The notes under the pieces were generated by a model, which was given only the letters and a program-made list of their open reading frames with translations, was not told where the DNA came from and did not search any database. This document shows, in pieces, positions 1-64,000 of a stretch of 64,000 nt of DNA. The DNA is from an uncultured Alphaproteobacteria bacterium. GTDB lineage: Bacteria; Pseudomonadota; Alphaproteobacteria; MPNO01; DASWLB01. The translations under genes were made by a program, and so were the position numbers. How positions within the stretch are numbered: position 1 is the stretch's first letter; each line of letters begins with the position of its first letter. The DNA lies in NCBI GenBank assembly GCA_963822575.1, contig CAWGHZ010000002.1, positions 327,115 to 391,114 of the forward strand, written 5' to 3'.

Positions 1-176
1 ACGAACTCGTTGAGAATCTGGACGCTGATAATGCAGCGGCGCACAGTGAGGGCAGTGCCTTCACGACGGCGGCTGGAAGCCGGATCGCCTAGCTATTGCC
101 CCATTTCGCCACCTGCATGGCACCCTCCTTACGATACACGTTTGTTACGTATATCAGGACTTGGACGGTGGAAAGC

Positions 177-1466
177 CTACCGCTCGCGGAACGCGTCGTG
201 CTGCAGCTTGATGACCGGCCCGATCAGATATTGCAGCACGGTCTTGGTGCCGGTCTTGATGTCGACAGTGGCTTGCATGCCGGGCGTGATCGGATACATG
301 CCCGGCTTGTTGCCCACGTAGGATTGGTGGGTATGCACCACGACGCGGTAGTAGGGCCGGCCGTCGCGGTCCTGGGTGGTGTCGGCGGCGACGTTGGCCA
401 CCACCCCGTCGAGCCCGCCATAGGTCTCGAAATCGTAGGTCGAGATCTTCACCGTCGCGTGCTCACCGACGCTGACATAGCCGACGTCGGACGGGCTGAG
501 GCGCACCTCGACGATCAGCTCGTCGTGAGTGGGCACGATCTCCATGATGGGATCGCCCGGACGAACCACGCCGCCGATGGTGTGGAAGCGCAGATTCTTC
601 ACCACCCCGTCGATCGGGCTGCGGATGACCGTGCGGTGCTCCTGGTCGTTGGCGCGCGACAGCTTCTGGCGATTGCGCGCGATCTCGAGGTCGACCTGGC
701 CGAGGTCCTCGATGGCGGCGCGGCGGAACTTGAGGTCGGCCTCGCGCTGGCGTTCGCGCGCCTCTTCGAGCGCCGCCTGGGCCCTGGGCAGGTTCGACTT
801 CGCCTCGTTGAGCTGGCCCTGCAGATCCTCGATCTGCGCCTCGAGTTCCAGATGATCCATCTTGGAGACGAGGTCACTCTTGGCCAATTCGCTCGACATA
901 TGGAGCCGCTCGCGCCCCAGCCGCAGATTGGTGGTGAGCGCATTCATCTTGGCCTGGAGCGCAGCGACCTCGTGCACGCGCTGCTGGATCTGGCTCTTCA
1001 AGACGGAGAGGTCGGCCGCGAACTGCCGCTTGCGGCTCTCATAGGCCTCGCGCTCCGAGGCGAGCACGTCGGCAAGCCGTGGCGCGACGGTCTTGGGCAG
1101 GTCGAGCGGCTTGTTGTAGGCCTCGGCATCGAGCCGGGCGCGGCGCAGCTCGAGCCCGGCGATCATGACCTCGAGCTCGTTGCGGTTGACGGACTCGGTG
1201 CCGAGCTTGAGTTGCATCAGCTCGTCGCCCTTCTTCACGTTGTCGCCTTCCTCGACCTTGATCGCCTCGACGATGCCGCCCTCGAGATGCTGGATCACCC
1301 GCACCTGGCCCTGCGGCGTCACCTCGCCGGGGGCGGAGGCCACCTCGTCCAACCGGGCGAAGCTCGCCCAGGCGAACGCGACCGCGACCACGGTGGCGGC
1401 AGTCCAGGCGGCCCGCCGCCAGCCGGAAACCGGATGCGCAGCGACCAGCGCGTCGAGCCGGCTCAT
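177..1466 (-). CDS. Type I secretion periplasmic adaptor (HlyD/PrtE membrane-fusion family), 429 aa
   Basis: Intact 429-aa ORF. Single N-terminal TM segment, long coiled-coil region and C-terminal beta-barrel-like region typical of HlyD. Its start overlaps the stop of the upstream ABC gene (operon). Confidence 0.85.
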   Translation of the reverse strand: MSRLDALVAAHPVSGWRRAAWTAATVVAVAFAWASFARLDEVASAPGEVTPQGQVRVIQHLEGGIVEAIKVEEGDNVKKGDELMQLKLGTESVNRNELEVMIAGLELRRARLDAEAYNKPLDLPKTVAPRLADVLASEREAYESRKRQFAADLSVLKSQIQQRVHEVAALQAKMNALTTNLRLGRERLHMSSELAKSDLVSKMDHLELEAQIEDLQGQLNEAKSNLPRAQAALEEARERQREADLKFRRAAIEDLGQVDLEIARNRQKLSRANDQEHRTVIRSPIDGVVKNLRFHTIGGVVRPGDPIMEIVPTHDELIVEVRLSPSDVGYVSVGEHATVKISTYDFETYGGLDGVVANVAADTTQDRDGRPYYRVVVHTHQSYVGNKPGMYPITPGMQATVDIKTGTKTVLQYLIGPVIKLQHDAFRER

Positions 1467-3127
1467 GCCTTGCGTTCCAGCGGCGGACCGACGGTGTGTC
1501 GGAACAGCTTGGGCATCACCTCGTGCGCCGGGCCGGCCAGCGCGACCCGTCCGTGGTCGAGCGCGATGACGTTGTGACAGCCGGCGAGCACGATGGGATT
1601 GTGGGTCACCACCACCACGTTGCGCGTCTGGGCGAGCTCGGCCAGCAGGTTGCGCAGGCTCTCCTCCGATGGCCGGTCGAGCCCCGCCGCCGGCTCGTCG
1701 AGCAGCAGCACCGGCGGGTCGCCCACCAGCATGCGGGCGATGGCGATGCGCTTGCGCTCGCCGACCGAAAGCCGGGCGCCCGCCTCGCCGATGTCGGAGG
1801 CGTACCCGTCGGGCAGGTCGACGATGAAGCCGTGTGCGCCCGCGCGCGTCGCCGCCGCGACGATCTGCTCGTCGGTCACGTCCTCGCGCCCGGCGACCAG
1901 GTTGTCGCGCACCGAGCCGCGGAACAGGAACGTCTCCTGCGGCACGTAGCCGATCCAGCGCGCGAGCTCGCGCCGGGTGAACTGCTCGAGGTCGGCGCCG
2001 TCGAGCAGAACGCGGCCGTCGGCCGGCCGGTAGAGCCCCTGCATCAGCTTGAGAAGCGTGGTCTTGCCGCTGCCGTTATGGCCGACGATGCCGTGCAGAC
2101 CGCCGGGCTTCACGGTGAAGCGGACATTCTCGACCGCGGGTCGCTTTGCCCCTTCGAACCGGAACGTGATCCCTTCGACCGCGAGCACGCCCTGCGGCCG
2201 GGCGAACTCCACCTCGCTCGTGCGCCGGTCCTCCTCGATCGCGAACGCCTCGCCCAGCCGCCCCACCGACTGGCGGTAGACGGCGAGGTTGCGCCAGGCG
2301 GCGACGAGCTGGTTCAGCGGATTGATGATCCGCGCCGACAGCATGTTGGCCGCGATCAGCGCGCCGATCGTCATCTGATGGTCGATGATGGCGAGGGCGC
2401 CGGCGCTGGTCATGCAGACCGTGGTCATCATGGTGAGGCCGGAGGACATGTTGCCGAACGAGTTGGCCCGCCCGCCGCGCAGGATGGCGCGCTCGATCGT
2501 GTCGGCGTGCTTGTCCTCCCAGCGCGGGCGCATCGCGTCGTCGAGCGCCAGCGCCTTCATCGTGGTGCGTCCGGCCACCATCTCGGCGATCAGCGCGTCG
2601 CGGCTGATCCCGCTTTCGCGCTCCGTGCGGCTCGCGCGCTGGACCACGACCGACGACAGCCAGGCGACGGTGAAGAAGGCGAGCAGCACCAGCCCCAGCA
2701 CCCAGACGAGCGGCGAGGCGATGATGACGATCAGCGAGATGGCGAGCACCACGAAGGGCAAATCGACCAGCAGCACCGCGTTGGGCCCGGAGACCATGTT
2801 GCGCACCTGCTCGGCGTCGCGGAACAGGGTCTGCCAATAGGCGGCCGGCCGCCTCTCGAGCTCGCGGAGGGAAACGCCGGTGATCTTGTCGTAGAGCGCC
2901 CGGCCGAGCGCCGCGTCCATCTTGAGGGCGACGCGCTGCATCAGGCGCGACCGGCCCTGGCGCAAAGAGAAGTCGAAGATCACCACAAGGAGCATGCCGA
3001 CGGCGAGGCCCTCGAGGGTGGAGAGCCCGGCGTGGAACACCACCCGGTCGTAGACCTGGAGGGTGAAGATCGGCGTGCACAGCGCCAGGGTGTTGATGAA
3101 CAGCGAGAACAGGATGAGCTCGCGCAA
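1463..3127 (-). CDS. Type I secretion system ABC transporter (permease + ATPase, PrtD/HlyB family, no C39 peptidase domain), 554 aa
   Basis: N-terminal 6-TM region then an ABC ATPase with Walker A (GHNGSGKTT), ABC signature (LSVGERKR) and Walker B (LLLDEP). Sits immediately downstream of the giant RTX gene on the same strand. Confidence 0.85.
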   Translation of the reverse strand: MRELILFSLFINTLALCTPIFTLQVYDRVVFHAGLSTLEGLAVGMLLVVIFDFSLRQGRSRLMQRVALKMDAALGRALYDKITGVSLRELERRPAAYWQTLFRDAEQVRNMVSGPNAVLLVDLPFVVLAISLIVIIASPLVWVLGLVLLAFFTVAWLSSVVVQRASRTERESGISRDALIAEMVAGRTTMKALALDDAMRPRWEDKHADTIERAILRGGRANSFGNMSSGLTMMTTVCMTSAGALAIIDHQMTIGALIAANMLSARIINPLNQLVAAWRNLAVYRQSVGRLGEAFAIEEDRRTSEVEFARPQGVLAVEGITFRFEGAKRPAVENVRFTVKPGGLHGIVGHNGSGKTTLLKLMQGLYRPADGRVLLDGADLEQFTRRELARWIGYVPQETFLFRGSVRDNLVAGREDVTDEQIVAAATRAGAHGFIVDLPDGYASDIGEAGARLSVGERKRIAIARMLVGDPPVLLLDEPAAGLDRPSEESLRNLLAELAQTRNVVVVTHNPIVLAGCHNVIALDHGRVALAGPAHEVMPKLFRHTVGPPLERKA

Positions 3128-3377
3128 ATGCGGCGTCAGCGGCCGGATCAGCGGCCACAGCCAGGCGCGGGCCGAGCGGGACGGGGACGCGGCCGGGGCT
3201 CTGATCGGTTCGGGGACGCGGGTCGGGCATGTCGAAATACGCCTCTATTTCAGGCGCTTAATGCAACTCACGGGGTTTCGCAGCCAGTCGTTCGGGTATC
3301 GCGGACCGCTCTGCGGCCCGGTTCAGAGCGCCACATATATCAGGCCGGACCTTGCCGTCGAATGAACAATCTTGCCG

Positions 3378-6300
3378 TCACCCCAGGGAACTGACATGCA
3401 CGTCCGAAGCATTCAATGCGACATCGCCCGGCGCGTGGCCCTGTAGGCTCGCGACCACGGTGTAACCGGCCGTACTGCCATTGGGATCGAAATACAGCGT
3501 CTGGTCTGCCGTGGAGTAGATGAATGTGGGATCCTGGGCGTCGTAGAAATCGTTAAGCCCGCTCGTCAGCGTCCCATCGTACGCTGTCGTGATTGTCGTG
3601 AAATGGCTGTGCGAATCCATCGAAGTGTCGGTCAGCGTGTGGTCCAAATTGTCGGCATAGACGTTATTGAAACCGGTACTGTTGAAATAGAGGATATCCT
3701 GACCGGTCTGGAAATCGGCAAGTATGTCACCGACATTGGACGGACCGCGCGGCGTGTTCGAGAGAATGAGAGTGCCGTCACCGGGTTGCCCGCTGGCGTT
3801 CGCGAGATTGCCCGCGTCGGTGTACATGAACACGTCGGCGCCGGCCCCGCCCTCGAGCAAATCCGAGCCACCGTTGCCCTGAAGGACATCGTTGCCGTCG
3901 AGGCCGCGCAGCACGTTGTCGCCGGAATTGCCGGTGATCGTGTCATTGAACAGCGAACCGGTCACCCATTCGATGTTCGTCAGCGTGTCGGTGCCGCCGA
4001 ACCCGTCGGACGCGGAGCCGGGGACCGAACTGTCGCCCAGCGTGACCGTGACGCCCTGGCTCATGCCGTCCCGCGCGGTGTCGGAGGCGTAGCTGACCTC
4101 GTCGATGCCGTTGCCGCCGTCGATCGAGTCGTTGCCGCCGCCGCCGAACAGGATGTCGTTGCCGTTCCCACCGAGCAGCGTGTCGTTGCCGCCGCGACCG
4201 ACCAGATTGTCGTCGCCGTCCTCGCCAAGGATGAGGTTGGCGTTGGAATCGCCGAGCAGGACGTCGTTGTTGGCCGAGCCATACAGGTTCTGGATGTTCG
4301 TCAGATAATCGATGAAGCCATAGCCGTCGTCGGTGGCCTGGCCGAGTTGCAGATCGACGCGCACGACACCGGGCGAGTCGAGATAGGCCGCGCCGTTCGT
4401 GCCCCCGCCGCCATCGATGGTGTCTTCGCCGCCGCGGCCGCGGAAGAACTCGTCGGCCGAGCTGCCCATGAACAGGTCGCCCGCGTCCGATCCCCGCACG
4501 CCGACCACGCCCGCGTCGAACATGTCCGTGCCAACGGACGAATCGCCCGTCGCTGTGCCCATGCCGTCGCTGTCGAGCGGCGTGAAATCGACTGTGACCC
4601 CGGAGCTCGCATGCAGAAAATCGAGCCTGGTGACGCCGCTGCCAAAGATGGTGTCGTTGCCGCCACCGCCTTCGAACACATCGTACCCGGCGCTGTTGGC
4701 CGAGTTGAGCCCGGACGACGAGTCGTAGATGTCGTTGCCGTCGGTGCCGATCACCTTCTCGATCGAGCTGACGGTCGACGTGGCGGTCAGAGTGTTGGTG
4801 TCGTCGTACTGGTTGACCGTGCCGCCGTAGCCGTTGACCTCGATGTGGCCGGGCTGGTCCGCGAAGCTCGCGATGTCGAACCCGGTCCCGCCGATCAGCG
4901 TGTCCGACCCGCCGCCCCCGATCAGCGTGTCGATCCCGTCAGTGCCGTCCGGCTGCTGCGGCGAGGAGCCGTCGAGGATGTTGTCGCCGCTGTCGCCGAT
5001 CAGGAGGTCGCCGTAGCCCGAGCCCTGCACGATCTGGATGCCGCTGAACTGGTCGGTGTTACCGAACCCGTCCAGTGCGGTCCCGGTGGCGAGGTTCACC
5101 GTCACGCCCTCGGGTGAGTTGTGATAGGTGATCTCGTTGCCGGAACCGACGCCGGTGAAGGTGTCGCTGCCATGCGTATAGCTGAAGCTTACGCCCGAGC
5201 CCGACCCGTTGAACGTGTCGTCGCCCGCCAGCCCGAAGAACTGGGTATTGCCGTCCACACGTCCGGTGATCGAGTCGGCGAAATCGGTGCCGATCACGCC
5301 GTCGATGTTGAGCAGCGTATCGTTGCCGACCGAGGAATCCCCCGTCGCGGTTCCGTTCGTGCCGTCCCCGAGGTCGACGGTCACGGCGCCCGTGGCGTTC
5401 GCATAGTCGACCTGGTCGTGGGTGCCAGCTGGGTGGGTTCCGCCGTCGATCGTGTCGTTGCCGCCGTTGCCGCGGATGCGGTTGGCCGTGGCGTTGCCGG
5501 TAAGAATGTCGTTGAAGTCGCTGCCTTGCAGGCCGTACAGGCTGGCGAAGCCCTGGATCGTGTCGGTGCCGGCGTACGGGTCGGCGACCGTCAGCCCGCC
5601 ATACCCGTCGCCTGCCGACGACAAGTCGATGTTCAGGCCCGTGAACATCGGGTCGAGGTTGGGATCGAACGCGCCGACCTCTTGGTACGACACCGTCATC
5701 TGCGTCGCGTTCGGTATTGTCGAAATAGTCGTTGCCCGGCCCGCCGACGAAGTACTGCCGGTTTCCCAGGTCACCATCCACCGTCGCGCCGCCGAAGAAC
5801 GTGTCGTCGTTCACGGTGCCGATGACGCGCTCGACGCTGTCGAACAGGTTGTTGGCGCCCTCGGTCGTATCGATGATGATGTTCTGGCCGCTCGTGTGGA
5901 AGTCGACGGTGATCCCGGCGGCCCCGGTCACGCCCGAGTAGCTGACCGTGTCGAATCCGGAATCGCCGTATACGGTGTCATTGCCGCCGCGCGGGGCGAT
6001 GACGTCGTCGCCGCCATTGCCGAAGATGCGGTTGTCATTGTTGTCGCCCTTCAGCGTATCGTTGTAATTCGACCCGGAAATATCGTCAATGTTGCTGAAC
6101 GTGTCGGTGCCGCCGAAGCCGTCGGTCGCGGTGCCCGCTTGGAGGTCGACGGTCACGCCGGCGGGCGCGTTCTTGTAGTTGATCTGGTTGTCGGCCGTGG
6201 CGCTGCCGACGATGCTGTCGTCACCGCCGCCCGGCTGGAACACGTTGAACCCGGTCTGGCTGCCGATCAGCGTGTCGTTGAAGGCCGAACCGCGCGCGCC

Positions 6301-9300
6301 GACGACGTTGAGGAGCGTATCCGTGCCGCCGTACCCGTCAGAAGCCGTGCCGGCGCCGAGGTCGACGGTCACACCCTGGTTGCCTGCGCCGACAGGCGAG
6401 CGGTCGTATCCCGCGATCGTGCCGATCAGCCGCTCGTTGCCCGGGAATTGCGCGCCGATGCCGTAGATCGTGTCGTTGCCGCCCTCGCCGTCGAAGACGT
6501 GCGTGTTGAGCTCGCTGTTGCCAGGCCCGGGCGGGGCGTCGAAGAACGTGTCGGCCTGCGGACTGCCGTAGAAGCGCTCGACGCCGCGCACCACGTCGTG
6601 CTCGGCGCCGCCGGCGTCCATGTAGGAGACCGAGTAGTCCGGCACGCCCGACATTCCGGAGGGCGTGCCCAGCATCCGGACCTCGATGCCGTTCGCGTCG
6701 GTGACGAACGAGTAGTCCACCGTGTCGAACCCGTCGCCGCCGAAGAACGAGTCGCTGCCGGTGCCGTCGCTGCCCATGCCCACGAACGTGTCGTTGCCGT
6801 CGAGCCCGACCAGCTTGTTCGGGTGGGCATTGCCCGTCAGCATGTCGTCGAAGTTCGTGCCGGTCAGGTTCTCGATCGAGATCAGCGTGTCGGTGTCCGC
6901 GCCGATCGTCGCCGTACCGTCGCCGTTGGCATCGAGCGCGACCGTCACCCCGGTCGACGCGTTGCTCCAGCTCACGCTGTCGGTGCCGCTGCCGCCGTCC
7001 AGCGTATCGCTGCCCGCGCCGCCGCCCAGCAGATCGTCGCCCGCGCCGCCCGAGAGCGAATCGTTGCCGTCCTGGCCGAGCAGCCGGTCGTTGCCGTCGC
7101 CGCCGATCAAAGTGTCGTTGCCCGCGCCGCCGGCGAGCCAATCGCTCGCCGCACTGCCGGTCAGGGAGTCGGCTCCCGTTCCGCCCTGGAAGAAGGCGGG
7201 GCCATTGCCCGCGGTGGCGTCGACCGCGACGGCCGACCCGGTCGCATCGACGGCGTCGGGGCCGTCGTTCCCGTTATAGATGAGCGATGAGAGGTCCGTG
7301 CCCGACAGGTCGCCGACGATCACCGAACTTCCGCCGGTGCCGCCGTCGATTTGGGCAACTTCGATGCCAACCAGGCTCACCGTCGCCAGGATTGCGGCGA
7401 TGGTGATCTCGACGGCGAGCTCGGTGCCGCCGGTCGCGGTGAACACGAAGCCGGTTCTCTGCGTCGGATCGGCGGCGAACACGGCCTTGTCCGTGCCGGC
7501 GCCGCCGTGGATCTCGTCGCTACCGCCGCCACCGACGATCGTATCGTTGCCGGACCCACCATAAATCAGGTCGCGTAACGCGCCGCCCACCAGCATGTCG
7601 CCCGCGGAATCGCCGACGATCAGATTGTTCGCGGCATTGTCGCCGACGAATCCCTGCTGGACCGTGTAGGTGATGCCGGCCCCATTGTTGAAATTGGGGT
7701 CGAAGCCGAATTCGATCGGATCGCCCGCGAACTCGTTCTGAACGACGATCGAGCCGCCATCCGACAGGGTAAGGGTAAGATCGCTTCCGCCGGTGCCGGT
7801 GCGCGCAACACCCGTCACGTCGCCATTCTGGTCGTCGATACTGAGCGTGTCCATGCCGCCGAGAATCGAGGATCGTGTCGTTCCCGTCGCCGAACGTGTA
7901 GCTGTAGAAGTCGTCGCCGGCCCCGCCCTGGAGCGTGTCGTTGCCGCCCCCGCCGACCAGCGAGTCGTCGCCGGCCCCGCCGAGAAGTGTGTCCTCACCG
8001 CTTCCGCCGATCAGCGTATCGTTGCCGTCATTGCCGGATGCGTTGATCTGGACGTCCGTGCCGGATGCGTCGACGGAATCGTTCCCGACGCCGCCGCTGA
8101 AGACCAGCGTGGTGAGCTGGGCCGATGTCACATTGAAGAGATCGACCCCATCGCCGGCGTCGCCCGCGACGATCCCGAGCACCTCGGTATTGTCGATTTC
8201 GGGGAAGTAGAAGCTGGTGGCGCCTTCCGCGGCGAGTGTCAGCATCCCGCCATAGCCGTCGACGGTGAACAGGCTCGTGCCGGCCCCCGTCACGCCGGTG
8301 ACGTTCAGCGAGTTCGATCCCGTCGCCGCCGTCGATGAGCGAAGGGCTGCCGTCGCCCGGGTGCCATTCGAACCGGTCGTTGCCGAGCCCGCCGAGGAGC
8401 GTGTCGGTGCCGGTTCCGGCATAGAGCGTGTCGTCTCCGTCCCCGCCGTCGAGCATGTCGGCGCCGCTCCCGGCGTGGAGCTGGTCGTCGCCGAACCCAC
8501 CAGAAACCGTCGTTCCGCCGCTGGCGCTATCGTTGCCGACATAGACGATGTCGTCGCCGTCCATTGCATCGATGGAGTTGCCCGATCCGTCGCCGACGAT
8601 GAAATCGTCGGCCGAACTGCCGGTCAGGCCCTGGACGATGGCGTAGGTGGTGCCGCCGGTGACGTCGACCAGGCTCTCGAGCGCGCCGCCCATCCCGTCG
8701 AACTGGCTCACGATATCGACGGAGTTGGAGGCGTCGAAGGTAAGGGTGAGGTCGAGCCCGTTCGTGCCGGTGCGTGCGGCCGTCAGGCCCGCGAAGTCCG
8801 GCACGGTGACCTGGAGCTGATCGGTGCCCGAGGAATTGCCGATCTGGTCGTTGCCGTCGCCCAGGGCGAACACGTAGGTGTCGTTGCCGTCGCCGCCCGA
8901 GAGCGCATCGTTGCCGCCCCCGCCGGCAAGCACGTTGTCGCCGCCGTTTCCGATGATCAGGTTGTTGAGGGCGTTGCCGGTGCCGTTGATGTTGGCGTTG
9001 CCGCCGAGCTGCAGGATCTCGACGTTGTCGGGCAAGGTGAGGCTGATCGAGGTCGTGATCGAATCCTGCGTGCCCTCGCCGGGGTTCTCGATCACCACAT
9101 CGCCCGGATCGTCGACCGTGTAGGCATCGTCGCCGGTCCCGCCCGCCATCGTATCGGCGCCCGCGCCGCCGTCGATCACGTCGTTTCCGGCCCCGCCCAC
9201 GATCGAGTCGTTGCCGGACCCGCCCATGAGCGTGTCGGCTCCCCCGCCGCCGAGCAGCGTGTCGTTGCCGGACTGGCCGTCGGCGCTGACGGCGCAGTTC

Positions 9301-12300
9301 GTCGCCGAGGCGTCGAGCAGATCGTTGCCCGCGCCGAGCGAGGCGATCACCTGTGTCACGCTTGTTTCGCTGAGCGCACCGATGGTCAGCACATCGTTGC
9401 CGGCCCCGCCGAGAATCTGGATGTTCTCGACATTGGTGACGTCGATAAATTCCGTGCCGACCGTGACGGTCACTTCCGAGCCGCCGGGCGAAACGGTGAT
9501 GCTATCGCCCGCCGCATCGCCATTGATCACCAGAAAATCGCTGCCGGACCCGCCGTCGATCGTGTCGTTGCCATCGCCGACCGACCAGAAGATGCTGTCG
9601 TTGTTGTCGCCGCCGGAAACGCTGTCGTTGCCCGTGCCTCCGGTCAGAGTGTCGCTGCCGGTGCCGCCGTCGAGCGTGTCGTTGCCGGCACTGCCGAACA
9701 ACGAATCGTTGCCGTCGCCGCCCAGAACCATGTCATTCCCGGCGGCACCGTCGAGCGTGTCGTTTCCGCTGCCACCGCTGAGCGTATCGTCGCCCGTGCC
9801 GCCGAACAGGGAGTCGGTGCCCGCATTGCCCACGAGCGAATTGTTCCCCGTGCCGCCATCGAGCGTATCGTTGCCGCTCGCGCCGAGAAGGGTGTCGTTG
9901 CCGTCGAGCCCGAACAGCATCTCGTTGCCCGCACTCGACGACACGCCGGACGTGCCGCCGACCGTGAAGGTCGAGCCCCGGATCTGGAACACGAACTGCC
10001 CGGGCAGGCCGTCATTCGTACCGAGAATGAGGGGGGCGGTGCCGGTGTCGGCGAAGGTGCCCGTCATGAGCGAGCCGGGAAGCTCGTAGAAGTTTCCCAT
10101 CGCGCCGGCGCCGTCGGAGAAGCCGACGACGGGCCCCGCCGAATAGTCCCACTGGATCTGGGAGTAGTTGAAGTAGATGTCGAAATCGCCCGTGCCGACG
10201 TCGGAGCGGTCGACCAGGACGACCTGGAACGTGTTGAGGAGGTCGGTCCCGCTCGGGAACCGTCCGACGTCGTTCCAGGTGGCGGCGAACGCGGCATGAC
10301 CGGCAAAAGTGCCGGTGCCATAGGTGACTGTGCCCGCGGCGGTCGTGTCGACGTCGGCGAAGTAGGGGGCGATGATCTTTTGCCCCAATGTCGCCAGGCT
10401 GGTCGAATAGTACGCCGTATAGGAGTTGCCGAATGTCAGATAGCCGTTGTTGTCGACAAAGACGTCACTATAGTTGGTGCCGAAGTAATTGACCGTGAAG
10501 CCGAGCGAGGCCTGTGCGACGGGAAAATCGTCCCCTGTTGGCAGCGTCCCCAAGGTGAATCCCGGCGCAACCGTCCCACCCGACACGGTGATCAGGTTGT
10601 CGCTCGCATTCCCGACCCCGGTGAGGTTGTCCGAGCCGGTGAGGACCAGGTTCTCGACGTTCGCGGGCAGGGTGTAGCTGATGCTGCTGCGGACGGTGTC
10701 GGTGCCCCCATTGGCGTTCTCGATCACCACGTCGGCCGCATTATCGACCACAAAGGTGTCGTTGCCGGTCCCGCCGACCATCGTGTCGGCGCCGGATCCG
10801 CCATCGATCGTGTCGTTGCCGTCGCCGCCAGTCAGCGAGTCGCCCGCGGTGCCGCCGATCAGCGAGTCGTTGCCGGCTCCGCCGTCGGCGACGATGCGCA
10901 CGTTCGAGCTCGCGCCATTCACCGTGTCGTCGCCGGCGTTGCCGTTGGCGATGATCGTGCTCTGGGAAATGCCGGTGTTGGTGAGGTTTCCGACCGTCAG
11001 GAGGTCGTTGCCGGAGCCGCCATTGAACGTGACTTCCTCGATCGCGCTGATGTTGATCGTGGCGGATTGGCCGAAGTTGACGTTGGGCGAGCTTACGGCG
11101 ATCAGCGCGTGCCCGGCGTTTGCGCCGGTGCCGGCCGTGATGGCTGCCGTGTCGCCGAAATTGTCTCCGGTAATGGTCAGCCGATCGTTGCCGGCGGTTC
11201 CGACGAAGGTGTGGTTGCCGTCGGCCACGTTCCAGTTAAAGGTTTGATTGGTCGGGGGCTGCTGCTGTTGTTGTTGCTGTTGCTGCTGCTGCGCCGAGGA
11301 GCCGGACGTCCCCGTCCCGGTGCCGGTTCCTGTCCCGGTGCCCATCCCGGTCCCGGTGCCGCCGCCGGTTCCGCCGCCGGTTCCGCCGCCGGTTCCGCCG
11401 CCCGTGTTCGTCGTCGCGGGCGGCGGCGGGGGAGGGGGAGGGGGCGGCGGGGGAGGGGGCGGGGGCGGCGGGGGCGGCGCCGCATTCTGCGTCTGGTCCG
11501 GTCCCTGGCCGCTGGGCGGCGTGTTGTCGCCGCCCTGCTGACCGTTCTCGCCGCCCTGGCCGCCTTGCCCGCCTTGCTGGCCCTGGTTCTGCTGCTGCTG
11601 TTGGCCCTGCTCCTGCCGGCCCTGGTTCACGCTGAACGGCGCAAGCTGGTGCGACAGGGCCTGCGCCGCACCGAACAGGCTCTGCTGCTGGGTCGGCGGC
11701 AGGATGAAGGGCTGCGCCGGCGAGCTGGAGAGGCCGGTCGAGGTCGTCGACAGGCCCGGCGCGTTCAGCAGCACCGAGCCGACGGAGGTGGTGATCGCGA
11801 TCGCGCCCGAGATCAAGGTGAAGGTCGACTCGCCGCCGATACTGGCGATCTGGCAGGCGAACTCTGTGCCGCGAATGCCGATCGAGGCGACCGGCGTGTT
11901 GATGTGCACCGAGTCGTGGTTCGCCTTGCCGATCTCGCCCGTCACCGCCACGAACACGCCCTGCAGCAGCGAGAAGCTCGCCGAGCCCGAATGCGTGTCC
12001 GGGTTGTAGATGAGCTGGTCGAGCACCATCCGGGCGTGATCGGCCAGCGCGAAGGTCGACTTGTCGACGAACACGATGCCGACCTTGGCGCCGTCGCCAG
12101 TCTGCAGCACGTCGCCCTGATAGACCGGCGCGTTCTGCGACAGGGTGGTGGTGGTGCCGTCGGTATGGCGCGCCGTCACCTGACCCGTGATCGACTGCAC
12201 GTGGCCGATGGGTTGGGCGCCGCCCGGACCGGCGGGGCCGGCCTGGGCGTACTGGCCGGGGGCAATCGGCCCGGCCAGGCGGGCCGCCAGCGCGCCCGGG

Positions 12301-12539
12301 ATGGTCGCGCCTTCGCCGGACACAAGGGCCGGCGGATGGTCGGTGTCGAAGAACCCGCGGACGACGACCTCGCGCCCGCCGGCGGTCAGGACCAGGTCGT
12401 GGCCGACCCGCGCATAGTCCGCCTGAACGATGAAATCGCGGCCGGGCACCACGACCTCGGAATGGCCGTGTGCCTGCACCACCTCGACCCGTCCGGCCAC
12501 GCCGCCGGCGCCGGACTCACCATCGAACCGCAACGCCAT
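3378..12539 (-). CDS. Giant RTX-family T1SS substrate (~3,050 codons) with an N-terminal FecR-like domain, a poly-Q/poly-P/GGGT low-complexity linker, a NIDO-like domain, many GGxGxD Ca-binding repeats and a C-terminal secretion-signal region. The ORF is interrupted by three apparent +1 frameshifts (near 8312, 7866 and 5700-5760).
   Basis: Four consecutive minus-strand ORFs (8028..12584, 7520..8569, 5059..7998, 3378..5777) each carry genuine Gly/Asp-rich nonapeptide repeats ([16 protein letters not shown]...) and become Arg/Thr-rich junk exactly where the next frame turns protein-like. The motif IGIRGTEF matches FecR; [19 protein letters not shown] matches NIDO. The proposed start ATG at 12539 has GGAGAGG upstream. 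The Asp/Thr/Ser-rich C-terminus lacks repeats, as in RTX secretion signals. Confidence 0.8.
11255..11480. repeat. Simple-sequence/low-complexity tract inside the RTX gene: CAG/CAA (poly-Q), (GGCGGn) runs encoding 21 consecutive Pro, and GGGT/GT dipeptide repeats
   Basis: Read directly in the sequence: cagcagcaacaacaa..., long (gggggaggggg/ggcggcggg) runs, and repeated ccggtgcc/ccggtccc units. It translates to Q11, P21, (GGGT)4 and (GT)6. Confidence 0.8.
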
Positions 12540-13022
12540 CGCCTCTCCATGCGGTGCCGTCCCGCCCAACCGGCGGCGCACCATCTAGGCGACGTAACCG
12601 CGCGAACTCCCGCCGGCGGTCGGCCGCCGCATTATCCTGCGTCCGCGCTACTTGTGGTCTTTTTGTCGAACGAATCGAATGACTTGCGCTGGACTACTAA
12701 TGTCGTGTCTTCCACCCCGCAACGAAGGGGATCCCACCCGATCCCACCACTTCTATCGAACATCGCACGATAGTCTGCGCCCGCACGCGGCGTCAACCTG
12801 TTTCGCCGTGACTGTTGTCACAGTCTTCCTTGAAAATCAGGACGTTAACTTTAATTCGTAACACCTACGAAAGCGTTCGCTGGGACTGTCGCGGCGCGCG
12901 CTGCCCGCCCGACGCGAATCTCCGTCGCAAGGGTGCGCGCCGCCTTTTCCCATGACGGGCGATGGATGAACCGCTAACATCGCCGCCAATCGCGTGAGCG
13001 CGCACGGGAGGCGCAGACCGGA

Positions 13023-15248
13023 GTGTTGAAACGGCTGTCGCAGGCGCTGCGCCGGGGGCGCCGCTGGTCGGCGGGCGTGCGCGGTCTCGCCTTCGTCCTG
13101 CTGGCCGCGCTGCTGGCACTCCGTGTGTGGGACCCGGCCCCGGTCCAGCTCATCCGGCTGCAAGCGTTCGACCTCTACCAGCGTATCGCGCCGCGCAAGC
13201 CCACCTCGTTCCCGGTCGTCATCGTCGACATCGACGAGAAGAGCCTCGCCGAGCTCGGCCAGTGGCCGTGGCCGCGCACGCTGATCGCCCGGATGGTCGA
13301 TCGGCTGCGCGAGGCCGGCGTGGCGGCGGTCGGCTTCGACGTCGTGTTCGCCGAGCGCGACCGCATGTCGCCGGAAAACCTGGAGAGCGCGTTCGAGGGC
13401 ATCACGCCCGAAACCATGTCGGCTCTCAAGAAGCTCCGGTCGAACGACGCGATCTTCGCCAACTCGCTCGCGCGTTCGCGTGCGGTGCTGGGCCGCGCCG
13501 CGCTCGCCGAGGGCGAGCCGGGGTCGGAGAAGCCGTTGCCGCACAATTCGCCCGTGGCGCTCCTGGGCGGCGACCCGCGCCCATACATGCTGCATTACGG
13601 GGGGCTCGTCTCGAACCTGCCGGTCCTGGAGAAGGCGGCGCCCGGCGCCGGTATCTTCACGCTGGGCCAGGAGCGCGACACGGTGGTGCGCCGCGTGCCT
13701 GTCGCCATGGTCGTGAAGGACAAGATCTTCCCGTCGCTCGACACCGAGCTCCTGCGCATCGCGACCGGCGGGCAGGCCTACGCGATCCGGTCCAACGCGG
13801 CCGGGGTGGACAGCATCGTGGTCGGCGGCGTGCGCGTGCCGACCGACGCCTACGGCCGCGTATGGGTGCATTATTCCCCGCCCGACTCGCGCCGCTACGT
13901 CTCGGCGGCCGACGTGATCGCGGGCCGGGTGCCGGTGGCGCGGCTGCGCGGCCACCTCGCCATAATGGGCACTTCGGCGTCGGGATTGCGCGACATCAAG
14001 GCGACGCCGGTCGGCACCATGCCGGGGGTGGAGGTCCACGCCCAGCTCCTCGAAACCGTCCTCTCGGGGCAATATCTGGCGCGGCCGAACTATGCGCTGG
14101 GCGAGGAGCTGTCGCTGACCGCCCTCGCGGGGCTCGTCGTCATAATCCTGGTGCCGATGGTCGGCGCCTGGTGGGCGATGGCGGTGGCGCTCGCCGGTAT
14201 CGGCATCCTCATCGGCGTGGCATGGGACCTGTTCGTCACACAAGGCGTGCTCCTTGGCGTCATGTACCCGTCCTTCGCGACGGTTGCGCTCTATGGCCTC
14301 CTTACCTTCCTCGGCTACGTGCGCGAGGAGGCGGAACGGCGGCGCATCCGCACGGCGTTCTCGCGCTACCTCTCGCCGCACATGGTGGCGCGCGTCGCCG
14401 AGGATCCGTCGCACCTCAAGCTCGGCGGCGAGAACCGCGAGATGACGCTGATGTTCACCGACGTGATGGGCTTCACGCGGATCGCCGAGAATTACGACGC
14501 CGTCGGCCTCACCCACCTGATCAACACCATGCTGACGCCCTTGACCAACGCGATCATCGACACCGAGGGCACGGTCGACAAGTACATGGGCGACGCGATC
14601 ATGGCCTTCTGGAACGCGCCGCTCGACGACCCCGACCACGCGCGCCACGCCTGCCGCGCGGCGCTCGAGATCCAGCGCCGCATGGGGCCGGTGAACGATG
14701 TGGTCAAGGCCGACTGCGAGGTGTCGGGCCGCAAATACATGAAGCTCGGCGTCGGCGTCGGGCTCAACACCGGCGTGTGCTGCGTCGGCAACATGGGCTC
14801 GGATCTGCGCTTCGACTACTCCTGCCTCGGCGACACGGTGAACACGGCCTCGCGCCTCGAGGGCCAGACGCGGCTATACGGGGTGAAGATCGTGGTTGGC
14901 GAGTCCACCTACGAGGAGGCCGACGATTTCGCCTATCTCGAGCTCGACCTGATCCGCGTGATCGGCAAGGAAAAGCCGGTGCGCATCTACGCGCTGGTTG
15001 GCGAACCCGAATTCGCCCAGACGCCGGAGTTTCGGAAGCTCGCCCAGGCGCACGCCGAGATGCTCGACGCCTACCGCTCGCAGGACTGGGCGCGCACCGG
15101 TGCCCTGCTCGCGAGCTGCCGCGAGCTCGACCCCGGGCTCGACCTCGGCAGGCTCTACGACCTGTTCGCCGAGCGCATCGCCGAGTTCGCCGCCGTCCCG
15201 CCGCCGCCGGACTGGGACAACGTCTACGTCGCGACGTCGAAGCATTAG
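13023..15248 (+). CDS. CHASE2-sensor class III adenylate/guanylate cyclase, 741 aa (GTG start)
   Basis: N-terminal periplasmic CHASE2-like region followed by TM helices. The C-terminal cyclase catalytic domain carries the motif FTDVMGFTRIAE...GDAIMAFW. It is transcribed divergently from the RTX gene. Confidence 0.85.
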   Translation: MLKRLSQALRRGRRWSAGVRGLAFVLLAALLALRVWDPAPVQLIRLQAFDLYQRIAPRKPTSFPVVIVDIDEKSLAELGQWPWPRTLIARMVDRLREAGVAAVGFDVVFAERDRMSPENLESAFEGITPETMSALKKLRSNDAIFANSLARSRAVLGRAALAEGEPGSEKPLPHNSPVALLGGDPRPYMLHYGGLVSNLPVLEKAAPGAGIFTLGQERDTVVRRVPVAMVVKDKIFPSLDTELLRIATGGQAYAIRSNAAGVDSIVVGGVRVPTDAYGRVWVHYSPPDSRRYVSAADVIAGRVPVARLRGHLAIMGTSASGLRDIKATPVGTMPGVEVHAQLLETVLSGQYLARPNYALGEELSLTALAGLVVIILVPMVGAWWAMAVALAGIGILIGVAWDLFVTQGVLLGVMYPSFATVALYGLLTFLGYVREEAERRRIRTAFSRYLSPHMVARVAEDPSHLKLGGENREMTLMFTDVMGFTRIAENYDAVGLTHLINTMLTPLTNAIIDTEGTVDKYMGDAIMAFWNAPLDDPDHARHACRAALEIQRRMGPVNDVVKADCEVSGRKYMKLGVGVGLNTGVCCVGNMGSDLRFDYSCLGDTVNTASRLEGQTRLYGVKIVVGESTYEEADDFAYLELDLIRVIGKEKPVRIYALVGEPEFAQTPEFRKLAQAHAEMLDAYRSQDWARTGALLASCRELDPGLDLGRLYDLFAERIAEFAAVPPPPDWDNVYVATSKH

Positions 15249-15314
15249 GCCGATCGGTCTTCGCGGGATCGTGCCGCGCGCGTAGAATGACCGCAGACTA
15301 TAGGGGGGAATCCG

Positions 15315-15860
15315 ATGGCGAAGGAACTGCCGCCGGTGCGGCGCATCGTGACCGGCAAGGGGTCGGACGGCCGGGCGACGATCCAGGAGGACGGCACGGC
15401 GCCGGTCGTCACCACCGTCGCGGCGCGGCCGGGCTACCGCGTCACGAGCCTGTGGGTGACGGAGGAGACGCCGGCGCATATCGACGCGCCGGACGGCACG
15501 CCGTCCCACAAGGGGCTGTTGCCGCCGCGCTCGGGCACCGTGTTCCGCATGATTGACATCCCGCCCGAGCCTGCCGACGCTGCCGCGCGCGAAACGATGC
15601 AGCGTGCGACCTTCGGCGCGATCTACCAGGACCTCAAGAAGGACTATGCCGCGAACCGCCATCCCGGCATGCACCAGACCGACACGGTCGACTACGCCAT
15701 CTGCATGTCGGGCGAGATCTACGCGGTGATGGAGGATGGCGAGACGCTGATGAAGGCGGGCGACGTGCTGATCCAGCGCGGCACCAACCACGCCTGGTCG
15801 AACCGGTCGGGTGAGATATGCCGCATGTGCTTCGTCCTGATCGACGGTACGTGGAGCTGA
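15315..15860 (+). CDS. Cupin-domain protein, 181 aa
   Basis: Intact ORF with an RBS-like GGGGGGA upstream. Cupin beta-barrel motifs (G..H.H...E...G) are present. It sits in the catabolic cluster. Confidence 0.65.
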   Translation: MAKELPPVRRIVTGKGSDGRATIQEDGTAPVVTTVAARPGYRVTSLWVTEETPAHIDAPDGTPSHKGLLPPRSGTVFRMIDIPPEPADAAARETMQRATFGAIYQDLKKDYAANRHPGMHQTDTVDYAICMSGEIYAVMEDGETLMKAGDVLIQRGTNHAWSNRSGEICRMCFVLIDGTWS

Positions 15861-15882
15861 GACGAAAAAGGGGGAGGGGACA

Positions 15883-17025
15883 ATGTTCTACGATTGCGCG
15901 CCGCATGCGCCGGCGACGGGCCACGGCCACGCGCGGACGGTGCGCCGCCGCTCCAAGAGCGTGACGGTCGACATCCACTGCCATTTCATGTCGCCGCGCG
16001 CGATCGAGTTCGTCCGGCCGCACTACGCGCCGGAGCGCGAGTCGGCGCTGCGTTACGCCAACCCGCTGACGCGCCAGATCCTGATCGAGCAGAACGAGCG
16101 CGTGGCCGGCCCGATCTCGACCGCCGAGAAGCGGCTCAAGGACATGGACCGGATGGGGATCGACATCCAGGCCATTTCGCCCGGCCCGCAGGCCTACAAC
16201 TACTGGCTCGACGCCGACCTCGGCCGTCAGGCGAGCCGAATGGTGAACGAGGATCTGGCGGCGCTGGTTGCGACCCACCCCGACCGGCTGGTCGCGATGG
16301 GCACCGTCCCGCTACAGGACGCGCGCCTCGCGGTCGAGGAGATGGAGTACTGCGTCAAGAAGCTCGGCATGCGCGGCATCGAGATTTCCTCGCAGGTCAA
16401 CGGCACCGAGATTTCGGCGAAGCGGTTGGAGCCGTTCTGGGCGAAGGCGGAGGAGCTCGGCATCCTGATCTTCCTGCATCCTCTGGGCACCACCAGCGCC
16501 GAGCGCCTCGCCGACCATTACTTCAACAACGTCATCGCCAATCCGTTGGAGGCGACCATCGCGGTCGGCTATCTGATCTTCGACGGCGTGCTCGACCGGC
16601 ACCGGAAGCTCAAGATCTGCGTGGCGCATGGTGGCGGGTACGTGTCGCACTATCCCGGCCGCATGGACCACACGTTCCGGGCGCGCGCCGACGGCCGGGT
16701 CAACATCAAGCGCAAGCCGTCGGAATATCTGAAGCGGCTCTATTTCGACACGGTGCTGTTCGACAACTCGCAGCTCACCCATCTGGTGAAGCGCTGGGGC
16801 GCCGACCACCTGATCCTCGGCACCGACTGGCCATACGACATGGCCGAGACCGACCCGGTCGGGTTCGTCGAAAGCTGCAAGGGCCTCACCGCCGCCCAGC
16901 GCACCCAGATCGAAGGGCTGAACGCGGCGAAGCTTTTGGGCCTCAAGCTGCCGAAGGCGAAGCCCGCGACAAAGAAGGCGGCGGCGAAGCGCCCCACCGC
17001 CCGGCGTTCCAAAGCTCGGGTCTAA
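15883..17025 (+). CDS. Amidohydrolase-2 family metal-dependent decarboxylase/hydrolase (ACMSD/LigW-like), 380 aa
   Basis: Strong RBS (GGGGGAGGGGA) upstream. The VDIHCH metal-binding motif is followed by later His/Asp ligands typical of the amidohydrolase_2 TIM barrel. The Lys/Ala-rich C-terminal tail is unusual. Confidence 0.8.
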   Translation: MFYDCAPHAPATGHGHARTVRRRSKSVTVDIHCHFMSPRAIEFVRPHYAPERESALRYANPLTRQILIEQNERVAGPISTAEKRLKDMDRMGIDIQAISPGPQAYNYWLDADLGRQASRMVNEDLAALVATHPDRLVAMGTVPLQDARLAVEEMEYCVKKLGMRGIEISSQVNGTEISAKRLEPFWAKAEELGILIFLHPLGTTSAERLADHYFNNVIANPLEATIAVGYLIFDGVLDRHRKLKICVAHGGGYVSHYPGRMDHTFRARADGRVNIKRKPSEYLKRLYFDTVLFDNSQLTHLVKRWGADHLILGTDWPYDMAETDPVGFVESCKGLTAAQRTQIEGLNAAKLLGLKLPKAKPATKKAAAKRPTARRSKARV

Positions 17026-17106
17026 TATGACCTGGCATCCCGGCCAAGCCGCGAAGCGGCGCGAGCCGGGACCCATCTTGGAGCAACCGAGTTGCGGGGG
17101 GATGGG

Positions 17107-17136
17107 CCCCGGATCGGCGCTTTGCGCCGTCCGGGG
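17107..17136. terminator. GC-rich hairpin between convergent genes; candidate bidirectional terminator
   Basis: The sequence ccccggatcggcgc-ttt-gcgccgtccgggg forms a ~13-bp stem with a single-nucleotide bulge. It lies between the amidohydrolase stop (17025) and the convergent DsbA-like stop (17143). Confidence 0.4.
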
Positions 17137-17142
17137 TGCCAA

Positions 17143-17772
17143 TCAGGAATTCGGCTCTCGCTTCTCCGCCCCGGCCTGTTGGGCGAGGCGTTCCATCATC
17201 TCGTAGGGCTGGGCGCCGACCACGCCATAGCCGGCCGCGACGAAGGTCGGCACGCCGGTCACGCCGTACTGGCGCGACTTCTCCCAGTCGGCGTCGACCG
17301 CGGCGCTGAATCGCCGTTCGGCGAGCACGGCCTGCGCCTCCGCCCCGTCGAGCCCCACTGCGCGGACGATGTCGAGCAGCACGTCGGGATCGCCGATGTT
17401 GCGCGCGTCGACGAAATAGGCGCGGAACAGCGCGTCGTGGATCGCCCAGCCGCCCGGCTGCGTGTCGGCCCACTTGCCGAGCTCCTGCGCGAGGCGCGAG
17501 TTGTAGGTATGGGTGCGCTTGCCGTAGGGCAGGCCCTCGGCGTCCATCCGTGCCTTCATCTGGCGCCACATGGCGTCGGGATCGAGGTTGCGGCCGCGAT
17601 ACATCTCCTCGACCGAGCGGCCCTCGGCGGGCGTCTCGGGGTGCAGCGGGAAATGCACGATCGCAACGTCGACGTCATATTCCCGCTTCAGCCGTTCAAC
17701 TCGCACGGAGCTGAGATAGCACCAGGGTCAGACGTAGTCCGAGAAGATCTCGTAGCGGACGGGCTCGGCCAT
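17143..17772 (-). CDS. DsbA/FrnE-family thiol:disulfide oxidoreductase (2-hydroxychromene-2-carboxylate isomerase-like) with an in-frame TGA at the first Cys of the CxxC motif; candidate selenoprotein, or nonsense mutation/sequence error
   Basis: The ATG at 17772..17770 lies 5 nt downstream of GGAGGA. Its translation MAEPVRYEIFSDYV-[TGA at 17730..17728]-PWCYLSSVRVERLK... continues for 187 aa with clear FrnE/DsbA-like similarity. The TGA sits exactly where DsbA/FrnE proteins (FSDYVCPWCY) have the catalytic N-terminal Cys. Confidence 0.6.
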
Positions 17773-17886
17773 CTTGGTCCTCCGTAGCTTCCTCTTACAT
17801 TGCACCCCGGAGGGCGCAGATCAAGGCGCGGTTTCCGGGCGCCGCGGACTGTGCCATCGTGGCGGAAGCGCGCGGGGGAGGGAGAC

Positions 17887-19008
17887 ATGGCCGCAGAGCT
17901 TCTGCTGGTGGGGAGCATCCCGCTGGAGACCGCGGAGGAGGTGTTCCGGGCGTTCGGCTCGACGCTCGGGCCGCATCTCGCCTACCTTCCTGACGGCGAG
18001 ATCGCAGACCGGCGCTACTGGATCGACGGCATCGCCTATCGCGTGCTCAACGGCCACACCGACCTGGAGACGGTCCGCCGGCCGAAGCCGACCGCCGACG
18101 GGCGCGAGAACTGGCGCCCGCTCGGACGCGACGACCAGTTCCAGTTCCGCGTGCGACCGGGCGTGAGCCGCGTGCGGTTCGGCGATCCGGGCTGGCGGCT
18201 CGGCTATACGCGCGACGCCATCGCCTCCTATTTCGTCTTCCGCCAGCTCCGCAAGGAGGGCGCGATTCCGGCGCACGTGAGGTTCCAGGTCTGCATGCCG
18301 CTGACCTGGAGCTGCATCGGTGCGTTCTTTCCCGATCCCGCCGATCGCGAGAAGGTGGCGCCGGGCATGACCGAGGCGCTGGCCGCGGAAGTCGCCAAGA
18401 TCGTCGAGAAGATCCCGCCCGATGACCTCGCCATCCAGTGGGACCTCGCTATCGAGCAGCGCTATGTCGAGACCGCGCTCCGCGAGGGCGGGCTCGCCGC
18501 AGGCCGCGCCGAGGCGGCGCGCATGATGGCGCCGGCGGCCGAGATCGCGCCGCACATCCCGGAGGCCGCGGCGCTCGGCTATCACGCCTGCTTCGGCACG
18601 CTCAACGGCTGGCCGTCGACGCGTCCGCCCGATCTGACCGGCACCGTCCAGATGCTGAACGAGGCGGTCGCGGCGTCGGGCCGCAAGGTCGACTTCCTGC
18701 ATTTCCCGACCCTGGGCGATGCCACCGATGCGTACTTCGCGCCGCTGGGCGAGCTCGACGCGAAAGGGGCGCGCGTCTATGTCGGCGCGATCCATCATTT
18801 GCACGGCGCGGCCGGTCTCGCAGGCCAGCTTGCGGCGGTCGACAAGGTGCTGAAGGACTACGGCCTCGCCGCGCCCTGCGGGTTCGGACGCGCGCCGGAG
18901 CGGCCGGGGCGCCTCCTGGCCGACGAAGGGATCGGCCCACCGCCCGAGATCGTGCGCACCATCATCGACGACCATCTGGCGGCGGCGAAGCTGCTGGCGG
19001 GACGCTGA
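17887..19008 (+). CDS. MetE-like (cobalamin-independent methionine synthase C-terminal/UROD-like fold) family protein, paralog 1, ~373 aa
   Basis: RBS GGGAGGGAG upstream of the ATG. The motif GYHACFG...E...CGFG resembles the Zn ligands (H-x-C, E, C) of MetE-type methyltransferases. It shares clear N-terminal similarity with the 20412..21449 paralog (VGSIPLETAEEVFRAFG.. vs VGSVPLPTAEDTFRALA..). Confidence 0.55.
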   Translation: MAAELLLVGSIPLETAEEVFRAFGSTLGPHLAYLPDGEIADRRYWIDGIAYRVLNGHTDLETVRRPKPTADGRENWRPLGRDDQFQFRVRPGVSRVRFGDPGWRLGYTRDAIASYFVFRQLRKEGAIPAHVRFQVCMPLTWSCIGAFFPDPADREKVAPGMTEALAAEVAKIVEKIPPDDLAIQWDLAIEQRYVETALREGGLAAGRAEAARMMAPAAEIAPHIPEAAALGYHACFGTLNGWPSTRPPDLTGTVQMLNEAVAASGRKVDFLHFPTLGDATDAYFAPLGELDAKGARVYVGAIHHLHGAAGLAGQLAAVDKVLKDYGLAAPCGFGRAPERPGRLLADEGIGPPPEIVRTIIDDHLAAAKLLAGR

Positions 19009-19076
19009 GCGACCGCCTCTTTCCGCGAACCGTCCAACTGTGCCATCGTGCACGCGCAGCGCACGCGGGGGAAGCC

Positions 19077-20415
19077 ATGGCTTACAAGATAAACGACACG
19101 CACGATGCGAAGCTCGAAAGCTGGGTCGAAAGCGCCAACAGGGACCGACACGCCGTTCCCGATCCAGAACCTGCCGGTCGGCGTTTTCATGCGAAAGGGG
19201 AGGGCCGCGAAGCCCACCTGCGGCGTCGCCATCGGCGCCGAGATCGTGGACATCCCGGCCGCCCTCAAGGCGGGAGTGTTCACCGGTCGCGCCAAGGCAG
19301 GCGCGGAAGCGCTCACCGGGCCCAATCTCAACCCGTTCCTCGCCCTGGGCCCGGCCGCCTGGTCGGCGGTGCGGTCGCAGCTCTCGAAGGCGCTGCGTAC
19401 CGGCCGCGGCGCGACCGGCAAGCTGAAATCCGCGCGGCGGCGCTGCCTCGTCAAGCAGTCGGACGTGCGCATGTGCCTGCCGGTCGAGGTGCACAACTAC
19501 TCCGACTTCTTCGTCTCGATGCACCACGTCATCAATGTAGCGAAGGCGGTCGGACGGCCCGAGCCCTATGTGCGCCCGGCCTGGCGCTACATGCCGGTCG
19601 GCTACCACAGCCGGGCCTCGACCGTGATCGTCTCCGGGACGAAGGTGCGGCGCCCGCTCGGCCAGTATCCGGAGGGCAACCAGCCGCCCAAGTTCGGCGT
19701 GTGCAAGAAGCTCGACTATGAGCTCGAGATGGCGGCGATCATCGGGCCGGGCAGCCGGATCGGCGAGCGCGTCCAAATGAAGGACGCGGAAGATCACATT
19801 TTCGGCCTCGTCCTGCTCAACGACTGGTCGGCGCGCGACATCCAGTTCTGGGAGTCGATCCTCGGCCCGTTCCTCGGCAAGTCGATGGCGACGACCATCT
19901 CGCCCTGGGTCGTGACCATCGAGGCGCTGGCGCCGTTCCGCGCTTCCCTCGATGCGCGCCCGGCGGGCGATCCCGCGCCGCTGCCGCACCTCGCGCCGCC
20001 GAAGGGCGCGCCGGCCGACGGGTTCGACATCACGCTCGAGGCGTTCATCCGATCGGAGAAGATGCGGAAAGCGCGCGAGGCGCCGACGCGCTTCACCCGC
20101 ACCAACTACCGGCGCATGTACTGGTCGATCGACCAGATGGTGGCGCACCACACCTCGAACGGCTGCAACCTGGTGCCGGGCGACGTGCTGGGCACCGGCA
20201 CGATGTCGGGCCCGACGCGCGAGGAGGCGGCGTGCCTCGTCGAGCGGACGCTCTACGGGCGCGAGCCGGTGCGCCTCGCCTCGGGCGAGATGCGCGGTTT
20301 CGTCGAGGACGGCGACGAGGTGATCTTCACCGGCACCGCCCATGCCGACGGGTACCGCTCGATCGGGTTCGGCGAATGCCGCGGGGAGGTGACGCCGGCG
20401 GAGAAGCTGAGATGA
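19077..20415 (+). CDS. fahA: Fumarylacetoacetate hydrolase (FAH) with an apparent +1 frameshift near 19135
   Basis: The frame from ATG 19077 gives MAYKINDTHDAKLESWVESAN. The remainder (TDTPFPIQNLPVGVF...) is in the adjacent frame (ORF 19105..20415) and carries the FAH N-terminal signature FPIQNLP(Y/V)GVF. An extra base lies around gccaacaggg. Confidence 0.8.
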
Positions 20416-21449
20416 CGACGACGATCCATTTCGTGGGGTCGGTGCCGTTGCCGACGGCCGAGGACACGTTCCGTGCGCTCGCCGCGCTCGGCTCCCGCGT
20501 GCCGCGCCTGCCCGACGGCGAGCCCGGCAACCGGCAGAACTGGATCATGAGCCAGCACGCCGTGTTCGACCGGGCGGGGATGTTCGAGCGGTACGAGGAG
20601 GCGCCGGACAGCCGCGCCCCGACGGTGAAGCGCGTGCGCTATCGGTTGCGGCCCGGCGCCGGGCCGGTGACTGCCGAGCGGCTCGCCCCGCTCGGCTACG
20701 CGGCGGGGGCGCGCGAATCCTTCGCCACCTTCTCGCGCCTCAAGCACGAGGGGTTTATCGGCCCCGCCGCGCGGTTCCAGGTCTCGATCCCGTCGCCCTA
20801 CGACATCGTCGGGTTCGGGGTCGATCACGCCGACTACCCGAAGGTCTATCCCGCCTACGAGCGCGCGATCCTGAACGAGGCCGCGCGCATCGTCGCAATC
20901 GTGCCGCACCAGGATCTGGCGATCCAGTGGGACATCGCGCACGAGTTCGAGTATTTGGCGAGCCATGCCTCGCCGCCCTTCGTGCCGATCACGCGCGACC
21001 AGGTGGTGGCGCTTCTCGTGCGGTTGGGCGAGGCGGTGCCGCCCGACATCCAGCTCGGCTATCATTGCTGCTACGGCGACTACAACCACAGGCACTTCAT
21101 CGAGCCCAAGGACACCGGCGACATGGTCGCCGTGATGAACGCCGTCGCCGCACGGATCGGCCGCACGGTCGAGTTCGTCCATATGCCGGTGCCGCGCGAC
21201 CGGTCGGACGCCGCCTATTTCGCGCCGCTGAAAAAGCTGAAGCTCCGGCCCGAGACGCAGCTCTATCTCGGCCTCGTCCACTACACCGACAAGCTGCCCG
21301 GCACGCAAAAGCGCATCGCCGCGGCGCGCAAGGCGGTGAAGGGGTTCGGCATCGCCACCGAGTGCGGCCTCGGGCGGCGCAAGTCGGAGACGATCGCGGA
21401 GCTTCTGCGCATCCACGTCGAGGCGGCGTCGTTCATGGACGGCGGCTGA
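20412..21449 (+). CDS. MetE-like/UROD-fold family protein, paralog 2, 345 aa
   Basis: Its ATG overlaps the FAH stop (ATGA). The motifs GYHCCYGD...E...ATECGLG are present. It is a paralog of 17887..19008. Confidence 0.55.
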   Translation: MTTTIHFVGSVPLPTAEDTFRALAALGSRVPRLPDGEPGNRQNWIMSQHAVFDRAGMFERYEEAPDSRAPTVKRVRYRLRPGAGPVTAERLAPLGYAAGARESFATFSRLKHEGFIGPAARFQVSIPSPYDIVGFGVDHADYPKVYPAYERAILNEAARIVAIVPHQDLAIQWDIAHEFEYLASHASPPFVPITRDQVVALLVRLGEAVPPDIQLGYHCCYGDYNHRHFIEPKDTGDMVAVMNAVAARIGRTVEFVHMPVPRDRSDAAYFAPLKKLKLRPETQLYLGLVHYTDKLPGTQKRIAAARKAVKGFGIATECGLGRRKSETIAELLRIHVEAASFMDGG

Positions 21450-21463
21450 GGCGCGCGTCGTCC

Positions 21464-22453
21464 GTGGCGGAGAACGATCCGGCGGCGCCCGCGCCCGCGC
21501 CCGTGGCGCACGGCATCGCACTCGCGGCCGGTATGCTCACGCTTTCGGCCCTGTTCTGGGCGGGAAGCGCGGTTACCGGCCGGATGGCCGCGGGCGCGAT
21601 CCCGCCGGTCGCGCTGTCGTTCTGGCGCTGGGTGCTGGCCTTCGCTTTGTTCGCGGCTCTCGGCGCGCCCGCCTTTTGGCGCGAGCGGCGCGCCATCGCC
21701 GCCGCGTGGCGGCCGCTCCTGATCCTGTCGCTCACCGGAATCGCCGGCTTCTCCATCCTGTTCTTCGAGGGGCTGCAATATTCGACCGCGATCAACGCGT
21801 CCCTGTTCGACGCGCTCGGGCCGATGCTGACGCTGGCGCTCGCTTCCGTTGTGCTGCGCACCCCCGCCACGCTCAGCGAGATCGCGGGCGTCGTGCTGGG
21901 CATCGCGGGGGCGGCGACCATCATCTTCCGCGGGCGCGTCGGGGCGTTGCTCGCGCTGCAGGTGAATGTCGGCGACGTGTTCCTGGTCGCCGCGATGGCG
22001 GTCTGGGCTGTCTACACAGTCGCGCTCCGGCGTTATCCGGTCCGGCTCGATTCGCGCGTGGTGATGGCCGTGCTGTCCGGCGTCGGCTGCGTGATCCTCT
22101 TGCCGCTCTATTTACGGGAGCTCGCGCAGGGGCAGAATTTCGCCCTGACCGCGGAGAATATCGGGATCATCGTCTATGCCGGCATCTTTGCCTCGGCGCT
22201 CGCCTATTTGTGCTGGAACAGGGGCGTTGCCGTGGTCGGCCCCGCCAAAGCGGCGCTCGCGCAGTACCTCGTGCCGGTCTTCGGCGTCGTGCTCGCCATC
22301 GTCACGCTGGGCGAGAGGCTGGAATGGTTCCACGTGGCGGGGATGGCGCTGATCTTTGGTGGGATCGGCATGGCGACGATCCCCCGGCGCAACCGTTCCC
22401 GGTCGGGAAACGGAGCGGCGAAGGTCGAAGGACGGCAAAACCCATTGTCGTGA
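21464..22453 (+). CDS. EamA/DMT-superfamily transporter (10 predicted TM helices); start uncertain (GTG 21464 or ATG 21533)
   Basis: Two internally similar hydrophobic halves typical of EamA domains. It lies downstream of the MetE-like paralog. Confidence 0.65.
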   Translation: MAENDPAAPAPAPVAHGIALAAGMLTLSALFWAGSAVTGRMAAGAIPPVALSFWRWVLAFALFAALGAPAFWRERRAIAAAWRPLLILSLTGIAGFSILFFEGLQYSTAINASLFDALGPMLTLALASVVLRTPATLSEIAGVVLGIAGAATIIFRGRVGALLALQVNVGDVFLVAAMAVWAVYTVALRRYPVRLDSRVVMAVLSGVGCVILLPLYLRELAQGQNFALTAENIGIIVYAGIFASALAYLCWNRGVAVVGPAKAALAQYLVPVFGVVLAIVTLGERLEWFHVAGMALIFGGIGMATIPRRNRSRSGNGAAKVEGRQNPLS

Positions 22454-22523
22454 AGGCCGCGCGCACGGCGTGTTCGGCCGCGCGGGCGCATGCGATAGTC
22501 GCGCCTCCACAGGAGGAGCCACC

Positions 22524-23528
22524 ATGTTTTCCAGGAGAACGGCCGCCCTTGCGGTGGCCCTTGTCGCATGCGCGTTCGCCGCCACCCCCGCGCGCGCGGC
22601 GATGGAGAAGACCTCCATCGCCATGCCGGTGATCAGCGTCACCTTCGCCCCTGTCTATGTCGCGCTCGACAAGGGGATGTGGAAGGCGCACGACCTCGAC
22701 GTCACCCTGCATGACATTTCGGGCCTCGGCGCGACCAACGCCATGCTGGCCGGCAGCGTCGATTTCGCCGTCGCGTCCGGCCCGACGCTCATCCGGGCCA
22801 ACATCCGCGGCCAGAAGATCCTGGGGCTCGGGCTGATCGCCAACGGGCTCGCCTTCGACGTGATGATGAGCCGGAAGGCCGCAGAGGCGGCGCACCTCGC
22901 GCCCGAGATGACGCTCGCCGACCGGGTGAAGGCGCTGAAGGGCGCGAAGGTCTCGGTCGACGCGCCGAACACCATCGTCCAGGCCTTCCTGCGCTATGTC
23001 GCGCGCAAGGGCGGCGTGGATCCGGAGCGCGATTTCGTGACCACTCCGATGGCGCCGCCGGCGGCGCTCGCCGCGCTCGGCGCGGGCGCAACGCAGGCCG
23101 CCACCTTCACCTCGCCCTGGCAGTTCATCTCGATGTCGCGCGGCGATTTCAACCTGGCGAGCGGCGTGACCGACGTGCCCGAGCTTCTGCCCTTCGCGTC
23201 GACGGTCACGATCACCCGGCCCGTCGTGTGCGAGAAGAAGCCGACGATCTGCCGGAAGCTGATGGCGGGCTATATCGAGGCGCACAAATACGTGCACGAC
23301 CACCCGGCCGAGACGCTGGCGGTGCTGCAGGCGCGCATGCCGCGCTCCAACCCCGCCGAGCTCAAGCAGGCCTACGAGCGGATGGCGCGCACGACGCCGA
23401 TGACGCCCGAATTCTCGACCGAAGGGCTGATGCACGCGCAGGAGCTGATGGTGACGGGCGGCATGATCAAGCCCGCGGAGAAGCTCGTCTCGTTCGATGC
23501 CATCTACACGAACAAGTTTTTGAAGTAG
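22524..23528 (+). CDS. ABC-transporter periplasmic substrate-binding protein, NMT1/SsuA/TauA-like, 334 aa, with signal peptide
   Basis: AGGAGGA RBS upstream. N-terminal signal peptide (AALAVALVACAFAATPARA) followed by an NMT1-like fold. No cognate permease or ATPase is adjacent. Confidence 0.65.
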   Translation: MFSRRTAALAVALVACAFAATPARAAMEKTSIAMPVISVTFAPVYVALDKGMWKAHDLDVTLHDISGLGATNAMLAGSVDFAVASGPTLIRANIRGQKILGLGLIANGLAFDVMMSRKAAEAAHLAPEMTLADRVKALKGAKVSVDAPNTIVQAFLRYVARKGGVDPERDFVTTPMAPPAALAALGAGATQAATFTSPWQFISMSRGDFNLASGVTDVPELLPFASTVTITRPVVCEKKPTICRKLMAGYIEAHKYVHDHPAETLAVLQARMPRSNPAELKQAYERMARTTPMTPEFSTEGLMHAQELMVTGGMIKPAEKLVSFDAIYTNKFLK

Positions 23529-23532
23529 GCGT

Positions 23533-23569
23533 AGAAAAAGTGGGCGCCAAGCCGGTTCAGGCGCCCACT
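23533..23569 (-). terminator. Rho-independent terminator for the minus-strand transcript (10-bp perfect stem, 11-nt loop, then TTTTTCT)
   Basis: The minus strand reads agtgggcgcc-tgaaccggctt-ggcgcccact-TTTTTCTAC. It lies just downstream of the fused dehydrogenase ORF and inside the low-GC island. Confidence 0.5.
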
Positions 23570-23780
23570 CCCTCGCTTAAGCGTTCATTGTACTCACGCA
23601 ACCGAGCCCCAATTTCGTCGGGCAGATCGTTCATCTTGAAATAGGTGGCGGTTGGCGTCGCAGCCCAAAGGAACGACAGGCAAGCTGCATCTAACGTGTC
23701 GCGCAAATTAGAAGTATCGCGCTCTCCACTTATCCCTACTACGCTGCCGTCAATGATTTTGGCGTGCCGATTTAAAGCGT

Positions 23781-25229
23781 TTACGCTACGTGCGCGCCAT
23801 CTCCAGAAAGATAACGAAACAACAAGGTGTACAGCTGTTTATATTGGTTCATTGCAAGTCGCTCGAAATTTATACGATTGAGTTTCCCTCCCGCTTGGCT
23901 AATATTTCTGGCGACCTCCTCTAGAAGCCGAATTGTTTCCTTCGGGAAGGCGGCCTTTAGCTCCCGGTCGTTGAGAACGGCATTGGCAGCCTTAAGCTTG
24001 TGCGCTTGATCATCTTCAACCAAGGCATCTATAAACTTTTCATCCGAAGTGGCGGCACCCAGTGCTATCGCGCTTTCGACGCAAAGGCGCGAAATCGCCC
24101 GAGCCTCTCCAACGAATGCCTGTTCCAGCAGCAAGATTGTCGCTTCTAGAGCGCTCAGGGCATGCATAAACAACAGCTGTATCAAAAAGGATCGGCGATC
24201 TGGCTCTATTGGGAACCTTGCTACCATTGTATGCCCTAGGTGCACAAAGCTATCGGCGAAGCCGAACCAACGCGCAAATTGCGCATCTGCTCGCGGCTGC
24301 GGAGTTGTTGCGCCTGCACGCTCCTTCGCCCGGGAGCGGGCGAGCTGGACGAGCTGGTCGTTGACGCGCTTGCGCACCGCGGCGGCGGTCTCGGGGGTCC
24401 ATTCGTAGAACCCCTTGCCCGTGGACATGCCGAGCTCGCCCTTCTCGACCATTTCGACCAGCAGCGGGCTCGGCTCGGTCGAGCGGTCGAGCGCCGGGCA
24501 CATGGTGCGCTGGACATCGAGCGTGATGTTGACGCCGATCAGGTCGGACTGCTCCATCGGGCCGAGGATGCCGAGGCGCGCGCCGAACCCGTCCTTCACC
24601 ACGATGTCGAGCGTCTCGGCGTCGCAGATGCCAGCGGCGACGATGGCGATGGCCTCGCGCTTCATCGCATGTTGCAGCCGGTTGCCGATGAAGCCCGGCA
24701 CGTCGCGCTTCACGTGCACCGGCGACTTGCCGCAGGCGGCGAGCATCGCGATGGTCTTCTCGACGGTCGCAAGCGACGTGCGCTCGGCCTGCACCACCTC
24801 GACCAGCGGGATCAGATGCGGCGGGTTCCAGAAATGCGTGCCCACCACGCGGTCGGCCGTCGCCACCTTCTCGCCGATCCGGGTGATCGGGAGCGCCGAG
24901 GTGTTTGATGCGAGGATGCAGTCGCGCTTCGTCGTCTTCTCCAGCCGAGCGAAGATCTCCTGCTTCAGCGGCAGCTTCTCGGGTGCCGCTTCGATCACCA
25001 TGTCGGCGTCGCCGACGGCCTTGTCGAAGTCGGGTTCCAAGGTGACGTTGGCCGCGCCCGCCGGGTCCTGCCCCAACAGCGCGAAGATCGCACGAATGCG
25101 CTCCGGCGCGGTCTTCAGCACATCCGCGCCGGTGTCGTAGAGCGCGACCTTGTGGCCGCCGGCCGCGAAGATCTGCGCGATGCCGTGGCCCATCAGCCCC
25201 GCGCCGAGAACGGCGATGCGTTCGTTCAT
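23781..25229 (-). CDS. 3-hydroxyacyl-CoA (3-hydroxybutyryl-CoA) dehydrogenase family protein fused to a 165-aa C-terminal helical extension encoded by a low-GC (~49%) island
   Basis: N-terminal Rossmann motif VLGAGLMGHGIAQ and an HBD C-terminal domain through ~residue 317. The ORF then continues another 165 aa (FARWFGFADSFVHLGHTMVARFPIEPD...LSGDGAHVA). GC drops sharply exactly at ~24280-24300. Confidence 0.7.
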   Translation of the reverse strand: MNERIAVLGAGLMGHGIAQIFAAGGHKVALYDTGADVLKTAPERIRAIFALLGQDPAGAANVTLEPDFDKAVGDADMVIEAAPEKLPLKQEIFARLEKTTKRDCILASNTSALPITRIGEKVATADRVVGTHFWNPPHLIPLVEVVQAERTSLATVEKTIAMLAACGKSPVHVKRDVPGFIGNRLQHAMKREAIAIVAAGICDAETLDIVVKDGFGARLGILGPMEQSDLIGVNITLDVQRTMCPALDRSTEPSPLLVEMVEKGELGMSTGKGFYEWTPETAAAVRKRVNDQLVQLARSRAKERAGATTPQPRADAQFARWFGFADSFVHLGHTMVARFPIEPDRRSFLIQLLFMHALSALEATILLLEQAFVGEARAISRLCVESAIALGAATSDEKFIDALVEDDQAHKLKAANAVLNDRELKAAFPKETIRLLEEVARNISQAGGKLNRINFERLAMNQYKQLYTLLFRYLSGDGAHVA

Positions 25230-25238
25230 CGGTGCGGC

Positions 25239-26066
25239 CTATCCCGCGGTGAAGCCGCCGTCGACGTAGAGCACCTGGCCGGTGGTGAAGTTCGATGCGG
25301 GCGACAGGAGGTAGAGGAGAATCCCCACGAAATCCTCCGGCTCACCGAGCCGGCCGGCCGGGATGCGCGCGAGCGAGCGCGCCTTGGTCGCCTGGCCCAG
25401 CTCGTCGTCGCCGTACATCCAGGCGGTGAGCTTGGAGCGGAACACGGTGGGCGCGATGGCGTTGGCCTGGATGTTGTGCTTCGCGAGCTCGGTGGCGAGC
25501 ACGTGGGTCAGCCCGTCGATCCCGCCTTTGGAGATGCAGTAGGCGGTGTAGCCCGAGATGTTGCCGTGCCGGCCGCGCACCGACGACATCAGCGCGATCT
25601 TGCCGCCGCGCTTCTGCTCGATGGCGCGCCGTGCGTACTCGCGGCATATCAGCCATGTCTGGCGGAGGTTCGCGTCGATCACGTCCTCCCAGTCGGACTG
25701 CGGCATCTCATGGATGAAGCCGGCCTTGTTGTAGCCCGACGCGACGAACAGGCCGTCGACGCCATTATGGCTGTTGCAGGCGAGGTCCATGATCTGCTTG
25801 CAGTCGGCCTCGGTCTTGGGCCTGAGGTTGGCGACGGCGACCTTGCCCTTCTTGAGGCTCTTGATCTCGTCGGCGAGCGCGGCGAGCTCGTCCTTGTTGC
25901 CTCCGGCGACGGTGACGTTGGCGCCCATCGCCGCGCAGACGATCGCGCAAGCGCGCCCGATCGCGCCGGTCGCGCCGGTCACCACGATCGAACGGTCCTT
26001 GATGTTGAAGACGCTGAGCGGGTTGGTGAACGCCTCGGGCAGCGCGGCTTTCGCTTCGGTCGCCAT
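25239..26066 (-). CDS. SDR-family short-chain dehydrogenase/reductase, 275 aa
   Basis: TGATGAIG cofactor motif, NSHNG and the YxxxK catalytic motif (YTAYCISKGG). Confidence 0.85.
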   Translation of the reverse strand: MATEAKAALPEAFTNPLSVFNIKDRSIVVTGATGAIGRACAIVCAAMGANVTVAGGNKDELAALADEIKSLKKGKVAVANLRPKTEADCKQIMDLACNSHNGVDGLFVASGYNKAGFIHEMPQSDWEDVIDANLRQTWLICREYARRAIEQKRGGKIALMSSVRGRHGNISGYTAYCISKGGIDGLTHVLATELAKHNIQANAIAPTVFRSKLTAWMYGDDELGQATKARSLARIPAGRLGEPEDFVGILLYLLSPASNFTTGQVLYVDGGFTAG

Positions 26067-26067
26067 G

Positions 26068-26409
26068 TCATTTCTCCGGCGCGGGCATGACGACCAGCAT
26101 GGTCGCCACCCGGTTGGTTCTGTTCACGATCTGGCGCTCCTCGCCGGGCGGGATGTGGCAGGAATCGAGCGGGCCGAGCACGGTGTCCTTGCCCGCGATC
26201 GTCACCGTCACTTCGCCGTCGATGACGACGTAGACGCGCTCCAGGGGCGATGCGCTGTTCTCCGCGCCGCCGCCCGGCAGGAAGTAGGAGAGCCCGACCG
26301 TCACCTTCTTGGTCGGCGACGCCTCCAGCCCCTGCAGGCGGAGCGCCGTCATGTCCCAGTGGCGCGCCGCCTCGTAGGGCTTGGCGCCGGCGATGCGGGT
26401 GACGTCCAT
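26068..26409 (-). CDS. Small cupin-domain protein, 113 aa
   Basis: Intact ORF abutting neighbours on both sides (operonic). Cupin-like GxxxHxH...E/P...G pattern. Confidence 0.55.
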   Translation of the reverse strand: MDVTRIAGAKPYEAARHWDMTALRLQGLEASPTKKVTVGLSYFLPGGGAENSASPLERVYVVIDGEVTVTIAGKDTVLGPLDSCHIPPGEERQIVNRTNRVATMLVVMPAPEK

Positions 26410-26410
26410 C

Positions 26411-27292
26411 TCAGCTCTCCCCGGTCTCGATGCGGTACTTGCCCTTCGGGTCGACGATCGCGACCACGCGCACGCCGCACCCCTCGCCCTCCGGCCAGTT
26501 CCACGGGAACGCCATGAAGGTGCAGCGCTTGCCGGTCACCTTGTCGATCTCGCCGCCGATGTTCTCGATGCCGGGGATGCCGTTGGTCATCATGATCTTG
26601 TGCGCCGGCTCCCACAGCGGGAAGTCGTCGGCGATGTGGCGCCTGGTCATCGCGTAGTACTCGGCGTCGAGGTGCGGCTGCGCCGGACCGGGCCCGTGCG
26701 GGCCCAGGAACGTGCCGAGCGGGTGGTCGAGCGCCTGCACGTCGACGCCGACGAGCTTCACCTTGTGCGCGACGATCCACTCCGCCGCGTCCTTGTACAG
26801 CCCGGGCGAGTAGGCGAAGTAGTCCGGGTTGTCGCCCCACTTGCGGTGCGAGCCGGTGTTGATCATCACGATGTCGTTGGGCTGGATCTTCGGCCGCGCC
26901 CTCTCCAGATCGTCGGCCGTGATGACGCCCCACTTACCCTTGGGGATCGACACCGCGACGCCGGTGCCGAAGAAGCGCCACATGTCGTACTGGGTGATGG
27001 TCGGCTGGTTCTCCAGCACGTGGATCGGCGCGTCCATGTGCGTGCCGCGGTGCATGATGCCCTCGAACTGCTGCACGAAGACGCCGTCCTTGGCGTGGAA
27101 CATCAGCGTCTTGGTCGCCAGGTTCGAGCGCGACGGCCATTGCGGCATGCCGTGGCCCCAGCGGTGCGACAGCTCGTAGAACTCGAGATCGGCGGTGGAG
27201 GAGGGCGCGCGGCCGGCGCGGGCGGCGGGCCGGCTCGCCTGCAGCGCGCGGGCGCGCGCGGGCTTCTTCTTCGCGGTCTTGGTGACGGCCAT
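26411..27292 (-). CDS. Putative cyclase/arylformamidase-family protein (kynurenine formamidase KynB-like), paralog A, ~293 aa
   Basis: Family signature HRGTHMDAPIH (HxGTHxDAPxH). The true ATG at 27292 was chosen over the upstream Arg-rich out-of-frame readthrough. Confidence 0.7.
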   Translation of the reverse strand: MAVTKTAKKKPARARALQASRPAARAGRAPSSTADLEFYELSHRWGHGMPQWPSRSNLATKTLMFHAKDGVFVQQFEGIMHRGTHMDAPIHVLENQPTITQYDMWRFFGTGVAVSIPKGKWGVITADDLERARPKIQPNDIVMINTGSHRKWGDNPDYFAYSPGLYKDAAEWIVAHKVKLVGVDVQALDHPLGTFLGPHGPGPAQPHLDAEYYAMTRRHIADDFPLWEPAHKIMMTNGIPGIENIGGEIDKVTGKRCTFMAFPWNWPEGEGCGVRVVAIVDPKGKYRIETGES

Positions 27293-27294
27293 GA

Positions 27295-28104
27295 CTATCT
27301 CCGCTTGCCGGTTTCGACGCGGTACTCGCCCGAGGGGTCGCAGATCGCGACCAGCCGGACCACGCAGGCGTCGCCCTCGAACCAGCGCCACGGGTAGGCG
27401 TGGAAGGTCAGGCGCTTGCCCGTCACCTCGTCCACGTCGCCCCCGACGTTCTCGATGGTGGGGATGCCGGCCGCCAGCAGCGTCTTGTGCGCGACGTTCC
27501 ACTCCGGGAAGTCCTTCAGCGCGTCGCGCCCGGTGGCCTTCTTGTATTCGGGCGCGATCTTCTTGATTTGCGGCCCGTTGCGGTGCGGCCCGAACGAGGT
27601 GGCGAGCGGATGGTCGATCTCGGCCGTGTCGACGCCCACCAGCTTGACCTTGCGCTTGACCAGCCATTCGGCCGCGTCCTTGGTCATGCCCGGCGCGTAG
27701 CCGAAATATTCCTGGCTGTCCGAGTATTTGTGATGCCAGCCGGTATTGATCAGCACGATGTCGCCCGGCCGGATCGCGGGCTTCGCCGCCTGCAGGTCCT
27801 TTGCGGTGATCTTCTCCCACTTGCCCTTGGGCAGGTCGACCACGACGCCCGAGCCGAAGAACCGCTCGGCCGCCAATTCGCCGATGCCCTGGGCCATCGG
27901 CACCAGGTGGATCGGCGCGTTGGCATGGGTCGAGCAGTGGAAGATGGTGACCACCTTGGACGTCATCACGCCGTGCTTGGCGTGATAGGTGAACCGCTCG
28001 ATCTTGACGTCCTCGTAGCCGGGATAGGTCGGGATGTTGTAGCCCCAGGGCTGGCTGAGGTCATAGAACTCGAGCCCGGTGCCGGGCTCGATGATCGCTG
28101 GCAT
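27295..28104 (-). CDS. Putative cyclase/arylformamidase-family protein, paralog B, ~269 aa
   Basis: Motif HCSTHANAPIH. Overall similarity to the 26411..27292 paralog (FYDLSQPWGYNIP / FYELSHRWGHGMP). Confidence 0.7.
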   Translation of the reverse strand: MPAIIEPGTGLEFYDLSQPWGYNIPTYPGYEDVKIERFTYHAKHGVMTSKVVTIFHCSTHANAPIHLVPMAQGIGELAAERFFGSGVVVDLPKGKWEKITAKDLQAAKPAIRPGDIVLINTGWHHKYSDSQEYFGYAPGMTKDAAEWLVKRKVKLVGVDTAEIDHPLATSFGPHRNGPQIKKIAPEYKKATGRDALKDFPEWNVAHKTLLAAGIPTIENVGGDVDEVTGKRLTFHAYPWRWFEGDACVVRLVAICDPSGEYRVETGKRR

Positions 28105-28228
28105 GTTGCGTTCCTGATTGGCTGATTTGCGCTTAGGTAACTGCCCGTGCCAAATCTCGTCAAGGGAAACGTCCCGAAGTTGCCGTGCCGGGGCGCGAGT
28201 GCTAGACGAAAGCGACGCGGGAGGGACG

Positions 28229-29428
28229 ATGGCGACGGCAGGAAGCGACACCTCAGTGCAGCTCAAGGCGGAGGATTACATCGCCCGCGCGAAGGCGCTG
28301 GCGCCGGCGCTGCGCGCCCGGTCGGAGGCGACCAACGCCGCCCGGCGCGTCCCGGCGGAGACCATCGCCGAGCTGAAGGACGCGGGCCTGTTCACCCTTC
28401 TGCAGCCGAAGCGCTATGGCGGCAGCGAGATGGGCCTCGTGCCTTTCCTCGACTGCGTCACCGCGCTTGCCGCGGGGTGCGGCTCGGCCGGCTGGGTATT
28501 CTCGGTGGTGTCGATCCACCAGTTCCATCTCGGCCTGTTCCCGCGCGCGGCGCAGGACGACGTGTGGGGCGCCGACCCGCGCGCCCTCCTGGGGTCGAGC
28601 TACATGCCGGGCGGGCGCGCCACCCCCGCGCCGGGCGGCTATCGGCTCACCGGCAAGTGGAAATTCTCGTCCGGCTGCCACAACGCCGACTGGTTCATCG
28701 TCGGTGGGCTGGTCGAAGGCGCGGAGGGCAAGCCGCTGGCGCCATGGTACTTCCTGCTGCCGAAATCGGACGTCGCGATCGTCGACAACTGGGACACGAT
28801 CGGGCTATCCGGGACCGGCTCCAACGACCTCGCCATCCACGACGCATTCGTGCCGGCGCACCGCGTGCTTCTGATGCAGGAGGCGTACGACGGCGTCTCG
28901 CCGGGGTCCCAGGTCAACGACTATGCGCTCTACCGCATCCCGATGATGTCGGTCTTCCCGCTTTGCCTGTCCGCGCCGGGCGTCGGCGTCGCCAAGGGCG
29001 CGATCGAAAGCTACGTCGCCCTGATGGAAAGCTTCACCACACGCGGGCGCGGCCAGACGGTCGCCGACTTCCCCACCAGTCAGATGCGCCTTGCCGACGC
29101 GTCGGCCCTAGTCGAGTCCGCTGAACTCCTGCTGCAGCGCGACGTACGCGACACGATGGAGACGGCGATCGCCGGGCGCACGCTCACGATGCAACAGCGC
29201 GTGCGCAACCGGCGCGACCACGCCTTCGCCGCGGACCAGGCGATGCGCGCCGTCGACCTTCTGTTCAAGATGACCGGCGGGGGCGGGCTGCACAATGGCG
29301 ACCCGCTGCAGCGCGCGTTCCGCGACGCGCACGCCATCGCCCACCACATCGCCAACAACTGGGACATTGCCGGCCAGCTCTACGGAGCGGTGATGCTCGG
29401 CCGCCCGCCTCCGTCGCCCACTTACTGA
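28229..29428 (+). CDS. Acyl-CoA-dehydrogenase-fold flavin-dependent monooxygenase (group D; HsaA/HpaB-C2/DszC/SfnB-like), 399 aa
   Basis: RBS GGGAGGGA upstream. ACAD-like N, middle and C domains without the ACAD catalytic Glu context. Typical of two-component flavin monooxygenase oxygenase subunits. Confidence 0.65.
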   Translation: MATAGSDTSVQLKAEDYIARAKALAPALRARSEATNAARRVPAETIAELKDAGLFTLLQPKRYGGSEMGLVPFLDCVTALAAGCGSAGWVFSVVSIHQFHLGLFPRAAQDDVWGADPRALLGSSYMPGGRATPAPGGYRLTGKWKFSSGCHNADWFIVGGLVEGAEGKPLAPWYFLLPKSDVAIVDNWDTIGLSGTGSNDLAIHDAFVPAHRVLLMQEAYDGVSPGSQVNDYALYRIPMMSVFPLCLSAPGVGVAKGAIESYVALMESFTTRGRGQTVADFPTSQMRLADASALVESAELLLQRDVRDTMETAIAGRTLTMQQRVRNRRDHAFAADQAMRAVDLLFKMTGGGGLHNGDPLQRAFRDAHAIAHHIANNWDIAGQLYGAVMLGRPPPSPTY

Positions 29429-29486
29429 AGCATTTTCCGCTTGCGCGGGATCGCGCCAGCCCCGCCTGATCGAAAAACGCCCTTGG

Positions 29487-32400
29487 TCAGGCGCGCAACT
29501 CGTGGCGGGCAGGGGCGATGAGGCGCTCGCGCGGCAGGACGATCGTCACCGTCGTGCCTTTGCCGAGCTCGCTGTCGAACAGCATCGTGCCGCCGTGGAG
29601 GTCGACCAGCGACTTGGTGAGCGGCAGGCCGAGCCCGGTGCCCGCGTGCTTGCGCGAGAGCGTGCTGTCGACCTGGCCGAACGGCGCCAGAACGATGTCG
29701 ATATGTTCCTTGGCGATGCCGATGCCGGTGTCGGCGACCGCCAGCGCCAGCGAGCGGTCGGGCTCGACCCTGGCCGACACCGTGACCGCGCCGCCCTCCG
29801 GCGTGAACTTGATCGCGTTCGACAGGAGATTGATGAGGATCTGCTTGATCTTGCGCTCGTCCGCCCAGATCTGCGGCAAGGGCAGGGCGAGCCGCGTCGT
29901 GAGGTCGATGTTGCGCCCTCCCGCGCGCTCGCGCACCAGCCGCACCGTCGCCTCGATCACCTTCTCCAGCTCGACCGTCTGCTCCTGCAGCTCCAGCTTG
30001 CCGGCCTCGACCTTGGCGAGGTCGAGGATGTCGTTGATGACCGCGAGAAGGTGCATGCCGCTGATGCGGATGTCGCGGGCGTAGTCGCGGTAATGCACGT
30101 TGCCCAGCGGGCCGAACATCTCCTGCTCCATCACCTCCGAGAAGCCGATCACCGCGTTGAGCGGCGTGCGCAGCTCGTGGCTGACGTTGGCCAGGAACTC
30201 GCTCTTCGACCGGTTGGCGGCCTCGGCGGCCTCCTTGGCCTCGCGCAGCGCCTCCTCGGCCGCCTTCCTGGCGGTGATGTCGCGCGCGATGATCTGGTTC
30301 GCGGTGTGTCCCTGGTAGCTCAGCCGCGCCGCCTGCACCTCGACGGTCAGCACGCCGCCGTCGAGCTGGCGCCAGCGGATAGCCGGCACCCGGGCGCGCC
30401 CGACCTTTTCGATCATTGCCCGTGCCTCGATCTGGATGGGCAGGTCCTCGGGCAGGACGTGGTTCGACACCAGCCGGCCGATGAGCTGGTCGGGCGAGAC
30501 CGCGCCCAAAAGCCGGGCGGCCGCCGGATTGGCGAATTTGATGACGCCGTCGACGTGCACGAAGATCGCGTCGGGCGACATCTCCACCAGTTGGCGATAG
30601 CGGTTCTCGGAATCGCGCAGCGCCTCCTCCGCTTCCTGGCGCGCCTTGTCCGCCAGGTAGCGCGCAGTCACGTCGTGCGCGCCGAGCAGGAAGCACGGCT
30701 TGCCGTGCCATTCGACGGGCGTCGCGTTCGCCTCGACCCAGATGATCGTGCCGTCCCGGGCGATCCAGCGCAGCTCCATCGGACCGAGGTCGTGCCGGCC
30801 GCCCTGACGCAGCCGGCGGCGGCGCAGCACCTTGGTGCGGTCGTCGGGATGGACGAGGGTCATCGCGTCGCCCAGCGCGACCAGCTCGTCGGGAGAGGTG
30901 CCGCGGTACATCCGGGCGGCGGCCTCGTTGGCGAAGAGGATGTGCGCGCCGTCGTGCACGATCATCGCCTCGGGGGCGTGCGCGATCAGCTCGCGATAGC
31001 GCTCCTCGCTGGCGCGCAGCGCCTCCTCGGCCTTCTTCCGCTCGGTGATGTCGACGACCACGACGAACAGGCGCTTGATTTCGCCCTGTTCGTCGCGCAG
31101 CGGCGCGGCATGCATCTCCAGGTCGAGGATGCGGCCGTCCTTGGTAATGCGCTGGTCTTCGATGACGATCAGCCGTCCCTCGCGCAGCACCGTGCGGCGC
31201 ACCAGCCCGCGGTTCTCGTCGCGGCCGGGGATGCGTGTCGGGATGCGCTTGCCCACCACCTCCTCGGCCGACCAGCCGAACAGCCGTTCCGAGGCGGGGT
31301 TCCACATGGCGACACGATCCTCGAGATCGGCGACGGTGATGGCCAACGGGCAGGCCTCGATGGTCGCTTCCAGCATGCGATTGACGGTGCGGACCTGCTC
31401 CTCCGCCCGTTTGCGGTCGGTGATGTCGAGATAGAGGCTGATGCGCCCGCCATCGGCCATCTTGTGCTCGGAGATATAGAGCCAGCGGCCGTCCTTCAGG
31501 TAGATCTCGCCGGTGTCCTTGCCCTCGCGGTGCAGCCGGATGCGGTCCTCGATCAGGGTCTCGCGCCGGCCAGGCTCGTTGTATGCGTCGACCCGGTTAA
31601 AGGCGCGCCGGACGAAGTCCTCGAATTTGACGCCCCGTTCCAGCGCCGCGATGTTGCCATTTCTTTTGAGGCTCTCTTCCGCGCTGCGGTTCCACAGCAC
31701 CAGCCTGTCGTCGGCGTCCCACAGATGGATATTGTTGGGCAGGCTGTCGATCGCGTCGAGAAGGCGGGCGTGCGCCCTGGCGGCCAGACATTCGGCGGCG
31801 CGGCGTTCGGCGATCTCGCGCTCGAGCCGGGCGTTCGCGGCCTCCAGAGCCTCGGTCCGCTCCGCAACCTGCTCGCGAATTCGGCGGTTGCGGTCAGCGA
31901 CCAGCTTCAGGTAGCCCGCGACCATCACGCTCAACATCAGCCCGAAGGCTAGGGCGAGCGGCGCGGCGAGGCCGTGGCTCAACGCACGGACGCCAGCCGC
32001 CGGAAGAAACAGGGCGGTCCAGAGCCGCCCCGCGACGTCGACCGGACGGATCACGCCGTGCTCGGCCTGGGCGAGCGCCTGGGCGGCGTCCAGCGGACGC
32101 GAGCCGGCCGGGCCGCCGGCCCGTGCGTAGAGCAAGCGCGGACTCGGTGTGGCCCCGTCAAAAAGATAGAAGTCGAGCCCGGAGCCGGTCGCAGGCCCGA
32201 GCGCGGCGTTCACCACGTCGGTAAACCTGAGGCTGACCGCGGCGAGGCCCGTCAGCGCAAGGCGCCGTTCCGTCGCCGAGGTGGGCACGAACCCCGTGGT
32301 ATAGACGGGAAGAACGATGACCAGCCCGCGCGCCGGCTCGGGGCTGCCGATCAGCCAGTCGGAATCGACCGCAGCGGCGTTCCCGGTGGCGGCGATGCGC

Positions 32401-33029
32401 TCCAGCATGGCGGTCCAGCCGGGCAGCGACGCCACGTCGTAGCCGGTATCGGACCGGCCCTGGGCGCGGGTTTCGAGGTAGTGCACGACATAACGCACCG
32501 GCCGCGCCGCGGCTGGCACCGCTTCGCCTGCTTCATTGCGCTCGAACGGGCGCGGCGCGCCGGCGGTATCGCCCCCGGGGGCCGCGGCGCCTGCGTACAA
32601 CGACCGGCGCACGATATAGCCGATCGACCAGATTTCCGGGTTTGTCTGCACGACCTGGCGCGCGAAGATCGCGAATTCCTGCCCGGTCACCTCGTCAGAG
32701 GCGGCGAACAGGGCGCGCACGCCGATACCGACGTCGAAAAAACGCGACAGCGACGACTGGAACGCCACCAGATTGGCGCTGGCATGGCGGTTGAACGACA
32801 TCATGTCGCTCTCGCGCTGCGCCCGGGTCAGCGACCAGTACGCGCCGACCGAGAGGGCCGCGCCCAGCACCAGCGCGACCGCCGCGCCGAGGACGGCGCG
32901 CAGCCACGCTCGCCGCACCGCCGTCTCTGAGGCTGCGGGCGAGGGTGCAACGATTTCCGGCGGCATCACAGGCTCTGGGACCACGGTCCGATCCGGTGTA
33001 ACACCACGATGCGCCATCCTCGGCACCAA
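29487..33029 (-). CDS. Multi-domain sensor histidine kinase: N-terminal periplasmic CHASE-like sensor, ~4 PAS/PAC domains, HisKA and HATPase_c; no receiver domain. 1180 aa
   Basis: Two TM segments bracket a periplasmic region. There are repeated PAS-like segments. The H-box is VSHELRTPLNAVIGF, and N, G1 and G2 boxes are present (GTGLGL). Confidence 0.85.
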   Translation of the reverse strand: MVPRMAHRGVTPDRTVVPEPVMPPEIVAPSPAASETAVRRAWLRAVLGAAVALVLGAALSVGAYWSLTRAQRESDMMSFNRHASANLVAFQSSLSRFFDVGIGVRALFAASDEVTGQEFAIFARQVVQTNPEIWSIGYIVRRSLYAGAAAPGGDTAGAPRPFERNEAGEAVPAAARPVRYVVHYLETRAQGRSDTGYDVASLPGWTAMLERIAATGNAAAVDSDWLIGSPEPARGLVIVLPVYTTGFVPTSATERRLALTGLAAVSLRFTDVVNAALGPATGSGLDFYLFDGATPSPRLLYARAGGPAGSRPLDAAQALAQAEHGVIRPVDVAGRLWTALFLPAAGVRALSHGLAAPLALAFGLMLSVMVAGYLKLVADRNRRIREQVAERTEALEAANARLEREIAERRAAECLAARAHARLLDAIDSLPNNIHLWDADDRLVLWNRSAEESLKRNGNIAALERGVKFEDFVRRAFNRVDAYNEPGRRETLIEDRIRLHREGKDTGEIYLKDGRWLYISEHKMADGGRISLYLDITDRKRAEEQVRTVNRMLEATIEACPLAITVADLEDRVAMWNPASERLFGWSAEEVVGKRIPTRIPGRDENRGLVRRTVLREGRLIVIEDQRITKDGRILDLEMHAAPLRDEQGEIKRLFVVVVDITERKKAEEALRASEERYRELIAHAPEAMIVHDGAHILFANEAAARMYRGTSPDELVALGDAMTLVHPDDRTKVLRRRRLRQGGRHDLGPMELRWIARDGTIIWVEANATPVEWHGKPCFLLGAHDVTARYLADKARQEAEEALRDSENRYRQLVEMSPDAIFVHVDGVIKFANPAAARLLGAVSPDQLIGRLVSNHVLPEDLPIQIEARAMIEKVGRARVPAIRWRQLDGGVLTVEVQAARLSYQGHTANQIIARDITARKAAEEALREAKEAAEAANRSKSEFLANVSHELRTPLNAVIGFSEVMEQEMFGPLGNVHYRDYARDIRISGMHLLAVINDILDLAKVEAGKLELQEQTVELEKVIEATVRLVRERAGGRNIDLTTRLALPLPQIWADERKIKQILINLLSNAIKFTPEGGAVTVSARVEPDRSLALAVADTGIGIAKEHIDIVLAPFGQVDSTLSRKHAGTGLGLPLTKSLVDLHGGTMLFDSELGKGTTVTIVLPRERLIAPARHELRA

Positions 33030-33118
33030 TAGTTAACGGATCGTCACCTGCCCGGCTGGCCTGATTCCGGCGGCCTCTGTTAAGCTTGCCGGCATAAACG
33101 GGGGGCGAGGGAGGCGCG

Positions 33119-33306
33119 ATGGCGCGCGGACCCGGGCGGGAGGTCATCATCGAATATCGGCGCGTGGGCAATGCGGTGAAGGTCTCTGCGACCGACCCGG
33201 AGACGCTGGTCGAGGTGTCGATCGTGGGTCCGCCCGGCGCGGGCGAGGCGGCGCTGCGCCGCGCGGTGCTCGACAAGCTCGCCTACGTGCTGCGCCGCCG
33301 GGCCGG

Positions 33307-33310
<4 letters not shown>
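33119..33310 (+). CDS. Small hypothetical protein (63 aa), translationally coupled to livH
   Basis: GAGGGAGG RBS 6 nt upstream of the ATG. Codon usage is high in GC3, like the host. Its stop overlaps the livH ATG (GGATGA). No recognisable domain. Confidence 0.4.
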
Positions 33311-34238
<928 letters not shown>

Positions 34239-34239
<1 letters not shown>

Positions 34240-35663
34240 TGGCGCCGCAGGCGTCCCCCGGCGCGGCCGCGCTTCTCAAGGAGTCGGCGCTGGCGGCCCT
34301 GGTGGCGGCGGCTCTCGGCGTCGCCATCGTCGGGCTGCATTTGACCGAGACGCGTAGCGCGGAGATCGTCGTGCCGCGCTTCGGCGCGCTCGCCGGCGCG
34401 GTCGGGCTGGTGTTCCTGGGACGGCTCGGGATGGGGCTGGTGCGCACCGGGCGGGCCCGCCTCGCGCTCGCGGGCGGGCTCACAGTCGCCGCGGCCGCGT
34501 GGCTCGTCCCGTCCGCCAGCGCCTTTCTCCACGTGGTGGCGGTCGGTGGCGGGCTGGCGGTGGCCGGCTGGTCCGCGGCCGCGCTGGTCCGGGGTGCACG
34601 TCCGGCGCCGGCGCAAGAGGTGGCGGTGCGCCGGGCGGCGTCGGCGCGCCGCGCGCAGGCCTGGCTCGTTCCGCTCGCCATCGCCTTCGCCGTGGCGCTG
34701 CCGGCCTTCCCGTTCGCCGACCGCAGGTTGATGGACATCGCCATCCTGGTGATGACCTACGTGATGCTCGGGTGGGGGCTCAACATCGTGGTCGGGCTCG
34801 CCGGGCTGCTCGACCTCGGCTACGTCGCGTTCTACGCGGTCGGCGCCTACGGCTTCGCCCTGCTCGCGACCGGCCTGCATCTCGGCTTCTGGGCCTGCCT
34901 GCCGCTTGCCGGCGGGCTCGCCGCCGCGTTCGGCCTCGCCCTGGGCTTCCCGGTGCTCCGGCTGCGCGGCGACTACCTCGCCATCGTCACGCTCGGCTTC
35001 GGCGAGATGATCCGCATCGTGCTCACCAACTGGGTGAGCCTGACCAACGGGCCCAACGGCATCTCGGGCATCCCGCGGCCCGACTTCTTCGGCATCGCCT
35101 TCTCGCCGGTGGCGCGCGACGGCGGCACGACGTTCCACGCGCTGTTCGACGTACCCTACTCGCCGATGCAGCGCATCGTGTTCCTCTACTACCTGATCCT
35201 GGCGATGGCGCTGGCGACCAACCTCGTGACCTTGCGACTGCGCCGCCTGCCGCTCGGCCGCGCGTGGGAGGCGCTGCGCGAGGACGAGATCGCCTGCCGC
35301 GCGCTGGGCATCAACCCGACGGCGGTGAAGCTCTCCGCCTTCGCGATGGGCGCAATGTTCGGCGGCTTCGCCGGCGCGTTCTTCGCGACGCGCCAGGGCT
35401 TCATCAGCCCGGAGAGCTTCACCTTCATCGAGTCCGCGATCATCCTCGCGATCGTCGTCCTGGGCGGCATGGGGAGCCAGACCGGCGTCGCGCTCGCCGC
35501 CTTCGTGCTGATCGGCATCCCGGAGTGGTTCCGCGCCCTGCAGGAATACCGGATGCTGGCGTTCGGCGTCTCGATGGTGCTGATCATGACCTGGCGGCCG
35601 CGCGGGCTCCTCGCCCATCGCCAGCCGACCATTCGCCTCGCCGGGCGCAAGGCGGCGCCGTGA
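34239..35663 (+). CDS. livM: Branched-chain amino-acid ABC transporter permease LivM, ~474 aa (GTG start overlapping the livH stop)
   Basis: The extended N-terminal TM region plus the LivM core ([13 protein letters not shown]) are present. Confidence 0.85.
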
Positions 35664-36454
35664 CCGCGCTGCTAGCCGTCGACGCGCTGACCATGCGGTT
35701 CGGCGGGCTATTGGCCGTCGACGGACTCACGTTCGAGGCCGAGGCCGGCGCGATCACGGCGTTGATCGGGCCCAACGGCGCCGGCAAGACCACCGTGTTC
35801 AACTGCGTCACCGGCTTCTATCGGCCGACCGAGGGCAACCTGACATTGAACAGCGGCGGGCGGAGCTTCCGGCTCGACCGCATGCCGGGCCATCGCATTG
35901 CGCGCCGCGCGCGGATCGCCCGCACCTTCCAGAATGTGCGGCTGTTCGCCGGCATGTCGCTTCTGGAGAACCTGCTGGTCGCGCAGCACAACGCGCTGAT
36001 GCGCGCCTCGGGCTATACCGTGCTCGGGCTTGTCGGGCTCGGCGGCTACAAGGCGGCGGAGCGTCGCGCGGTCGAGGTGGCGCGCGGCTGGCTCGACCGC
36101 ATCGCACTCACCCATCGCGCCGACGACCTGGCCGGGAACCTGTCCTACGGCGACCAGCGCCGGCTCGAGATCGCGCGCGCGATGTGCACCCGCCCGGCGC
36201 TCCTCTGCCTCGACGAGCCGGCGGCCGGGCTCAACCCGCGCGAGTCGGCCGCGCTCACCGAGCTTCTCGCCGAGATCCGCGCGGACGCGGGCACCGGCAT
36301 CCTCCTGATCGAGCACGACATGAGCGTGGTGATGGGCATCTCCGACCGCATCGTGGTGCTGGATTACGGCCGCAAGATCGCCGAAGGCCCGCCCGATTCG
36401 GTGCGCTCCGATCCCAAGGTGATCGCCGCCTATCTCGGCGAGGACGAGCCGTGA
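35660..36454 (+). CDS. livG: Branched-chain amino-acid ABC transporter ATP-binding protein LivG
   Basis: Walker [13 protein letters not shown] signature [14 protein letters not shown] and Walker B LLCLDEP. The GTG start overlaps the livM stop. Confidence 0.9.
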
Positions 36455-37167
36455 TGCTCGAGATCGCCGGGCTCGCCGCCGGGTACGGCCATATCGAGGT
36501 GCTGCACGGCCTCGACCTCGCGGTGGAGGAGGGCGAGATCGTCGCTCTGATCGGCGCCAACGGCGCCGGCAAATCGACCTTGCTGATGACCATCTGCGGC
36601 GAGCCGCGTGCCGGCGCCGGGCGGATCGTCTTCGACGGCGCCGACATCACCGACCTCGCGACCTGGGAGATCGCGCGGCGCGGCATCGCCCACGTGCCGG
36701 AGGGGCGGCGCATCTTCCCGCGCATGACGGTGCTGGAGAATCTGCAGCTCGGCGCGACGGCGTCGGGCGGCGTCACCGGCGAGGCGCTCGACCGCGCCTT
36801 CGCCCTGTTCCCGCTGCTCGCCGAGCGGCGGGCGCAGCGGGGCGGCACCCTGTCCGGCGGCGAACAGCAGATGCTCGCCATCGCCCGCGCGCTGATGGCC
36901 CGCCCGCGCCTGCTGCTGCTCGACGAGCCCTCGCTCGGCCTCGCGCCTCTCGTCGTCCGGCGCATCTTCGCCGCGATCCGCGAGATCAACGCGCGCGAGG
37001 GCGTGACCGTGTTCCTGGTCGAGCAGAACGCCCACCAGGCGCTGCGTCTCGCCGCGCGCGGCTACGTGATGGTCAACGGCCGCATCACGCTCACCGGCAC
37101 GGGCGCCGAGCTTCTCGCCAACCCGGACGTGCGCGCGGCCTATCTCGAAGGCGGCGCCGCGCCGTGA
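36454..37167 (+). CDS. livF: Branched-chain amino-acid ABC transporter ATP-binding protein LivF
   Basis: Walker A GANGAGKST, signature LSGGEQQMLAIARA and Walker B LLLLDEP. ATGA overlap with livG. Confidence 0.9.
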   Translation: MLEIAGLAAGYGHIEVLHGLDLAVEEGEIVALIGANGAGKSTLLMTICGEPRAGAGRIVFDGADITDLATWEIARRGIAHVPEGRRIFPRMTVLENLQLGATASGGVTGEALDRAFALFPLLAERRAQRGGTLSGGEQQMLAIARALMARPRLLLLDEPSLGLAPLVVRRIFAAIREINAREGVTVFLVEQNAHQALRLAARGYVMVNGRITLTGTGAELLANPDVRAAYLEGGAAP

Positions 37168-37208
37168 GAAATGTTAGATTGCGGCAACACCGGAGATCGG
37201 AGGCAGGC

Positions 37209-38333
37209 ATGAAACGGAGCTGGATCGGCGTTGCGGCGGTGGCCGCTTTCGCGGCGCTTGCCGGGGCGTGGCCGGCGGCGGCGGCGGCGGACGACATCCT
37301 GATCGCCTCGGTGGGGCCGATCACCGGCCAGTACGCCGCGTTCGGCGATCAGCTCAAGCGCGGCGCCACCCAGGCGGTCGCCGACATCAATGCCAAAGGC
37401 GGCGTCTTGGGCCGCAAGCTCAAGCTTCTGGTCGGCGACGACGCGTGCGATCCCAAGCAGGCGGTGGCGGTGGCGAACGAGATGGCGTCGCGCCGCGTCG
37501 CGCTGGTCGCCGGCCATTTCTGCTCGGGCTCGTCGATCCCGGCCTCGGACGTCTATGCCGAGGAGAACATCCTGCAGATCTCGCCGGCCTCGACCAACCC
37601 GAAGCTCACCGAGCAGGGCTACGCCAACGTGTTCCGCACCTGCGGGCGCGACGACCAGCAGGGCAAGGTCGCCGGCAATTTCCTCGCCGACCATTTCGCC
37701 GGCAAGAACATCGCGATCCTCCAGGACAAGACGGCCTACGGCAAGGGCCTCGCCGACGAGACCAAGCGGACCCTGAACGCGCGCGGCATCCACGAGGTGA
37801 TGTACGAGGCCTACACGGCCGGCGAGAAGGACTACTCGGCGCTGGTCACCAAGCTGAAGCAGGCCCGCGTCGACGTCGTCTATCTCGGCGGCTACCACAC
37901 CGAGGCGGGGCTGATCGTCCGCCAGATGCGCGAGCAGGGCATGAAGACTCGGCTGGTCTCGGGCGACGCGCTGGTTACCGACGAGTTCTGGAAGATTGCC
38001 GGGCCGGCGGGCGAGGGCACCATGATGACCTTCAGCCCCGACCCTCGGAAGAACCCGGAGGCCGCGCCGGTCGTCGCCGAGTTCCGCAAGCAGGGCTACG
38101 AGCCGGAGGGCTACACGCTCTATAGCTACGGCGCGATCCAGGCCTGGGCCGAGGCGGCCCAAAAGGCGGGCACGATCGACACGCAGAAGGTCGCCGCGGC
38201 GCTGCGCCAGGGCGAGTATCCGACGGTGCTGGGCAGGATCGGGTTCGACAAAAAGGGCGACGTCACCGCACCGGGCTACGTCTTCTATGTCTGGCACAAC
38301 GGGAAGTACGACTACTACAAGCCGGCGGGCTAA
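37209..38333 (+). CDS. livK: Leu/Ile/Val-binding periplasmic protein (LivK/BraC family), 374 aa, with signal peptide
   Basis: Signal peptide AAVAAFAALAGAWPAAAAA, then the type-I periplasmic binding fold (ILIASVGPITGQYAAFG). Confidence 0.85.
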   Translation: MKRSWIGVAAVAAFAALAGAWPAAAAADDILIASVGPITGQYAAFGDQLKRGATQAVADINAKGGVLGRKLKLLVGDDACDPKQAVAVANEMASRRVALVAGHFCSGSSIPASDVYAEENILQISPASTNPKLTEQGYANVFRTCGRDDQQGKVAGNFLADHFAGKNIAILQDKTAYGKGLADETKRTLNARGIHEVMYEAYTAGEKDYSALVTKLKQARVDVVYLGGYHTEAGLIVRQMREQGMKTRLVSGDALVTDEFWKIAGPAGEGTMMTFSPDPRKNPEAAPVVAEFRKQGYEPEGYTLYSYGAIQAWAEAAQKAGTIDTQKVAAALRQGEYPTVLGRIGFDKKGDVTAPGYVFYVWHNGKYDYYKPAG

Positions 38334-38348
38334 GGCTTTTCCCTCGCA

Positions 38349-38364
38349 GCCCCCCGGAGGGGGC
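38349..38364. terminator. Short GC hairpin (CCCCC-gga-GGGGG) between the convergent livK and mucR genes; possible bidirectional terminator
   Basis: gccccccggagggggc lies between the stops at 38333 and 38403. There is no U-tract, so support is weak. Confidence 0.25.
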
Positions 38365-38402
38365 GGCAAGGGAGACGGTCGCCGGCGCCTGACCGGACGG
38401 CC

Positions 38403-38855
38403 TTACGCCTCGGCGCGGGCGCGCCGGCCGGGGCGCTGGCCGGGCTTGCGGCCGAGGCCGATTTTCTTCGCGAAATCAGAGCGCTGTGCGGCGTAGTTCG
38501 GAGCGACCATCGGGTAGTCGGGCGGCAGGCTCCACTTGGCCCGGTACTCGTCCGGCGACATTCCGTAGGCGGCGCGCAAATGGCGCTTCAGCATCTTGAG
38601 CTTCTTGCCGTCCTCGAGGCAGACGAGATATTCGGGCGTGACCGACCGGCGCACCGGCACGGCAGGCTTCAGCGGCTCGGACGCGGCGACGGGGCCATCG
38701 CCGCTATAGGTCCGGAGCGACGCGAACACGGTTCCGATGACTTCGGAAATCTGGCCGGGGGGCAGAGGATTGTTGCTGACATAGGCGGCGACGATATTCA
38801 CTGCCATACGCAGGACTTCACCGGACTCGATTGCTTTCTCGGGCTGGTCGACCAT
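38403..38855 (-). CDS. mucR: MucR/Ros-family zinc-finger transcriptional regulator, 150 aa
   Basis: Classic Ros/MucR core YLVCLEDGKKLKMLKRHLRAAYGMSPDEYRAKWSLPPDYPMVAPNYA. ATG at 38855. Confidence 0.85.
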   Translation of the reverse strand: MVDQPEKAIESGEVLRMAVNIVAAYVSNNPLPPGQISEVIGTVFASLRTYSGDGPVAASEPLKPAVPVRRSVTPEYLVCLEDGKKLKMLKRHLRAAYGMSPDEYRAKWSLPPDYPMVAPNYAAQRSDFAKKIGLGRKPGQRPGRRARAEA

Positions 38856-39360
38856 CCCTGGTCCCTTTCCTGTTTTTGTGGAGCGCGGACTGATTGCACG
38901 CGGAAAGTCGCTTGTCAACATCGATCAAGAATTGATTCGGTAAATATGTGGCGAATAACCGCAAACACGCCGCCTTGAATTGCGGCTTTTTGCCGCGCCA
39001 CAGTATGCGAGGTGCAGGCGCTTGTGTGCGTTTGATGAAAATCGCAAAAGCGGACCGTAATCCGTATGCCGGAAAGCGATCAGGCCATAATCCCAGCATA
39101 AATGTTCTATAAACATCGTGCCTGTGATTTGGCCAGGGCGCGAATCCTTGTGCGCGTCCGGCGAACCCTGCGCGGCGCGCCGCCGCCCTCGGACCCGGCG
39201 CCGCCTCGCGAGCCGTAGTGGGATGCTGGAATGCGTTCCGCCATATATGGTAAGTTCCGCCCGATTCGGGTTCCCACAGAACGCGCGCGCCCGCATTGGG
39301 CCGGGCAGGCCTCGGTTCGCCGCGCGCGAACGCTTGAAATGCTGGAAAGGTAAGGGATCG

Positions 39361-40666
39361 ATGTCGTTACAGGAGGCCGCGACGGCGGTTCGGGGCGGGT
39401 TTTTCGACGCCGCGCTCAGCGAGACGGACCCCGAGGTCCAGTCCGCGATCCGGGGCGAGCTTGCGCGTGAGCAGGACCAGATCGAGCTGATCGCCTCGGA
39501 GAACCTGGTCTCCGCCGCGGTGCTCGAGGCCCAGGGCTCGGTGATGACCAACAAATACGCCGAGGGCTATCCGGGCCGGCGCTATTACGGCGGCTGCGAA
39601 TATATGGACGTGGTCGAGGATCTGGCGCGCGAGCGGGCGAAGAAGCTGTTCGACTGCGCCTTCGTCAACGCCCAGCCCCATTCCGGCGCCCAGGCCAACC
39701 TCGGCGCGTTCTTCGCGCTCGCCAAGCCCGGCGACACCATCATGGGCATGTCGCTCGCCGCCGGCGGGCATCTGACCCACGGTGCCGCGCCCAACTATTC
39801 GGGCAAGTGGTTCCACGCCGTGCAGTACGGCGTGAGGCGCGAGGACGCGCGCATCGATCTCGACGAGGTTGCGCGCCTCGCCGCCGAGCACAAGCCGAAG
39901 ATCATCGTCGCCGGCGGGTCCGCCTATCCGCGCATCATCGACTTCGCGAAGTTCCGCGAGATCGCGGATTCGGTCGGCGCCTATTTGATGGTCGACATGG
40001 CGCATTTCGCCGGGCTGGTCGCCGGCAAGGTGCACCCGAGCCCGCTGCCGCACGCGCACATCGTCACCACCACCACGCACAAGACGCTGCGCGGCCCGCG
40101 CGGCGGCATGATCCTCGCGATGGACGACGAGATCGGCAAGAAGGTCAACTCGGCGATCTTCCCCGGCATCCAGGGCGGGCCGCTGATGCACGTGATCGCG
40201 GCCAAGGCGGTTGCGCTGGGCGAGGCCCTCAGGCCCGCGTTCCGCGACTATGCCAAGCACGTCGTCGACAACGCGAAGACCCTCGCCAGCCACGCTGGCC
40301 GAGGGCGGGCTCGCCATCGTCTCGGGCGGCACCGACACGCACTTGATGCTGGTCGACCTGCGTCCCAAGAAGCTCACCGGCAAGGCGGCCGAGATCGGCC
40401 TCGAGCGCGCGGGCCTCACCTGCAACAAGAACGGCATCCCGTTCGACCCGGAGAAGCCGACCGTCACCTCGGGCATCCGGCTCGGCTCGCCCGCCGGCAC
40501 GACGCGCGGCTTCGGCGCGGCGGAGTTCCGCGAGATCGGCCGGCTGATCGTCGAGGTGCTGGACGGGCTCGCCAAGAACCCGGACGACAATGCGGCGGTG
40601 GAGCGCTCGGTGCGGGCCCGCGTGGAGGCGCTCTGCCGGCGCTTCCCCATCTATCCGCACCGCTGA
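39361..40666 (+). CDS. glyA: Serine hydroxymethyltransferase with an apparent +1 frameshift near 40290
   Basis: The PLP-lysine motif [14 protein letters not shown] and the SHMT N-terminus are present. The C-terminal third ([23 protein letters not shown]...) lies in the adjacent frame. There is an extra c in ctcgccagccacgctggccgag. Confidence 0.9.
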
Positions 40667-40681
40667 CGGGGGGAGGGGGCC

Positions 40682-41140
40682 ATGCGCTGCCCGTTCTGCG
40701 GAACCGAGGACACCCAGGTCAAGGAACTCGCGTCCGACCGACGACAACTCGGCGATCCGCCGCCGCCGCTCCTGCACGAGCTGCGGCATGCGCTTCACCA
40801 CATTCGAGCGCGTCCAGCTTCGCGAGCTCACGGTGGTCAAGAAGGACGGCAAGCGCGAGCCGCTCGACCGCGACAAGCTCGCGCGCTCGATGATGATCGC
40901 GCTGCGCAAGCGGCCGGTGCCGCCCGAGCGCGTCGAGATCGCCATCAACGGCATCATCCGCCGCCTCGAAAGCCTGGGCGAGCCCGAGGTCAAGTCCGAC
41001 ACGGTGGGCGAGATGGTGATGGATGCGCTCGCCAGCCTCGATCCCGTGGCCTATGTGCGCTTCGCCTCGGTCTATCGCAATTTCCGCGAGGCGCGCGACT
41101 TCGAGACGTTCGTGGGAACGCTCGGTGGCACCGGCGACTG
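40682..41140 (+). CDS. nrdR: Transcriptional repressor NrdR with an apparent +1 frameshift near 40735
   Basis: [14 protein letters not shown] is in one frame, while [30 protein letters not shown]... (zinc ribbon plus ATP-cone) is in the next. There is an extra a in aaggaactcg. Confidence 0.85.
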
Positions 41141-42240
41141 AGGCCGACGACCGGCGGTTCATGGCGGTCGCCCTCGCGCTCGCGCGGCGCGGGCTCGGCA
41201 ACGTCGCGCCCAACCCGGCGGTCGGCTGCGTGCTGGTGAAGGACAATGTCGTGGTCGGGCGCGGCTGGACCCGGAAAGGCGGCCGGCCGCATGCCGAGAC
41301 CGAGGCCATCCGGCGCGCCGGCGCGGAGGCGAAGGGCGCCACCGCCTATGTCACGCTCGAGCCCTGCGCCCACCAGGGGGAGACCGGCCCATGCTGCGAG
41401 GCGCTGGTCGAAGCCGGGATTGCGCGCTGCGTCGTCGCGCTCGAGGACCCGGACCCGCGCGTCGCCGGTCGGGGCCTCGCGCACCTCGACGAGGCAGGCA
41501 TCGAAGTCACCGTCGGCACCGGCGCGGCCGCGGCCGAGGCGGTCAACGCCGGGTTCCTCATGCGGGTGCGCGAGGGGCGGCCGCTGGTGACGCTCAAGCT
41601 CGCCACCACGCTCGACGGCCGCATCGCCACCCGCACCGGCGAGAGCCGCTGGATCACCGGCGCGCCGGCGCGCGCCTGGGCGCATCTCCTGCGCGCACAG
41701 CATGACGCCGTGCTGATCGGCTCGGGCACGGTGGCGGCCGACGATCCGATGCTCGACTGCCGATTGCCGGGGCTCGGCCACGTCTCGCCGGTGCGTGTCG
41801 TCGCCGCCGGCCGACTCGCGCTGCCGCTGACCGCGCGACTGGTCGCGACGGCGCGCAACGTGCCGACATGGATCGCCATGCTGCCCGATGCGCCGGAGGA
41901 GCGGCGGGAGGCGCTGCGAGGAAGCGGGGTCGAGGCCATCGAGATCGAGCCCGACGCGGACGGCTATGTCGACCTCGCGGCGCTGCTGGCGGCGCTCGGC
42001 GCGCGGGGCATCACCCGCATCCTGTGCGAGGGCGGCAGTCGCATCGCCGCCGCCCTGCTCCGCGCCGGGCTGGTCGACCGGCTGGTGTGGTTCCGCGCGC
42101 CGATGCTGATCGGCGGCGACGGGGTGCCGGCCGCCGAGGCGTTCGGCGTCGACGCGCTCGACCGCGCCGCCGCCTTCCGCCGCACCGCCGTCCGTCCCGT
42201 GGGCGACGACATCTGCGAAACCTACGCAGCGCGGCTGTGA
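41125..42240 (+). CDS. ribD: Bifunctional riboflavin biosynthesis deaminase/reductase RibD (GTG start overlapping the nrdR stop)
   Basis: CMP/dCMP deaminase zinc motif (HAE...[11 protein letters not shown]) and C-terminal RibD reductase domain. Conserved nrdR-ribD synteny. Confidence 0.85.
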
Positions 42241-42247
42241 AGGCCTG

Positions 42248-42836
42248 ATGTTCACCGGGATCGTCACGGATATCGGCCGGGTGCGCCGAGATCGAGAAGG
42301 CGGGCGACACGCGCTTCGCCATCGAGACCGCCTACGACACGGCCGGCATCGAGATCGGCGCCTCCATCGCCTGCGCCGGCCCGTGCCATACGGTGGTGGA
42401 CAAGGGACCGGGCTGGTTCGCCGTCGTCTCCTCGGCCGAGACCCTGGCGCGCACCACGCTCGGGACCTGGCGGGTGGGCACGCGGGTGAACCTGGAGCGT
42501 TCCCTGAAGGTGGGCGACGAGCTGGGCGGGCACCTCGTTTCCGGCCATGTCGACGGCGCGGCGCGTGTCCTTGACACAAGCCCGGAGGGCGATAGTGTTC
42601 GCTTCGCCTTCGAGGCCCCGGCGGAGCTGGCGCGCTTCATCGCGCCGAAGGGGTCGGTCGCGCTCGACGGCGTGTCGCTCACCGTCAACGAGGTGGACGG
42701 GGCCCGATTCGGCGTCAACGTCATCGCCCACACGCGGGCCATGACGACCTTTGCGGAACGCGGGCCGGGCGATCGGGTCAATTTGGAGATCGATGTGCTG
42801 GCGCGCTACGTCGCGCGGCTGGCGGAGGGACAGTAG
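42248..42836 (+). CDS. ribE: Riboflavin synthase alpha subunit with an apparent +1 frameshift near 42287
   Basis: [12 protein letters not shown] in one frame. The lumazine-binding repeats (…[10 protein letters not shown]…[11 protein letters not shown]…) lie in the adjacent frame. There is an extra c in cgccgagatc. Confidence 0.8.
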
Positions 42837-42838
42837 CG

Positions 42839-44059
42839 GTGGCGGAGAGGTCGGGTGCGGAGCTGAAGCGCGTGAGCCTGGACGACGTCCACGCCGCCTT
42901 GTCGCCGATCGAGGAGATCATCGAGGACATCCGCAACGGCAAGATGTTCATCCTCGTCGACGACGAGGACCGCGAGAACGAGGGCGACCTGGTCATCCCG
43001 GCGCAGATGGCGACGCCCGACGCGATCAACTTCATGGCGCAGCTACGGCCGCGGGCTGATCTGCCTGGCGCTGACGCCGCAGCGGGTGAACGAGCTCGGC
43101 CTGCCGCTGATGTCGCGCCACAACGAGACGCGCATGCAGACCGCCTTCACCATCTCGATCGAAGCGCGCGAGGGGGTGACCACCGGCATCTCGGCGTCGG
43201 ACCGGGCGCGCACCATCGCCGTCGCCATCGACCCGACAAAGGGGCGGCGCGACATCGTCACGCCCGGCCACGTCTTCCCGCTGGTCGCGCGCGAGGGCGG
43301 CGTGCTGGTGCGCGCCGGCCATACCGAGGCGGCGGTCGACATCGCCCGCCTCGCCGGGCTCGAACCCGTCGGGCGTGATCTGCGAGATCATGAACGACGA
43401 CGGCACCATGGCGCGCCTGCCGGACCTGGTGGCCTTCGCCCAGCGCCACGGCCTCAAGATCGGGACCATCGCCGATCTGATCGCCTACCGCCGGCGCAAC
43501 GACACCATCGTCGAGCGCATCATGGAGACCGACATCACAGCTGCGCCACGGCGGCAAGTTCCGGCTGATCCTCTACGTCAACAAGGTGTCCTACGCCGAG
43601 CACATGGCGCTGGTGAAGGGCGACGTCTCGGGCGACGAGCCGGTGCTGGTGCGCATGCACGCCGTCAACGCGCTCGACGATCTGCTGCACGACACGGCGG
43701 TCGGGCGCGGCGACTGGCTCGAGGCCGGCATGCGCGCTATCGGCGAGGCCGGGCGCGGCGTGATGGTGCTGATCCGCGAGTGGCAGCCGAACATGTTGTC
43801 CAAGCTGGTGCGCCAGCGCTATCACCTCTATTCCGACGTCGGCACCGGCACCGAGCTCGATGCCATGCACACCCCGCCGGAGCACGAGGAGCCGGGCCCG
43901 CCGGCGCTGCGCGACTACGGCGTCGGCGCGCAGATCCTGCTCGATCTCGGCGTGCGCGACATGGTGCTGCTGTCGAACGTCAGGCGGCCCATCGTCGGGC
44001 TCGAAGGGTACGGGCTCCGCATCGTGGAGCAGCGCCCGATCCCCGGAACGGAAGAGTAG
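42839..44059 (+). CDS. ribBA: RibBA-like protein (DHBP synthase plus a GTP-cyclohydrolase-II-like C-terminal domain) interrupted by three apparent +1 frameshifts (~43045, ~43365, ~43539)
   Basis: RibB motifs ([50 protein letters not shown]) and a C-terminal domain continue across four ORF fragments in alternating frames. Each junction is explained by one extra base. Confidence 0.75.
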
Positions 44060-44060
44060 C

Positions 44061-44525
44061 ATGGCCGACGCGCCGCACATCATGGTCGTCGAGGCGCGCT
44101 TCTACGACGACATCGCCGACGCGTTGATGAACGGCGCGCTCTCCGCGCTGGAAAAGGGCGGCGCGACGTACGAGCGGTTCCAGGTGCCAGGCTCGTTCGA
44201 GCTGCCCGCCGCCATCGCCATCGCCGTCCGCAGCCACGAATTCTTCACCGCGCGCCGGCGGTTCGACGGCTATGTCGCGCTCGGCTGCGTGATCCGCGGC
44301 GAGACTTCGCACTACGACCTCGTCTGCAACGAGAGCGCGCGCGCCCTGCAGGACCTCGCCTGCCGCTACGCGCTGGCGCTGGGCTATGGCATCCTCACCT
44401 GCGAGAACCGCGACCAGGCGATGGAGCGCGCGCGCATGGACCGCAAGGACCGGGGCGGCCACGCGGCGCGCGCCTGCCTGGCCATGGTCGAGCACAAGCG
44501 CCAGTTCCGCCTGTACCCCCGATGA
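44061..44525 (+). CDS. ribH: 6,7-dimethyl-8-ribityllumazine synthase
   Basis: 154-aa intact ORF with a lumazine synthase fold signature ([16 protein letters not shown]). It follows ribBA directly. Confidence 0.85.
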
Positions 44526-45022
44526 CCGCGCCGTCGCGCCGCGGCGGGGGCGCCCGGCGCCGTACGGGCGAACGGCTCGGCGCAGCCCGGCTCGCCGCGG
44601 TGCAGGCGCTCTACCAGGGCGAGTTGCGCGGCGCCGACGCGGAATCGCTGGTTGCCGAGTTCCGCCACCACAGACTCGGCCAGGACATCGACGGCGCCGA
44701 GGCCATCGCACCCGACGAGGAGCTGTTCTGCGAGATCGTGCGCGGCGCCATGGCCGAGCGCGAGAGCCTCGACGCTCTGATCGCCGACGCCCTGCCGCCC
44801 GCCTGGCCGCTCGCCCGGATCGAGGTGATCCTGCGCGCCATCCTGCGCTGCGGCGCGTGGGAGCTGAAGGCGCGGCTCTCCATGCCGGCGCGGGCCGCCA
44901 TCAACGAGTATGTCGAGATCGGCCACGCCTTCTTCTCCGGTGCCGAGCCGAAGATGGTCAACGCGGTGCTCGACGCGCTCGCCCGCCGCCTCCGCCCCGG
45001 CGAGCTGGAGGCGAAGCGGTAG
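44522..45022 (+). CDS. nusB: Transcription antitermination factor NusB
   Basis: ATGA overlap with ribH. NusB helical core is present. Conserved ribH-nusB-thiL order. Confidence 0.9.
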   Translation: MTAPSRRGGGARRRTGERLGAARLAAVQALYQGELRGADAESLVAEFRHHRLGQDIDGAEAIAPDEELFCEIVRGAMAERESLDALIADALPPAWPLARIEVILRAILRCGAWELKARLSMPARAAINEYVEIGHAFFSGAEPKMVNAVLDALARRLRPGELEAKR

Positions 45023-45053
45023 ATAGCAACAAGAGTTGAAGAAAACGTTGTAG

Positions 45054-46034
45054 ATGACTGACCTTCCATCCGAATTCGAGTTGATCGCGCGGTACTTCGC
45101 GCCGCTGGCGACGGCCGAGGCGGCGCGCGGGCTCGGTGACGACGTGGCGGTGCTGGCTCCGGCCGCGGGGATGGCGCACGTGCTCACCGTCGACACCATC
45201 GTCGAGGGCGTCCACTACCTGCCGGACGACCCGCCCGCCCTGGTGGCGCGGAAGCTCCTGCGGGTGAATCTCTCCGACCTCGCCGCCAAGGGCGCGCGGC
45301 CGGTGGGCTACCTTCTCGCCGCCTCGTTCGGCGGATCGGTGACGGCAGCGTGGCTCGAAGAATTCGCCGCGGGCCTCGCCGCCGACCAGCAAGAGTTCGG
45401 CCTCTCGCTGCTCGGCGGCGACACGACGGCCAACCCCGGCCCGACCACCCTCACCGTCACCGCCATCGGCGATGCGGCGGCGGACGGTGTGGCGTCGCGC
45501 GCCGGCGCCAGGCCGGGCGAGGGCATCTATGTCAGCGGCACGCTGGGCGACGCGGCGCTGGGGCTGCGCGTCCTCAAGGGCGAGCTGGCGGGGCTGGAGG
45601 TGGCCGACCGCGACTACCTCGCCGACCGGTTCCGCCTGCCGCGGCCGCGCCTCGCGCTCGGCCGGGCGCTGGCGGGCGTGGCGACGGCGTCCATCGACAT
45701 CTCCGACGGGCTGATGGCCGATCTCGGCCATGTCTGCGAACGCTCCGGCGTGAAGGCCGAGGTGGCGCTCGAGGACATCCCGCTTTCTGCCGCCGCGCGC
45801 CGCGCGCTCGCCGCCGCCCCGGCGCTGCGTGACGACGTGCTCGGCGGCGGCGACGATTACGAGATCCTGTTCACCGCCTCGCCCAACGCCGAGAAGGCGC
45901 TGACCGAGGCCGCGCTCGCCGCCCGGCTCGCCTTCTCGCGCATCGGCACGATCCGCGCCGGGAGCGGCATAGAGTTAACCGACCGCACGGGCCGTCCGGT
46001 CGACGTGAGACACGCTGGATTCCGCCATTTTTAG
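45054..46034 (+). CDS. thiL: Thiamine-monophosphate kinase
   Basis: AIR-synthase-related N and C domains (LGDDVAVL, LLGGDTT, SGTLGDAALG). Confidence 0.85.
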   Translation: MTDLPSEFELIARYFAPLATAEAARGLGDDVAVLAPAAGMAHVLTVDTIVEGVHYLPDDPPALVARKLLRVNLSDLAAKGARPVGYLLAASFGGSVTAAWLEEFAAGLAADQQEFGLSLLGGDTTANPGPTTLTVTAIGDAAADGVASRAGARPGEGIYVSGTLGDAALGLRVLKGELAGLEVADRDYLADRFRLPRPRLALGRALAGVATASIDISDGLMADLGHVCERSGVKAEVALEDIPLSAAARRALAAAPALRDDVLGGGDDYEILFTASPNAEKALTEAALAARLAFSRIGTIRAGSGIELTDRTGRPVDVRHAGFRHF

Positions 46035-46166
46035 GGCGCGGCCCGCGGCCCTGCGGCGCTCGGTCGCAAGTCACCCTTGTTGCAAGCGCAATTGCGCCCT
46101 CCGTCAAACTCCTTTAACAATTCCACCGCGCGGCCTGAAATCAAATACGAATCAGGGACGAACCCC

Positions 46167-46745
46167 ATGCTGGCGATGCAGTACTCCATTCGACTGGCCT
46201 CGGACTTCGACGAGGCGCGCCTGCGCCAGCGTGTCGCCCAGCGCGGCCACCTGTTCGACAACATGCCGGGCCTCGCCCACAAGGCCTTCCTGTTCAACTC
46301 CGAGCGCCATCTCTACGCCCCGTTCTACGTCTGGTACGACCACAAGAAGGCGCGCGAGTTCCTGCTCGGCGACATCTTCGCCGATGTGACCAATTCGTTC
46401 GGCCGGCCGCGCGTGCGCATGTGGGGCTGCCTCGACTTCGACACCGTGCCGAGCCCGCACCCGCCGAGGATCGCGGTGCGCTGCGTCGAGGCGCTGGCGC
46501 CAGATGCCAGGCTCAACGACCTCGAGCGCGACGAGCATGTGCTGCACGAGGCGCAGATCGCAAAGGAAGGCATCTTGGTGCATGCGACCGCGCTCGACTG
46601 CGACCGTTGGGAGCTGGTGCGCTACAGCCTCTGGTGGGACGAAGAGGCGGCGAAGTCGGTGACCGGCGACTGCATCAACACCTACGAGGTGCTGCGTGTC
46701 TCGGGCCCCGCGGTCCACAGCGGCCCGCGCCAGGCCATCGGCTAG
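46167..46745 (+). CDS. Conserved hypothetical protein, 192 aa
   Basis: Intact ORF with host-like codon usage. No family assigned from sequence alone. Confidence 0.45.
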   Translation: MLAMQYSIRLASDFDEARLRQRVAQRGHLFDNMPGLAHKAFLFNSERHLYAPFYVWYDHKKAREFLLGDIFADVTNSFGRPRVRMWGCLDFDTVPSPHPPRIAVRCVEALAPDARLNDLERDEHVLHEAQIAKEGILVHATALDCDRWELVRYSLWWDEEAAKSVTGDCINTYEVLRVSGPAVHSGPRQAIG

Positions 46746-46752
46746 CGGCCCG

Positions 46753-47196
46753 TTGCGCCGCTCAGCCGCCCGGGCGGCCGCGCTCGCCGCCGCGCTTCTG
46801 CTGCTTCCGCCTATTGCCGCGCCCGCCGGCGCCGCGGAACCGCCGCCCCACCCCGCCGGCGCGCCGATGCCCTCGGGCGGCCAGTATTATAAGCTCGATC
46901 CCTTCACCGTCCCGGTCATGTCGCGCACCGCCGTCGTGCGCCACCTCACCTTCATCGTGACGCTCGAGCTCAAGGACGACAGCATGCGCGCAGTCGTGCA
47001 AAGCCGCCTGCCGATCCTGCGCCACGCGCTCAACACCGCGCTCTTGCAGCTCGTCGGCGTCGAGCGCGCCGACGGCACGCTGCCGCCCATCGCCGCGATC
47101 AAGACCCGCATGCTCGACGTCACGCGCGAGGTGACCGGTCCCGACGCGGTGCACGCGCTCCTGATGGAATCGGTCTACGAGCGCCGGCTCAGGTAG
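46753..47196 (+). CDS. Hypothetical secreted/membrane-anchored protein, FliL-like C-terminal region (TTG start proposed)
   Basis: N-terminal hydrophobic/Ala-rich signal-like segment, then the region YYKLDPFTVPVMS...RHLTFIVTLELKD, reminiscent of the FliL family. Confidence 0.35.
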   Translation: MRRSAARAAALAAALLLLPPIAAPAGAAEPPPHPAGAPMPSGGQYYKLDPFTVPVMSRTAVVRHLTFIVTLELKDDSMRAVVQSRLPILRHALNTALLQLVGVERADGTLPPIAAIKTRMLDVTREVTGPDAVHALLMESVYERRLR

Positions 47197-47210
47197 GCGT
47201 CCAAAGACTG

Positions 47211-48746
47211 TCATTCCGCCCGGTGCGTGTCGGCGAAGGCGCGGAGGTCGGCGTTGAGTGCCTCGTCGTTGACGATGCGCGGCACCTTGTTCTGCCCGCC
47301 GAGGCGGCCGCGGCGCTTCATCCATTCCGCGAACCCGCCGGGCCGCAGCACCACGACCGACGGCGCATCGAGCCCATATCCGCCGGCGCGGTGCGCCGCG
47401 TAATCCTCGTTGGTGGCGGACAGCGTGGTGTCGAGCGCTGCCGCGAAATCGGCGATGCGTGCCGGGTCGGCCACCGCCACGGCGAATTCGACCACGTAGA
47501 GGTGGCGCCCGCGCACGCCGCGCTCTGCCGGAAAGACCGGCCCGACCGAATAGTCGACCACCGTCGCACCGATTTTCGCCGCGGCCGCCGTCACCGCCTC
47601 CTCGATCTCGGAATCGATCAGATGCTCGCCGAACGCCGAGAGCGTGTAGGTCGTGCGACCGGTGACCAGGAGCCGCGGCGGATCGCGCGAGACGAGCTTG
47701 ACCGTGTCGCCGACGATGTAGGACCAGCAGCCCGCGTTGCTCGAAAGAACGACCGCGTAGTTCACCTCGGGCTCGGCGTCGGCGATCCAGTGGCGCGTCG
47801 GGTTGGCGCTCCCTAGCTCGTCCACCGGGACGAACTCGAAGAAGAGGCCGTTGTCGAGCGTCAAGCGCATCCCCTCGCCGGGGCCGCGGTCGGCGGCGGC
47901 GACGAATCCCTCGCTCGCCGCGTAGACCTCGCGCGTTTCGGCATGGCCGCCTTCCATCAGCGCCGCGAACCGCGCGCGATAGGGCGCGAAGCTGACGCCG
48001 CCATGGGCGATCCCCTCGAGCTTCGGGTAGAGGTCGGCGAGGCGGTGCGACGTGCCGGCAATCTCAGCCACCTTGTCGAAGAACAGCAAGAGCCAGGACG
48101 GCGTGCCCGAGATCGAGCGGATGTCGGCGCGGAGCGAGCCCGCGGCCATGCGGGCGACTTTTTCCTCCCAGTCGGCGAGCAGCGCGGTCTCGCGCGGCGG
48201 GTAGAAGCGGGGCCGCGCCCAGAACGGTACGTTCGCCGCCGCGATGCCGCTGAGGTCGCCCGAATAGATGCCGGGCGCCTGCTCCTCGAGATCGGTCGAG
48301 CCGCCGAGCATCAAATTGCGGCCGGCGAGGATCCGGCTCTTCGGCCGGTTGGCGACGTGGAAGGTGAGCATGTCGGCCGCGGCGCGGGTGTTGGCCCGTA
48401 CCATCTCGGACGAGCACGGGATGTACTTGGTGACGCCCGTCGTCGTGCCCGAGGTGACGGCGAAATAGGGGATGGTGCCGGGCCAGGTCACGGCATCGAG
48501 GCGCGGGAACCCGTCCTTCCAGTAGGCGGCCCAGAAATCCTCGTAGCGCCGCAGCGGCACGCGCGCCTGGAAGTCCTTCACGGTGCGGATCGTGCCGAAC
48601 CCGTGGTCGCGGCCGAAGCGCGTATCGGCGGCGGCGTGCAGGAGCTTGCGCAGCTCACGCTCCTGCGCCGCCACCGGATCGAGCCGCGCGAGCTGGCCGA
48701 GGCGCATGCGCGCATAAAGACGGAGGAGGGGCGTCGCGTCGAGCAT
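47211..48746 (-). CDS. GH3-family (auxin-responsive-promoter/JAR1-like) acyl-acid amido synthetase homolog, 511 aa
   Basis: Adenylate-forming motif FAVTSGTTTGVTKYIPCSSEM (SSGTSxGxxKxxP-like) and an overall GH3 architecture. The upstream Arg-rich part of the listed ORF is out-of-frame readthrough. Confidence 0.7.
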   Translation of the reverse strand: MLDATPLLRLYARMRLGQLARLDPVAAQERELRKLLHAAADTRFGRDHGFGTIRTVKDFQARVPLRRYEDFWAAYWKDGFPRLDAVTWPGTIPYFAVTSGTTTGVTKYIPCSSEMVRANTRAAADMLTFHVANRPKSRILAGRNLMLGGSTDLEEQAPGIYSGDLSGIAAANVPFWARPRFYPPRETALLADWEEKVARMAAGSLRADIRSISGTPSWLLLFFDKVAEIAGTSHRLADLYPKLEGIAHGGVSFAPYRARFAALMEGGHAETREVYAASEGFVAAADRGPGEGMRLTLDNGLFFEFVPVDELGSANPTRHWIADAEPEVNYAVVLSSNAGCWSYIVGDTVKLVSRDPPRLLVTGRTTYTLSAFGEHLIDSEIEEAVTAAAAKIGATVVDYSVGPVFPAERGVRGRHLYVVEFAVAVADPARIADFAAALDTTLSATNEDYAAHRAGGYGLDAPSVVVLRPGGFAEWMKRRGRLGGQNKVPRIVNDEALNADLRAFADTHRAE

Positions 48747-48760
48747 GGCGCCCGCCGCGC

Positions 48761-49183
48761 TCAGCCCTTCTTCGGCAGTGTCGCGCTGAAGAAGCTGCCG
48801 CGGCCGGAGGCGACTAGCTTGCCCTCGAAATCGAGGATGCGGGTCTCGGCGGTCGTCACCGTCGCGCCGGGTTTGACCACGCGCGACCGGGCGACCAGCC
48901 GGCCCGGCTTTGCCGGCAGATGGTAGTCGACCCGCAGGTTGATCGTCGGCACCGGGTTGCCGAGCCGCGCGGCGATCGCGTACTCGGCCGCCATGTCGAT
49001 CAGCGTGGCGAGGACGCCGCCCTGGCAGGTACCCGGCGCGCCTTCGAACTCGTCGCGCCACGGGCATTCGACCTCGACCCACTCGTCCTCGACGGCGACC
49101 AGCCGCACGCCGAGCCAGTTATGGAAGCCGTTGGCAAAGCGCCGCTCCAGGCGCTTGAAGATCTCGTCGTTGGTCTCGGCCAT
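48761..49183 (-). CDS. PaaI/YbgC-type hotdog-fold thioesterase, 140 aa
   Basis: Hotdog signature (GGVLATLIDMAAEYA...GRLVARSRVVKPG). Only 14 nt upstream of the GH3 gene on the same strand. Confidence 0.7.
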   Translation of the reverse strand: MAETNDEIFKRLERRFANGFHNWLGVRLVAVEDEWVEVECPWRDEFEGAPGTCQGGVLATLIDMAAEYAIAARLGNPVPTINLRVDYHLPAKPGRLVARSRVVKPGATVTTAETRILDFEGKLVASGRGSFFSATLPKKG

Positions 49184-49246
49184 CTCGTCCTCTCGGTGGC
49201 GGCGCGTGCGCCCAGGCTGGTATAAGAGGCGGCGGGGCAGGGGGCA

Positions 49247-50215
49247 ATGGCGCGCAGATCCAGTCTATCGAACGCCGGGCTTTCCGTCCGCGCAATGCGG
49301 CCGGCCGATCTGGCCGCGGCGGATCGCGTGCACCGGCTCGCCTTCGCCGCGTTCTTCGGCGCCGACCCGAAAACATTCCGGCCGGAATCGCAGACGGTCG
49401 AGACGCGCTGGCGTACCGATCCGAAGGGCGTGCTGGTCGCCGCCGACCGGCACGGGCGCATCCGCGGGAGCGTGATCGTGATGGGCTGGGGCAAGGTCGC
49501 GGTGCTCGGCCCGCTGACCGTCCATCCCGACGACTGGGCGACGGGCGTCGGCGGCATGCTGATGCGCGCGGCCGAGCGGATGATCGACCGGCGCGGCTTC
49601 CGCCATGCGTGCCTGTTCACCCATCCGCAGAGCCCCGGCCACATAAGGCTCTACCAGCGCCACGGCTTCTGGCCGGGCGCGCTGCACGCGGTGCTGTCGC
49701 GCCCTGTCGCCGCCACGGACCGCGACGCGGACGCCGGGGCCGCGCGGTTCGGCGCGCTGGCCGCGGGGGCGCGCAGAACGGCGGTCGCCGGCGCGCGCGG
49801 CGTGGCCGGCGCGGTGTTCCGCGGGCTCGACCTTACCCGCGAGATCGCGGGCGTCGCGGCGCAGGGGCTCGGCGACACGCTTGTGCTCCGCGACGGCGGC
49901 AAGGTCGCGGGCTTCGCAATCTGCCATTTCGGCTGGGGGTCGGAGGCGCGCGCGAATTCGCTCTACGTCAAGTTCGCCGCCATGCGGCCCGGCGATGCGG
50001 GTGGGTTCCGCCGCCTCGTCATGGCGTGCGAGCGGCTTGCCGCCGAAGCGGGCGTCGAACGCGTCAATCTGGGTGTCTCGACGGCCCGGCTTCCCGCCTA
50101 TCGCGCGCTGCTCGACCGCGGCTACCGCGCCGAGATGTACGGCGTGGCGATGCGCCGTCCTGCCGGGCCCGGCTGGGATCTTCCGGACCGGTTCGTCATC
50201 GACGATCTCAGGTAG
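49247..50215 (+). CDS. GNAT-family N-acetyltransferase (two tandem acetyltransferase-like halves), 322 aa
   Basis: Acetyl-CoA binding-like segment (…VHPDDWATGVGGMLMRAAE…) plus a second GNAT-like half. The start is uncertain. Confidence 0.6.
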   Translation: MARRSSLSNAGLSVRAMRPADLAAADRVHRLAFAAFFGADPKTFRPESQTVETRWRTDPKGVLVAADRHGRIRGSVIVMGWGKVAVLGPLTVHPDDWATGVGGMLMRAAERMIDRRGFRHACLFTHPQSPGHIRLYQRHGFWPGALHAVLSRPVAATDRDADAGAARFGALAAGARRTAVAGARGVAGAVFRGLDLTREIAGVAAQGLGDTLVLRDGGKVAGFAICHFGWGSEARANSLYVKFAAMRPGDAGGFRRLVMACERLAAEAGVERVNLGVSTARLPAYRALLDRGYRAEMYGVAMRRPAGPGWDLPDRFVIDDLR

Positions 50216-50219
50216 CGGC

Positions 50220-50657
50220 CTACTCGCCGCCCGGGCGGGGGCGGCGGAACCACATGGCCAGGTCGAACATGTTGAGGTCGGCGGCGCGCAGGAACTCGCA
50301 CACGCTGGTCACCACCTCGGTCGCGGTCACCGATTCGTCCGACACGAACGGCGCGAAATAGCGGTCCTCGAGCTCGAGCTTGACGGCATAGAGCTTCGCG
50401 CCGGCAGTGAGCAGGCGCTGCACGGCCGCGTCGGAGACCTGGGCCGTCTTGCCCTCGCGCAGCGCGGTCTCGGCGGCCGCGAGGGCCGCCTCGGTCGCCT
50501 GGTCGAGCGCGGCGAAGGGATCGGCGGGGCCCGCCGCCGCGGCAGGCGGGGGGCCGGCCGCGGCCTTCGCCGCCGGCTTCGCCCGCGCCCGAGGCTTCGC
50601 GGCCGGCGTGGCGCGCGGCTTCGCCTTGGGCTTCGCTGCGGGCCTAGACGGCGACAT
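50220..50657 (-). CDS. Hypothetical protein with a basic AKP-repeat (histone-H1/AlgP-like) N-terminus, 145 aa, translationally coupled to the Rieske gene
   Basis: Its ATG overlaps the last codons of the Rieske ORF. The N-terminus reads SPSRPAAKPKAKPRATPAAKPRARAKPAAKAAAG. The C-terminal ~90 aa is non-repetitive. Confidence 0.4.
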   Translation of the reverse strand: MSPSRPAAKPKAKPRATPAAKPRARAKPAAKAAAGPPPAAAAGPADPFAALDQATEAALAAAETALREGKTAQVSDAAVQRLLTAGAKLYAVKLELEDRYFAPFVSDESVTATEVVTSVCEFLRAADLNMFDLAMWFRRPRPGGE

Positions 50658-51009
50658 ACACCTCTCCGTCCTTCACCTTCACCTGGTAGGGCTTGAGGCG
50701 GACGTTCTTGTCGCCCGGATGGCGGCCGGTCGCGATGTTGTACTCGTAGCCGTGCCACGGGCAGATGATGTGAATGTTCTCGTCCGAGAACTTGAGCCCT
50801 TGGCTCGTCTTGTCGACGCCCAGCACCTCCTCGACCTTGGCCAGGATCTTGCCCTGGCACACCGGCCCGCCCTGGTGGGGGCAGTTGTTCTCGTAGGCGT
50901 AGAACTTGCCGTCCACGCGAAACACCCCGATCTCGAGATCGCCCTGGGCAATGATCTTGCGGTCGCGCTCGCCGAACTCGGACTCCTTGCCCACGTACAC
51001 GTCGGCCAT
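50644..51009 (-). CDS. Rieske [2Fe-2S] domain protein, 121 aa
   Basis: Cluster ligand boxes CPHQGGP...CPWHGYEY. Confidence 0.8.
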   Translation of the reverse strand: MADVYVGKESEFGERDRKIIAQGDLEIGVFRVDGKFYAYENNCPHQGGPVCQGKILAKVEEVLGVDKTSQGLKFSDENIHIICPWHGYEYNIATGRHPGDKNVRLKPYQVKVKDGEVYVAV

Positions 51010-51248
51010 CTAGTGGTCTCCTTCGCTCCATCTTGTTGCGGGCGATTCGCAATGGTTTCGCGCGCCCGGCCCGCGGACTTTATCGGAGCGGGTTTGTCCC
51101 TCCAACAGGTTTGTGTGCCTGAGTTTGCGTCTCAAACGCGACCCGGACATATGGCCGCCTGCAATCCTTGCCGGCCCGCCGGACAAGCCCGTAAGATCGC
51201 GCCGATCGTCATCTGCGGCGTCGCGCGGGGGCTGGCCGGGAGACACTG

Positions 51249-51494
51249 ATGGCGAAGAGCGCGCGGTGGGGGCTGGTGCTGGTGCTGGTGGGCGTCATCG
51301 CCAACAACGCGTCCTACCTCCATGACATCATCGTCGACGAGAACGGCGGCATGATCTTCCTCGGCTGGCACGCCGTTGCCGGCATCATCGTGTCGCTGAT
51401 GATCATCGGAATCGGCGTATGGCTCGCCGTGCGTCGCCCGGTGCCGCGCAGAGAGGCTGACCGCTCCGGCAACCCTTCCGTTCGCCCGGAGTAA
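51249..51494 (+). CDS. Small membrane protein (2 predicted TM helices), 81 aa, hypothetical
   Basis: Hydrophobic segments WGLVLVLVGVIANN and GIIVSLMIIGIGVWLAV. It is divergent from the Rieske gene. Confidence 0.35.
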   Translation: MAKSARWGLVLVLVGVIANNASYLHDIIVDENGGMIFLGWHAVAGIIVSLMIIGIGVWLAVRRPVPRREADRSGNPSVRPE

Positions 51495-51576
51495 CCGCCC
51501 GCAGCGCGGCGTATCGCCCTTCGACAAGCTCAGGAGGCGACGGCGCCGATATCTCTTCCGTCTCGTGCTTCGATAC

Positions 51577-51599
51577 GCGTTTGCGCCAGGCGCAAACGC
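51577..51599. promoter_or_regulatory. Perfect 11-bp inverted repeat with a 1-nt centre (GCGTTTGCGCC-A-GGCGCAAACGC)
   Basis: Seen directly in the sequence between convergent genes (51494 and 51635). It could be a bidirectional terminator stem or a regulator-binding palindrome. Confidence 0.35.
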
Positions 51600-51634
51600 A
51601 CTCAGCACGAACGGCAATTCATGGGCCGCGGATA

Positions 51635-52660
51635 TCAGGTCCGGAAGAAGTGGACCGAGAACAGCCCCTTCTCGTCGGTCCAGGATTCGACCGGCGTGAA
51701 GCCCGCGGCGCGGGCCAGCGCCCGGAATTCGTCCAGCGCATACTTGTAGGACAACTCGGTGTGGATCGCCTCGTCCTTGCCGAAGGCGAAGGTCGCGCCG
51801 TCGACATGCACCGACTGGCGGCGGAGGCTCACCAGATGCATGTCGACGCGCCCGGCCGCCTCGTCGTATTGGGCGCGGTGGCGGAAGCCGGCAAGGTCGA
51901 AATCGGCGCCGAGCTCGCGGTTGATGCGGGCCAAAAGGTTCATGTTGAACGCCGCGGTCACGCCCTTCGAGTCGTTATAGGCGGCCTCGAGCACGCGCCG
52001 GTCCTTGCGCAAATCGACGCCGATCAGGAGCGCCCCGCCCGGGCCGATGACGCGCGCCGTGGCGGCGAGGAAGCTCTCGGCCTGCTCGCGCGGGAAATTG
52101 CCGATGGTGGAACCCGGGAAGAACACCACGCGCTCGGCGTCGGGCGCGTCGGGGAGCGGCGGGATCTCGAACGGCCTTGTGTAGTCGGCGCAGACGGCGA
52201 TCACCTTGAGCTTCGGGAAGTCGCGCGCGAGCGACGCGGCAGAGCGGATCAGATGGTCCTTGGAGATGTCGACCGGCGTATAGGCGGCGATATCCGGCAG
52301 GGCGTCGAGGAGGATGCGCACCTTGACGCTCGATCCCGAGCCGTACTCGACCAGGTGGCACGGCCCGCCGATCAGCTCGGCGATGCGCGGCGCCCGGGCG
52401 CGCAGGACGGCGATCTCGGTGCGCGTCGGGTAGTATTCCTCCAGCGTGCAGATGTCGTCGAACAGGCGCGAGCCGCGCTCGTCGTACAGGAACTTGCAGG
52501 GCAGCTCCTTCGCCGGGCGCGACAGCCCGTCGAGCACCGCCGTCTCGAAATCGTCGAGCTGCGGCTCGAAATCGTGGAAGGCCGCAAGCGGCGCGACGGC
52601 ATCGCCTTCCGCCGAGGCGGCGGTGCGGTCTCCGTCGCCGCGTGGTGTCTGGTCATCCAT
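51635..52660 (-). CDS. EgtD-like SAM-dependent L-histidine N-alpha-methyltransferase family protein, 341 aa
   Basis: The signature LPCKFLYDERGSRLFDDICTLEEYYPTRTE closely matches the EgtD/DUF323 N-terminal motif. A Rossmann methyltransferase core follows (VEYGSGSSVK). Confidence 0.7.
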   Translation of the reverse strand: MDDQTPRGDGDRTAASAEGDAVAPLAAFHDFEPQLDDFETAVLDGLSRPAKELPCKFLYDERGSRLFDDICTLEEYYPTRTEIAVLRARAPRIAELIGGPCHLVEYGSGSSVKVRILLDALPDIAAYTPVDISKDHLIRSAASLARDFPKLKVIAVCADYTRPFEIPPLPDAPDAERVVFFPGSTIGNFPREQAESFLAATARVIGPGGALLIGVDLRKDRRVLEAAYNDSKGVTAAFNMNLLARINRELGADFDLAGFRHRAQYDEAAGRVDMHLVSLRRQSVHVDGATFAFGKDEAIHTELSYKYALDEFRALARAAGFTPVESWTDEKGLFSVHFFRT

Positions 52661-53007
52661 GGGAACCGTCCCGTCTCACCTTGGCGCGGATCGAGGGTTG
52701 GCGGGGCGGAAGCCCTGCCGCGGAGACGTTAACCTAGCGACGGCTCCCCGCAATGACAAGGCCGGGCGGGTCGATCCATGTATGGCGAATTGATGTCGCG
52801 CGCGGGCGACGCTCGCGGCGAAACGGCATCTACAGAGTCGGAAGAACGGCTATCGAGTTTGTCATCCCCGACGCGGTGCAGCGTCTAAGGGGTGCACCGC
52901 GGATCGGGAGCCCAAGTTCGAGCGCCTCTCGAGCTGACAGATCGGCCCCGGCTTGCCCCCTTCGTTGCCTAGTCGGGGTAGCAGTGGGGTTTATCGGCCC
53001 GCAGCCG

Positions 53008-53619
53008 CTACCGTCCCTGGTAACGCAGATAGTCCGACCAGCTTCGCTCGAGCTGGCGCAGCGCGCGCAGCGAGATGGTGGGATCGTTCGGGTCGGCGGC
53101 GGTCTCGACGAAGACGCGGGCGTGGCGCCGGTCGATCTCGGCGAGCTTGTGGCACAGCTCCACGCCCTTCTCGGTGAGCACGATGCGGCGCGCGCGCTTG
53201 TCGCGCTCCGACCGCTCCTGCTCGCAATAGCCGGTCTCGACGAGCTGCTTCAAATTGTACGACACGTTCGAGCCGAGATAGTAGCCGCGCTCGACCAGGT
53301 CGCGCACGGCCAGGTCGCGCCCGTCGAGGTTGGTCAGCATCAGCGCCTGCACCGCGTTGATGTCGTCGATGCCGAGCCGGGTCAGCTCGTAGCGCAGCAC
53401 GTCGAGGAAGCGGCGGTGCAGCCGCTCGACCGTGCGGGTGAGCTGCACGTAGGTCTCGATCGCCTCGTCGCTGAGCCGCGGCGGCTCAGATTGCGGGGCG
53501 AGGGATTGGCGGGCCGGGCCGGAGCGCGGCGCGGCCGGCGCGGGGCGCGACTCGGCTCGGCGAGGGGCGCCCTTGGGTACGCTTGTCGTCGGGTCCATAA
53601 CGGTCGGATTTAAAGCCAT
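53008..53619 (-). CDS. MarR-family winged-helix transcriptional regulator with an N-terminal Pro/Ala-rich extension, 203 aa
   Basis: wHTH region LTRLGIDDINAVQALMLTNL...DLVERGYYLGSNVSYNLKQLVETGY. It is immediately upstream (same strand) of the Tad locus. Confidence 0.6.
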   Translation of the reverse strand: MALNPTVMDPTTSVPKGAPRRAESRPAPAAPRSGPARQSLAPQSEPPRLSDEAIETYVQLTRTVERLHRRFLDVLRYELTRLGIDDINAVQALMLTNLDGRDLAVRDLVERGYYLGSNVSYNLKQLVETGYCEQERSERDKRARRIVLTEKGVELCHKLAEIDRRHARVFVETAADPNDPTISLRALRQLERSWSDYLRYQGR

Positions 53620-53642
53620 GGTCTGAACTTTCTGTAAACGCG

Positions 53643-54209
53643 CTAATTGGCGAGCGCGGTCAGCGGCGCGAGGCGCGGGCGGAAGAACGCGACGCGGTAG
53701 AGCTGGGACGGGGCGATCAAGTCCGGCGCGAGGAAGGGCTCGAACGCGTAATACACCTCGGCGACGATCACCTCCTCGCCGTCGCGAATGGTGAAGCCGT
53801 TTGGCAGGGTGGCGACGCCGCCCGGCTGTCCGATCGCGCTGCCGACGCTCAGATTGCCGCCGCCCGCGCGCTGCCAGTCGATGCGCGGCGGGTTGTTGCC
53901 CGTCACGCTCACCGACGACACGATCACCGTGCCGTTCGCCGAAAGGTCGAAAGGCACGGCGATCTCCCGGCTCGCGGCGAAGATCTGGTCGAGATCGCCG
54001 CTGGAGATGGTGAGGCCGGAGGAGGCGAGGTCCGCGGATGTCGAGACGACGCGCTCGATCTTCTGGACCAGAAGCACGTAGCGCGCCGTCTCCACCCCGC
54101 CCACGGTCAAGGTCGTGAGGAAGGAAAGCGCGAGCGCCAGCTCGACGAATATCGATCCGCGGCGCTCGGCGCCGAACCGCGCGATCAGCGCTGTCAGGCG
54201 GCCGGTCAT
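53643..54209 (-). CDS. TadE/TadG-like pseudopilin/pilus-assembly protein, ~188 aa
   Basis: N-terminal motif GSIFVELALALSFL typical of the TadE family. ATGA overlap with the upstream tadE-like gene. Confidence 0.6.
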   Translation of the reverse strand: MTGRLTALIARFGAERRGSIFVELALALSFLTTLTVGGVETARYVLLVQKIERVVSTSADLASSGLTISSGDLDQIFAASREIAVPFDLSANGTVIVSSVSVTGNNPPRIDWQRAGGGNLSVGSAIGQPGGVATLPNGFTIRDGEEVIVAEVYYAFEPFLAPDLIAPSQLYRVAFFRPRLAPLTALAN

Positions 54210-54787
54210 TGCTCGTACGGCTCGTTGCGGACGGAAAGGCTGGCCGAGAGCGGCAGCACGCCGTTGTCGCCCATGAACGACACGGTCACCGGGGTGAGCA
54301 CGTGCCAGTCGTAGCTGATCTTGTACTCGACCACCTGGCCGGGTCCGCCCAGCCCGGCTGTGCCTATGTCTGCGTCCCATTGCCCGTTGCCATTGAGGTC
54401 GGTGTAGCTCTCGCCCGGATCGCGCACGCCGTTGCCGTTGGCGTCGAGGAAGGGCTCCGGCTGGCCGACGTCGCTGAAGCCGGGATAGACCAGCGTCTGG
54501 ATGACCACCCGGTTCATGTCGATCAGCCCGAGCGTGTCGTCGGCGATGATCCGCCGGATCTCGTCCTCGCGCGTCGTGCCTGCCGGGATGTAGCCGGTGA
54601 TGCCGTAGCGCGAGGCGTCGCGCAGCGCGCCCTCCATCAGGCTTTGGACGAACATCACCGCCGAAATGTCCATCAGACCCGCGACGGCGATGAGCACGAC
54701 CGGCGCGGCCAGACCGAACTCAAGGGCGGCGACGCCCTTCCGGCAGCGCGCCCACGTTCCCCATCTCACGGTGGTCCAGCCCATCAC
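54206..54787 (-). CDS. TadE/TadF-like pilus-assembly protein, 193 aa
   Basis: The motif GVAALEFGLAAPVVLIAV (TadE N-terminal) is followed by a periplasmic domain. Confidence 0.65.
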   Translation of the reverse strand: MMGWTTVRWGTWARCRKGVAALEFGLAAPVVLIAVAGLMDISAVMFVQSLMEGALRDASRYGITGYIPAGTTREDEIRRIIADDTLGLIDMNRVVIQTLVYPGFSDVGQPEPFLDANGNGVRDPGESYTDLNGNGQWDADIGTAGLGGPGQVVEYKISYDWHVLTPVTVSFMGDNGVLPLSASLSVRNEPYEQ

Positions 54788-54889
54788 GCAGTCCTCCTGC
54801 AGCCGGCCCGATCATGTCTTACAGGTCTTAAGAACGCTTTAACCAATACCCATTGTTTTCAATGAAATTCATAGTGTTAATGACACTTC

Positions 54890-55888
54890 TTAATGTCCTG
54901 GATAATGACGGATGAACAGGTCGAGCACGCGCAGCATCGCCGGCCCGATCAGCACCACGAACAGCGACGGCATGATGAACAGGATCATCGGCACGGTCAG
55001 CGTGGCCGGCAGCTTGGCCGCCTTGGCCTCGGCCCGCATAAGCCGGTCGTGGCGGAACTCGGCGCCGAGCACGCGCAGCGACTGGGCGAGCGGCGTGCCG
55101 TAGCGCTCGGTCTGCAGCAGCGTGTTCACCACGCCGCGGATCGAGGCCATGTTGGTGCGTGCGTTCAGATGGTCGAGCGCCTGGCGCCGGTCGGGCAGTA
55201 GGCCGAGCTCGAGCGCGGTGAGGCTGAGCTCGTCGGCGATGGCGGGGCAGGCGGCCGCCATCTCGCGCGCCACCCGGCCGAGCGCGGCGTCGAGCGTCTG
55301 GCCCGCCTCGGCGCAGATGACCAGCAGGTCGAGCGTGTCGGGCAGGCCCTTCTGCAGCGCCTTGCGCCGCTTGGCTGCCGTGTTGCTCACGTAGACGTCC
55401 GGCCCGTACGCGCCGGCGACGACGGCCATGAGGGCGGCGATGATCGCCTGCATCGGCTTCAGGTGGAACGCGCCGAGGCCGAAGGTGGCGAGCAGCACCG
55501 CCGCGCCGAACATGAACGGCAAGGCGAGCTTGAGGAAGAAATAGAGCACCAGCGCGTCGCGCGCGCGCCAGCCGGCGCGGGCAAGGGCGAGCGCCGCTTT
55601 CTGCGATTGCCGCGTGCCGAGGAGCTTCAGGCGCGCCAGCACGCTGCGCATTGCGCCGATCGAGCTCTCGCGGCCACGCTCGGCACGGGCGCGCCGGCGC
55701 GGTGCGGTCGATCCCTGGCGCAGCGCCTCGCGCCGCTCGTGGAGGTGGCGAATGCGTGCCGCCATCGGGTCGCGTACGATCAGAGCGCGGTAGAACACGT
55801 ATACGTTCACGGCGGCGGCGAGCGCGGCCAGCCCGACGATGGCGTCCTCGGCTGTCGAGCCGGGCGGAATGAAGTCCCCGAACGTCAT
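54890..55888 (-). CDS. tadC: Tad pilus inner-membrane platform protein TadC (T2SS-F family)
   Basis: T2SS-F-like TM architecture. Gene order follows tadB. Confidence 0.8.
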   Translation of the reverse strand: MTFGDFIPPGSTAEDAIVGLAALAAAVNVYVFYRALIVRDPMAARIRHLHERREALRQGSTAPRRRARAERGRESSIGAMRSVLARLKLLGTRQSQKAALALARAGWRARDALVLYFFLKLALPFMFGAAVLLATFGLGAFHLKPMQAIIAALMAVVAGAYGPDVYVSNTAAKRRKALQKGLPDTLDLLVICAEAGQTLDAALGRVAREMAAACPAIADELSLTALELGLLPDRRQALDHLNARTNMASIRGVVNTLLQTERYGTPLAQSLRVLGAEFRHDRLMRAEAKAAKLPATLTVPMILFIMPSLFVVLIGPAMLRVLDLFIRHYPGH

Positions 55889-56895
55889 ATCTCGAACCGG
55901 ACCATTTTGACCATCACGCCGACGCCGATGGCGATGGAGGTGAGTCCGCCGCCGAGCAGGATCAGCCCGCGCCGGTCGGTGAAGAGCTGCGAGGCGTAGC
56001 CGCTATTCACGAGATAGAGGACCCCGAACATGATGAAGGGGAGCGAGCCCAGGATCATCGCGCTCGCCTTCGCCTCGGACGACATCGCCTTCACCTTGAG
56101 ATGCATCTGGCGGCGCTTGCGCAGGATGTCGCCGAGGTTCTCGAGCGTCTCGGCCAGATTGCCGCCGGTTTCGCGTTGCACGGCGAGCGAGATGACGAAG
56201 AAGCGGAACTCGGGCGTGTCGAGCCGCTTCGTCGTCTCCCATAGCGCCTCCTCCAGCGTCTTGCCGAAGCGCACCGCGTCGTGGATGCGGCGGAACTCGA
56301 CGCCGATCGGGTCGCCGAACTCCTGGCCGACGACGCGGATCGATTCCTGAGTCGGCAGGCCGGACTTGAGACCGCGCACGATCAGGTCGATCGCGTCGGC
56401 GAACTGCGCGGTGAAGCGCTTGAGCCGGCGCTTGACCATCATCCCGATCGCGAGGTGGGGCAGCCCCACCCCGGCGGCGATCGAAAGCAACAAAGCGAGG
56501 GCGGCCGGCATGTGGAAGACGAGCGGGCGCACCAGCCCGACCGCGAGCGCGACGCCGAGGCAGGCGAGCGAGTACTGGGCCAGGGTGATGCGCCGTCCCG
56601 TGCGGGCCAGCCGCTCGCGCAGGAGCTGGGCATTGGGCAGCACCCGGTGGGCCAGCGCATCGATCCGGCGCATGCGCGCGCCCGACTGGTCGAGTTGCAC
56701 GCTGGTGCGCACCTCGGGCTCGCGCCCGGCGCGCTTCGCACGCGGCCTCTCGCCTGCGGCGCGCGCAAGGCGGGCCTTGAAGCGCTTGGAGGCCCCGCCG
56801 CCTGCCAGCGCGTGGCCTGCCGCCAGCGTCCCGACGCCGGCCAGCGCGGCGATGGCGAACACGGCGATGCTGGTGGGGTCGAGCGCGCCGCTCAT
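55885..56895 (-). CDS. tadB: Tad pilus inner-membrane platform protein TadB (T2SS-F family), 336 aa
   Basis: ATG at 56895 overlapping the cpaF stop (ATGA). T2SS-F-like TM architecture. Confidence 0.8.
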
Positions 56896-58816
56896 CCGAT
56901 CGCCTCCAGAAGGGGCCGCTCGAGGCCGAAATATTCGGCCTTGGTGGTGAAGGCCGGGCGCAGACCGGTGGAGTCGAACCGCCCCTGCAACGTGCCGTCG
57001 GGGTTTTCGCCCTCGAATGCGAAGGCGAACAGCTCCTGCGTGGTGATGACGTCGCCTTCCATCCCCACCACCTCCATCACCGAGGTGATGCGCCGCACGC
57101 CGTCGCGCATGCGGCTTACCTGCACGACGACGTCGATGGCCGCGGCGATCTGGGTGCGCACCGCCTTCGCCGGCAGGTTGATGCCGGCGAGTCCGATCAT
57201 GTTCTCGAGCCGGGTCAGCGCCTCGCGCGGGCGGTTGGCGTGGATGGTGCACATCGAGCCTTCGTGGCCGGTGTTCATCGCCTGCAGCATGTCGACCGCC
57301 TCGGACCCGCGCACCTCGCCCAGGATGATGCGGTCGGGGCGCATGCGGAGCGCGTTCTTGAGCAGATCGCGCATGGTGATCTCGCCGCCGCCCTCGAGGT
57401 TGGCCGGGCGCGTCTCCAGCCGGACCACGTGCGGCTGCTGGAGCTGCAGCTCGGCCGCGTCCTCGATGGTGACGATGCGCTCGCCGTGGTCGATGAGCTG
57501 CGACATGGCGTTGAGCAGCGTCGTCTTGCCCGAGCCCGTGCCGCCGGAGATCAGGATGTTGAGCCGCGCCCTCGAGGCGATCTTGAGAACCGTCGCCATC
57601 TGGGGCGACAGGTTCCGCTGGCTCGCCATCACGTCGAGCGTGATCGACTTCTTGGAGAATTTGCGGATCGAGATCGACGGCCCGTCGATGGCGAGCGGCG
57701 GGATGATGATGTTGACGCGGCTGCCGTCCATCAGCCGCGCGTCGACGAGCGGCGTCGAACTCGTCGATGCGCCTTCCGACCTGGGTGACGATGCGCATGG
57801 CGACGTTCATCACGTGCGCATCGTCGCGGAACTGCACGCTGGTCACCTCCAGCTTGCCCTTGCGCTCGACATAGACCTGCTTCGGGCCGTTGACCATGAT
57901 GTCGGTCACGGTCTCGTCGGCGAGCAGCGGCTCCAGCGGCCCCAGCCCCAGCATGTCGTTGATCAGCATCGTGACCAGGTCGCGATGCTCGGCTCCGTTC
58001 AGCCGGATGCGCCGTTCGGCCAGGATCTCGGCCGCGATCTCGCCGATCTGCGACGCGAGCTCGCCGCGCGGCAGCGAGACCGCCGTCTGGACGTCGATAC
58101 GCTCCAGAAGGAGCGGCTGCACCTGGCGCTTGGCCTCCTCGACGGTCGAGACGGCGCGCGGCTTCGCGGGCGCGGGGCCGGCCGTCGCTTCGACCAGGGC
58201 AGGGTGCGGCGCAGGGTCCGGAAGGGGCGGAGGCGGCTCGATCTGCGGCTGTGCCGCCAGCACGTCGTTGATCAGGAACGTCACCAGGTCGCGCTGCGCC
58301 AGGTCGTCGAGCGAGATGTCGGCGACCATCGGGAGCGCCATCTCCTTGATCTCGCCGGCAAGCTGGCCGCGTGGGATGCGCCGCGCCCGGGCCGAGTCGA
58401 ACTGGGCACGGATCGTCGGCTGGGTGACGCGCTTGGCGCGCTCCAGCGCCTCCACCTCCGCGGGCGTGCGCGCCGCGCGCTGCCGCTCCCGGTCGGCGTT
58501 GATCGCATCCCAGTCGGGCTCGGGCTTCGCCGCCGCTGGCGGCGCAGCCGACGGCTCCGGTGTCGCGATCTGCGCGTGCGGGCGCAGGCGCTTCGACCTG
58601 CGGTGCGGGCGCGAGCGGGGCGACCGGCTGGGCCGGCGCGGGCACTTCGAGCCGCGGTACGGAAACCGGCGCGGCGACCGGCTTCGGCGGCGGCAGCCAG
58701 GCCGGCGCGCGCACCATGGGCGCCGACGGCTGTGCAGCCGGTGCGGCGGCTTCGCGCGGGAAAAGGCGCGTCACGCGCTCGGGCAGCTCGTCGGTCTTGC
58801 GACGTCCGAACATCAC
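56892..58816 (-). CDS. cpaF: Tad pilus secretion ATPase CpaF/TadA with a Pro/Ala-rich N-terminal region, interrupted by two apparent +1 frameshifts (~58576 and ~57758)
   Basis: [13 protein letters not shown]... with a Pro-rich N-terminus in one frame. A duplicated N-domain and the start of the ATPase follow in a second frame. The Walker [10 protein letters not shown], Asp box, Walker B and His box are in a third frame (ORF 56892..57731). Each junction is explained by a single extra base. Confidence 0.8.
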
Positions 58817-60039
58817 TTCTTCCGGAACAGCGACCGCTTCGCCGGCCTCGCCTTCTCGGTCGCGGCGATCTCCAGGCTCGCCTTGGCGAGCGCCTTGGCG
58901 AGCGCGCAGCCCTTGCCGGCGAGGGCGATGGGGCGGCCCGCGCTGGCGGCGGCGCCGGCGGATTTCGGGTCGTAGGGCAGGACGTACGCCACCGGCATCT
59001 GGGCGGCGCGCTCGAATTCCGACTTGGGCACCTCGCCCTTGGGCGAAGCGCCCGCCTTGTTGAGCGCGAGGACGAGCTCGGCGTCCGCGGTTACCGACTT
59101 CGCCCAGGCGGCAAGCCTGACCGCGTCGCGCATGGCGGCGAGCGAATGATCGGAGACAAGCACCAGCTTGTCCGATCGCGCGACGACATGGGCCTCCGGC
59201 ACCGCCGCGCCGCGCGCCAAATCGACCACCAGGTAGTCGAAATTCTGCCGCAGGTCGGCGAGGAGCGCGTCGAACGCGTCCGGCTCGATGTGCAGCCGGT
59301 CGCCCGCCGGCTCCTCGGCGCTGAGCACCGACAGCGCGTCGCTTTCGCGCGCCATGGCCGACGACACGAAGAGCGAATCGATGCGGTCGGGATTCTCCAG
59401 CACCTCGCGCAGCCCGTGCGTCGGCTCCAGGTCGAGCGCCAGCGCCACCGTGCCGAAGCGCAAATCGAGGTCGACGAGCGCCACCTTGCGGCCGGCCTCG
59501 TGCGCGATCGTCCAGGCGAGGTTGACGGCGACGGTCGTAGCGCCCACCCCGCCGCGCGTGCCCATCACCGAGATGACCTTGGCGCTCCTCGGCCCGGCAT
59601 CCGCCTTGCCGGCCGTCTCCTCGCGCCGCGCTGCGATGGCGGCGAGCGCATGCGCGAACGTCTCCGGCGCGACCGGCTTGACCAGGTATTCCGCGACGCC
59701 GGCCTCGGTAAAAGCGCGGTAGAGCGCGATGTCGTTGGTCGTGCCGACCACGATCAGCGCGCCGCCGTGCCCCAGCGCCGACAGCAGCATGGTTGCGCCG
59801 CCCACCGGATCGGCCGCGCCGGTCACGTCGACGACGGCGACTTCCGGCGCCGGCCCTTGCGCGATGGCCGACAGGGCGGCGGGAAGCCCGCCGACCACGA
59901 TCTCGGCCGCGGTTGCTTGCGGGCCGAGCGCGGCGGCCAGCGCCTCGCGCGTCGGCGCGTCGCCGATGTACGCCGCGAGACGGGCGGCGGCGGCCGCTTG
60001 CTGCGGCTTGCTCGCGAAAAGGGTGGCGACGGCGCTCAC
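58813..60039 (-). CDS. cpaE: Pilus assembly protein CpaE (receiver-like N-domain plus ParA/MinD-type ATPase), 408 aa
   Basis: Deviant Walker A GTRGGVGATTVAVNLA. ATGA overlap with cpaF. Confidence 0.8.
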   Translation of the reverse strand: MSAVATLFASKPQQAAAAARLAAYIGDAPTREALAAALGPQATAAEIVVGGLPAALSAIAQGPAPEVAVVDVTGAADPVGGATMLLSALGHGGALIVVGTTNDIALYRAFTEAGVAEYLVKPVAPETFAHALAAIAARREETAGKADAGPRSAKVISVMGTRGGVGATTVAVNLAWTIAHEAGRKVALVDLDLRFGTVALALDLEPTHGLREVLENPDRIDSLFVSSAMARESDALSVLSAEEPAGDRLHIEPDAFDALLADLRQNFDYLVVDLARGAAVPEAHVVARSDKLVLVSDHSLAAMRDAVRLAAWAKSVTADAELVLALNKAGASPKGEVPKSEFERAAQMPVAYVLPYDPKSAGAAASAGRPIALAGKGCALAKALAKASLEIAATEKARPAKRSLFRKK

Positions 60040-60767
60040 TTCGCGAGGTCCTGCGGCACTTTTTCGAGGAAGCCGCTCGGCGGCATCGGCGGCGAGGCGT
60101 ACTGGTTGAGCGCGCGATACACGCGGTAGGCGCGCGCCGCCTGGTCAGCGTCGTCGGCCGTCATCGTGCGGCCGTGCACCAGATCCGTCGGGTTCGCGAC
60201 CATCAGGTCGAGGTCCGTCGCCGTCGCGCAGCCCCAGTTCGAATGCGGACGATTCAGCGGATCGGTCCCGCCCGGCTTGGTCCAGTCGGGACAGTCCGGC
60301 GTGCGCAGGAGATAGCGCCCGACCACCACCCGCACCGCGCCGTCCCACGCCACGGGCCGGACGTCGGGTGCGGCGATGTGCGCGGCGATGCCGCGCGCGC
60401 GCAAGGCGTCGGCGACCATTTCGGTGCGCGCCGCGGCCTCGGGTGCCATCGCGGCGGGCACCGGCCCGGGGCCGACCAGCACCTCGTCGCCGTAGCCGGG
60501 CGCGGCGTGGGCGAGGAACGCGTCGAGCCGCGCCTGCGCACCGGGCGCCAGCGTCGCCCCGCCGCGCGGGAAGGCCACCAGGTGGTCGAAATGGACCCAG
60601 TCGAGCTTCACCGTCTTGGGCGATTCCGCCGGCGTGTAATAGGCGGTCTCGGGGGCGCAGCTCGCGAGCGCGCCGAGGATCGCGGCGACGGCCGCGAGGC
60701 GCAGCGGGCGGCGGCTCGGACGGGGTGTGAACAGTCGCTTGTGGCGGGTCATGGCGCGGTCCTTCAA
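60036..60767 (-). CDS. cpaD: Pilus assembly lipoprotein CpaD, 243 aa
   Basis: Lipobox LGALASC, then a CpaD-like region (YRAL..Y). It sits between cpaC and cpaE. Confidence 0.65.
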   Translation of the reverse strand: MKDRAMTRHKRLFTPRPSRRPLRLAAVAAILGALASCAPETAYYTPAESPKTVKLDWVHFDHLVAFPRGGATLAPGAQARLDAFLAHAAPGYGDEVLVGPGPVPAAMAPEAAARTEMVADALRARGIAAHIAAPDVRPVAWDGAVRVVVGRYLLRTPDCPDWTKPGGTDPLNRPHSNWGCATATDLDLMVANPTDLVHGRTMTADDADQAARAYRVYRALNQYASPPMPPSGFLEKVPQDLAK

Positions 60768-62173
60768 TCGAGCACGTAGCCGACGGGGCCGACCAGCCCC
60801 TGGCCGCCGGCGCCGACCACACGCCCATGGCCCGTGCCGGCCGACGGGTGCTCCATGCGGCCGAACAGGATGCGGTCGACGTCGGTCGGCGGGATCAGCC
60901 CGTCGGTCGGCGCGGCGACCTTGGTCGAGACGAGCGGGCGCACGATATAGGGCGTGACGATGATCACCAGCTCGGACTCGTTGCGCTGGAACTGGTCGGA
61001 TTGGAACAGCGGCCCCAGCACCGGCAGGTCGGCCAGCCCCGGCAGCTTGTTCAGGCTATGGGTCAAATTGTTCTGCAACAGGCCGGCGATCACGAAGCTC
61101 TGGCCGCTGCCGAGCTGGACGGTGGTCTCGGCGCGCCGCGTGGTCAGCGCCGGGATCGTGAAGTTGTTGAGGGTGACCGCGCCGGTGTTGGACAGCTGGC
61201 TCACCTCAGGGCTCACCTTGAGGGTGATGCGATTCTGGCCGACCAGCACCGGCTTGAAGCCGAGGGACACGCCGAACTGCTTGAATTGGACCGTGACGCG
61301 GTTGTTGTCGTCGGGCACCAGGATCGGGAACTCGCCGCCGGCGAGGAACGTCGCCTGCTCGCCCGACACGGCGGTCAGGTTCGGCTCGGCGAGGACCGTG
61401 ATCAGCCCCTGGTTGTCGAGCGCGTCGACCAGGCCGTTGATGTCGACGTGACCGGTCTTGAAGCTGCCGAATATGCTGTTGGTGCTGTTCCCGACGGCGT
61501 GTCCTGCGAGCGCGCCGACGGCCGCAATCGGATTGCCCGTCGCGAGACCGAAGGCGAACTTGCCGGCGTTGACGATCGCGTCCCAGTTGATCCCCAGCGT
61601 CTTGAGCACGCTGCGCGACACCTCGGCGACGCGCACACGAAGCTGCACCTGGTTGGGCGCGTCGACGGTCATATGGTTGATCAGCGCGGCGTCGTCCTTG
61701 ACGAGCTGGCGGGCCAGCTTGCGCGCCTCCTCGGCGTCGCGGGCGCTGGGCACCGCGCCCGACAGCATGATGGCGCCGTCGACCGAGCCCACGTTGATCG
61801 CGGCGTCGGGCAGCATGCGCTTCAACGCGTCGCGCAGGCGGGTGAGGTTCTGCGTCACGCTGACGGTGCGCGACAAGAGCACCTGTTCCTGCGCGTCGAC
61901 GGCATAAAGCGTGGTTTCGCCCGGCTTCTTGCCAAACACGTAAATCAGCCGGGGCGACTTCACCTGCACGTCGGCGATGTCGGGATCGGCGATGAACACC
62001 GTGGCGGCGGGGCGCGACAGGCGCACCAGCTCGCCCTTGTTGCCGTCGAGCTCGATCGTCGGGCCGGAGGTGCCGATCACTTCGGCGCCGTGTGCGGCGG
62101 GCCGGGGCACGGAAGCGAGCGCCGCGCCCAGGACGAGGGCCCAGAGGACCCCGCGGATCGCGCGGGCGCTCAC
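60764..62173 (-). CDS. cpaC: Tad pilus secretin CpaC/RcpA, ~469 aa (GTG start overlapping the cpaB stop)
   Basis: Signal peptide, BON-like N-domain and a C-terminal secretin domain (LNKLPGLADLPVLGPLFQS...VIIVTPYIV). Confidence 0.8.
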   Translation of the reverse strand: MSARAIRGVLWALVLGAALASVPRPAAHGAEVIGTSGPTIELDGNKGELVRLSRPAATVFIADPDIADVQVKSPRLIYVFGKKPGETTLYAVDAQEQVLLSRTVSVTQNLTRLRDALKRMLPDAAINVGSVDGAIMLSGAVPSARDAEEARKLARQLVKDDAALINHMTVDAPNQVQLRVRVAEVSRSVLKTLGINWDAIVNAGKFAFGLATGNPIAAVGALAGHAVGNSTNSIFGSFKTGHVDINGLVDALDNQGLITVLAEPNLTAVSGEQATFLAGGEFPILVPDDNNRVTVQFKQFGVSLGFKPVLVGQNRITLKVSPEVSQLSNTGAVTLNNFTIPALTTRRAETTVQLGSGQSFVIAGLLQNNLTHSLNKLPGLADLPVLGPLFQSDQFQRNESELVIIVTPYIVRPLVSTKVAAPTDGLIPPTDVDRILFGRMEHPSAGTGHGRVVGAGGQGLVGPVGYVLD

Positions 62174-63159
62174 GGCAGCACCGGGGCGGCGACGGGCGCC
62201 GCGGCGAGGGGGGCCTTGGCGGCGGCGAGGACGCTCGATCCGGCGCCGCGCGCGATGGCGGCGACCGGTACGTTGTGGCCGGGCGCGGCCGGCGTGGGGT
62301 GCGGCGCCATGCTTGCGGCCGAGGCGGCCGTCGGCACCGCCTCGGACTTGGCGCCGTGCACGACCTGGATCTGCTGCGGCCCGCCGAAGCTGCGTCCGAC
62401 CACGGCGCTCACCTGGTTGTCCCAGGTGACGCCGCGCCCGCGGCTTGCCACCACCGGATCCTCGGTGGCGAGGCTCCTGAGGCTGAGCGAGAGCTTGCCG
62501 AGCTGCTCGGCGACGGCGACGTCCTCGGCCTGCTTGGGCGTGACCTCGAGCGTCACGGTCTTGCCGACGGCGGGCTTGTGGTCGCCGTCCGACGTACGCT
62601 GGTCGATCGCCAGCACCCGGAGGTCGGTCAGCACCGTCTCGCTCGCCCGGCGCATCGGTGCCGCCTCGGTGTTCGCGGTGCGGATGCCCTGGGCGAGGAT
62701 GAGGTCGACCCGGTCGCCGGGGAAGACGAGGCCGGAGATGCCGGTTTCGGCCGTGATCGGCACCGAGACGGCGCGCAGCCCGGGCTTGAGCACGGCGGCG
62801 AGGAAGCCGCGCGTGCCGGGCTTCACCAGCCGGGCCTCGGTCACCGGTTCGCCCGGCGCGACGTCCTGGCGCGCGACCGACCCGACGAAGGCGGAAAGCT
62901 CGGTCTTGCCCTTCAAGGCGTAATTCGCCGCGATGCCCTTTTCCGGCCAGGGCTGCCATTTGAGCTCGTCCGGCTTGACGAACGTGCCGGTGGCGATCGG
63001 CTTGGCCGCGACCAGCACCTCCTTGGCGGGTTCGGTTTTCTTCACCGGCGCGGCGGCGACGGCGGCGCGCTGGTTGTCGAGCCAGTGCCGCGCGAAGAGC
63101 GCGGTCGCCCCGGCGAGCGAGAGCGCCACGAAGGCGAGGATCAGGGTGCGGGCGTTCAT
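62170..63159 (-). CDS. cpaB: Flp pilus assembly protein CpaB (SAF domain), ~329 aa
   Basis: ATG at 63159 with GGGAGAG upstream. N-terminal TM segment LILAFVALSLAGATALFA. Confidence 0.75.
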   Translation of the reverse strand: MNARTLILAFVALSLAGATALFARHWLDNQRAAVAAAPVKKTEPAKEVLVAAKPIATGTFVKPDELKWQPWPEKGIAANYALKGKTELSAFVGSVARQDVAPGEPVTEARLVKPGTRGFLAAVLKPGLRAVSVPITAETGISGLVFPGDRVDLILAQGIRTANTEAAPMRRASETVLTDLRVLAIDQRTSDGDHKPAVGKTVTLEVTPKQAEDVAVAEQLGKLSLSLRSLATEDPVVASRGRGVTWDNQVSAVVGRSFGGPQQIQVVHGAKSEAVPTAASAASMAPHPTPAAPGHNVPVAAIARGAGSSVLAAAKAPLAAAPVAAPVLP

Positions 63160-63172
63160 CGGACTCTCCCGG

Positions 63173-63640
63173 TCACGCGATGGCGAGGTTGGCGGCGACA
63201 CCGAGGCCGCCCAGGGCAATGGCGGCGCCATAGGGCACCGAAGTGCGGAAGAACGAGCGCCGCATCGGGCCGGACGCCGGTTCCGACGCCGGCCTCAGCC
63301 GCGCGGCGACGAGCACCGCGATGGACAGCAGCCCGCCGGCGACGGACGTCAGCAGCACGAAGGCGAGCATCAAGTGCGGCCCGGCCCACAGCGCGATGGC
63401 CGACATCAGCTTGACGTCGCCGCCGCCCACGAGCCCGCGCGAGAACAGCACGAGCCCGGTGGCGAGCGTCGCCACAGCGAGGCCGGGCGCGGCGAGCCAG
63501 GCGACGGGGGCAGCGCCCGTCAGGGCGAACGCCGGCCAAAGCAGAGCGATGGCGGCGCTCAGCGAATTGGGAATGACGAACGAGGTGAGGTCGCTCACCG
63601 CCGCCCAGATCAAAAGGCCGACGAAGCCGAAGAACACCAT
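63173..63640 (-). CDS. cpaA: Prepilin peptidase CpaA (A24 family), ~155 aa; start uncertain
   Basis: Multi-TM protein with the motif LVGGGDVKLMSAIALWAG typical of A24 prepilin peptidases. Confidence 0.7.
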   Translation of the reverse strand: MVFFGFVGLLIWAAVSDLTSFVIPNSLSAAIALLWPAFALTGAAPVAWLAAPGLAVATLATGLVLFSRGLVGGGDVKLMSAIALWAGPHLMLAFVLLTSVAGGLLSIAVLVAARLRPASEPASGPMRRSFFRTSVPYGAAIALGGLGVAANLAIA

Positions 63641-63780
63641 GTGATGGATCAGGGCGGGGAGGAAGGCGGTCACGGTTCGGAGTCTCTTTGGACGTTTTTG
63701 TCGGGGTGGGGGAGGGAAGAGGGGCGGCACGGGGCCGCCCCTCCGCTCCACTTCCCTGCCGGCATGCGCCGGCGGTCCGG

Positions 63781-63957
63781 TCAGGTACCGGCCGCGTCGA
63801 GCTGACCCGACACGCGGTTGAAGATACCGGTGAGCGAGTCGCCCAGCGTGGTCAGGGCGCCGATCAGGGCGACGGCAACGAGGGCGGCGATCAGGCCGTA
63901 CTCGATGGCGGTCGCTCCGGATTCGTCGTGCAGCAAGCTCTTGAAGGTCGAATACAT
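63781..63957 (-). CDS. flp: Flp/Fap-family type IVb pilin, 58 aa (below the ORF-track length cutoff)
   Basis: Manual translation gives MYSTFKSLLHDESGATAIEYGLIAALVAVALIGALTTLGDSLTGIFNRVSGQLDAAGT. The conserved Flp motif (G)ATAIEYGLI is present. GGAGG lies 8 nt upstream of the ATG. Confidence 0.75.
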   Translation of the reverse strand: MYSTFKSLLHDESGATAIEYGLIAALVAVALIGALTTLGDSLTGIFNRVSGQLDAAGT

Positions 63958-64000
63958 GGTCGGATACCTCCGCGTTGAAGTGGACGGTCCGACACTAGGC

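Follow-up and report, generated by a model that had tools for sequence, protein, structure and literature searches.

A DsbA/FrnE-like gene with a predicted UPWC selenoprotein active site and a covarying bSECIS hairpin in an uncultured alphaproteobacterium

The DsbA/FrnE-like gene described here, located on the minus strand of a 64-kb stretch of alphaproteobacterial DNA (the window), is in all likelihood a genuine Sec-encoding gene, in which an in-frame TGA at the active site is recoded. This reading as a UxxC selenoprotein, first put forward in a first-pass annotation of the sequence, is supported by the conservation of the TGA and its pairing with Cys codons in homologues, by a covarying hairpin that is specific to TGA forms and fits the published bacterial SECIS (bSECIS) model, by linkage to selA, selB and tRNA-Sec in relatives, and by 72 % identity to a protein from the Sargasso Sea. 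Judged by these comparisons, the gene is best regarded as an ordinary, hitherto unannotated member of a selenoprotein family known since 2005, and the novelty ascribed to it in the annotation was overrated because the family had already been published in that year.

The layout of the gene (Table 1) was confirmed on the minus strand as annotated, with GGAGGA, a start codon (ATG, 17772..17770) and 14 sense codons (MAEPVRYEIFSDYV) ahead of the TGA at 17730..17728. The open frame past the TGA comprises 194 residues and not 187 aa as annotated, the latter being the length of the GTG-start ORF 17706..17143. The complete product has 209 residues (14 aa, Sec15, and 194 aa), followed by a stop codon at 17145..17143, and Cys18 is its sole Cys. 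Downstream, a G+C-rich hairpin is situated within the 117 nt that separate the dsbA-like gene from the convergent amidohydrolase gene; since it carries no U tract, we infer its function, and it is probably a terminator in the intergenic region common to both genes.

Table 1. Coordinates of the predicted selenoprotein gene and its associated elements in the window.
Feature	Position	Strand	Basis or remark
Shine-Dalgarno GGAGGA	17778..17783	(-)	spacer to ATG 5 nt; read directly
Complete predicted selenoprotein ORF, DsbA/FrnE-like thioredoxin-fold oxidoreductase	17143..17772	(-)	translation; Pfam and PDB matches
UGA, predicted Sec, residue 15	17728..17730	(-)	sequence; TGA at the same codon in related loci
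Predicted redox motif U-P-W-C (Sec15, Cys18)	17719..17730	(-)	aligned to CPWC (Cys22..Cys25) of FrnE
Predicted bSECIS hairpin UCAGCUC-CGUGC-GAGUUGA	17696..17714	(-)	MFE hairpin and RNAalifold consensus
Parts of the bSECIS hairpin	5′ arm 17714..17708; apical loop 17707..17703; 3′ arm 17702..17696	(-)	
GUG in the apical loop, called as start of a 187-aa product without redox motif	17704..17706	(-)	ORF 17143..17706
G+C-rich hairpin, probable terminator	17105..17138	(-)	few nt past the stop codon; -29.6 kcal/mol, z = -3.9, 0 of 200 shuffles as good

When Cys is put in the place of the TGA, the product of 209 aa has a match to the Pfam family DSBA (PF01323) over residues 8-195 (E = 1.2e-31). Among relatives of solved structure, the closest is FrnE of Deinococcus radiodurans (DR_0659; PDB 5cnw and 5cp1; E = 7.5e-23 over residues 2-204), a cytoplasmic disulfide reductase/isomerase of the DsbA family. 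In this alignment the TGA coincides with the first Cys of CPWC (Cys22), which bears out the earlier placement of the TGA at the nucleophilic Cys of DsbA/FrnE proteins. Both proteins share the fold and length of the catalytic domain as well as a CPWC-type active site at the N-terminus of helix 1, but FrnE has Cys22 where the window protein has Sec15. The active-site motif of the FrnE subfamily (cd03024) is CP(W/F)C (PMC8945050), and the UPWC of the window protein aligns to CPWC. In FrnE, a C-terminal CxxxxC tail regenerates the active site (PMC8945050), whereas the window protein has no such tail; the motif is found in many, but not all, members of the subfamily and is also missing from the FrnE homologues of S. 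roseofulvus and D. maricopensis (PMC8945050). Periplasmic DsbA of the E. coli type, in contrast, has a signal peptide, a CPHC motif, and DsbB as partner, while the window protein has UPWC and no N-terminal extension: its domain starts at residue 8 and its active site at residue 15, which leaves no room for a signal peptide. DsbB is absent among the neighbouring genes (amidohydrolase, an unknown 406-aa protein, and fumarylacetoacetase). We are confident that the gene product is a FrnE-type (COG2761, DsbA-fold) thiol-disulfide oxidoreductase with a UPWC motif, presumably cytoplasmic.

To place the TGA in a wider context, one genome per species was scanned and 80 loci were retrieved by means of peptide patterns that are independent of the hairpin. 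At the active-site position, 43 loci carry TGA, 26 TGC, and 10 TGT, and one lacks the N-terminus. The alignment of orthologues suggested in the first-pass annotation thus found relatives with either TGA (43/80) or TGC/TGT (36/80), and the occurrence of TGA at the first-Cys codon in so many independent genome loci lies far beyond chance. The closest loci (L001-L003; 85-86 % identity) stem from MAGs labelled ‘uncultured Alphaproteobacteria’ and are syntenic with the window, sharing an unknown 189-aa gene, the amidohydrolase gene, the DsbA-like gene, and the fumarylacetoacetase gene. All three retain the start codon, the GGAGG, and the 14 codons ahead of the TGA. More broadly, an ATG precedes the TGA by precisely 14 codons in 35 of 44 TGA forms, and the peptide encoded by these 14 codons is conserved and shares homology with the N-terminus of the Cys forms. 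That the TGA, the ATG, the GGAGG, and the upstream codons are all kept in relatives speaks strongly against an assembly error or a private pseudogene. Downstream of the TGA, about half of the codon differences between the window and L001-L003 are synonymous, a share that is consistent with purifying selection on the DsbA-like gene, although it is a plain codon count and not a formal dN/dS estimate. One metagenome contig (L081, 456..1091, protein P0041; also P0008) carries the Arg codon CGA at the site of the Sec TGA, and its SECIS hairpin (CUCAGUACCGGGCGUAUUGA) is fully intact; the CGA stems from an inactivating T-to-C change of very recent date or else from a read error.

Beyond the codon itself, the 35 nt following the TGA are nearly invariant at the nucleotide level in TGA forms, and the peptide encoded there differs between the two types of gene (LS[ST]VR[IV]E in TGA forms vs. 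L[GA][SD][AN]RV in Cys forms). RNAalifold, applied to 40 distinct TGA forms, gave a single 7-bp hairpin that pairs columns 17-23 with columns 29-35 around a 5-nt loop (columns are numbered from the U of UGA, with UGA as 1-3 and the loop from column 24); in the window, the hairpin begins 13 nt and its loop 20 nt past the UGA. Not a single broken pair occurs among the 280 cells of this 7-bp core, and the stem reaches 8 bp in 19 of the 40 sequences. Over the 8-pair helix, 93.4 % of the cells are paired as compared to 87.5 % in shuffles, while slid controls, in which the partner was shifted by 1-3 columns, gave only 17-49 % pairing. Double changes are found in 19 cells of this helix, with a covariation score that none of 500 shuffles reached. 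Compensatory changes affect four of the seven pairs (U-A<->C-G in 12 cells, A-U<->U-A/G-C in five, C-G to U-A in one, and A-U to U-A in one), and one of them falls inside the window’s own clade, with C-G in the window, L001, and L003 and U-A in L002. In the 36 Cys forms, by contrast, the same columns are 50 % paired, which equals the level of shuffles. The hairpin is thus specific to TGA forms, all of which keep it, and is absent from the Cys forms, whose pairing stays at shuffle level.

The published bSECIS model allows for a loop of 3-9 nt, an upper stem of 4-16 bp, and an energy of at most -7.5 kcal/mol, with a G at loop position 1 or 2, usually followed by G or U, and a distance of 16-37 nt between UGA and loop (PMC13188914). 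The hairpin UCAGCUC-CGUGC-GAGUUGA lies within all of these limits (loop 5 nt, stem 7 bp, spacing 20 nt, -8.0 kcal/mol). Within the loop (C-G-U-G-C), the G of column 25 is invariant in the 40 sequences, with U or G after it. Across the family, hairpin energies have a median of -7.9 kcal/mol (range -9.4 to -5.6 kcal/mol), and in some orthologues the core helix alone misses the threshold of -7.5 kcal/mol. The folding energy of the 61 nt past the UGA is no better than that of shuffles (z = 0.23), so that it is the comparison of sequences, and not thermodynamics, that supports the hairpin. Rfam returned no relevant family, either for the whole window at the gathering threshold or for 17600..17800 at E <= 10. 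A different fold had been drawn in the annotation (columns 17-20 with 40-43 and 23-25 with 37-39); the bases named there (UCAG/CUGA and CCG/CGG) are indeed present, but their pairing is not the conserved one, since across 40 orthologues 63 % of its cells are paired, as in shuffles, and no covariation is seen. The true element uses the same 5′ arm, but its partner is GAGUUGA around the CGUGC loop. Like the fdhF-type bSECIS of E. coli, it is a stem-loop in the coding region right after the UGA with a small apical loop, a G and then a U early in this loop, and a UGA-loop spacing in the range of 16-37 nt. It differs from the fdhF element in that it has no sequence similarity to it and no bulged U, and its lower stem is not conserved. 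The analysis adds covariation evidence for a bSECIS that had earlier been predicted from folding alone.

A neighbour-joining tree, for which only alignment columns past the SECIS-encoded region were used, unites all TGA forms (from Alpha- and Betaproteobacteria) in one clade, while an all-Cys clade of mostly marine alphaproteobacterial MAGs stands outside. Three small Cys groups (L011; L069/L076/L078; L008/L013/L028/L029) are nested in the TGA clade, indicating at least three reversions from Sec to Cys. The topology shows the familiar course in which Sec replaces Cys once and is given up again several times, with decay of the hairpin afterwards, a pattern that has been described before (PMC1794560). 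Traces of the hairpin persist in L028 and also in L071, the latter being a Cys form outside the Sec clade.

The machinery for Sec insertion was sought both in the window and around the related genes. In the 64-kb window, no tRNA of any kind was detected by ARAGORN and no selA, selB, or selD by Pfam/NCBIfam scans of ~45 ORF segments, and tblastn with SelA, SelB, and Prx-U of relatives was likewise negative. An AIR-synthase-like ORF (45054..46031) was considered as SelD and rejected as it is ThiL (TIGR01379, 296 bits vs. 41 bits for selD); it sits behind rib and nusB genes. When the window was scanned for further in-frame TGA codons flanked by two high-GC3 stretches, only antisense-looking frames turned up.

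Among the relatives, five Burkholderiales loci (L039, L040, L041, L056, and L063) have tRNA-Sec 0.5-1.3 kb upstream of the TGA form, as compared to 0 of 36 Cys-form loci with tRNA-Sec near the gene (both ARAGORN), and selA and/or selB were detected too in L039-L041 and L063. In L040 (1..3630), the C-terminus of selA (TIGR00474) is followed by selB (TIGR00475, 373 bits), whose 3′ end contains the tRNA-Sec gene, then by a Prx-like gene of 160 aa with its own in-frame TGA (GHW-TGA-PYC), and, a few bases on, by the DsbA-like TGA gene. Such a Prx-like TGA gene (HW-U-PYC) occurs immediately 5′ of the DsbA-like TGA gene in ~10 Burkholderiales MAG loci, in at least three of which the DsbA-like gene also lies behind selA-selB with the nested tRNA-Sec. 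Selenium clusters of this kind were seen in L040 and also in L037, L039, L041, L067, L074, L075, and L021. The constant adjacency of the Prx-like and DsbA-like selenoprotein genes suggests that the two form a functional pair. A more far-reaching scenario, to which we attach a rather low probability, is a transferable ‘selenium cassette’, in which the DsbA-like protein would serve the Prx-like selenoperoxidase as its dedicated redox partner and the window copy would be a remnant or an independent acquisition.

The family itself was described in 2005, when a ‘DsbA-like protein, COG2761, UxxC’ with nine sequences was listed as one of 15 new selenoprotein families from the Sargasso Sea (Zhang, Fomenko & Gladyshev 2005, PMC1088965). 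A 2026 review carries it as ‘DsbA-like protein form 1, PF01323, UxxC’ and states that most such selenoprotein families are known from bioinformatics only (PMC13188914). One of the 2005 sequences, AACY01473751, is given in the supplement as MVQVEIFTDYVuPWCFLSTVRIEKLK... (PMC1088965); the window protein is 72 % identical to it over 89 aa (E = 4e-54) and 52 % identical to AACY01028493 over 191 aa (E = 3e-80). The DNA of AACY01473751 bears the family-consensus hairpin (CUCAGUACCGUGCGUAUUGA) that is present in most loci, from which the window hairpin differs by just two compensatory pair changes (GCUC/GAGU for GUAC/GUAU). On the basis of these identities and the shared hairpin, the window gene is an orthologue of the published selenoproteins. 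Both have the PF01323 domain, UPWC near the N-terminus, and the same TGA position, and they differ in origin, marine plankton in one case and a soil-type alphaproteobacterial MAG of 69 % G+C in the other, but in nothing essential of the gene.

Public gene calls tell a different story. In the database record (P0001), the protein begins with MRVERLK, that is, at the GUG of the hairpin loop. A protein search returned thousands of homologues, and of the best 120 clusters 62 are full-length with CPWC, while 47 are 183-189 aa long and begin with MR[IV]E[KR]L at the GUG 24 nt past the TGA; one of these shorter ‘DsbA family’ clusters alone has 1152 member sequences. Products that start at the loop GUG are what would be expected if many orthologues also have a stop codon at this position, and because these records begin inside the SECIS loop, the whole active site is missing from them. 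Were these public calls right, the product would be the 187-aa protein from GUG 17706, with the upstream 14 codons as a leader peptide or non-coding, which is exactly what gene callers report for P0001 and the 47 clusters. We consider this extremely unlikely: such a protein would lack both redox residues of the DsbA fold, no ribosome-binding site precedes the GUG, which is located in the hairpin loop, and the U of the loop is G in several orthologues (CGGGC), destroying the GUG. Moreover, the upstream peptide is conserved together with its ATG and ribosome-binding site and is homologous to the N-terminus of the Cys forms.

Two further explanations were considered. An error of sequencing or assembly might have produced an A by miscalling in an error-prone long-read MAG, the true codon being TGC or TGT, and since lesions of the assembly type do occur in the window, for example the frame break near 40290 in glyA, a base-call error at the TGA is conceivable when judged from the window alone. 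That lesion is a frameshift, however, and not a substitution; the same TGA recurs in 43 independent assemblies obtained with different technologies and in the Sanger reads of 2005, and the window bears a hairpin that is otherwise confined to TGA forms, so that an artefact is scarcely credible. Somewhat less remote, yet still improbable, is a dead or dying selenoprotein gene in an organism that has lost its Sec machinery, where the UGA would terminate translation, so that nothing more than 14 aa or, from an internal start, a crippled protein would be made. The lack of Sec machinery within the 64-kb window agrees with such a fate, as does the frequency of Sec-trait loss and Sec-to-Cys replacement in the family, with its three nested Cys groups in the tree. 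Where Sec was abandoned, however, the codon turned into TGC or TGT and the hairpin decayed, whereas the window and L001-L003 have kept the TGA, the ATG, the ribosome-binding site, the open frame of 194 codons, and the hairpin with a compensatory change, and the synonymous share mentioned above is likewise consistent with a gene under purifying selection.

With the TGA read as a Sec codon, translation would initiate at ATG 17772 and, at the UGA (17730..17728), the mRNA hairpin (17714..17696; 7-bp stem, CGUGC loop, conserved G-U) would recruit SelB-GTP-Sec-tRNA(Sec), upon which Sec would be inserted in place of termination and the other 194 residues made. By homology to FrnE, Sec15 would be the attacking and Cys18 the resolving residue, and the two may form a selenenylsulfide and cycle while reducing or isomerising disulfides, a task for which FrnE employs two cysteines. 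We infer that Sec is in fact inserted in this organism. FrnE protects against cadmium, diamide, and oxidative stress (PMC8945050), and the substrate and role of the window protein may conceivably be those of a reductase or isomerase related to oxidative stress. The main value of these results lies in annotation, as truncated records exist for the window gene, for its nearest relatives, and for 47 or more of the best 120 clusters. Once the gene is read correctly, the organism can be counted as a probable user of selenium and its proteome regains a redox enzyme; the knowledge of selenoproteins as such is unchanged.

Several other features of the window deserve mention. An ORF (17788..19008, (+)) whose start lies ~15-60 nt from that of the selenoprotein gene is transcribed divergently from it and has a paralogue at 20415..21449 (+). 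The two (~340-400 aa, ~33 % identical) flank the fumarylacetoacetase gene, have high GC3, and are conserved in L001-L003, and neither has a match in Pfam or NCBIfam. The glyA gene for serine hydroxymethyltransferase (39091..40666, (+)) is split across two frames with a break near 40290, Pfam SHMT positions 1-314 being found in one frame and 315-399 in the +1 frame. A frameshift in this essential gene points to indel errors of the long-read assembly, and this one lesion, the only one checked, agrees with the single-base insertions that the first-pass annotation had described elsewhere in the window. At 51635..54206 (-), a gene for an EgtD-like histidine-specific methyltransferase is present (PF10017, E = 1.7e-114); in the ~1.5 kb that follow it, no long high-GC3 frame was found, and this stretch may be a frameshifted partner gene of the ergothioneine pathway. 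Finally, very large RTX-repeat proteins are encoded at 3378..12584 (-) and adjoin an ABC exporter and HlyD (type I secretion). One of them (1518 aa) also has NIDO and FecR domains, and two stop-to-stop frames of this region overlap at 5059..5810, which may reflect another frameshift.

Follow-up and report, generated by a model that had tools for sequence, protein, structure and literature searches.

A probable remnant of a horizontally acquired DUF5677 gene that extends the reading frame of a 3-hydroxyacyl-CoA dehydrogenase gene in an uncultured alphaproteobacterium

Chimeric ORFs, long dehydrogenases, and the DUF5677 family

Deletions that join a host gene to an acquired gene and leave behind a chimeric ORF are one general way in which pseudogenes and gene remnants arise in bacterial genomes. 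Here, we analyze an ORF that resembles such chimeras. In the window, i.e., the whole 64-kb stretch of DNA that was analyzed, a gene for a 3-hydroxyacyl-CoA dehydrogenase (HBD) had been reported to read on from its start at 25229 into a low-GC island, and a 482-aa minus-strand ORF running from 25229 to 23781 is indeed present. Based on the ORF list and Pfam matches, this ORF consists of HBD (residues 1 to 304), an 8-residue linker, and a fragment of a DUF5677 domain (residues 313 to 481). The locus shares with other deletion-made chimeric ORFs a foreign composition, the truncation of both partners, an additional frameshift that is apparently inactivating, and the lack of a counterpart in sister genomes; it differs from typical examples only in that the joint is in frame, giving rise to a long hybrid ORF. 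We conclude that this is a case of ordinary genome decay and not a new system.

A different group of described proteins, the long HBDs with a native C-terminal extension (NCBIfam PRK08268, PaaH; ∼505 aa), have a similar total length and the same two N-terminal domains. However, the match of the window protein to the long-HBD models is limited to their first ∼300 positions, for which reason a native long-form HBD was rejected, and its extension is DUF5677 at foreign GC content rather than a host-encoded second 3HCDH domain.

DUF5677 proteins are the remaining point of comparison. An exhaustive profile search identified 1848 representative clusters (counted at 50% identity) at E ≤ 0.001 and 929 at E ≤ 1e-10; the family became visible only with this exhaustive HMM search, as a word-indexed search of proteins yielded no more than 2, and later 8, homologues. 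Almost all members are free-standing proteins of 260 to 280 aa (∼265 aa), HTH domains are present at the N-terminus of the few long members, and no fusion to a dehydrogenase is found among the best 150 members. The nearest homologue of the window copy, P0001 (305 aa, stand-alone; Logan assembly SRR16630534), shares 51% identity with it over 240 residues, and an AlphaFold (AF2) model of P0001 generated with a 45-sequence alignment has a mean pLDDT of 87.4, with values above 95 in the core. A Foldseek search of the model for the P0001 family against the PDB and BFVD gave no match at E < 0.1, and in a profile search against PDB sequences the only matches were to designed helical repeats, with E > 0.003. 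The window copy resembles the stand-alone proteins in being colinear with them over its whole length once two reading frames are joined and in being predicted as all helical. It differs from them in having neither a start codon nor the conserved GFL motif, in being frameshifted, and in being attached to an enzyme gene. The only open biology lies in DUF5677 at large, in which a wide distribution is combined with a confident helical fold, five invariant polar residues, and no significant Foldseek match to a solved structure; the damaged window copy is ill suited to such studies.

A low-GC island absent from the closest relatives

The composition of the DNA downstream of the HBD part and the comparison with relatives together indicate that this DNA is foreign in origin. 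First, the collapse in GC content described between 23530 and 24300 is real: GC is 0.523 in this interval compared with a window mean of 0.688. The composition profile drops from ∼0.69 to 0.47 to 0.54 between roughly 23400 and 24300, the core at 23600 to 23900 has a GC content of 0.47 to 0.49 in windows of 200 to 300 nt, and in 300-nt windows the island is the GC minimum of the whole 64 kb (z down to −4.6). GC at third codon positions (GC3) is 0.53 in the DUF5677 tail, 0.91 in the HBD part, and 0.83 to 0.94 in other host genes. Second, a scan of species-representative genomes recovered 80 HBD loci, two of which, L001 (CAWFOW010000001) and L002 (CAWGXN010000001), are 87 to 89% identical to the window at the nucleotide level and syntenic with it over ∼10 kb on both sides. 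Both are long-read MAGs labelled as uncultured Alphaproteobacteria, and both have the same operon (cyclase-like, cupin, SDR, and HBD genes) and the same convergent ABC substrate-binding gene downstream. The island is absent from both syntenic loci. The proposal of horizontally acquired DNA in the initial annotation is therefore borne out by the lack of the segment in both syntenic relatives and by a GC3 of 0.53 amid values of ∼0.9.

The same alignments define the extent of the island. Nucleotide homology to the relatives is lost at 24318/24317 and regained at 23528, and the island therefore spans 23529 to 24317 (789 bp, not assigned to a strand; GC about 0.52). At its right edge, homology returns exactly at the stop codon of the convergent host gene (22356 to 23528, plus strand), which based on synteny and sequence encodes the periplasmic substrate-binding protein of an ABC transporter. 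In place of the island, L001 and L002 have a spacer of 255 or 201 bp with REP-like palindromes, followed by the stop codon of the convergent gene. Their HBD proteins end 2 to 4 codons past the equivalent of window residue 304 (...RSRAKGRPTEG followed by the stop codon in one sister, ...RARAKGRKN and the stop codon in the other), whereas the window ORF reads on for 178 codons. The relatives' spacer and HBD stop codon are both missing from the window, in agreement with the earlier suggestion that the segment inserted into or replaced the 3′ end of the HBD gene with loss of the native stop codon. Neither relative has the same C-terminal domain at normal GC content, which was the pattern named beforehand as pointing to a native two-domain enzyme. 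Across the wider set, the C-terminus lies at the equivalent of residues 299 to 323 in 72 of the 80 orthologues. The other eight appear to be longer and were set aside; in at least four, the apparent extension is an artefact of stop codons that fall within the tblastn alignment, and another two seem to come from frameshifted bins. By tblastn, there is no DUF5677 match within 10 kb of HBD at any of the 80 loci.

The abruptness of the change in composition could also indicate that foreign reads were spliced into the contig during assembly. This would, however, take two false joins at a distance of only 789 bp, both of them rejoining syntenic host sequence precisely, and the segment is a coherent gene with its own terminator at a natural intergenic position. 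We consider an assembly chimera extremely unlikely.

The HBD part itself (residues 1 to 304; 24318 to 25229, minus strand) has the two expected domains, 3HCDH_N (PF02737) at residues 5 to 175 with 181.8 bits and 3HCDH (PF00725) at residues 179 to 277 with 75.1 bits, each against a cut-off of 22 bits. No specific equivalog (e.g., FHMPC dehydrogenase, PaaH, or Hbd) scores above its curated NCBIfam cut-off for this part; the best, NF042925, reaches 239 bits with a cut-off of 500. Over residues 2 to 304, the protein is 91% identical to the orthologues in L001 and L002. Homology to the orthologues ends at residue 304 (nucleotide 24318) and not, as first proposed, at about residue 317, and the HBD part lacks the native final 2 to 4 codons as well as its stop codon. 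Because orthologous homology stops at this residue, the non-HBD tail is 178 aa long and not 165 aa as first reported; it comprises the eight residues AGATTPQP and 169 residues that align to DUF5677 homologues. The 24-nt AGATTPQP segment (24294 to 24317, minus strand; GC 71%) resembles neither the 3′ end of HBD in the relatives nor DUF5677, and it may be either this lineage's own HBD C-terminus minus the stop codon or filler DNA.

Identity of the tail and damage to the DUF5677 copy

The initial annotation recognized no family in the tail. In fact, the tail is not a new kind of protein tail but belongs to a known, though uncharacterized, family: it matches Pfam DUF5677 (PF18928) with E = 1.9e-12, scoring 48.0 bits when the whole ORF is searched and 51.5 bits when only the tail is, the gathering cut-off being 27.1 bits. 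The view that the protein-like composition of the tail reflects coding on the minus strand is also upheld, as this is genuine coding sequence that is colinear with DUF5677 homologues. A single DUF5677 reading frame is the sole gene content of the island according to the ORF list and a three-frame translation.

Two lesions can be recognized in this frame. First, the copy is truncated at its N-terminus. The 45-member alignment opens with the motif MxFxxxGFLSxxxxxWxxxxRxxxxxWFxLAD, and homology in the window starts only at family position ∼21, at the R of this motif. Therefore, ∼20 N-terminal residues are missing, and the corresponding codons, including the start and GFL, whose columns are 98% conserved, are absent from the window copy. 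The Pfam profile leads to the same conclusion, since residue 3 to 6 of family members aligns to profile position 5 to 8, which marks the window copy as N-terminally truncated. Second, the match in the tail covers only positions 4 to 149 of the 166 in the profile and, thus, the fused ORF stops inside the DUF5677 domain. Coding does not end at the ORF stop as had been assumed; 76 further codons follow in the −1 frame, where the three-frame translation reads SVNALNRHAKIIDGS...SEGVGA up to a TGA at 23559 to 23557. At the change of frame, window residues ...YLSGDGAHV/SVNALNRHA align colinearly with ...YLSGDGVHVNVNVLNRHA of P0001, and a tblastn search with the joined sequence against the window splits into two matches (24293 to 23784 and 23787 to 23560), which lie in different frames and overlap at 23784 to 23787. 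Colinear homology in two frames implies that one nucleotide is missing at 23788/23787, after two thirds of the gene's length. The 5′ part of this apparent pseudogene (23784 to 24293, minus strand), in the HBD frame, corresponds to P0001 residues 61 to 229 with 51% identity; at the frameshift site (23787 to 23788, minus strand), one nucleotide is gone from a Val codon (CAC GT_ AGC) within a stretch that reads HV(S/N)V/L in homologues; and the 3′ part (23557 to 23787, minus strand), the 76 codons SVNALNRH...SEGVGA plus TGA, corresponds to P0001 residues 230 to 300. As a result of the frameshift, the 482-aa ORF terminates at a TAA at 23783 to 23781. Programmed frameshifting was considered for this site and rejected, because there is neither a slippery heptamer nor a stimulatory context at CAC GTA GCG TAA.

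The single-nucleotide frameshift could be a sequencing error. In that case, the real gene would encode an HBD-DUF5677 chimera of ∼557 aa that lacks only the first ∼20 residues of the domain and might be tolerated or even functional. The closest relatives among the genomes compared are long-read bins, and in L002 the SDR gene beside HBD is split in a manner resembling an indel error; moreover, both DUF5677 halves are well conserved and all strictly invariant residues are kept. On the other hand, the missing base lies outside any long homopolymer (CACGT_AGC) and the other genes in the window look like long, intact ORFs. HBD-DUF5677 fusions are also absent from the best 150 family representatives and from the 80 HBD loci, and the N-terminal truncation and the loss of GFL stand regardless of the frameshift. 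Altogether, we regard a sequencing or assembly error as possible but unlikely, and the combination of such an error with production of a ∼557-aa hybrid that is stable, and in which the dehydrogenase has newly gained an almost entire DUF5677 domain, as distinctly improbable. Were that combination true, the hybrid would represent a very young natural domain fusion, through which the role of DUF5677 might be studied.

How far the copy has decayed beyond these lesions was judged with an HMM of the family from which the window copy and P0001 had been left out. The window sequence, joined across the two frames, scores 209 bits compared with 251 bits for the equal span of P0001, and the window copy is off consensus at three near-invariant sites at which P0001 conforms. 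At the strictly invariant positions, all five residues (R, E, Y, S, and H) are kept. The lower score together with the three departures is, at the level of sequence, a mild sign of relaxed constraint and not conclusive. Because the invariant residues are kept and the composition has not ameliorated, we consider the copy young. Although inactivation is not demonstrable from sequence alone, the DUF5677 part is most likely nonfunctional.

The structural model allows some inferences about the translated product. The translated part of the tail corresponds to helices 64 to 227 of the P0001 model. The first helix, a small β-hairpin, and the last two long helices are missing from it, and in the model these parts belong to the helical core; lacking these helices and the hairpin, the tail would be an incomplete domain. 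Going by this model, the cell probably produces HBD with a helical appendage of 178 aa consisting of an incomplete domain, and this appendage is probably poorly folded.

Origin, function, and transcription of the acquired gene

Taken together, our data support a scenario in which the island is probably the decaying remnant of one horizontally acquired DUF5677 gene that came to lie in frame behind HBD by chance. We suggest that foreign or mobile DNA bearing DUF5677 and its terminator landed in the repeat-rich convergent spacer between the HBD gene and the ABC gene. This arrival would have followed the split of the lineage from L001 and L002, and the fact that GC3 has not ameliorated implies that the acquisition is recent. 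A deletion, or the illegitimate recombination itself, would then have removed the DNA between the last HBD codons and codon ∼20 of DUF5677, joining HBD to about codon 21. The resulting joint would be in frame by luck, with a 1 in 3 chance, and the tail is free of stop codons because it is the native DUF5677 frame. Later or at once, the 1-nt deletion would have broken this frame, creating the TAA at 23783 to 23781. As for the vehicle, the ORF list contains no integrase and no transposase or recombinase ORF in the island, the 64-kb window contains no tRNA and no Rfam match, and a search of the island ends for a target-site duplication or terminal inverted repeats gave only chance-level repeats of 9 to 10 nt.

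The initial annotation also suggested that the island could be a small defence/addiction-type or other accessory module, and that a Met at ∼24228 could serve as an internal start. Accordingly, an alternative is that the DUF5677 fragment is expressed alone, from an ATG at 24228 or a GTG at ∼24243, and has an accessory function, e.g., in defence or addiction. Both codons are present in frame, and a weak AGGG lies 6 nt upstream of the ATG. Elsewhere, DUF5677 genes do occur in accessory contexts, i.e., beside a phage-type integrase and HicB, beside DUF433, and, on a Paraburkholderia plasmid, adjoining a RES-Xre toxin-antitoxin pair; some DUF5677 genes lie alone between housekeeping genes. In Bacillota, DUF5677 is enriched next to serine recombinases, and one such ORF was tested (preprint, PMC12632615). 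However, the five ORFs listed there as reducing phage plaquing do not include it (PMC12632615). In the window, the ATG and the GTG are both downstream of the conserved RxxxxxWFxLAD helix. The Met at 24228 thus follows conserved family sequence and is not the native start, and the frameshift would in addition cost the product its last 76 residues. The tail has no match in PADLOC-DB, in which full-length homologues match only marginally (E > 0.003), PHROGs gave nothing below E = 0.08, and NCBIfam gave no meaningful match for the tail. DUF5677 has no match among 50,697 phage records and matches in only 3 of 72,556 plasmids. Two scans of JGI metagenome contigs and one of IMG/VR recovered no sequence closely related to the DUF5677 copy. 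The island has no partner gene and no toxin-antitoxin gene pair, only the single DUF5677 frame. Because there are no defence or phage matches and the tested ORF does not figure among the protective ones (PMC12632615), a defence/addiction role is a lead without support. Nor is the module intact, since it is one gene that has lost ∼20 N-terminal codons together with its start and is split by a 1-nt frameshift. We therefore consider separate expression of a functional fragment very unlikely and favor the decaying remnant of a single acquired gene.

Two implications follow for how the locus is to be read. Automatic annotation would report this locus as a 482-aa "bifunctional" dehydrogenase, in which the extra domain is a truncated, frameshifted foreign remnant; such calls deserve caution. 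The locus also provides a clean, datable case in which a deletion beside acquired DNA gives rise to a hybrid ORF.

The perfect rho-independent terminator described on the minus strand at the end of the island is present (23533 to 23569). It is the candidate intrinsic terminator of the imported gene and consists of a perfect, GC-rich 10-bp stem (23569 to 23560 paired with 23548 to 23539), an 11-nt loop that holds the TGA stop codon of the DUF5677 frame, and a T-run (TTTTTCT; UUUUUCU in the transcript) that follows. It escaped a consensus scanner, which permits loops of 3 to 8 nt and thus excludes one of 11 nt. In a comparison with 200 shuffled sequences, none was as stable as its predicted fold (free energy, −27.7 kcal/mol; z = −3.7). 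On the basis of its position and sequence, this terminator likely came with the imported gene and now ends the transcript of the host operon, so that an imported element would close a host transcription unit.

The DUF5677 family and its predicted fold

DUF5677, the family to which the remnant in the low-GC island belongs, is large and comprises 1848 clusters at 50% identity. Its fold is confidently predicted to be all-helical (pLDDT 87; model m0ec7a1b9ea89, alignment A2), and Foldseek searches with this predicted fold returned no match in PDB or BFVD. Five polar residues, i.e., R, E, Y, S, and H, are invariant in alignment A2. Their invariance suggests an active or binding site.

Repeats, split frames, and extended frames at HBD loci

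In the two syntenic sister genomes L001 and L002, the spacers flanking the 3-hydroxyacyl-CoA dehydrogenase (HBD) gene contain palindromic REP-like elements (L001:10930-11030 and L001:~9900-9990; L002:10930-11060). No REP-like palindromes were found at the two corresponding sites of the window. These repeats may represent the recombination-prone target at which the foreign DNA of the island was inserted. When translated, the REP-like elements of these spacers resemble LSLSKDE.

Upstream of HBD in L002 (MAG CAWGXN010000001), the SDR gene is present as two overlapping ORFs of 326 and 217 aa (L002:9145-10125). This split is probably an indel error in the long-read assembly, and it bears on the reliability of single-base frameshifts in this assembly group. 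In a Solirubrobacteraceae MAG (L079:10001-11371), the HBD frame continues for ~158 codons into cupin-like sequence, which could be either a genuine fusion or a frameshift.

Other genes and low-GC regions of the window

Two adjacent minus-strand regions of the window, 26408-26978 and 27269-27865, each share 70-72% identity with the L001 and L002 counterparts of the other. These BLAST cross-hits suggest tandem paralogous genes upstream of the cupin, SDR, and HBD genes; the 469-aa ORF at 26411..27820 probably over-extends the downstream copy.

A second low-GC patch (38403-39100; GC 0.53-0.56) takes in the beginning of a 172-aa ORF together with the sequence upstream of it; judged by eye, the ORF product looks like a Ros/MucR-type zinc-finger regulator. 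The low GC here probably reflects an AT-rich promoter of the ordinary kind. On the minus strand, a 799-aa ORF (3378-5777) carries many GGxGxD-like glycine/aspartate repeats, and its product looks like an RTX-type secreted protein; at the 3' end of this ORF (3401-3700), GC falls to 0.55.
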